From assembly GCF_006345805.1 (NCBI RefSeq), contig NC_043018.1, forward strand, positions 12,276,001-12,340,000: DNA of 64,000 nucleotides, read 5' to 3'. Below are positions 1 to 64,000 of the stretch, piece by piece. Each line of letters starts with the position of its first letter. The stretch's first letter is position 1. The translations under genes and the position numbers were made by a program. The DNA comes from Octopus sinensis (Eukaryota). Below the pieces are notes generated by a model. The model was not told the origin of the DNA. It worked only from the letters and a program-made list of their open reading frames with translations, and made no database searches.

Positions 1-251
1 CTGCTAAGTTACGGGGACGTAGACATACCACCATTGGTTGTCAAGTGGTGGTGGTGGGGGACAAACACACACACACACACACAGACATATGTATACGAGG
101 GGCTTCTTTCAGTATCAATCTATCAAATCCACTCACAAGGCTTTGGTTGGCCCGAGGCTATAGTAGAAGACACTTGCCTAAGGTGCCACGCAGTGGGACT
201 GAACCCAGAACCATGTGGTTGGTAAGCAAACTACTTACCACACAGCCACTC
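1..251 (-). mobile_element. tRNA-derived SINE, family A (cut by the window edge)
   Basis: The reverse complement reads GAGTGGCTGTGTGGTAAGTAG...GGGTTCAGTCCCACTGCGTGGCACCTTAGGCAAGTGTCTTCTACTATAGCC, a tRNA-like A/B-box head. The same sequence recurs many times in the window. Confidence 0.85.
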
Positions 252-1110
252 ACATGTTTATATATATTATATATATTATGTATATTATGTATATTATACA
301 TATGTATATATGTGATGCACACACATGCGTGTGTAGATATATTTGTGTGTGTGTGTGTGTGTGTGTCTATGTATATATATGATATATATATATATATTGT
401 TTTTAGTTAGGCTATCAGGCTGTCAAGTGCCTGAGTAGAAATGTCTGCTGGAGCTCAGCCTATCAGCGAGAGACAACCATGAGTAGAACTGTGTGGACCC
501 AATAACCTAATTGTTTGTTACCTTTTTGACACCTTAGTAGATGAAATAAGGTTGAATCTAATCAATAAAAGATAAATAATAAAAGAATGTAAGTTACTAT
601 TCCCAGTGTTAGGATGGAAGACGATCAAAGAAAACCAGGAACATTAAGGCAAGAATCAACAAATCTTGGCCTTACACGGGGCATTCTCAATTTCATTATC
701 AGTAAACTGTCCTAGCTTGTGTTTAAAATTATTGATGTTTTGTGTGTGGCCTTGATATCTTCAGGCAACCCATGTATGCAGAACATGCAACAAAATTCAA
801 TAAGTTCTCCAATCTATTTAGACTAATCCTTTTGATGAATATTCTATTCTGATTTCTGTTTTCTCCACCGTTTAATTCGAAGTTGGTAATTTCCAGGGAT
901 AAGAACGGCATATACATATCAAGATGGCGTTTATGAGAAAATAATGATAGCCTTTTTGCATTGATTTGAAAGGTGTGTGAGAGAGAGAGAGAGAAAACTG
1001 GCGGAAAGATGTGTGGACTCCAGCCCCTTATTCAACACGTTCTTGGGATAAACCGTCATCAGTGCTTAATGGGAAATACCGTACTATTCTTTTGTATAAT
1101 TAGTAGTCGT

Positions 1111-1555
1111 GTAAGGTGGCAAGCTGGCAGAAACGTTAGCGTGCTGGGGAAATGCTTAACAGTATTTCATCTGCCGCTACGTTCTAAGTTCAAATTCCGC
1201 CAAAGTCAACTTTGCCTTTCATCCTTTTGGGGTAGACTAAATAAATACCAGTTATGCACTAGGGTTGATATAATCAACTTAATCCGTTTGTCTGTCCTTG
1301 TTTGTCCCTTCTGTGTGTAGCCCCTTGTGGGCAGTAAAGGAATAAGAAACATTAGTGCACTGGACGAAATGCTTAGCGGTATTTCATCTATCACTATGTT
1401 CTGAGTTCAAATTCCGCTGAGGTCGATTTTGCCTTTCATCCTTTCGAGGTTGATAAAGTAAGTACCAGTTGTGTACTGGGGTCAATCTTATCGACTGGCT
1501 CCCTCCCCCAAAATTTTGGGCCTTGTGCCTAGAGTTGGAAAGAATTATTAGTAGT
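1111..1555 (+). mobile_element. Two adjacent copies of SINE family B (central domain resembles the MetaSINE type)
   Basis: Both carry GTTCTGAGTTCAAATTCCGC..GGTCGACTTTGCCTTTCATCCTTT..GGTCGATAAA..AAGTACCAGT. The family recurs at 9802, 33582, 35385, 38767 and 41060. The Meta-domain assignment is from memory. Confidence 0.8.
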
Positions 1556-3600
1556 CATGTTTACTTTGCAACTATTATTATTCTGAAATACTGACAGTAA
1601 CAGTCGCAGTTTCGATTCTTGGTTGAGTAGTCAGGTAACTCATGTACTGCTTTTACTGGAAAATGCATGAAAGGGTTCATATTTTTCAAGGTGATAAGAG
1701 GGTGATTTGAAGGGGATTATAGAGAAATTAAAATTTTAAAGGGCCGTTTTTTCTTTTTCTTTTTTTTGCAGAATCAGAATCTCTGTACTCGAAAATGGAG
1801 GATTCTGTAAAAAACAAAAAAATAAAGGGGATGTGGTCCACATTCTTTACATCTGGCGCGGTATTTAGTCACGGTCCTTTACGTTTTGAGTTCAAATCCT
1901 TTCAAAGTTTACTTTGTCTATATTCCTTCTGGAGGTCAATATAATAAAATACAAGTGAAGTAATGCCTTATATAAAGAATCCAAGATATAAATAGAACTG
2001 ACAGAGCGACTAAAGGCGGTGCTCCAGCATGGCCGCAGTGAAAATGACTGGAACAAGTAAAAGAGTAAAAGAGTGAGTGCAGTGTAATATTAATTCTCAA
2101 ATGACAAGGGAACAAAAATTTCAGAAGCAACTTCATTGGCTTACAGCTGTTTCTATTTATTATGAGAAGCAGAGCACCCTGAGCTGAATGCTGGTGCAAG
2201 AACCCTATAGTTTCCTTCAAGTCATTAAAATGAAGAGTATGTTTATTTTGGAAAGCATTTAAATACATAGAAATGATTATCTTCAGAAAATAAGTTAAAT
2301 ATTATACTCTACACTGCATCAAGTTCTTTTTCTCTTGTTCATTAATCCCAATGGATGCACATATACACATACATTTATACACACCTTTGGAGATATTTGC
2401 ATATACATATTGTATGTATGTATGTATGTATGTGTGTATGTATGTATGTATGTATGTATGTATAAATATATGCATACACATGTATATAAATCTGCTTAAT
2501 GTGTTCTAATCCTATTTCTGTCAAGGTTTTCTACTTTCAACAATTCCTATACAGTAGTAACAGTGTAAGCTACACCTCACAATTAGTCAACTTTGGTTTG
2601 TTTCTATTTAGTATGTCCAGTATTAATTTAAGAAAAAAAATGTTGAACATTGTTTTATTATTACTTGGTAGTTAGACTGATCTTGGCCCTGTGGGATTTC
2701 TTGATTGGTCCCAGGAAGTGGTCCTTTCTCTCTGACAATATTACATATGGATTACACACAAACATGCCTGTGTCCAAAAGAAGTTTCAAAACAGCATTGC
2801 AAGTTTCATTTACTTACTTCTTACCTGTACCTCATTCTATGGCCCCAGAATATTGCTGTGCCCTACCTTGAGAAACACTGGATTAAAAGTATTGAAGGTG
2901 GTGCCTTAGCATAGCTGTGGTCTAATGACTGAAACCTGTAAAAGGATAAAAGAATTTAATTATGGCTTAGTCAGGAGAGGAAGGGCACCACCTGTGATCT
3001 TTTTCTGGATCTCCAAAATTAGAGATGAGGAAGTTATTCATTGCCTGGAAACCAGTCTTAGTGGACTCTGCCAAAGGTGTCCATAATCCAAGTTGGTGGT
3101 GTCAAACAGGGTAACTGATTAAGTTTATCATATAAAAATACTTTTTTTAAACACTTTTTGGACCACATATAACATCCAAATTTAGATAAAATTTGGCTCT
3201 TGTACTCCCCTCTTTACTACATTCACTGGTAGCCATGACCAAATTCATTAGAAGTACTCTCACCTGCTAGGTAGAGCCTTCTTTCATTGACACCTTGCAG
3301 TTTGATTCCATATGGTGTCATGTCCACTTATTCTTCTCTTAATGTTATCACCTGTTGTGGCTGGTTGTTTGACATTGTTATCTGAAGTTAGTTTGACATT
3401 GCATCAGTGACTAACGTGTTTGTTTGGCGTTGTGTCTTAAATTTACTGTCTGATAGTGTGTCTGAAATTGATGTTTTGTTTGGATTTACTGTCTAATGTT
3501 GTGACTGATTGCCTAGTGTTGTGTCTGAGGTTCCTGTGTAACATTGCGTTTGTGGTTGTTGTCTGGCATTACTGTCTAAAGTTATCATCATTGTCTTTAA

Positions 3601-3821
3601 CCCTTTTGTTACCAACCCAGCTGAAACCGGCTCTGGATCTGAGTACAAGTGTCTTGTTTTCATAAGTTTTGAATGAAAATCTTCCACCAAACCTTAGTCA
3701 CAATTTATTTTCCTAACACTAGCTGAATGATAACTCAGTTATTTTACTAAATTCTTTGTTTTATTTAAAATTAATTGAAAGAAACACAGAGCATCTCAAA
3801 ATAAATACAGTAGCGAAAGGG
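3601..3821. mobile_element. piggyBac-type MITE family 1, copy 1
   Basis: TTAA|CCCTTT...AAAGGG|TTAC ends. The body matches 34877-35083 and, inverted, 54927-55144. Confidence 0.7.
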
Positions 3822-5719
3822 TTACAGTTATTGAGGTTAGTGTCTGTTGTTGCTCTCCAAAATTACTGCCTCATGTGGTGCCTGAGATTACTCTGACATT
3901 AATGTCTAATATTAGCCATTGCTTTCAATGCATCAAATAAAAAAAAAATGAAAAACAAACCACAGCTTGAAAGAAAAGTCTGCTCCTCATAGAATGCATT
4001 GGAAAACAGCTTGTGAGGTTGTTTTTAGTTAAAACTGAAATTATTGGCTATGATGAGGCATTTTCATAAGGTAGAATTCCTTGAAAACAGATATTCTGTA
4101 TGCAAACACTTAAAAAACTGTCTCTCTATTCTCTTGGTAATTAATCTACTTTGAAGAAAATGAAAAGAAAAAAGCAGAATCTGTGAATTTCCTCTAGATT
4201 GTTATTATTTCCCTCTTTACCAAAATGTTTCACTTCATAAAATGTTTAATTAAAGTCAGGGGAATGGAACCATTCGGGAAACCACAGTGCCCCATTGCCC
4301 TAACCTCTTTTCATCACTTCATTCTTGCATTACAATGTCTTTCTAAGATGTTAAACTAACACATATTTATATTTTGCAATCAGCTCATCCCTGAATATTT
4401 TAGTTGTCTCTGGGCAAGACACTTTATCCAACATGATTCTGACCATCTGGATGTTGTGTAGGAGGCAGCAAACCATTTGTGAAAGATACATGTGATAGTC
4501 TGACGTTGTAGCCTGGAAGTGATTTGCCTCTCTTCCCTTAAAATCTATAGAAGGAGCCTCAATAGGGTTGCTAAATCTGGCCAGAAATAGCATCCAAACT
4601 GATGACTTTTATATCAGTAAATACTGCCGGATCAATACAGCCATAGACAATATGGCTTACAGTTGATAAAACCATTGTTGATATGGCCATAGTTGATACA
4701 ACTGCGTACTAACATAAGCTGCTGTTGATATAGATCATGGTTGATATGGCCATGATCGATACACACCAGAGATTGATGCAGCTCATCTCAGAGGTCAGCT
4801 TATATTGCTGGACAATTAAATAGACCAACATTGACAAGTTTCAGTAAAACTCTTGCCACAAGTTTATAGAAGAGGACAAGATTGGACATGTTTCCAGAAA
4901 GATTATTCTGGTCAAGTGATTACGGCAATGGACAACATGCACAACATCATATCGTTGTCATGTAAACAAAGTGGAGTGTTTCTTTGCTTAAATAATTGAT
5001 TGTCGATAAATGATTGCTAAATGATTTCACCAGCCAATTTCTGTTTATATTCCAGTGAGTTTTAATCCCCCACTTCCTGGTTAACGATAAGTATCAGCTG
5101 GTGGAGTTTACCACAGAATGGTTAAGTTTCTAATTTATTTAACTCAAAGTTTCTCAAAGGTCATGTCTATGTTGGAGGACCTTCTCCCAAAATAATTTTA
5201 CTAAGCATGTCAATTTGTCTGCCATGGATGGGGGATAAATTGCCATATTTAGTAAAATTAAGATGGTTTCTAACTTTTTAAACTTATCAAATATCACAGT
5301 GAAGAAAGGAAAATTACATGGCGTCAGAATCTCCACTTGTCTTTTCATTAATAAACTCAGAATGTAAAAAGCTGGAAGGAAAACGGCAAAGCAGTTTTTC
5401 TGAAGCAATAATAATGATTCTTTCCCATTTACAGTGCTTACACAACATGAATCACTGATAAATTATTTTAAGACACCATCTTAGAATTAACAGATGACAT
5501 ATATTTAATACTTGGAACATAAAGTCACTAAAGTAGCACCAAACATTGTGGTGAGAAGAAAATAATATTTGTTGATGATGAATATATTTTTGTTCTGTTT
5601 TTATTTTTATTGGCAAGAATAGGAGAGAAATGCAAAGATGCTTTGTTCTTGTTGGAGTTCATTACATTAGCTCCAGTTTCAATTTAACTTAAGCTTAAAT
5701 TTAAATCTTACGTTGTGAG

Positions 5720-6080
5720 ATTCATAAGGCAGTAAGCCTCAGTGAGTGGAATTGGTTTGTGACAGTTCCTTCTGCTTCTGGTGATTTTGTGCATTTGAGG
5801 CTTTCCTGGAATTTCTGAGGCCATGTGTTTTTGGTCCAGCCTCGCCCCATTTTCTTTCTTCCAGTGTCTACATCATTACAGTTTTTGTCTGTTGAAGGAT
5901 TTGCAGATGGCAAAATATGACTTGCCAGGAGATACCAATGCAATGCCATGATGTTTTACAGCAGCTGAGATTTACTTTGCAATAGAATTTCTTCATTTGT
6001 GATTCTGCATTGCTAAATGACTTTAAGGATCTTTCATAGACATCATTACTGGAATGTTTTTGAAATCCCTTATAGATGGA
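5720..6080 (-). mobile_element. Decayed RTE-type LINE ORF2 C-terminus
   Basis: Minus-strand translation gives ITNEEIL...LHWYLLASHIL...GRKKMGRGWTKNTW, matching the RTE pattern ItNeEvl..RrwlGHilR..GkR.rGRPk.TW, with stops. Confidence 0.55.
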
Positions 6081-6160
6081 GGATTGTTAGTTATTGTAAG
6101 GGTTTTTACAAAACTGGGTTACTAACCTGATACCACCTTTCTCCATTTTCAACTAGTAAA

Positions 6161-6504
6161 GGTGCATGGCTCAGTGGTTAGAGCATTGAGTTCACAATCA
6201 TGAGGTAGTGGGTTCAATCCTTGGACCAGGGTGGGTATTGTGTTCTTGAGCAAGACACTTTATTTCACGTTGCTCCAGTTCATTCAGCTGTAGAAATGAG
6301 TTGTGGCATCACTGGTGCCAAGCTGTATCAGCCTTTGCCTCTCCCTTGGATAACATCAGTGGCATGGAGAGGGGAGGCTGGTATGCATGGGTGACTGCTG
6401 CCTTCCATAAGTAACCTTGCCCAGACTTGTTCCTTGGAGAGTAACTTTCCAGGTGAAGTCCCATAGTCATTCATAACCAAAGGAGTTTTTTTTTTACCCT
6501 TTTA
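6161..6504 (+). mobile_element. Full-length tRNA-derived SINE, family C (CORE-like centre)
   Basis: GGTGCATGGCTCAGTGGTTAGAGC A-box, GGGTTCAATCC B-box and CTTGAGCAAGACACTTTATTTCAC core. Other copies lie at 30321, 43337 (-), 53862 (-) and 55317. Confidence 0.85.
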
Positions 6505-6745
6505 CCCATTTTCAACTATGTTTGGGACCATCTATGACTGAGTTCAGCCAGTTACTAATGAATAAATGATGGAAATGCTAAATGAATATACAGCGATTAA
6601 TATTTTTGGATGTGTAAAGGAGAGTTTTGAGGTACCTGTTGCATAATGAATTATAGTTAATTAGATGAATAATTAGGTTATTAAAATCCTTAGACTAGGA
6701 TCAGATATGTGGCGAAAGGATTTTACTCATTGGTTGATATTTTAT

Positions 6746-7000
6746 ATCATCATCATCATCATCGTTTAGCGTCCGTTTTCCGTGCTAGCACGGGTTGTAT
6801 GGTTCGACTGGGGTCTGGGAAGCCAGGAGGCTACCAGGCTCCAGTCTGATCTGGCAGTGTTTCTACAGCTGGATGCCCTTCCTAATGCCAACCACTCCAT
6901 GAGTGTAGTGGGTGCTTTTTATGTGTCACCGGCACAGAAGCCAGTCAAGGCGGCGCTGGCATCGGCCACGTTCGGATGGTGCTTTTTATGTGCCACCGGC
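6746..7000 (-). mobile_element. 5'-truncated RTE 3'-UTR copy with (GAT)n tail
   Basis: (CAT)n followed by the reverse complement of GGAGTGGTTGGC.TTAGGAAGGGCATCCAGC...CATGCTAGCA. Same family as 12810-13406 and 60053-60620. Confidence 0.75.
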
Positions 7001-7439
7001 TTCAATGTATACATATTTTGTGGGAATACTGTTGTTGGGTACAGGTTTCCATTGGGTCTATCCCATTTGCCCTTTAACATTCTCAAGAAATGAACGAATG
7101 CTGCAAAATCCTTTGACCTTTTAGAAACATCTGAGAATAACAAACTTTCCTGATTACCTTCTGTCTTGTGATGGGAAATCAATATTTTATCTGTCTAAGG
7201 TAAATGATGAAGCTGCTTTCTCTTGCCTTAAAATAAAAACAGAGATTCTGTGAAACATTGTTTTTTTTTTCAAGAATAATTTTTAAAAAAGCATTGAATT
7301 TGTGTGTGTGTGTGTGTGTGCTGGAGTGGTATGTATATTTTGTATATGTGTTTATGTGTCTATGCCAATTGTTTGTATACACATGTCAAAAGCAAGTGAT
7401 GACCTTGCTCACATAGCAGATTCTGTAAGAAAATAAAGC

Positions 7440-7972
7440 ATCTTGTGAGAAAAGTTGGGCATAAGAAGCAATAGATGTGGTGTGCAAGAGAGGCGACTGC
7501 ATTAGTATGGTCATGTGATACATATGGACAGGGACAGCTTTGTAATGAAGTGTCGCTCTCTAACTGTGGAGGAACCTATGGAAGAGGTAGTCCCAGGAAG
7601 GCATAGGATGAGGTGGTGAAGCATGATCTGTGAATGTTGGGCCTCATGGAGGTGATGACAAGTGATTGAGAGTTCTGGCGATCTGCTGTGCAGGAGAGGA
7701 CTTGTCAGGCCAAGCGAAATCGTAGCTGTGGTGTTGCTGGTGCCATGTAAATGACACGTGTACATCATAGTCGTTGATGTTACCATGTAAATGGCACCTG
7801 TGAATTGTCGTGATTGATGCCGGTGCCATGTAAATAACACCTGTGCATTGTAGTCTAGGTCATCAATGGTGCCATGAAAATTGGCACCTTGGGAATTGTT
7901 AGGGTTGCTGCCAGTGCCATGTAAATGACACCCACACATGAATCGCGGTCGTTGCCTATGTCATGTAAATAG
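7440..7972 (+). mobile_element. RTE LINE 3' end (decayed ORF2 C-terminus plus 3' UTR hairpin array)
   Basis: Translates as EKLGIRSNRCGVQERRLH*YGHVIHMD../GTYGRGSPRKA*DEVVKHDL*MLGL..D*EFWRSAV, i.e. the RTE RRLrWYGHV..GRGRPRKTW..DR..WR motifs. Confidence 0.8.
7739..7972 (+). repeat. Array of six 20-nt palindromic units (consensus GGTGCCATGTAAATGRCACC) with variable spacers
   Basis: Units start at 7739, 7779, 7822, 7868, 7913 and 7958 (last one partial). Period is 40-46 bp. Confidence 0.85.
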
Positions 7973-8455
7973 AATTTTTTCTATTTCTATAAATAGAAAA
8001 AATTCTTGTTTGTCTCCATTGAACCAAATAAGATCCCCCCCCCATTGATAAATCTAAATAACAAAGTGAACTCAGTAATAAAAAAAAATCTACAGATGGA
8101 GAAGGACCTTCTACCGCCATGTTCTTAATGATGAAATTAACCTCTCTGTCTATATATCTACCCTCTTTGTAATGTTGGCAAAGGAAATAAGTATAAAAAT
8201 GAGCATTGTCCATTTAATAAAAAAATTCTATATGTGGCTGAAGATTGCTTTACATTTTAAAACTGATGTAATACTTACATTGTTTAATTAAATGAAGTAG
8301 CATGAAACAATTGTACTACACTACCTTGGATATCCTTGTTGCTTATTTTGATTATAATCACCCCATTTGATTTATATGGATAATACCATATCAAATTCTG
8401 GTGCCTTTAAATTAAGTACCATATTCATCTGAATCTAAATTTTGCTATATATATA

Positions 8456-8507
<52 letters not shown>

Positions 8508-8523
8508 ATATATCATAACTTCA

Positions 8524-8770
8524 GGCCGACCAAAGCCTTGTGAGTGGATTTCATTCACAGAAATTGAAAGAAGACTGTCGTATATATGTGGTGTATATTT
8601 GCTTGACAACCGATGTTGCTGTGTTTACATTCGAAAACTTGGTGGTTTGGCAAAAGATACTGATAGAGTAAGTACTAGGCTCACAAAGAATAAATCCTGT
8701 GGTCGATTTGTTCGACCCACTTCAATGCTCCAGCATGGCTGCAGTCACATGACTGAAACAAGTAAAACAA
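8524..8770 (+). mobile_element. SINE family A, 3' two-thirds
   Basis: GGCCGACCAAAGCCTTGTGAGTGGATT...GCTCCAGCATGGCTGCAGTCACATGACTGAAACAAGTAAAA. Confidence 0.8.
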
Positions 8771-8821
8771 TAAAAAAAACTATGCCATTTTAACCCTGGG
8801 CAGGGCCGGGTATCTCTGCTA

Positions 8822-8822
<1 letters not shown>
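8771..8822 (+). mobile_element. Helitron 3' terminus
   Basis: Subterminal GC hairpin ACCCTGGGCAGGGCCGGGT, then ATCTCTG-CTAG|T. A closely similar end occurs inverted at 52909-52958. Confidence 0.7.
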
Positions 8823-8859
<37 letters not shown>

Positions 8860-8861
<2 letters not shown>

Positions 8862-9035
8862 TTTGTATCTTTTATCTTTTGCTTGTTTGAGTCATTAGAC
8901 TGTGGCCATGTTGGGGCACTGCCTTGAAGTACATTTTATTTTTTTAAGCCTGGTACATATTCTATAGATCTCTTTTGCCTAACTGGTAAGTTATGGGGAT
9001 GTAAACACGCCAACAGTGGTTGTCAAGCAGGGGCA
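8860..9035 (-). mobile_element. SINE family A, 3' part
   Basis: TCTTTTGCTTGTTTGAGTCATTAGACTGTGGCCATG...CTCTTTTGCCTAACTGGTAAGTTATGGGGATGTAAACAC is the reverse complement of the family A tail. Confidence 0.75.
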
Positions 9036-9801
9036 ATGGGCATCTCACGTTATTGGCATGTATGCACTATCTTTTCCCTCCATCTTGAACTTCCTTGCTT
9101 CAGTCAGCAGCGGTCAGAGGGACAAATTGTTTTACTTGGGACTATTTTTCAGTCTTTGACAGATTTGATTTCTATTGAGTCAATTGTTACCATGGCTGCT
9201 GCTTCTAGCTCAGCATCCACTTCGTTGGTTGCTTTGTCTTCTACAAGTTTATATTTGTCTGTTGATACTTTCTTCTTCTGCCTCCTGATTTCCTCTCTCC
9301 ATCCGTCATCGTCTCCATCCGTCATCGTCTCTACTTCTACCTTTCAGCAATTGTTTCCTTTTTCTCTTTTTTTTCTGAAAATCTTTCTGGTTTTCATTCT
9401 ACACTTTCCTTCGGTTCTTCTTTTTTTATTTGCCAATAGGTTTTTCTATTTTCTTTTTTTCTTTTTGCTATCTTTTCTTTCTTTTGCTTTGCTTCCTCTT
9501 TTTTCATTGATATTTTGTTTTTTTAATATATTACATTTTATAACAACATTTAAATACAAAGAAATGAGGGAAAGAAGAGAAATAAAAAAGAAAGAAAAGG
9601 TAAAAAGGTGAAAAAGGGAAGGGCAAGCAGTGGAAGGTGGAGGGGAGGGTTGAAGGGCCACAAATGCAAGAACAAGTGGGGTTCTCAGCTGCACCCCTTG
9701 GCAATGGTCGCAAGGGTGTTTTCTCTGTGCTTTTTACATTTGTTTTTTTGCTCTCCCCCTTTTATTTTATATATATTTCTAAACCTTTCTTTTTCTATCC
9801 C

Positions 9802-10018
9802 TTATTTCTTTATTGCCCACAAGGGGCTAAACGTAGAGGGGACAAACGGATTAAGTTGATTACATCGACCCCAGTGCATAACTGGGACTTAATTTATCGA
9901 CCCTGAAAGGATGAAAGGCAAAGTCGACCTTGTCGGAATTTGAACTCAGAACATAACGGCAGACGAAATACCGCTAAGCATTTCGCCCGGCGTGCTAACG
10001 TTTCTGCCAGCTCACCGC
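9802..10018 (-). mobile_element. SINE family B, near full length and little decayed
   Basis: Reverse complement of 1111-1348, with most CpGs retained. Confidence 0.85.
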
Positions 10019-10029
10019 CTTCTTTTTCT

Positions 10030-10545
10030 ATCCCTGTCTTTCTATATCGGACCTTGTCTGTTTTTTTGTAGGGTCTGATATTCAGGGGTTATTTACAGGA
10101 TTACCTCTAATATTAATAATACTCTCTGGGTATTGTACCTTCCCTGTCCTATTCTGTACATATACTATTTTATCCTTATATCCTGCCCTAGCTTGGGTTG
10201 TAATATTTAGTATGCATGTTATCCTTGGATAGTCTGGATATTGTTTGGAACCCTTCTCAGGACACTTTGCAGTTTATGTTCTGGATGGTTAGATCTGCAG
10301 CTCACATATTTTAAGTTTTCATTTTGCTTATGGAACAGTTTGAACTTTCTGTTGTTGAGGCCAAGCTTTACATCCATGAATTTTACAACTTTATGATTTT
10401 TTTCTATTTCTATTTCCAATCCAAAGAATTCCTAAAAAATTAAAAAAGTTTTTCTGACATTTTTCTATTTCTGTGTTACTACTGTAAGCTTCCCTGTCCT
10501 ATTTGCTCACATTTACCAATGGTTTCCCCAATTGTGCTGATGAGC
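10030..10545 (-). mobile_element. Penelope-like element, RT C-terminal/thumb remnant
   Basis: VKFMDVKLGLNNRKFKLFHKQNENLKYVSCRSNHPEHKLQSV...QARAGYKDKIVY matches the PLE pattern v.FLDv..Y.K.n..Yv...SNHP...AL..sGY...l.Y, with frameshifts. Confidence 0.8.
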
Positions 10546-10668
10546 CCTTTTCTACCATTAAAAAAACTGTTGACCTACACACACATGCACAAATACACTT
10601 ACTGGTTTCAGTCATTCGGGCACTTCTTGCAAGTGTTTAGTTGATTATATGGATCCCAGTATGTAGTA

Positions 10669-11050
10669 TGAGGTGGTATCAGAATGTTCTTGGGCTAGTT
10701 CTGTTGCACACCAACAGATGGCAGCACATGGTTGCATGCCCAGTGAGAGCTGGCAGTGACCTTCATGAGGCGGTGTGCTGAGTGGCATCACTTGGTTTAC
10801 TTCGTGAGTTGTGAAATTTGTGTTTTTGTGGATCCTGTGTCTGCTGTAGCCTGCGATTTTGTCATGGGCAGGAAGCTGGAACAAAAAGCCAATGTGAAAT
10901 TCTGCACTAAAGTTTGAAAATCTACTACAGAGACATTGGACATGTTTTGGCAAGGTTACAGCAATGAAACAGCAGTCATCACAATGGAAGAGGCCTTCAT
11001 CTCCGTGACCAAAGAAGGCAACTCAATTAATACAATGCTGAATTTTCCTC
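10669..11050 (+). mobile_element. Internally deleted mariner (left end plus transposase fragments)
   Basis: TA|TGAGGTGGTATCAGAATGTT TIR-like start. From 10864 it reads MGRKLEQKANVKFCTKV*KSTTETLDM, fused to QSSQWKRPSSP*PKKA. No right TIR was seen. Confidence 0.75.
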
Positions 11051-11079
11051 ATTGAAAAATACAGCATTGGAAAATATCA

Positions 11080-11200
11080 GCTTCCCTGATAAGTAACCTT
11101 CTCAACATACTCGATTTCAACTTGTCTGCGGTTGACAAGTTATGCTTGGGTGCCACCAGATGACATAGCTTTGGTTTTCTCAGCTTTACTTCTACCCACA
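11080..11200 (-). mobile_element. LINE RT remnant (domain 6-7 region)
   Basis: EKTKAM...IEYVEKVTYQGS resembles KTK.M...lE.V..F.YLGS. Confidence 0.5.
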
Positions 11201-11721
11201 AACTGAATAGGCCATCTGTCATGGCCTGTAGCATATCTCTATCTATGGGTTAAGTAATGCCAACTTGCCTGCAAAATCCAAATTTGTCAGTCTGTCCAGT
11301 CAACCACATTATTCCAGAACTGGTGCTGGTCATTGCTTTCTGCAATGTGTATAGTCTTGTGCTAGTGTTTGTTCATTGCTTGACTCTCTCATGTTTTTCA
11401 TTAGTCATGGATATTATTTCTGTGGTGTGTTGTAGGTGGGGGTCAGGGTGTTGTTATTTGTTTGTGGTTTGTTGGTGACTTGGTGGTGGCCATCTGAGTT
11501 TGTTTATATTTAGTTTTGGTTCATTGTATTATTTGTCTGTGTGTGTGTGTGTAAGGTTTATTTAATTGAATATTTTGAACGAGTTTATTTGAAAAAATAA
11601 AGGGGTTACTCTATTTCTAGTGAATGGTGCTTTTCATTGCAGGTGGGAAAATTGTTTGGTGAGAAAACTCACGAAACAATCTATTTTTTATGGGATTGTT
11701 TTGGACAAATAATTCTTTGTG

Positions 11722-11752
<31 letters not shown>

Positions 11753-22560: not shown

Positions 22561-25354
22561 GTTTGTGTGTATATGTGTTTATAATACAAACATGGTAGTG
22601 ACATTTGTATCATATACACAAATACAAATCTGACTTTTATTGATATGAGATTTATATCAATATAAATCTTACATTTGTATTCAAAACAGCTGGAAAGCTG
22701 TATGTATGTACTCTGTTTCATGCTTATAGTTTTATTTGGGAAAACAAAAAAAATATTCTGGCTTTGTATGTTCTCTTCTGTTTTTTTTTTTCTTTTTCTC
22801 ATCATTATTTGAATTTTTCCTCTGAGAAAGGAGCTCGTTTTAAACAAAAGATACAAAGCTCCATTATTTGGATGTAGATAAAAACAAATTCACATTTTAA
22901 ACTTGAGAAAAGTCTTGCAAATTTTTACTGTTCCACTTATTGATTGTATTTGCAATGTGCGAATTAGCTGCTTGATTTCTTTTCCTGCAAAGCCTAGCTT
23001 ATCCAGACTGTCACTTAGATAATGCATTGGTGTGTTTATGTCTGTTTGTGTATTAATGTGGTCCTTCATGGTTTTGAACCAGATTCAGATGTTCACTTTC
23101 TTCAATGCACGTTCAATAAAATTAAATACCACTAATATTTTAAGATCGATTCTAAATGGACTCTATTGTCTATAGACACATCATCACTTGATAAAGCAAA
23201 ATCTAAAAGAAAACCAGACAAAGGAAACATAATTGTCTTGTGCTGAGATGAAATTCTTGTTGGTGAAGGAGCCTGGAGTGCCTCCATATGCTAAATTTGT
23301 TGAGAAGTGGGTGAAAATGGTGAATGAATGAATGGGTCCCACTCTCAGTGTGCAGAGACTGGTTTTTAAATATGTCCATCATTGTCTATGGTGAAGAAAG
23401 AAAACTCGTGGATGCAAACTCTTTAAGTTTCTTATTAACAAAGAGTGGTTTCAATGAAGACAAATGGTATTTGTCAGATTAAAAACCACTGCCTTACGTG
23501 GATGGTTCTACTTTAGTGTATTCTATCGCTTTTCTCATTTCATTTGAAATCCGCATCTGTCCCCATGCAATAAACTGCCCTCGCATCTGTCGCCTCCCTT
23601 ACTGCCTGCATATGTTATCGAATTCCAGTATTCACTGTGATATTGACAACAGCTAGATGGCTAAAGTTCCCATCCATGTTCTTTCCTACACTCTCTCTCT
23701 CTCTTTCTTTCTCTCATTTATTTGACAAACCAGCTCTATTTTACTTTCAAATGAATGCAAATAATGGGTCCTGTTTAAATATATATCTTTCATTTTTATG
23801 AGACAAAGTGAGTTAAACACAATTTATCAGGGTTGTGATTTTTAATTTTCCCATTCCTGATATATCTTGAACTGAGACGGGGGAAGGTGTGATATGAGGG
23901 AGATTTGGCTGTTATTTTTGGCAGGTAGAGCGAACATTCCTTCCCATTGACTGGTTCATATTGGATTTGGTGAACTCGAAAGTAGCCCATTCCTTGAAGG
24001 CATTCCTGTCGTGATCAGATAGAGTATCTAAAATCATATTGTATGGTGAGAAGCATTTAGCTGCTATTTTAGACAAGTCAAACGATCAAGAGCTTGATCT
24101 GATTTTGTTGAAGATAATAATCTTTGGTGACCCTAAGATAATCACAACATATTGCCTTTGTGTTACTGATTTCTTCAACACTTCTATGACCGTGACTAGA
24201 TGTTATCACTCACAACCACCGCGCGTGTGTGTGCGGTGATCACTCCATCTTCATAGATGACTGCTGTCTGCTTGTGCTTCCTTGTTGTCAGTAGCATTTC
24301 TGACGCTCTGTCCATGACCTCTCAGATGACTGTTCAGTCTCGTTGCAGACCTGCATGGTACACAATTGTAACTTGCTGTGTGCTCCCAGCTGGTTAGGTC
24401 TACACATATTGCCACTCTTCCAATACCTTATAACTTACAGCAGGTAGACTGATAAATGAAGTCATCATAAACAGAATCTGTACATTACTGAATTACCATG
24501 ATAAATGCTTGTGCAAGAGAAATACCACTCTCTGAGACTTCGCGATTAGTACCTAGTGACCAGTAACCATGTGAAATTGGAGTTTTACATCAGTGTCCCT
24601 TTCCTAGAAGGTTCTTATGACAACAGTTAGGGTCCCTCACTCCCGGTGGGTTTACTTCACGCTCTAACACCAACCATGAGGATTTTTGTCTCAATATGTT
24701 CAAATGAATTGTCATTACATATGCTAATTAACCCATAACTGAGACGCTGTCAGGTGCTATGGAGTTAAATGCAAGTGTTATTCAAATCTTTATAATTACC
24801 TCCGCCAAGGAAGGAGGTTATGTTTTCATTGCTGTTGGTTTGTCTGTCTGTCTGTCTGTGTGCGAAAACCTTCCCAAGTGAAGAATATACCCCACAACAT
24901 AGATTAGTATCAGGGCTAAAGGGATGCCCAGAAGACATATTATGTCAATTTATTTATTTATTTACTAAAATGACAATTACAACAATATACATACATGTAT
25001 AACATTATGCTTTACATATATAATATATAAAGATACCAGTAATTATTAAAATATATAACATAGTGCAATAGAAATTGGGATAATATCTTACAGCTGTTTC
25101 AGCCAAGAGGTAAAACTACCTCATTCTACTTTTATCCCTCCAGTGGACTGAAGTAATTAGTAGATGAAATTGAGGTACTTGGGTGTTTCTCTGGGCTTCG
25201 TCACAGATTTTAGAAAGTACATAAATGTTAAGTTATAAATATAAATACACACACATATATACATACTTATACATATACATAAATATACATAAATGCATAT
25301 ACCTACACTTAAATGTATATACATATTTGCATGTATGTGCATACACAAGAATCA

Positions 25355-25391
<37 letters not shown>

Positions 25392-25898
25392 GATGCATTA
25401 TATTATTCATATTAGATAAAAGAGTTATTTTAGTTATGTAAGAATGAAACTGCATATACATGAGGAACATACATATATATATATATACACACACACACAC
25501 ATATATATACTTCATCTGTAAGTTAAATACCTAGTAGAACCTGAATTTAGTATATTTAATAATCCTCATAAATATTTATTCTATACATACCACCAAACCA
25601 TTCTAAAGTACACTAATTTCACTTGTTTCTTTTTATACCTATTCATTCCAGAATCTACATCTATCAACATAGTACTTATATAACCTGGTGCATATATTAC
25701 AATTTTTATGCATACTTTATTTATCTATTTATTTATTTGTTTCCTAATTATAATACAGAGTATATTATAATTAAGAATATTCACAAATATTTAAAACCCG
25801 TCAATCAAATACATTTTCAGTTCATAGCTTTTAACTTTCAATACTCTTTGCTTTTCTCAAAAGATAAAATGATCACCTAAGTTGCATGAGCTCCATAT

Positions 25899-26019
25899 GA
25901 ACCCTGACGAAGTCCTACCACCATATAGATGGAATGTGGCAACTTTCTTAGCATTAAACAAAATGCTTTGAAATTCCCATCAGCGAGATGATATGGCTGA
26001 AACATATATATATAGGTTT
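25899..26019 (+). ncRNA. Candidate type I hammerhead with an 80-nt insert in stem II
   Basis: Stem I GAACC/GGTTT, CTGACGA (25904-25910), stem II AGTC/GGCT, GAAA (25999-26002), palindromic (AT)n stem III, and an ATA triplet. It lies next to a PLE GIY-YIG remnant. Confidence 0.55.
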
Positions 26020-26664
26020 TCTTTTCCTTTTTTATCTTAATTTATTTTTCTCTAAGTTTTCAAATTATAATCAATCTATTTGTAGTTATTTTTTTTTAAA
26101 TGTCATTATTTTGTAAGATACAAATAAATTAGTAATTACATCTATTTATTCTCCATTTTCTTCCTGTTCCCCCCCCCCTAAATATATATATATCAAAAGG
26201 ATGTGTTATAATACTATTCCATGTATACAAAAGCAGACATCCCAACGATCCAGCATACCTCCATCATCAGCTGCCCCATGGACATCATTATGGTTTTGAC
26301 ACCTGGGCAATACCATTCAATCCGGTGGTGTCAGTAGCACTAAAATAAGTGTTGTTTGGGAACAAACAAACCAAAGAAACCACAACTTTAAAAATACCAT
26401 TAACCCTATGTACAACAATATCGGTAAATAAATTCAATAAGTTAATCTATAACCAATTCCTAAATATGTAACTAAGCAATGACCAAACCTTTAAGTCATA
26501 CAAAAAATAATCCCTACAGTCTTCCGAAGTTTAATATAAAAGGGAAAGCTTAATAACCACATTCAATCAATCTAAATAAAGGCAAGATTAAACACTAAGT
26601 TTAAAATTAAACTACAATATATATATATGCATTAAAATATTATAATTAATAATTGAATTATTTG

Positions 26665-27400
26665 AATGTCTTTCTAAATTTATGGCAACATCATAGAGTG
26701 CTCATTAAAATTCAATAAAATTAATTTAGAAGTAATTATAATACATTACTTCGAAGAAAAGATCACAAGTAGAATTACCAATATTATATGATAGTGCTTA
26801 ACTAATAATAGACCACTTTAAATCATATTTAATATTTTTATCCTTTAAATCCCAAATGCATTTGCTAAGATCAGTAAAATTACATTTCTTCAGATTTAAA
26901 GGAATTTAAAGGAATTAGATTATAAAATCTAGATTTCCAACTATTAGCAGAAGAACCAATATACCAATACTTATGATGTCTAACTATTACTTTGCACTGA
27001 TATACTATATTCTTCTTTAGACACTGATTTCCTAAAGGGCATTGAGTTTGTTTAGACAATTACACATGAATTTGTTCACTTGTAAATTGCCCTCAAAGTT
27101 AAAAAAATTTCTACTAGCAATATAGGCATTAAGGTTGGATTATAATTATTATTATTATTAGTAGTATTACTATTAATAGAAGGTAAAAAACTTACTATAT
27201 TATCAGCGTTTTGATCAGTTATAGAATTTAAACCTTGTTCCAAACGATTATCAATAACGTTAATTTCACTATACATATATCAGTTCTACAATTATTTATA
27301 GATTTAGAATTTAGGCATTCTCTAATTCCCTGTTTATTTTGTGCTGCAATAATCTCAGCTAAATTCCTAGTGCTTGAATATGAAAACTTTAGTGTAAGAA
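26665..27400 (-). mobile_element. Penelope-like element, linker plus GIY-YIG endonuclease remnant
   Basis: LKFSYSSTRNLAEIIAAQNK; MCNCL../QCPLGNQCLKKNIVYQCKV..WYIGSSANSWKSRFYN../TDLSKCIWDLKDKNIKYDLKWSII*ALSY..CDL..CCHKF. This is the PLE CNC..CPL.g.CL..vvY..YIG..fK.Ry..LSkyiW.LK pattern. Confidence 0.9.
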
Positions 27401-28902
27401 GTTAATATGATTACTGTTGATTGATGGTCATTCCATTGATCTAATATGCAGGTCAGGATTACAATGTCCAATGTACAAAATCTTTATTGATCAATATTTT
27501 TTTATCGTGAGTTCATTGACCATTTGAAGCGGTAGGGTGTGATTCTCAGTGGTTTGGTTGTTGTTGTTGTTGTTTTTATGGTGAGGGACCACGTTTGGGG
27601 ATATTCAAAGGGAATCATGCAAATTGTGTTTCTCTTGTGCTTGCTGTTATTGGTGTTCAACTCTCCACTCCATGTAAGGACAGACTGGAGAGACATGATG
27701 AAAGGTGTTCCAGTCATGACCATCCTGTTTTTTTTACTTGGTGTCATGTGCAGTAGAGTCGAATAACTACATTGTAAACTTAGTATGTTGTGTCCCTTAA
27801 GTTCTCTCTCTCTCTCTCTCCCATTCTCCCTCTCTTAATGTTGGGGTGTGCAGATGAGTGTGTGTGTTTATATCTGGATGGGTTTGTGTTTATGTGTGAA
27901 CTGAAATGTATATATAAATGTTTGTGTGTGTGTGCTTATCTTGACAATTTATCTTGACACTCCTTTCCATATGTTTTCTGCTGTTCTTCTTGCTACTGCT
28001 AAAATTGCATTACTTCGTTACCATGGTGACCAAAACACCATCATCTGATTCTCTCTTCCCTTTACCATCGTTATCATCATTGTAGTCAAGGTGTGGTGAT
28101 TGGAAGGATTAACTCTTGCGTAATGCACACATGCATGCATGCATGCATGCGTGTGTGTGTGTGTGTGTGTGCTTGTGTGATGATGCTAATAAATTATGAG
28201 TTGTCATTTAGCCTTCGTAACATGACTTAACTCCTCTCCTCATTACACACACACACACACACACACACACATATGGACAGCCACACTCACACAATCACTC
28301 ATATAGAATTGAATGTCTTCTGCTCATATTTCCAATATAAAGTTGCCTTCATATCGATACCGTAAAGTTACGCTGCGTAAGCATTATGCACTTTTTAAAA
28401 GCATCATATTGAATAAATATGTGTGTACGTGTCTGTGTGTAAATATACATATGTATTTATGTATGTATGTATGTATATATATATATATATATATATATTT
28501 ATGTGTGTATATATGTATGTATGTGTACATAATATATAATTATAAGCCTGTTTGTGGGTGTATATATAGATATATATGCATCCATAATAGATATACATAT
28601 GCATGTCTGCGCATGTGCACGTGCACACACGCACACATGCACTGTCACGTCCACCATTCCAGCTGTTTCATCAGTTATGTGGAAATTGTTAATTGTATCT
28701 ATTATAAGAGTTTCCGTAATTGTGTTGCTGGGAAAAAGATTTTTTTTATTCTATTCATTTTATAAAAAAAAAACCAGCTTTGAATAATCTTCATTTAACA
28801 ACTCCTAATTCTCATTCATTCATGAATCTGTGTTTTGAAGATTGTGTTTGTTTATAAAACCTGACACTCTACACTCTCTCTCCGTCCTGTTTACTTTCCC
28901 AG

Positions 28903-28990
28903 GCTTCTGTTGTTGAGTTTGAGGATGATGTCATCTCTTCGTCTCACATATCAAAATGACAACAGTTAACGCCACTTACACTGTTGCACA
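28903..28990 (+). other. Candidate spliced exon, possibly carrying a start codon
   Basis: CTGAC branch point (28861), long pyrimidine tract, CAG|G acceptor and ACA|GTATGT donor. ATG at 28956 reads MTTVNATYTVA up to the donor. Confidence 0.35.
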
Positions 28991-30846
28991 GTATGTAGTT
29001 GATGCTGGTCTTGTTTGAAGCACATTAATATTTTTGTTGCCTTAGTGATCAATGTAGTCCATGAGTGAAGGCCCTCACTTCTATTCACCAAGCTGGAAGC
29101 AGTGCTTCGGCATCTGCCGCTGCATTTACATATTTATGCACACCTCTGATTTAGTCTCAGGAGAGCCTTCTGATCAAAACATGTTCCAGTCATGACATAA
29201 CCATCGAATCTTTTTAGTGTATCTCCGGCCTACGTTATACAATGTACCTGTTTTTTTTTTTAAGATGGTGGGATGTGATTTGCAAGATATTAGGCTCTTT
29301 ATGTCCAACTGGCCAGGTAGAGTTAGGCCTATAAATGTGTGTGTGAGAGAGAGAGGTAGGGGCATTTATTTAGATGTGTTTATCAGAAAAAGCTGTTAAC
29401 TTCCCTTACGATAAATATATTGCATACACTACACACACACACACACACACACACCACATATTGTATTCCTACTTTACTGTATGGAAAAATGCAATATTGC
29501 TAAGTTGGCAAATCTCTGCCAAGCGTTCATTTACTGGACACTTGTGACACTTGTCATGCCTCGGATGACAGAGAAATTAGTAAAGATGAACTAATTTACT
29601 ATGCAGAAAAGAGATTTTACTATGTTTATAGTTTAATAACCAGGTTTTCAACTAGTTTTACAAATCTCTTCCGCCTGATTCGACTTTGCTTTTCATCTTT
29701 CAGGAATCAATAAAATAATCACCATTAAGTACTGAGCTTCGTATAACTTCATCTCTTATTGACACATTTGTGGTGTTGTATCTATGTCAGAAACCATTAT
29801 GCTAGTTTGTGGCTGTTTCATCCTTCGGTCAACTCAGATGGTTGATCAATGGTGTCTGTCTTGAATGACCCCCTCCCCTACCTTTTTTTTTTGTATGCAC
29901 AGTGTATCTACATTATCTCATGTTAATGTGGGTTTTTTTTAGATAATTTTTGCTTTTATCAAATTTGTGAGAAAAGAACAGGGCCTCCAGCATTGATGTG
30001 AGGGAGATGGGGTGGGAAGTATCTTCCAACTGGAGACATAACCTGAATACTTGCAATGAACATGGACTCCACTAAAGGCACCCGAGGTGTCAAGTGGTTA
30101 TGTTCACCTGTGTAGTAGATTTGCAAGAGATTTGGGGTACTATATGTGGCAGGTTGGAAACCACCTAGAGGCTCACTTGTTCACTTGTAAAATGGTCGAA
30201 TTGTAGAAACAGTTGTTCAAATTCTGCCAAAGTTGACTTTACCTGTTATTCATCTGGATTGATGAACTCTGTTATACATTGGAGTTGATTCCATTTACTT
30301 TTAAATATATGTCTGTTTGTGGAGGTGCATGGCTTAGTGTTTAGGGTGTCAGCATTATTATCGTAAGATTGTGGTTTCAATTCCTGGACCGGGCGACGCG
30401 TTGTGTTCTTGAGCAAAACACTTCATTTCACTTTGATGAAATGAAATGTTTGATACATCAGTCTTGAACCTCCAGGAACCTGAAAGCAAAATGCTCTCCT
30501 CCCTCCCTCTTCCCTTACATCCCTGTGGGATCAGTTGACTGTACTCCTCCTGTACTCCTCCTGTGACTGTGTGTGAGAATGTTGTGAGGTTAAATTCCGT
30601 TTGAACTGACTTTACTTTTCATCCTTTCTAAAATAGGAAAAAAAAAAAGAAATCTATTCAATTACTCGTTCAATTTAATCAACTTTTCCTTCTCACCAAC
30701 TTGTTGATCTTGTAGCCATATTAAATTATTGTTGTTGCTGCAGTTATCATTAACTCTTAATCCATATGTGTCTTTGGATGGAGTAGAAAGAGAAGTAAAT
30801 TGAGAGAGAGAAAGATTGTGTGGGAGTGACAAAGAAACTGTGTAAA

Positions 30847-30883
<37 letters not shown>

Positions 30884-31898
30884 GGAAGATCTAAAGAGAA
30901 ATCCTTGACTGAAAGAAATCATTAAACGTGACTGATGGCATATTAGATTAACAGTGACGAAGACTAAAACCTCAATCCCAGGCTCCATAGAGATTGATGC
31001 CATTTCAGTTTAATAATGGAAAATACTCGTGAATAACATGGAAATGCTGTTGCTGCTGACAGTGGTGATGATGATGATGGTTGCAACATGTTACATATGT
31101 TACTTTTGACTTTCATGTGTCGTTAATTACCATTTTTATAACAACCAAACAAACTTCAAGTTAGCTACAGTCCTACAAAATCATAGATTGGTAAACATCT
31201 GTGTTGGAATTTATGTAATTATTTAGCATCAGCTCAACTCTGATCCAAGTTGTGTGGCCCATTCTGTCTATTTTTCTCTCTCTCTCTTTTGATATTGTGT
31301 ATTTTGGATTGCATGATCCAACATTTTTTTCTTAAGATGTTAAAGAGTGATTTTGAGGGAAATTTGGCTGCCATATCTAATGATTATTGATTTTTGATGG
31401 TTTAAGTTGTTGTTTTTGTTCGGCCCCAGATCAGCCCTAATTCAGTTGAGCTAAGTGTTTCACGTCTTATACTGTTCATTTAAATACATTATAAAAAAAA
31501 ATCAGTGAATTTTGACAAAGCTGGCAAGAGTAAGTTACCTTCTGATGACAGATTATTGGCTGTTGTTTGATGTGGATTCGGCTGTTATTTCTAGCAGATC
31601 AAAAGATTATGTAGAGGCTTGCTCATTTTCTCAGTATGCATTTTAATGTTTGTTAGAGTGGCTACAAGAAAGAGTTTTCATGAAAAGTCATTATTTTTAT
31701 TGTACCTGTCGGCTATTGCTAATTTTGTTCCATAAATAATTCACTAGGAACATCAGAATTTCTCTCTTTTTAATTTCTAGTGAAAGAGAAACATAAAGTG
31801 TGGACATTACATAAATATATTAATAGAGTTTTATGTTTACAAATGCTTTTGTTACTAGTCAAGAAGTGTGAATTGATGTTCCATATGACACTTCGTTT

Positions 31899-31929
<31 letters not shown>

Positions 31930-33449
31930 CATTATTTGCCACTTTTCCTATACTGGCAGGGGTTGGACTGGCCACATATATTAGCAACAGACTCTGCTCT
32001 GTATGACTTAGAGTTTCATGAGGACACAGGAAGCATCTGGATGTCGGTCAGGAGAAAAATGGAAAACAAATTCATGATGGTTTCTAGATTTTAGGCTTCT
32101 ACTGGTCAGCTCAGGTCATGGAGTGCTAATGATGTGGAGGTAAACCAGCTATTTTCTTAGTTCTTAGACCCACATACCCATACAGGATGCTGACACAAAA
32201 ACAGGGCTGAGGCCACTGACCTCCTCAGGTTACTTATCCTGGATACTCTAAAGAACATCCTCCACCCCTCCCACCCCACCCCCCAGCTCTGTATCAACTT
32301 TATTTCCCCAAATTTCAGTTGGCTGATATTGAACTTATTTCCTCTGCTGGTTTTCAGATTGTAAACACCACCAGGAGCTGTTTCTGTCTACATTCACACA
32401 TTGATAGCCCCAGAAAGTTTTTCAGCTCACTAAATTCCGTGTGAGACCCTACCATATATCTATTGTATAAGCAGAAGATTTCCCTGAGGTATTTTCCCTT
32501 TAACCAAATTGTGGAGATTCATAATCAGCATCACTTCTCTCCCTGTCTGTGTCACCATCATCATCATCATCATCACTTAATGATAATTTTCCTGATTAAG
32601 TTTGGATTCTTGAAGTAAAGATAATTCTGATAATATAGTTAACAGTTGTAATATCAGTTATAACAGTGATAATAATCTGGCCTTAACACCTACTTCTGAG
32701 AGGGGGATTAGTACAATCTAATCTTTGTTACAGATAAAGGACAGTAATGAACATGTTTCATTCCGTTAACTCTCAACTACATTTATTTTGTCTCAACTTG
32801 CTGCGGGTTGGAAATTCAATTTTTACAAACAGGAAAAGAATTTGATTTACAAGAATTTCTCAATATTTTCAAAGAGTTAAGATCTATTTTCGTAAACTCT
32901 TTCAAATACTTTTTAAAATCTTTTTGTCTTTTATCTTTCTTTTCAAAAAAGTGAAAAACTGAAGAAAAAAAAGAGTAATTCTTATTTCGGAAATATCTTC
33001 AAGTATTTTATCTATTATCTATTTTTACCTACTCTTCTAAATCCTTATATAATGTAATTTATTCTCTGCACTCATAAAGGAACAAAATTTCTGAAACAGC
33101 TGTCTATGGTTGTAGAGAGAGTACGTACTGAAATTAAATTACCAAAAATAAAGAAAAAGAAATATCTTATTTTGTAATTATTTTACTATGAAAAGTGAAT
33201 GAAAGAACAGCATAGATCTTTCCAGCAAAGTTTCCTTTGCAATGAGTAAATAACAGCCACTGGGAAATTAATTACAGCAGAAAGACTGACCTCTGGGTGG
33301 TTTTCTGCTAATTGCTAAATGATGGTTACACATTCGATTCCCAAGTTTTGTATTTTTTCTGATGTTTCAAATTTTTCTGTGTATCCTTTATTTATTTATT
33401 TAACAGGACTCATTTGCTCAGTAAATATTTCTTGAAATTTTTTGCTGTA

Positions 33450-33569
33450 GCTTATGGCCATATGATGTTGCATGGACTGGTTCCCATCTGATCACCTAAG
33501 TTAAGCAACACCAAGCCTCGTTAGTACTTAGGTGGGTGACTGCTCAAGAAATCTAGGTGCTGTAAGCAT
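33450..33569 (+). pseudogene. Full-length 5S rRNA pseudogene
   Basis: GCTTATGGCCATA...CTGATCACCTAAGTTAAGCAAC...GTTAGTACTTAGGTGGGTGACTGC...GGTGCTGTAAGC is colinear with metazoan 5S over about 120 bp. Many CG>TG/CA changes; single copy. Confidence 0.9.
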
Positions 33570-34202
33570 CTCACATTTTCTAAGGCTGTGAGCTGGCAGA
33601 ATCATTAGCATGCCAGGTAGAATGCTTAGAAGCATTTTGTCAGTCATCACATTCTGAGTTCAAATTCCACCAAGGTCGACTTTGCTTTTCATTCTTTAAG
33701 GCATGATTTATAGATGCCATCAGAAAATCTTGAGAGGTTTCTGTCAAGGGGATAATGGGCTGCACCATTAATGCATGTGGGATTTCTATGTGTATGCACG
33801 CATTAGGAAAATGCCAATAACTTGCATCAAATTTAGCTTATTTGTTATGAATGTTGTTGGTCTCTCCTTCCGAAATGTAGTGAACTGAGGGCAACGAGTT
33901 GGGAAGCTTTAACCAGTGACATTAACCACCACACAATGCATGATTTCTGATTTTCAAAAAAATTGTTTTAATGTATTGGTATTGTCATGATTTCTTGCAC
34001 AACTGCTTCTATCAGCGTCATTGATATCAACATCAGGTCTCATATTAATCATCCTGTATCATGGAGACAGTTGTATTTCAGTTTCCTACATTATCCTTCT
34101 GAAGCCAATTATATTGACAATTAAATCATCTTGCTGAAATATGCAGACAGTTTTATATAAATGCACTCTAATGTTGTTACACCCAAAACTATTGTTTTAC
34201 AA

Positions 34203-34633
34203 CAGTGATTCTCAATCCCTTTTTCCTTATGGACTCCTTTGATTCCTATTTTACTTGGGTGGACCTTCATAACCTGTTGATGTTTAACCCTTTAGCATTT
34301 AATTCTACTTGTTTTATGCTCAAACTAGCCAGAACTGGCCTCTCAAACCTACCCTCTAATGCCACTATAAAAATAAGCAATCACATCATCAAAATCTCAA
34401 AGGTATGAAATAATGCAGGATTAATTCAAAATAATGTGACTAAATGAATATTAAAGTTGACAGGATAATCTCAGTATTAAAGGGTTAAAACATCCCTTTT
34501 TATATATATATATATATATAACTGAATATTCATAGGAATTGTATAAAAAAATTGTTGAAAAATGTGTTCTGTAGAAGTATAATTGATTTTATGGACTCTC
34601 AAGGGTCATATGGACCTCGGTTGAGATACACTG
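34203..34633. mobile_element. hAT (Charlie/MER5-type) MITE
   Basis: TIRs CAGTGATTCTCAA / TTGAGATACACTG and an 8-bp TSD TTTTACAA / GTTTACAA (7 of 8 match). Confidence 0.75.
34288..34484. mobile_element. piggyBac-type MITE family 2, nested in the hAT MITE
   Basis: TTAA|CCCTTTA...TAAAGGG|TTAA. A related decayed copy lies at about 55747-55968. Confidence 0.7.
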
Positions 34634-34876
34634 GTTTACAAGCATAGAGATGGTGGATTGGTAGTGGAGCATTGGATAAAATATTTTGTGGTAATCACCT
34701 CTCTATGTGCTCTGTGTTCAAATCCAGTCCAGGCTCATTTCTGCCTTTAATCTCTTCATAAAGTTGGTAATAGAAGTACTGGTGTGCCATATGGTCAACT
34801 GTAACCGGCATCAAAGTTTGTAGCTACCATTGTTGTTGTTTATTACAGTAGGGTGTTAGCATTAGTAGAGCATTAA

Positions 34877-35083
34877 CCCCTTTGATGCCAACCCGCCTGA
34901 AACTGCCTGTTTTGTTTTCAAAAGTTCTGAATTAAAATCTTCCACCAAACCTTTGTCACAATTTATGTTCCTAACACTAGCTTAATGAATGATAAACTAA
35001 ATTATTTTACTAATTCTTTGTTATATTTACAATTAATTGAAAGACATACAGAGCATCTCAACAGAAATATGGTAACAAACGGG
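34877..35083. mobile_element. piggyBac-type MITE family 1, copy 2
   Basis: TTAA|CCC...GGG|TTAA, body homologous to 3601-3821. Confidence 0.7.
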
Positions 35084-35856
35084 TTAAACCAAATGCTGAG
35101 CAATGCAGTCTTAATTTTATCCTGGGTTTTCGAGTTCAAATATCACCTTTGTTCCTCAGAAACATAGTGGAGTTGTAAAATTTATTGAAGTGGCAGACTA
35201 AGATCTCTTGTATTTAGTTGCATAAACTTTGCTTTTTGAGTTCAAATTCTGTTAATGTTTATTTTAATTTCTCTCATCCCAATTTCGATGAAAGGGCCAG
35301 TCAGTCTAATCAACTATGCCCCCTCCCCCAACATGTGACTTTGTACCATGCTATTGCTAGATGTTGTTTTTATTATCATCTAAGATGGTGTGAGTTGGAA
35401 GAATTGTTAGTCTGCCTGATAAAATGCTAGTGGCATTTTGTCTGTCTTTAATGTTCTGAGTTATAATTCTGCCAAGGTCAACTTTACCATTCATCCCTTA
35501 AGGGTTCATAAATTAAGTACTATATGTGCACTGGGGTCAATGTAATTGACTAGCCCTCTCCTTCAAAGTTTTAGATCTTGTGCCTATAGTAGAAGAGATT
35601 ATTATCAAAGAGAATATCTTAATATATTGTTGATTCATCACTTAAGGTAACGTCTTCAGATTGGCCAGGTGAACACCAATCTTGCACTGTCACCTGTGTT
35701 TCTTCTGGTTGAGAATTAATTGCATTACCTTGCAGCACTGCACTACTCTCCCCCCCCCTCTCTCTCTCTCTCTCTCTCGTCTGCTTTTCTTTTCCCTCTT
35801 TATGTATTACTTGTTCTGTCTGTTTTTGCCTGCCTCTCTCTCTTACATTCTCACAG

Positions 35857-35873
35857 ATAGCAAAGAGGGAATG
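35857..35873 (+). other. Candidate 17-nt micro-exon
   Basis: About 120 nt of AG-free pyrimidine tract with TGC motifs, then CAG|ATAGCAAAGAGGGAATG|GTGAGC. The phase 1-to-0 reading is (D)SKEGM. Confidence 0.5.
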
Positions 35874-37401
35874 GTGAGCAATTACAGATAATTACTGTAT
35901 ATTGGAAGAGTGCCAATCAACTTTATCGTTGTGTGGCTGAAGATATTTCACATGTCACTCAGTCCAAAGGAGGTTGTTGTTTGTTTGTGTGTGTGTATTC
36001 AGGTTACTCTTTTACTTGTTTCAATCATTTGACTGTGGCCATGCTGGAGCACCGCCTTTAGTCAAGCAAGTTGACTCCAGGACTTATTCTTTGTAAGCCT
36101 AGCACTTATTCTATCAGTCTCTTTTGCTGAACCGCTTGGTTACGGGGACATATGATTGCTTTTGGCTTTTTTCTCTTACCATAAAACCATTTTGTTAGTC
36201 GTTGGCCTAACGTACGTAACGAATGTGTGAACACATATAGAAAATGTGACGCTATCATTGTTGTGGTGATGGTAAAAAATGGTTACAATAGGTAACTAAA
36301 AGAAAAATGATAATCTTAAATTTTTGTAATGTAAATAAGTGAATGAAAATATTGTTTAGTTGGTAGCCAAAAGCTTACTGAATCTTTTGATACCCCATAT
36401 GTCAAAAACGGCAACTCAGTTCTGGAATGCGTAAGGAACACACACAAACTCTCTTTTATAAGATCTCTGGATCCTCTGGATATGACAAGACAAGACTTCT
36501 CAGCTAAACTTGAGTCTTGGATACTTTTGGCGAGGAAGGACAAAGAAAAGCTAAAATAGCAGAATTTGAGGAAGCTTGTGATGTTCTGGGTGGGCAGAAA
36601 ATAACACAAATAGTTTCATAAAGTGGTTTAAATTGTATACGCTGCAGTGGTTTGGGAGAAGAATCCTTTGTCTAGAGACAGATAAAATATCAAGTAAGAA
36701 GTATTAATTGAAAAGAAACTGTCAGTATGCGGGGTGGGGTGGGGGATAAAGTGTAGAGGGGCGCAGAAGGCGCATTTATGGTTTTCTGGAGTTAATTAAA
36801 TAAACAGAATTTATCTGCTTAATCAGTTGATACAATGACAAGCAAGTCTGATCACCTGATCCAAATATGTCTAATCATGTGTTTCAAATTAAGATTAATA
36901 CTGTCTTGACAAAAACAACAAGCATGTTTCCTTTCAAAACATGCTAACTTTGACTTTCATTGCATGTGTGTGTGTGTGTTGTGTGTGTGTGTGTGTGTGT
37001 GTGTGTGCATGCATGTGTGTGTGTGTGTGTGTGTGTGCATGCATGTGTGTGTGTGTGTGTGATTTCTTTATTTCATCAGCAGAAAGATAAGTTGTCATTT
37101 CTATTTCTTCCGTGTAATAACAGTAACTGTTTCCAATTTAAGGACAAGGCCAGCAGTTTCAAGGATGTGGGAATATTTGATTAAATTAACCCCAGCATGT
37201 GGCTGGTATTTTATTTTATCAACTCCAGAAAAATGAAAGGCAGAGTTGATTTAAGTGAGATTTAAATTCAAATAGTCGAGGCCCAGGACAAATTACCAGA
37301 TGGGATTTTCTCCTCTGCTCCAGCAATTTTGTCAATCTAATTCCCTCGTTAAATAATCATGATAATGTTGATTTCTAACTTCTGCATCGTTGCAAATTTA
37401 G

Positions 37402-37562
37402 GAAGGAATAGTGGTGAGTGTATAATCTCCAGTACATGTCTGAAGTTATCGTACTTGGAATCAATGAGAATGCTGAAGAGTCTCATGAAAGGCAAAGACA
37501 AGTCTGGGAAATCGTGTCTTTCCCAAGAGAACTGTGACATCAATTCTCGACTGGAGGCTGCT
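37402..37562 (+). other. Candidate exon with two donors (12-nt micro-exon or 161-nt exon)
   Basis: CTAAC branch point at 37375, two TGC motifs, TAG| acceptor. Donors are GTGAGT (37414) and GTATGA (37563). The long form is open in phase 1: (G)RNSGECIISSTCLKLSYLESMRMLKSLMKGKDKSGKSCLSQENCDINSRLEAA. Confidence 0.45.
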
Positions 37563-38766
37563 GTATGAATATTTTCTCAACAAAATAGGTGACTTAATTT
37601 CAGTTTTGTTGGTGGGTTGGACAAAATAGAATATGTAATAAGCTGTGTAAGAGATCATTATCATCATATAGGCGTTGGAGTGGCTGTGTGCTAAGTAGCT
37701 TGCTTACGAACCACATGGTTCCGGGTTCAGTCCCACTGCGTGGCACCTTGGGCAAGTGTCTTCTACTAAGCAGAATTTGATCTCAGAACACAAATAACTG
37801 GAACATTTACCACATGGTATCTAGTCCAATGCTGTAACAATTCCATCAGTCCATTACACTAGATTGATATTTTAGATATTAACCTTGAAAGGATGAAAGA
37901 CAAAGTTCATGTCAGCAGGTTTTGAATTCACAGCACAGTGAACCAGAACAAATGCTGTCAGTAATCTGATACTGTTGCAACTTTGCCTTTCCCTTCTCTA
38001 TAAATAAGGTTAGTTACTAATATTATTTTTTTCCTTACCTTGTGTTATTTCTATTTAGCTTGAATCCTGCCTGCCTTAAATTTCTTAACACTGACTTAGC
38101 ATTCACTGTGTTGATTCAGTGAAAGTACTTCTTGTTTTATCTTCTTTATCTTTGTATAAAAATTCTTCTTTCACTTTAAAAGCTTCAATTCGATGGGCCC
38201 ATTCACTTAACCTCTTTATTTTGGGAAGAGATTGTCTTCAAAAAAATACTAGGAAAGGGAAAAAGAGAAATCATTTCATAAATATTTGTATGTTTTCCCT
38301 GTTTTTTCAATTTGTTTCACTTGTTGTCTGCCTCTACTCAGTATTTTGACATTTTGCAGAATTTGATGCTTCAAAATTTAATGCAAAACTCTTTCAGCTC
38401 ATCATCCATTAATTTTATATTCCAGAAACTTATAGCTAAAGAATATATTTAAGTTGGTAGAAGTAAGAGGTTAACACTGTCTTGGAACTTCCCTTGTAGG
38501 TCGTCAGCACACACACACAGGAAATAGAGGAATCTTCAGGTTAAGGAATGCATTCAAGTGGGTCAGAACAAAAGACTAAATATGTCATCAATCTTCCCCT
38601 GCAGCTCATCAGTCTACAGCCGCTTAATATCATCTCTATTGACCGTTTCTGATGTCTACAGATGGTCGCATGAAGAGTAGAAATCACCTCTCTCTCATCT
38701 CACTCATTTCCACACAATTTCTTTTAGTTCTACTGCATCTCTTTCTCTCCCTCCTTCCACTCTTTA

Positions 38767-39005
38767 TGTTTCTTATTTCTTTTATTGCCCACAAGGGGCT
38801 AAACATAGAGGGGACAAACAAGGACAGACAAAGGGATTAAGTCGATTACATTGACCCCAGTGCGTAACTGGGACTTAATTTATCGACCCCGAAAGGATGA
38901 AAGGCAAAGTCAACTTTGGTGGAATTTGAACTCAGAACGTAATGGTAGACAAAATACCGCTAATCATTTCGCCTGGCATGCTAACGTTTCTGCCATCTCG
39001 CCGCC
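38767..39005 (-). mobile_element. SINE family B
   Basis: Reverse complement of 1111-1348. Confidence 0.85.
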
Positions 39006-42000
39006 TTGGTTTCTTTATGTTTCTTGTGACAATTTCTCTTTTGTCGGCTTCCTACTTTGTTCTGCTTTATTTTCATTGTAAATTCTTCCCTTGCTTTTTA
39101 AATTCTTAATATCAAATAATTAACAGGTCAGCAGATTGTAGAATGAAAAAACCCGTGTTTACTTCTGCTTCTGCAAGTTTCAGATGCATTTCGTCACCTT
39201 GCTGCAATCCATTTTCGGCATTTGTTGGTATCATAGTGTTTTAGTGAAGTTAGTTGACTGGAAGGTTTCAGGAGTTCCTATGTAGTCTTGTGTTTTGGGT
39301 CTTGTTAAAATGGCACCAGTTTTGTTTCCTTTTATCTTTCTGCCAGAAAGATTTTGTTCTACTCTTTAGTTTCTAGGTCCATTGCACACAGTATCAGTAA
39401 GATTAGTAACCGGTGAACAATGCTAAGTGCTTTTTAATCATGCTATTTAGAAACTACTTGTTGTCATGTATCATTAAAACACAGGATTATCCGAGCTATA
39501 TTAATGACTTAAATAGCATTGTAATAATAATTGCAATCTTGATGTTACAAAGAATAGAAATTATATGAATCTTTTCTTTTCTCCCACACACTGTGTGTGT
39601 GTGTGTGTGTGTGTTTGCGTGTGTGTTTGTGTGTACTTAATATCTGCTTTTCTCTGTAGTGTATTTGGGATAGAAATACAATCCCACCTAAAACTATTCA
39701 ATCCAAATCCATTTTTTTAATAACTTTTTTCTTGTGTTTATTGTTTAATCAAAAACCCAAACAAAAGAGATACTATGTGAGTTTATTTGCATGCCACTTG
39801 CCCAGCAGGTATATACAACAAAGACCATACTTACCTTGCTCTCCTCTGGTTGTTGTATGTCCTCTCAAGTTTGACGACACTTGTTACACATACTCTTTAG
39901 CCCATAGAGGAATAAAAAAACATCCACTTTATGATCTATCATGTGATACACTGATTGTAGGGCTTGCTAAAACCATTTGTAATCTTAACTTGCTGACTAT
40001 GACTGACACAACCTACTATCATCATCCGCTGGGATTGTGTGTTTTCTAATATTTTAAACTGATGAAAGGGAAGAAGATTTGGTTGTTATTTCTAACAGGT
40101 CAAACTACCCTGCAGAGGCGCGTTTGTGAATGGTTATGCACACTATGCAGGTGTGGATTGTTTTATATGGTTGTGTGTTAAGTTTATATTGATTCTGTAT
40201 GCGTGTGTGCTGCAGGATTAGACACATGTATGTCATATAAAAATGTCCGTTTAGATTATTAGGTTTATAAATGTGTGCTATTTAGGATTGTGTGTAGACT
40301 ACTTGTTTATGTGTGTTATGGAAGCCTATAGGTGTGTATGTGTGTAGAAACTACAAATTTATGGAGGATTATATGTTTGCTATACTTGACTGTGTGCATG
40401 TATGAGAAAGGTTTGTTTTATGTAAGTGTATATATATAGACTATAGCTTCATGTGTGTATAGGTGTAGATTACAGGTTTTTGTGTGTAGTATTGGTGTAT
40501 ATGTTTCAATAAATGCTCAAGTGGTCCTGATCAAGTTATGAGCTGATGGTTGTTGTTTTATTTCAACATCTGTTGGAATATCTCAGACACTTCCACTTCG
40601 GACATTATGCAATCTCCAAAGAGAGAGAGAGAGAGAGAGACAGACAGAGACACACATTTAAAAAAAATCTTTTATCTTTGGGTATTTACACTTATTAAAT
40701 ACCTTGAGTAAGCATTAATTAATATTCTCTACCCACCACAGTTATTATTTACTGTCTAGTTCTATCCAGTCCTTTCAAGGAGGTGAGGTGGGGGAGGAGC
40801 AGACATTATTGTTGATTTTTTTTGTTGGTTTGTTTTTTTATATTTTGCTTTGTGCTCTGACCATTTTTTTTTGGTCTTTTCTTTATTTTGTCTCCCAGTG
40901 GTAATACAAAAGTATATTTTCAGAGAATATTATTATTGTTGTTGCTGTTAGGTGAGATAATTGATATTGTGTTAACCAAAACTATTTTTTGCAATTTGTT
41001 CTTGCACCATCTCCTCATTGATTATTACACTTGTAGCAAATAATTATTAATTTGGGCAGTTGATTGGTAAAATCATTATAGCATCAGACAAAATGTCTTC
41101 AGGTATTTGTACCAGCTTTTGACATTCTGAGTTCAAATTCTGCCAAGGTTGGTTTTGCCTTTTCACCTTTTGGAGTTAATAAGATGAAAGTATTGGTTAA
41201 GTTCTGTGGTCAGTGATATCAATCAATCTCATCCTCTCAAGATTGCTGGCCTTGTACCGAAGTGAGAAATTATCATTATTTGTAGCTCCATGTCTATGGT
41301 AGAAGTAATAATAATAATGCTGAAAGGTATATGAGGGTAGCACGTATGCTCTGGTGAAATGGCCTCAACATTTAACTGTAGGCTGTAGATGGAAACTAGG
41401 AGAGGAAGGGAGATCTAGAAAGATAGAGTGAACCTAATGGGTGTTGGCCTTCCCTGATTTGCCTTAGGTGGTTGTTCCCCTATTAGGACTTTAAAAAATG
41501 ACATCCTTGAAAATTATTCTTAAAGCCCATTTCTATATTTTTATTATCTTCTCGCACAATGTGTAACTTGCCTTCCACTGTTTTACTAGTTTCTCCTCAT
41601 CTTATGGTCAATAAAGAGATTATCTGATAAATCATTATTATAATAATAAAACAGAATTGTTTCAGTAATCTTATTTTTATTAAATGCTTTTCACTACACA
41701 ACTGACTGCAGCAGTGAGCCTTGGGTGTGGTCAGTTTTTGTTCTCTATTGCCTGTACTTATGTATGAGTTCTGCAAACAGGACAAACTTGATTGCAATAT
41801 TTCATGAGGATTTCTTTCAGAAGCTCAAGGCTATACCTTTTCATTGACTGCTAACTTGTAGATTAGAGCAGTGCTTAAACTCTAGTTTCATGACATTATT
41901 TAGAGTTGTTATCAAATTATCCAAACAATGGGTTATTTTGAAATCTAGAATCATTGTTTGTAAGAGTATAAAAAAAATGTTAGTATAATTTGCAGTAAAT

Positions 42001-42224
42001 TTCTTTTAGAAGCTGTAACAAGGGCTCTTGTGTTGCAGCTCCCCTTCAAGACATTAAACATGAAAGAGATGAATCTCTAGCCTCGATTGCATAGATACCA
42101 CCTATTTGTTTCCCATGCTATCATCTCTCTTCATCTCTACTAAATTCTATATAGTCTCTGTCATCTTAATTCAGATAAATGCACGTCACAAATGCATAGC
42201 TAAAATATTGTACATTTTGATTTA

Positions 42225-42772
42225 ATGGGTTGTCTGGAAAGTTCGTGCCGATTTATAGTAGCTTTCCTTTCGACATATTTTAGAACACGGTTGAGTCCAT
42301 AAAATAGGATTTGACTACACCTCCATTTAGAGCACAGTTTAAGCTATCTTTTCGTGGAAGAAGGTTTATGTTCCTATAACCTGTGCTAATTTTGTAACCC
42401 TTTAAAATGGAAGATAAGAAAGTTCATTTTCGGGACTTGATGCTTTGGGAACCAGACAAAAATTGCTGCAGCTTGGCTGGGATGTGTTACCCCACCCTCC
42501 ATATTAACCAGATATTGCTCCTTCAGATTTCCACTTATTTAGGTCTCTGCAGAATAGTCTTAATGGTAAAAATGTCAATTCCTTGGATGACGTAAAAAGA
42601 TACCTTGATGAATTCTTTGCCATGAAACCACCTCCATTCTGGGAAGAGGGTATTTTTCAAGTTAAAGGAAAGATGGAAACGTATTGTGCAACAAAATGGT
42701 TCATATTTGGTTGATTAAAAATGACCTTTTTCTTTCCTTTAAAAATCGGCACGAACTTTCTGGACAACCAAA
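42225..42772 (+). mobile_element. Internally deleted mariner with both TIRs
   Basis: TIRs GGTTGTCTGGAAAGTTCGTGCCGATTT / AAATCGGCACGAACTTTCTGGACAACC. MEDKKVHFRDLMLWE is fused to QKLLQLGWDVLPHPPY*PDIAPSDFHLFRSLQNSL..ERWKRIVQQNGSYLVD*. Confidence 0.93.
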
Positions 42773-43336
42773 ATCCATGAATCAGATTGTATTTACCAAA
42801 CTGGCTCTGTCTTGGACATTCTTCTACAATCCTCATCATCATTGTAAAACTTCAGACTTATCAAAATGGTTGGATAACAAACTGAAGTGGGAGGGAGAGG
42901 TTTCTGTGATTACAACCTTCTACACTATATTAATGATTTTTTAAAAAAATGAGCCAATGAATAAACTTCTATGCTGTCCTTCAGTCTTCTAGAAATAGTA
43001 ACCAAATCACCTTTAAGTAACAGGCTACTCTCTTAAAAGAAAGACATAGTGAGTATAAGTCTACTGGATCAACACTAACCTTGGGCTAAAGAACAACAGC
43101 TAATCAGTTAGAGTTTGTGAAACGTGGGTTTTTCTTCCTCAAAATTAACGCATGTGTGGTATATTGGATTTTCAGGTTCCCATAGACTCAGCTATATTCA
43201 TAGAATAGGCTGGGGTGTTGAACGTACGTTTGTTCTAAGCCCAGAATCAGTTAACTTCATATCATAGGCTGAGTTTGCAGGACTCTTTGGGTGATTTCTA
43301 ACCACTTCACATTATAGGTATGTTAAAGTAATAGGG

Positions 43337-43675
43337 AAAAGGGTAGGGGTAAAAGCCCTTTTGGTCTCAAATGATCATGGGATTGCACCTAGAAAGTTCC
43401 CTTCCAAGATACAAATCCAGACAAGGTTGTTTATGGAAGACCAGCAATTGGCCATGCATACCAGCCTCTCCTCTCCACACCACCGATGTTGTCCAAGGGA
43501 AAGGCAAAGGCCAGCATAGCTTGGCACTAGTGAGGTTGCAACTTGTTTCTACAGCTGAGTGAACTGGAGCAAGGTGAAATAAAGTGTCTTGCTCAAGAGC
43601 ACAACCTGGTCCAGGAATCGAACTCACTACCTCATGATTGTGAGCATGATGCTCTTACCACTGAGTCATGTGCCT
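43337..43675 (-). mobile_element. SINE family C, full length
   Basis: Reverse complement of 6161-6504. Confidence 0.85.
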
Positions 43676-45263
43676 TCACTGACAGTACTACTATAGACAG
43701 ACAGTATATATAGCCACTCCCTATATCAGATGTTCTCCTAACAATTCTTTGAAGTGTTTCGATCTCAAATGGAAATCTGTTTTTGTGAAATTTATCAGCA
43801 TTTCAACAATGCAGGGCCAAAAAGTCTGCAAATGATGCTTCCAATTGGTGAGAAAGTGTTAAAGACAAATGAAAGACAAAAAAATGGCTTTGCTTGTTTG
43901 TCTCCATAGTAAATTTCACAAAAATAATTATTTGAACTTAGACAACTATCATTTTAAAATAAAGTAATTAAAATGTAACGAACAAAACAAAATAACGAAT
44001 TCCATTATGTGTAATTACTCTTAAATGTCTCGACTTTTATTTGAAACAACTAAAACTTTGTCTGCAAATACATTCTTTTAATTATTTTAATGAGATTTTT
44101 CAGTTTAAATTGTAACTATTTCTCCACTTGCCATTCTTTTGAGTCAGATTGATTCCTGGTAATAATTATTCTGAAAGCTTGCTTTACATCTTTGTTGCAT
44201 GTTTTTCCTTGGTGTTTTTTTTTTCTTTTTTACATTGAATCAAGTTGGTGTAGACGATGGCCTTGTGGTTGAGAAGTTCACTTCATAATCACATTGTTCT
44301 AAGTTAGATCCACTTTGCAATCCCTTCGACAGATATTTGGGTTAACTCATGACTGGAATGTGATAAAAGGGACTTGTGAGAAATCCTGTGTGTGTGTGAT
44401 ATCTTTTACCCATACACATTGGCACCCCCCCCCCAAAAAAACCTGAAAAACAGTGCTTTTTGAATTTAAAAAAAAGTGGTGATATTTATTGTGTGTCAGG
44501 TGATCTCTTGTTTGAACACCTGCTACAAGAGGCACTTACCATTGTCACATCTGTGGCAGGTCCCAAGTAGACTGGAAAACCACACCCATTTAAGAAAACA
44601 ATTGAGTAATGGCATTGCTCAAAATCCTGTTTCAGCCATCATGTATTTATATATCATCATCCTTTAATGTCCATGTTCCATGCTGGCATGAGTTTGACAG
44701 TTTGACAGGATCTGATGAGCCCAAGGCCCATTCCTCAGTGTCTGTATGGCATGGTTTCTTAGACTGGATGCTGTTCCTAATACCTTTATAGTATGTACTG
44801 GGTGCTTTTCTCATGCCACAAGCACTAGTGAGGTCACCTTGCAGCTTAAGACAATGACCCCTGAATAGAGGGGGAACTTTATACTAAGGGAATAACGAGT
44901 AGAGAAAGGTAAAATATGAGCAAAAAGTGCAGGAGCAGAACAGGTTTCTTGTTGAAGATGAGTTACATGATGACTAATTATATTTTGAAGAGAGGTTGGG
45001 GTAGAGCTGGAAAATTGGTGATGAGGCATCAGCCTGGACCTTTAAGGTTTTGATGTGGATTTTCCCAATTTTTTTCTTGCTGTGGCCTTGCAAATGATGG
45101 AGGTAAGCTTTTTAATAAAAAAGATTTTGGAAGATTTTGATTGTTTTCCTTCCCCTCTCTTACCTCCATCCACCTTCTGACTATTTAGGCCAATTTTTTT
45201 CTGCTGGGTACTTAAAAAGCAATAGGAGAAGCCTAGAGAATGAAAATATTTTGAGATGGAAAG

Positions 45264-45363
45264 GTATGTGATTTAAGGGAGATTTAACTGCTGTTTCTAG
45301 CACATCCCACAATGACCTGGTAATCACTAAAAACAGCAGCTAAATCACCCTTAAATTACATAC
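45264..45363. repeat. 37-bp inverted repeat (33/37 match) with a 26-nt spacer, built from a dispersed repeat motif
   Basis: GTATGTGATTTAAGGGAGATTTAACTGCTGTTTCTAG versus the reverse complement of 45327-45363. Confidence 0.85.
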
Positions 45364-45984
45364 ATTTTTATCTAAAAATATTTTCATAATTTCTTTCCCG
45401 ACCATAAAATTTTCTCTCGTTGCTTTTCAAGTGCCGAGTGCAAGAAAAAGTGGACAAAGAGATTGTAACTTTTTGAAACTTTTCATTCATAAATAGCTTC
45501 CCCTCTTCGTTTTCAAGGCTGCAGTGAAAGTAAAAAAATAGGAAAGATCTCTGTCAAAATGGAGAAAATCCAGCTTAAGGGGGTGTCATGATCCAAAGCT
45601 CAGCTCTACAAATAATTAAATGAAATTACAGCTGCCACAAGCATTTTGTGTATATTCAGACATGGTTATATTGTTATCTTCAGTTGGTGGGTGGTCAGTT
45701 TTGATACACTGGTACAGGGTATAAAACTGAACCTTCTCTAAGTTTGGAGCTCTACAATAAATTTAATAAGTATCTTTAGGGAGCTCTGTGGAAGGGGTAA
45801 CACACACAGTTTGACCATGCAAAACCCCATTTTTGGATACATCATTTTCATGATAAAATATCTATTTTTCTTGGAAAATTATATATCTTTTGAAAGTTCT
45901 GGATGTGAACTTTGTTCTCATATAGTGTTAATAAAAACCTGACACTTACCTAAGATGTCTACATTTTTTAATCACCTGATTTAC

Positions 45985-46145
45985 AATATGGGTGAGTAGA
46001 CCATAACCCACACCGCCAGATATTTTAAGCATCTCAGTGGTGATTCTTGAGCAGCTGAGGGTATTTCCCTGTCTTCATATCCTTAATTGCTTTATCTACC
46101 TGGGTACTGTTGATTCAGGTAGCTGGTCCCTCAATTGGGTAATAA
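45985..46145 (-). mobile_element. RTE LINE remnant (start of the RT domain)
   Basis: PIEGPAT*INSTQVDKAIKDMKTGK../SRITTEMLKISGGVG resembles v..Ai..mK.GKA.Gp.gI.aEmlK. Confidence 0.75.
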
Positions 46146-46201
46146 AATATCTTTATTATTCTTAATTCATTTATCTCTATTTCTGTTTTTATCTTTTGCA
46201 G

Positions 46202-46231
46202 GTAAGTCAAAGTGGTTTTGAAATCCATTTG
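46202..46231 (+). other. Candidate recursive splice site with a 30-nt RS-exon
   Basis: CTTAAT branch-like site, 77-nt AG-free T-rich tract, TTTTGCAG|GTAAGT, and a second TTG|GTAAGT donor 30 nt downstream. Confidence 0.55.
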
Positions 46232-46834
46232 GTAAGTCTCAGCCATTTTCAGTTTTCCTCCTCCCACTGCTTTTAGAGATTTTCTGTATTTAATGAAAAA
46301 CTGACTGATTTGGTTTCACTAAATGTTCCACTGCCTCCAACCACAGATCTGGGAACAGTTCATTCCTCAATAAGAATAATGCATGATATATAACATTTCT
46401 TTGCTGTGAACAGGAGTTACCGTTTCTTGAAAATTTAATTAACCACTGCTTACACTATTTACTAAAGGTGGAGGTGTGTATTCTTGCAGTTGTTGTTATT
46501 GCTGCTGTTGCCATCTCTGTTAGGTCATTTAGTACATATCTACATATATATATATATATATATGTAAATATTGCTTGGTCTTTATATATTATTCATAATC
46601 ATACAACATTGCTTGTTTGAGCAGTGTGCATAAATGTGTGTGTTTGTTTTGTCTCGGTAAATTGTATTCTGAATGTCATGTGTGTGTATGTGCTTGTCTT
46701 TGTGTATGTGACTCCCACAAGATAAGTACATCACTCCTTTCCCAGCTTCCTTTCCCAGTGATTGTTGCAGCCAGTGAATAAATACTTCCCAGAAATTGAT
46801 ATTTTTGGTTCATATCAACTGCCAGAAAATTAAA

Positions 46835-47140
46835 ATGTATAACCAAGTGATGGTTCCAAGTCCAGTCCCACTGTGTGACACCTTGAGCGAGTGTCTTCTA
46901 CTATAGCCCCAGGTTGACCAAAGCCTTGTGAGTGGATCAGGTAGACAGAAACTGAAAGAAGCCCATCATATATATCTATATATGTATCAGTGTTTGTCCC
47001 CCCCACCACCATTTGACAACTGGTGCTAGTGTGTTTACATCCCTGTAACTTAGCGATTTGGCAAAAGAAACTGATAGAATAAGTATGATGCTTATAAAAA
47101 AATAAGTCCTGGGGTTGATGCATTTGCCTAAAGATTCTTC
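46835..47140 (+). mobile_element. SINE family A, near full length
   Basis: CAGTCCCACTGTGTGACACCTTGAGCGAGTGTCTTCTACTATAGCC...AATAAGTCCTGGGGTTGAT. Confidence 0.8.
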
Positions 47141-47919
47141 CAGACAGTGTCACAGACTTTTAAGAAATAACAGGAAAATCTGCATCTTTAAAAAATGGAA
47201 GAAAGCATTTCATAATGGGATTCTAGAAAGTCTTGAAAATAAAGGATGGTCATGGCTTACTTGAGTACCAACGACTACCAAGCTATTAAAATCATTGATT
47301 CCAACAATATGTACATTTTCAGTTTTGCAAAACCAGATCCAAATAGGTTTATGTTGTTAAAATATTTGCTTAGCAACTATTTGTTTTCTGGTTCAATCCC
47401 ATTGAACAGCACCTTTGGAAAGTATTTTCTACCAAAGCTTCAGGTTAACAAAAAACTTGAGAATGAAATTTGGTTAACGCAATTCCTATTATACTTAGTT
47501 TATTGCCTGTTTTACCACCATCACCTGGCCTTTGGGTGTCTTTAGCAGTCTTCCTTCTTACAAGCATCCAGACCATGTTTTCAATCTGAGGATAACTTCC
47601 TCCCTTCCATTTACTCATTTCAGAGACCCCTAAACAGGAACCTGTTTGCTGCCCTTCTTCATATATCTAACCTAGTCTTTGACTTTGTGTTGTACTGGAG
47701 ATCAAAAATCATTAATGAAATAATTAAAAAATTGATGTTACATTTTGCATGGAAAATGAGAGGAGGGAAGAGCATGGGGATGGGTTCATTGGACTTGAAC
47801 CCTGGAATTTCCTAACATCTTGGAAAAATTTTCCTTTGTAGAGCACAAGCATTTAAGGAAAGGAAGAGGACTGTGAAAGACTCTTTGGCGCTCTGATAAA
47901 ATTCTCATTGAAGAACATA

Positions 47920-64000: not shown

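What the first reader, a model, noticed from the sequence alone, without database searches (positions are those of the whole stretch)
46140..46240. Recursive-splicing architecture: AG|GTAAGT with a competing donor 30 nt downstream
Seen: CTTAAT branch-like site (46161-46166), no AG from 46123 to 46199, TTTTATCTTTTGCAG immediately followed by GTAAGT (46202), and a second TTG|GTAAGT at 46232. The 30-nt interval reads VSQSGFEIHL in phase 0 and has stops in the other two phases. Established: Drosophila ratchet points and vertebrate RS-exons have this layout, where splicing regenerates a donor that competes with the exon's own donor in long, often neural, introns. Inference: a recursive splice site in a long cephalopod intron that yields either zero-length splicing or inclusion of a 10-aa or poison exon. 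Caveat: the tract abuts an antisense RTE remnant, and AGGTAAGT also occurs without a tract elsewhere in the window.
Basis: partly seen in the sequence, partly recalled or inferred. Interest (0 to 1): 0.72.

Follow-up and report, generated by a model that had tools for sequence, protein, structure and literature searches.

The report
Candidate recursive splice site, unverified
A stretch of non-coding DNA carries a textbook "splice acceptor fused to splice donor" signal with a second identical donor 30 bases on, which could let a very long intron be removed in steps, but sequence alone cannot show that the cell uses it.

Summary
A T-rich tract with no AG for 77 nt ends in TTTTGCAG|GTAAGT at 46201|46202. 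A second TTG|GTAAGT lies at 46231|46232. The 30 nt between them are open in one frame only.

AGGTAAGT alone occurs at chance frequency. AGGTAAGT behind a pyrimidine tract is expected about 0.01-0.02 times per 64-kb window. Adding the second donor brings this to a few per 10,000 windows. That is rare for one window, but still tens of chance sites in a genome of a few Gb.

The neighbouring antisense LINE reverse-transcriptase fragment is real but covers only about 45949-46143. Three tests found no transposon or coding ancestry in the motif itself.

No exon was found anywhere in the window. A consistent T>A skew on the + strand is the only, indirect, hint that the + strand is the sense strand of a transcript. 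I could not test transcription, junction use or conservation.

My estimates are about 0.4 for a used ratchet point with a 30-nt RS-exon, about 0.4 for an unused chance pseudo-site, and about 0.1 for an included microexon. If real, it is a known mechanism in a new lineage. Interest is modest until RNA data are checked.

The parts
46123..46199 (+). AG-exclusion zone (77 nt without AG) upstream of the acceptor
   Evidence: AG-to-AG gaps of at least 78 nt are 2.3% of gaps on the + strand and 0.85% on the - strand.
46161..46174 (+). Branch-point-like candidates: CTTAAT, with yUnAy matches TTAAT, TTCAT and TTTAT whose branch A lies 35, 31 and 27 nt before the AG
   Evidence: There is no strict CTRAY. 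Such matches are expected by chance in AT-rich sequence, so this part is weak.
46167..46199 (+). Polypyrimidine tract TCATTTATCTCTATTTCTGTTTTTATCTTTTGC (27 of 33 pyrimidines), with UGC directly before the AG
   Evidence: The acceptor score is in the top 11 of about 3,270 AG sites on the + strand.
46200..46207 (+). Juxtaposed acceptor|donor AG|GTAAGT. The putative ratchet point has its junction between 46201 and 46202.
   Evidence: It is the top-scoring of 403 AGGT sites on both strands.
46202..46231 (+). 30-nt interval, the putative cryptic RS-exon or microexon. It reads VSQSGFEIHL in frame 0 and has stops in the other two frames.
46232..46237 (+). Second donor TTG|GTAAGT. Its intronic half GTAAGTC is identical to that of the first donor.
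   Evidence: The 8-mer GGTAAGTC is repeated with a 30-nt offset, and the extended match of 14/19 is not significant.
45949..46143 (-). Context only: a degraded fragment of a LINE-type reverse-transcriptase protein (region ...PIEGP..VDKAIKDMKTGK..ITTEMLKISGGVGYGLLTHIVNQVIKK) with one stop and one frameshift. It ends about 25 nt before the pyrimidine tract and about 57 nt before the AG.
   Evidence: tblastn and HMM searches with 120 real family proteins hit the window only here. The frame-joined translation scores 41.7 bits, E 6e-12.

Best explanation
The site is a splice-competent unit on the + strand that would act as a recursive splice site (ratchet point) with a 30-nt cryptic RS-exon.

Proposed mechanism:
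1. The downstream donor at 46232 and the strong acceptor at 46201 define the 30-nt unit.
2. The upstream exon is ligated to 46202, which places GTAAGT directly after that exon and so regenerates a donor.
3. The regenerated donor competes with the identical GTAAGTC donor 30 nt downstream.
4. If the regenerated donor is used, the 30 nt are removed with the rest of the intron (zero-length splicing).
5. If the downstream donor is used, an in-frame 10-residue insert is included.

Shown here: the motif, its rarity, and its position outside recognisable transposon sequence. Inferred: that the + strand is transcribed as part of a long intron, and every step of actual use.
For: - Every motif element is present, and the site is the best of 403 AGGT sites in the window.
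- The expected chance count is 0.01-0.02 per window for tract plus AGGTAAGT. The second consensus donor, at a distance suited to exon definition, adds a factor of about 0.02-0.03.
- The layout matches the published ratchet-point definition: tandem acceptor|donor, a short cryptic RS-exon and a downstream donor (PMC8605326). Downstream donors are enriched after fly recursive sites (PMC6110457).
- In all five invertebrates tested by Shepard et al. (fly, mosquito, bee, beetle, sea urchin), this motif is 4 to more than 20 times commoner on the sense strand of introns over 50 kb than on the complement. The background is about 0.1 per 100 kb. A sense-strand instance in such a lineage is therefore usually non-random (PMC2773006).
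- T exceeds A on the + strand by 6.4% after masking repeats, in 20 of 23 bins. This is the sign reported for the coding strand of transcribed regions in eukaryotes (PMC5786239).
- Strong acceptor-like sites split 4 on + to 0 on -.
- No transposon or coding ancestry was detected for 46144-46315.
Against: - There is no direct evidence of transcription, junction use, lariats or conservation.
- No exon or host gene was found in 64 kb, so the region may be intergenic.
- Whether cephalopods show the invertebrate-type enrichment of the motif is unknown. Vertebrates, which like the octopus have large repeat-rich genomes, show none (ratios 0.9-1.5).
- No paper in the library links recursive splicing to cephalopods.
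- A genome of a few Gb should hold hundreds of chance tract+AGGTAAGT sites and around ten to twenty with a second donor.
- The 30-nt exon is shorter than the roughly 50 nt typical in flies.
- The two donors have identical intronic halves, so the ratchet-point donor has no built-in advantage.
- A similar motif (score 10.3) sits at 14011(-), next to the LTR-element ORFs, so near-consensus sites do arise without function.
- The two GGTAAGTC copies may not be independent events.
Confidence: 0.4

Rival explanations
1. The site is a chance pseudo-site. A T-rich stretch in AT-rich non-coding DNA happens to end in CAG|GTAAGT, with a second GTAAGT nearby, and splicing does not use it. The DNA may be intergenic, transcribed from the other strand, or the site may simply be ignored.
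For: - AGGTAAGT is at chance frequency: 4 observed against 1.2-3.1 expected.
- T-rich acceptor-like tracts are common on this strand, with 4 in the window.
- The branch-like site and the single open frame carry no information.
- No exon was found in 64 kb.
- At 0.01-0.02 per window, a multi-Gb genome should hold hundreds of such motifs by chance, and the first-stage reader picked this one after the fact.
- A near-consensus AG|GTAAGA sits at 14011(-), next to the LTR-element ORFs.
- In vertebrates the motif is no commoner on the sense strand than on the antisense strand (PMC2773006).
- The two donors share an 8-mer and a 14/19 match, which is compatible with a small old duplication that would make them non-independent.
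Against: - The joint architecture (tract, 77-nt AG-free zone, perfect CAG|GTAAGT, second GTAAGT at +30) is expected only a few times per 10,000 windows.
- It is the top-scoring site in the window.
- The strand skew suggests that the + strand is the sense strand of a transcript.
- In every invertebrate tested, most sense-strand instances exceed the background.
- Tandem Repeats Finder finds no duplication.
Confidence: 0.4
2. The 30 nt form an ordinary alternatively included microexon, possibly neuronal and dependent on the Srrm234 eMIC domain (the neuronal microexon activator). It would add VSQSGFEIHL to a protein. That it starts with GTAAGT would be incidental, or would make it an expressed RS-exon.
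For: - The interval is 30 nt, a multiple of three, and open in frame 0.
- The 3' splice-site region has features listed for eMIC-dependent microexons: a long AG-exclusion zone, UGC directly before the AG (UUUUGCAG) and a long pyrimidine tract (PMC8797185).
- Both flanking splice sites are strong.
Against: - There is no strong CUAAY/CTRAY branch site.
- eMIC exons in flies have weak, not consensus, splice sites.
- An open frame over 10 codons is expected by chance.
- No flanking exons or gene are known.
- An exon that begins with a perfect GTAAGT would tend to be removed by recursive splicing unless protected.
Confidence: 0.12
3. The motif is the antisense of transposon sequence. The purine-rich coding or tail sequence of the neighbouring LINE, or of another retroposon on the - strand, reads as a pyrimidine tract plus AG|GT on the + strand, as in antisense-TE cryptic exons. 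This concerns origin and does not by itself exclude use.
For: - A genuine LINE reverse-transcriptase fragment lies on the - strand at 45949-46143, ending about 25 nt from the tract.
- The - strand frame stays open for 66 codons through the motif and is in frame with PIEGP.
- By eye, TYLQKIKTE resembles the family's HYERLLNEE.
- On the - strand the tract is A-rich, like a retroposon tail.
Against: - A profile of the family's upstream region gives no hit at 46144-46315.
- In a permutation test the real upstream piece adds nothing: 931 of 1000 shuffles score as well or better.
- A full-family HMM over all six frames finds only 45961-46141.
- phmmer of the 66-residue piece against 1.84 billion proteins returns only three bacterial repeat proteins, which I judge spurious.
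- There is no Pfam hit, no other copy in the window, and no hit in metagenome contigs.
Confidence: 0.05

Closest known systems
Drosophila intronic ratchet points (zero-nucleotide recursive splice sites with cryptic RS-exons; Hatton 1998, Burnette 2005, Duff 2015, Joseph 2018, as summarised in PMC8605326 and PMC6110457)
   Same: It has a pyrimidine tract followed by NCAG|GTAAGT, and a short downstream interval closed by a second strong donor. The interval has stops in two of its three frames. The site lies in at least 64 kb without a recognisable exon.
   Different: The RS-exon would be 30 nt rather than about 50 nt, and it is a multiple of three with one open frame, whereas fly cryptic RS-exons are generally out of frame. 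The competing donors have identical intronic halves, whereas in flies the ratchet-point donor is usually the stronger. No RNA evidence or conservation is available, and these are what define the fly sites. The lineage is different (probably a cephalopod), and no recursive splicing has been reported there.
Vertebrate RS-exons (Sibley 2015; Blazquez 2018, PMC6224609)
   Same: An exon-defined unit has a first base pair GT that regenerates a donor after ligation. Donor competition then decides between skipping and inclusion. The setting is a long gene in a large, repeat-rich genome.
   Different: Vertebrate RS sites have a looser YAG|GT consensus and were established from junction reads, saw-tooth coverage and conservation. 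None of these is available here. Vertebrates show no sense-strand enrichment of the motif (PMC2773006), so there the motif alone predicts poorly.
eMIC/Srrm234-dependent neuronal microexons (PMC8797185)
   Same: It is of microexon size and frame-preserving. It has a long AG-exclusion zone, UGC next to the 3' splice site and a long pyrimidine tract.
   Different: Its splice sites are consensus-strength rather than weak. It has no strong CUAAY branch site. The exon begins with a perfect donor. No evidence of inclusion is available.
Antisense-transposon cryptic exons (exonised antisense LINE or SINE sequence)
   Same: The site lies next to an antisense LINE fragment, and a T-rich tract on the sense strand corresponds to A-rich sequence on the transposon strand.
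   Different: The motif itself lies outside every detectable transposon homology.

Membership tests
Intronic ratchet point / zero-nt recursive splice site (Drosophila type) | [quoted passage not shown] | tested here: met
   TTTCTGTTTTTATCTTTTGCAG|GTAAGT at 46201|46202. It is the top of 403 AGGT sites.
Intronic ratchet point / zero-nt recursive splice site (Drosophila type) | Location on the sense strand of a long intron of a transcribed gene | tested here: inconclusive
   No exon was found on either strand in 64 kb. The T>A skew of +6.4% in 20 of 23 bins fits the + strand as sense strand (PMC5786239), but it is indirect.
Intronic ratchet point / zero-nt recursive splice site (Drosophila type) | Downstream donor that defines a short cryptic RS-exon (about 50 nt) | tested here: met
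   TTG|GTAAGT lies 30 nt downstream. This is shorter than the typical length given in PMC8605326.
Intronic ratchet point / zero-nt recursive splice site (Drosophila type) | Regenerated donor stronger than the RS-exon donor, so that the cryptic exon is skipped | tested here: inconclusive
   The intronic halves are identical (GTAAGTC; both score 4.67). The exonic half of the regenerated donor depends on an unknown upstream exon.
Intronic ratchet point / zero-nt recursive splice site (Drosophila type) | RNA evidence: junction reads into the site, saw-tooth intronic coverage, recursive lariats | not testable with these tools
Intronic ratchet point / zero-nt recursive splice site (Drosophila type) | Strong conservation of the acceptor|donor core relative to its flanks | not testable with these tools
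   No orthologous DNA could be reached. Thirteen window ORFs are absent from the protein and contig index, and a 24-nt pattern has no match in metagenome contigs.
eMIC-dependent neuronal microexon | Length of about 30 nt or less, frame-preserving, open reading frame | tested here: met
   The interval is 30 nt and frame 0 is open. This is weak evidence because it is expected by chance.
eMIC-dependent neuronal microexon | Long AG-exclusion zone, UGC close to the 3' splice site, long pyrimidine tract | tested here: met
   There are 77 nt without AG, UGC at -5 to -3, and 27 of 33 pyrimidines. The feature list is from PMC8797185.
eMIC-dependent neuronal microexon | Strong CUAAY branch-point sequence and weak splice sites | tested here: not met
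   There is no CTRAY in 46100-46199. Both splice sites are of consensus strength.
eMIC-dependent neuronal microexon | Inclusion in neuronal mRNA | not testable with these tools
   There are no RNA data, and the 10-residue peptide cannot be searched.
Antisense-transposon-derived cryptic exon | Splice signals lie inside sequence homologous to a transposon | tested here: not met
   LINE homology stops at about 46143. The permutation test was negative. The search of 1.84 billion proteins gave only hits I judge spurious. There is no second copy in the window.

The most novel reading that the evidence does not exclude
Cephalopods use Drosophila-style recursive splicing to process their very long introns. 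This site would then be a balanced binary switch: two donors with identical intronic halves, 30 nt apart, choose between scar-less intron removal and insertion of an in-frame 10-residue segment. That would combine a ratchet point with a frame-preserving microexon.
Probability: 0.1. Interest if true: 0.5.

Novelty: new member of a known kind. Interest (0 to 1): 0.3.

Why it matters
Recursive splicing has been shown in flies and vertebrates. For other invertebrates it has only been inferred from motif enrichment. I found no report for cephalopods or any lophotrochozoan in the searched literature. Octopus-type genomes combine invertebrate ancestry with vertebrate-like size and repeat load. Whether they rely on ratchet points therefore bears on how long introns are spliced accurately and on why vertebrates seem to have largely lost the motif.

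One unverified motif cannot answer that. It does give an exact coordinate to check in existing brain RNA-seq. It also suggests a cheap genome-wide test: counting the motif on the sense and antisense strands of long introns.

Tried and rejected
1. **Extension of the LINE coding sequence across the motif.** The idea looked attractive by eye: a 66-codon open frame in phase with PIEGP, and TYLQKIKTE against the family's HYERLLNEE. It was rejected by the profile search, the permutation test, the six-frame full-family HMM and phmmer against 1.84 billion proteins.
2. **Twin-priming or inverted LINE structure.** Weak + strand tblastn hits at 46348-46473 and a weak - strand hit at 48764-48967 did not survive the HMM search. 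They are noise multiplied by 120 related queries.
3. **U1 snRNA pseudogene on the - strand.** ACTTACCTG is the 5' end of U1. There is no Rfam match at the site even at E<=10.
4. **Tandem duplication creating the second donor.** Tandem Repeats Finder finds nothing. The 14/19 match is not significant once the 8-mer is discounted.
5. **Terminal inverted repeats.** The arms 45939-45953 and 46228-46242 are 13/15 complementary. This is about the chance expectation, and there is no target-site duplication.
6. **Finding the host gene.** A search for splice-flanked ORFs found nothing credible. A Pfam scan of 539 ORF pieces gave only sub-threshold hits at about the rate expected by chance. I could not localise those hits in 20 hand-picked pieces.
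7. **Reaching the source or orthologous locus.** Exact look-ups of 13 window ORFs all failed. A 24-nt pattern in metagenome contigs gave no hit.
8. **First homology search with the frame-corrected remnant.** It found one candidate and no hit.

Full report
**1. Observation**

Reading 45600-46800 and a script check confirm every element at the stated coordinates.
- CTTAAT lies at 46161-46166.
- There is an AG at 46121-46122 and then none until 46200-46201.
- The tract TCATTTATCTCTATTTCTGTTTTTATCTTTTGC (27 of 33 pyrimidines) is followed by AG|GTAAGT, with the GT at 46202.
- A second TTG|GTAAGT has its GT at 46232.
- The 30-nt interval reads VSQSGFEIHL in frame 0 and has stops in the other two frames.

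**2. Is it more than chance?**

- The octamer AGGTAAGT alone is not unusual. It occurs once on + and three times on -, against 1.2-3.1 expected per window from Markov chains of order 1-5.
- Requiring at least 15/18 upstream pyrimidines lowers the expectation to 0.010-0.023 per window on both strands.
- An independent route gives the same order of magnitude. The + strand has 4 strong acceptor-like sites (YAG|G, at least 15/18 pyrimidines, at least 60 nt without AG). From base composition, each has about a 0.002 chance of being followed by TAAGT.
- A second GTAAGT within 15-100 nt has a chance of about 2-3%, given 12 GTAAGT on + in 64 kb.
- The whole layout is therefore expected a few times per 10,000 windows.
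- With a simple acceptor-plus-donor score, the site ranks first of 403 AGGT sites on both strands (12.4). The runner-up (10.3, TCATCTCTACAG|GTAAGACC at 14011 on -) lies next to the LTR-element ORFs, so near-consensus sites do arise without function.
- Extrapolating to a genome of a few Gb, chance alone should give hundreds of tract+AGGTAAGT sites and roughly ten to twenty with a second donor. The site was also chosen after the fact.
- The branch-like CTTAAT carries no weight. Five yUnAy matches lie in 46152-46192 and there is no CTRAY.
- One open frame out of three over ten codons also carries no weight.

**3. The transposon next door**

A query typed from my memory of this LINE family, mixed with the remnant's own residues, retrieved 5,148 real proteins carrying the Pfam reverse-transcriptase domain.

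Run back against the window, the 120 best proteins hit only 45958-46141 on the - strand. Profile searches give E 2.6e-5 and 0.006 for the two reading-frame pieces. The frame-joined translation gives 41.7 bits, E 6e-12.

The remnant is therefore real but short, about 195 bp. It covers the stretch just before the reverse-transcriptase domain and has one stop and one frameshift. The reverse-transcriptase domain that should follow it is nowhere in the window.

**4. Does the remnant extend over the motif?**

This was my leading alternative. On the - strand the frame stays open for 66 codons through the motif, in phase with PIEGP. ACT-TAC-CTG-CAA-AAG reads TYLQK, at the position where the family has a conserved HYERLLNEEF motif.

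The tests say no.
- A profile of the family's upstream region has no hit there.
- In a permutation test, 931 of 1000 shuffles of the upstream 59 residues score at least as well as the real sequence.
- A full-family HMM over all six frames, with stops masked, finds only 45961-46141.
- phmmer of the 66-residue piece against 1.84 billion representative proteins returns three bacterial proteins with internal repeats. Their scores are summed over 4-7 repeats, and I judge them spurious.
- There is no Pfam hit in any frame of 45001-47000.
- There is no second copy in the window.
- There is no tandem repeat.
- There is no Rfam match at the site, including U1.

The motif therefore lies about 25-60 nt outside the detectable remnant, in sequence that is unique as far as I can tell. 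A lineage-specific non-coding repeat cannot be excluded without the genome.

**5. Genomic context**

I found no exon.
- No ORF flanked by good splice sites looks credible on either strand.
- A Pfam scan of 539 stop-free pieces of at least 44 residues gave only Caveolin (8.8e-4), ARM_TANGO6 (9.3e-4), RVT_1 (7.7e-3) and LPD34 (7.2e-3). About 0.5 hits at E<=0.001 are expected from 539 trials.
- I could not localise those hits in 20 hand-picked pieces.

The window is thus either deep inside an intron or intergenic.

The one positive hint is strand composition. After masking repeats and transposon pieces, T exceeds A on the + strand by 6.4%, in 20 of 23 bins of 2.5 kb (binomial p 5e-4). Pyrimidine runs of at least 15 nt number 27 on + against 14 purine runs. 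Strong acceptor-like sites split 4 to 0. T over A on the coding strand is described as the general pattern for transcribed regions in eukaryotes (PMC5786239, citing Touchon 2004). This fits the + strand as the sense strand of a long transcription unit, but it is indirect.

The organism is plausibly an octopod. A transposon integrase ORF in the window has its best named relative in Octopus bimaculoides (73% identity) and others in O. sinensis (66-69%). Crustacean and gastropod proteins score similarly.

**6. Comparison with what is known**

*Fly ratchet points.* They are a tandem acceptor|donor with the consensus seen here, inside long introns. Each encompasses a short cryptic RS-exon of about 50 nt closed by a downstream donor. 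The acceptor|donor core is ultraconserved, while the exon body is poorly conserved and usually out of frame. The choice between skipping and inclusion follows donor strength (PMC8605326; PMC6110457).

The candidate meets the sequence criteria. Its exon is shorter at 30 nt, is a multiple of three, and has a donor whose intronic half is identical to that of the ratchet-point donor. The outcome would therefore hinge on the last bases of the unknown upstream exon.

*Base rates.* Shepard et al. counted this motif in introns over 50 kb against their complements. The ratios are 21.7 in fly, over 10 in mosquito, 8.2 in sea urchin, 8.0 in beetle, 4.0 in bee, and 0.9-1.5 in eight vertebrates. The background is about 0.1 per 100 kb (PMC2773006). 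No mollusc was included, and the one paper holding both "recursive splicing" and "cephalopod" has each term only in its reference list.

*Neuronal microexons.* The 3' splice-site region also resembles that of eMIC-dependent neuronal microexons: a long AG-free zone, UGC next to the AG and a long pyrimidine tract (PMC8797185). It lacks their strong CUAAY branch site and their weak splice sites.

**7. Weighing**

The posterior depends on two unknowns.
- Is the + strand the sense strand of a long intron? I put this near 0.45 given the skew and the absence of exons.
- Do cephalopods behave like the tested invertebrates or like vertebrates? I put this near 0.5.

With an invertebrate-type enrichment of about 8, a sense-strand motif is functional in most cases. 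With a vertebrate-type ratio it rarely is. The second donor favours function, less so if the two GGTAAGTC copies share an origin. The short exon and the after-the-fact selection count against it.

I arrive at:
- about 0.4 for a used recursive unit;
- about 0.4 for an unused chance site;
- about 0.12 for an included microexon;
- about 0.05 for a hidden transposon origin, which concerns ancestry rather than use.

**8. Verdict**

Its core claim is untested, and the tools here could not test it.

If true, it would be a new member of a known kind: recursive splicing in a new lineage, with an unusually balanced pair of donors. Interest is modest until the coordinate is checked against RNA-seq and related genomes. 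Both checks are quick with public octopus data.

Noticed in passing
window 33450-33568 (+): There is a full-length match to 5S ribosomal RNA (Rfam RF00001, 83.6 bits, model positions 1-120). It could be a 5S gene, a pseudogene or the head of a 5S-derived SINE.
   Followed up: no
window 14254-14907 (-) and 15334-15738 (+): These are retrotransposon pieces in the GC-richest part of the window. One is an integrase ORF of 217 residues whose relatives carry Pfam rve; the best named hit is Octopus bimaculoides at 73%. Nearby, on the opposite strand, is an ORF that looks RNase H-like by eye. The opposite orientations suggest two elements or a rearrangement.
   Followed up: partly
window 45944-45951 (-): A - strand AG|GTAAGT sits exactly where the reverse-transcriptase homology stops (…VIKK|CRHLR*). 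Together with 46228-46242 it forms a 13/15 inverted match flanking the remnant. This is about the chance expectation, and I have no explanation for it.
   Followed up: partly
window 14011 (-): This is the second-best juxtaposed acceptor|donor motif in the window, TCATCTCTACAG|GTAAGACC (score 10.3). It lies just outside the integrase ORF of the LTR-type element.
   Followed up: no
window 1-59500, + strand: T exceeds A consistently (+6.4% after masking, 20 of 23 bins), with no overall G/C skew. CT dinucleotides outnumber AG (3766 to 3175), and pyrimidine runs outnumber purine runs 27 to 14. This suggests transcription of the + strand across the whole window.
   Followed up: partly
window 6782-7093 (+), 12860-13195 (+), 48308-48637 (-), 59932-60459 (-); also 45-410, 46850-47120, 50064-50345, 57447-57578: Two dispersed repeat families are recognisable from recurring ORF motifs (…LDALPNANHSVSVVGAFYVPPA… and …SFCLPNPLTRLW..GYSRRH..KVPHSGT…) and from self-BLAST. 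They look like SINEs. One copy lies 650 nt downstream of the site.
   Followed up: no
window 10747-10914 (+) and 42508-42711 (+): These pieces look by eye like the N- and C-terminal parts of a mariner-type transposase (…EQKANVKFCTK…; …PDIAPSDFHLFRSLQNSLNGKNVNSLDDVKRYLDEFF…). Pfam gave no hit for the second piece at E<=0.1, so this rests on memory only.
   Followed up: partly
window 45240-45387: This is an imperfect palindrome of about 148 bp (78% self-complementary), about 800 nt upstream of the site. It may be a MITE-like hairpin.
   Followed up: no
window about 60000-64000: There is a block of about 4 kb of (TA)n/(TATG)n-type microsatellite, with GC down to 0.08 in the last 2 kb. Shorter TA and CA/TG runs are scattered through the window, including 46533-46571.
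   Followed up: no
window 13567-44567 (pieces not localised): The scan of 539 ORF pieces gave sub-threshold Pfam hits to Caveolin (E 8.8e-4) and the ARM-like repeat of TANGO6 (E 9.3e-4). This is about the number expected by chance. If either were a real exon, it would identify a host gene and its strand.
   Followed up: partly
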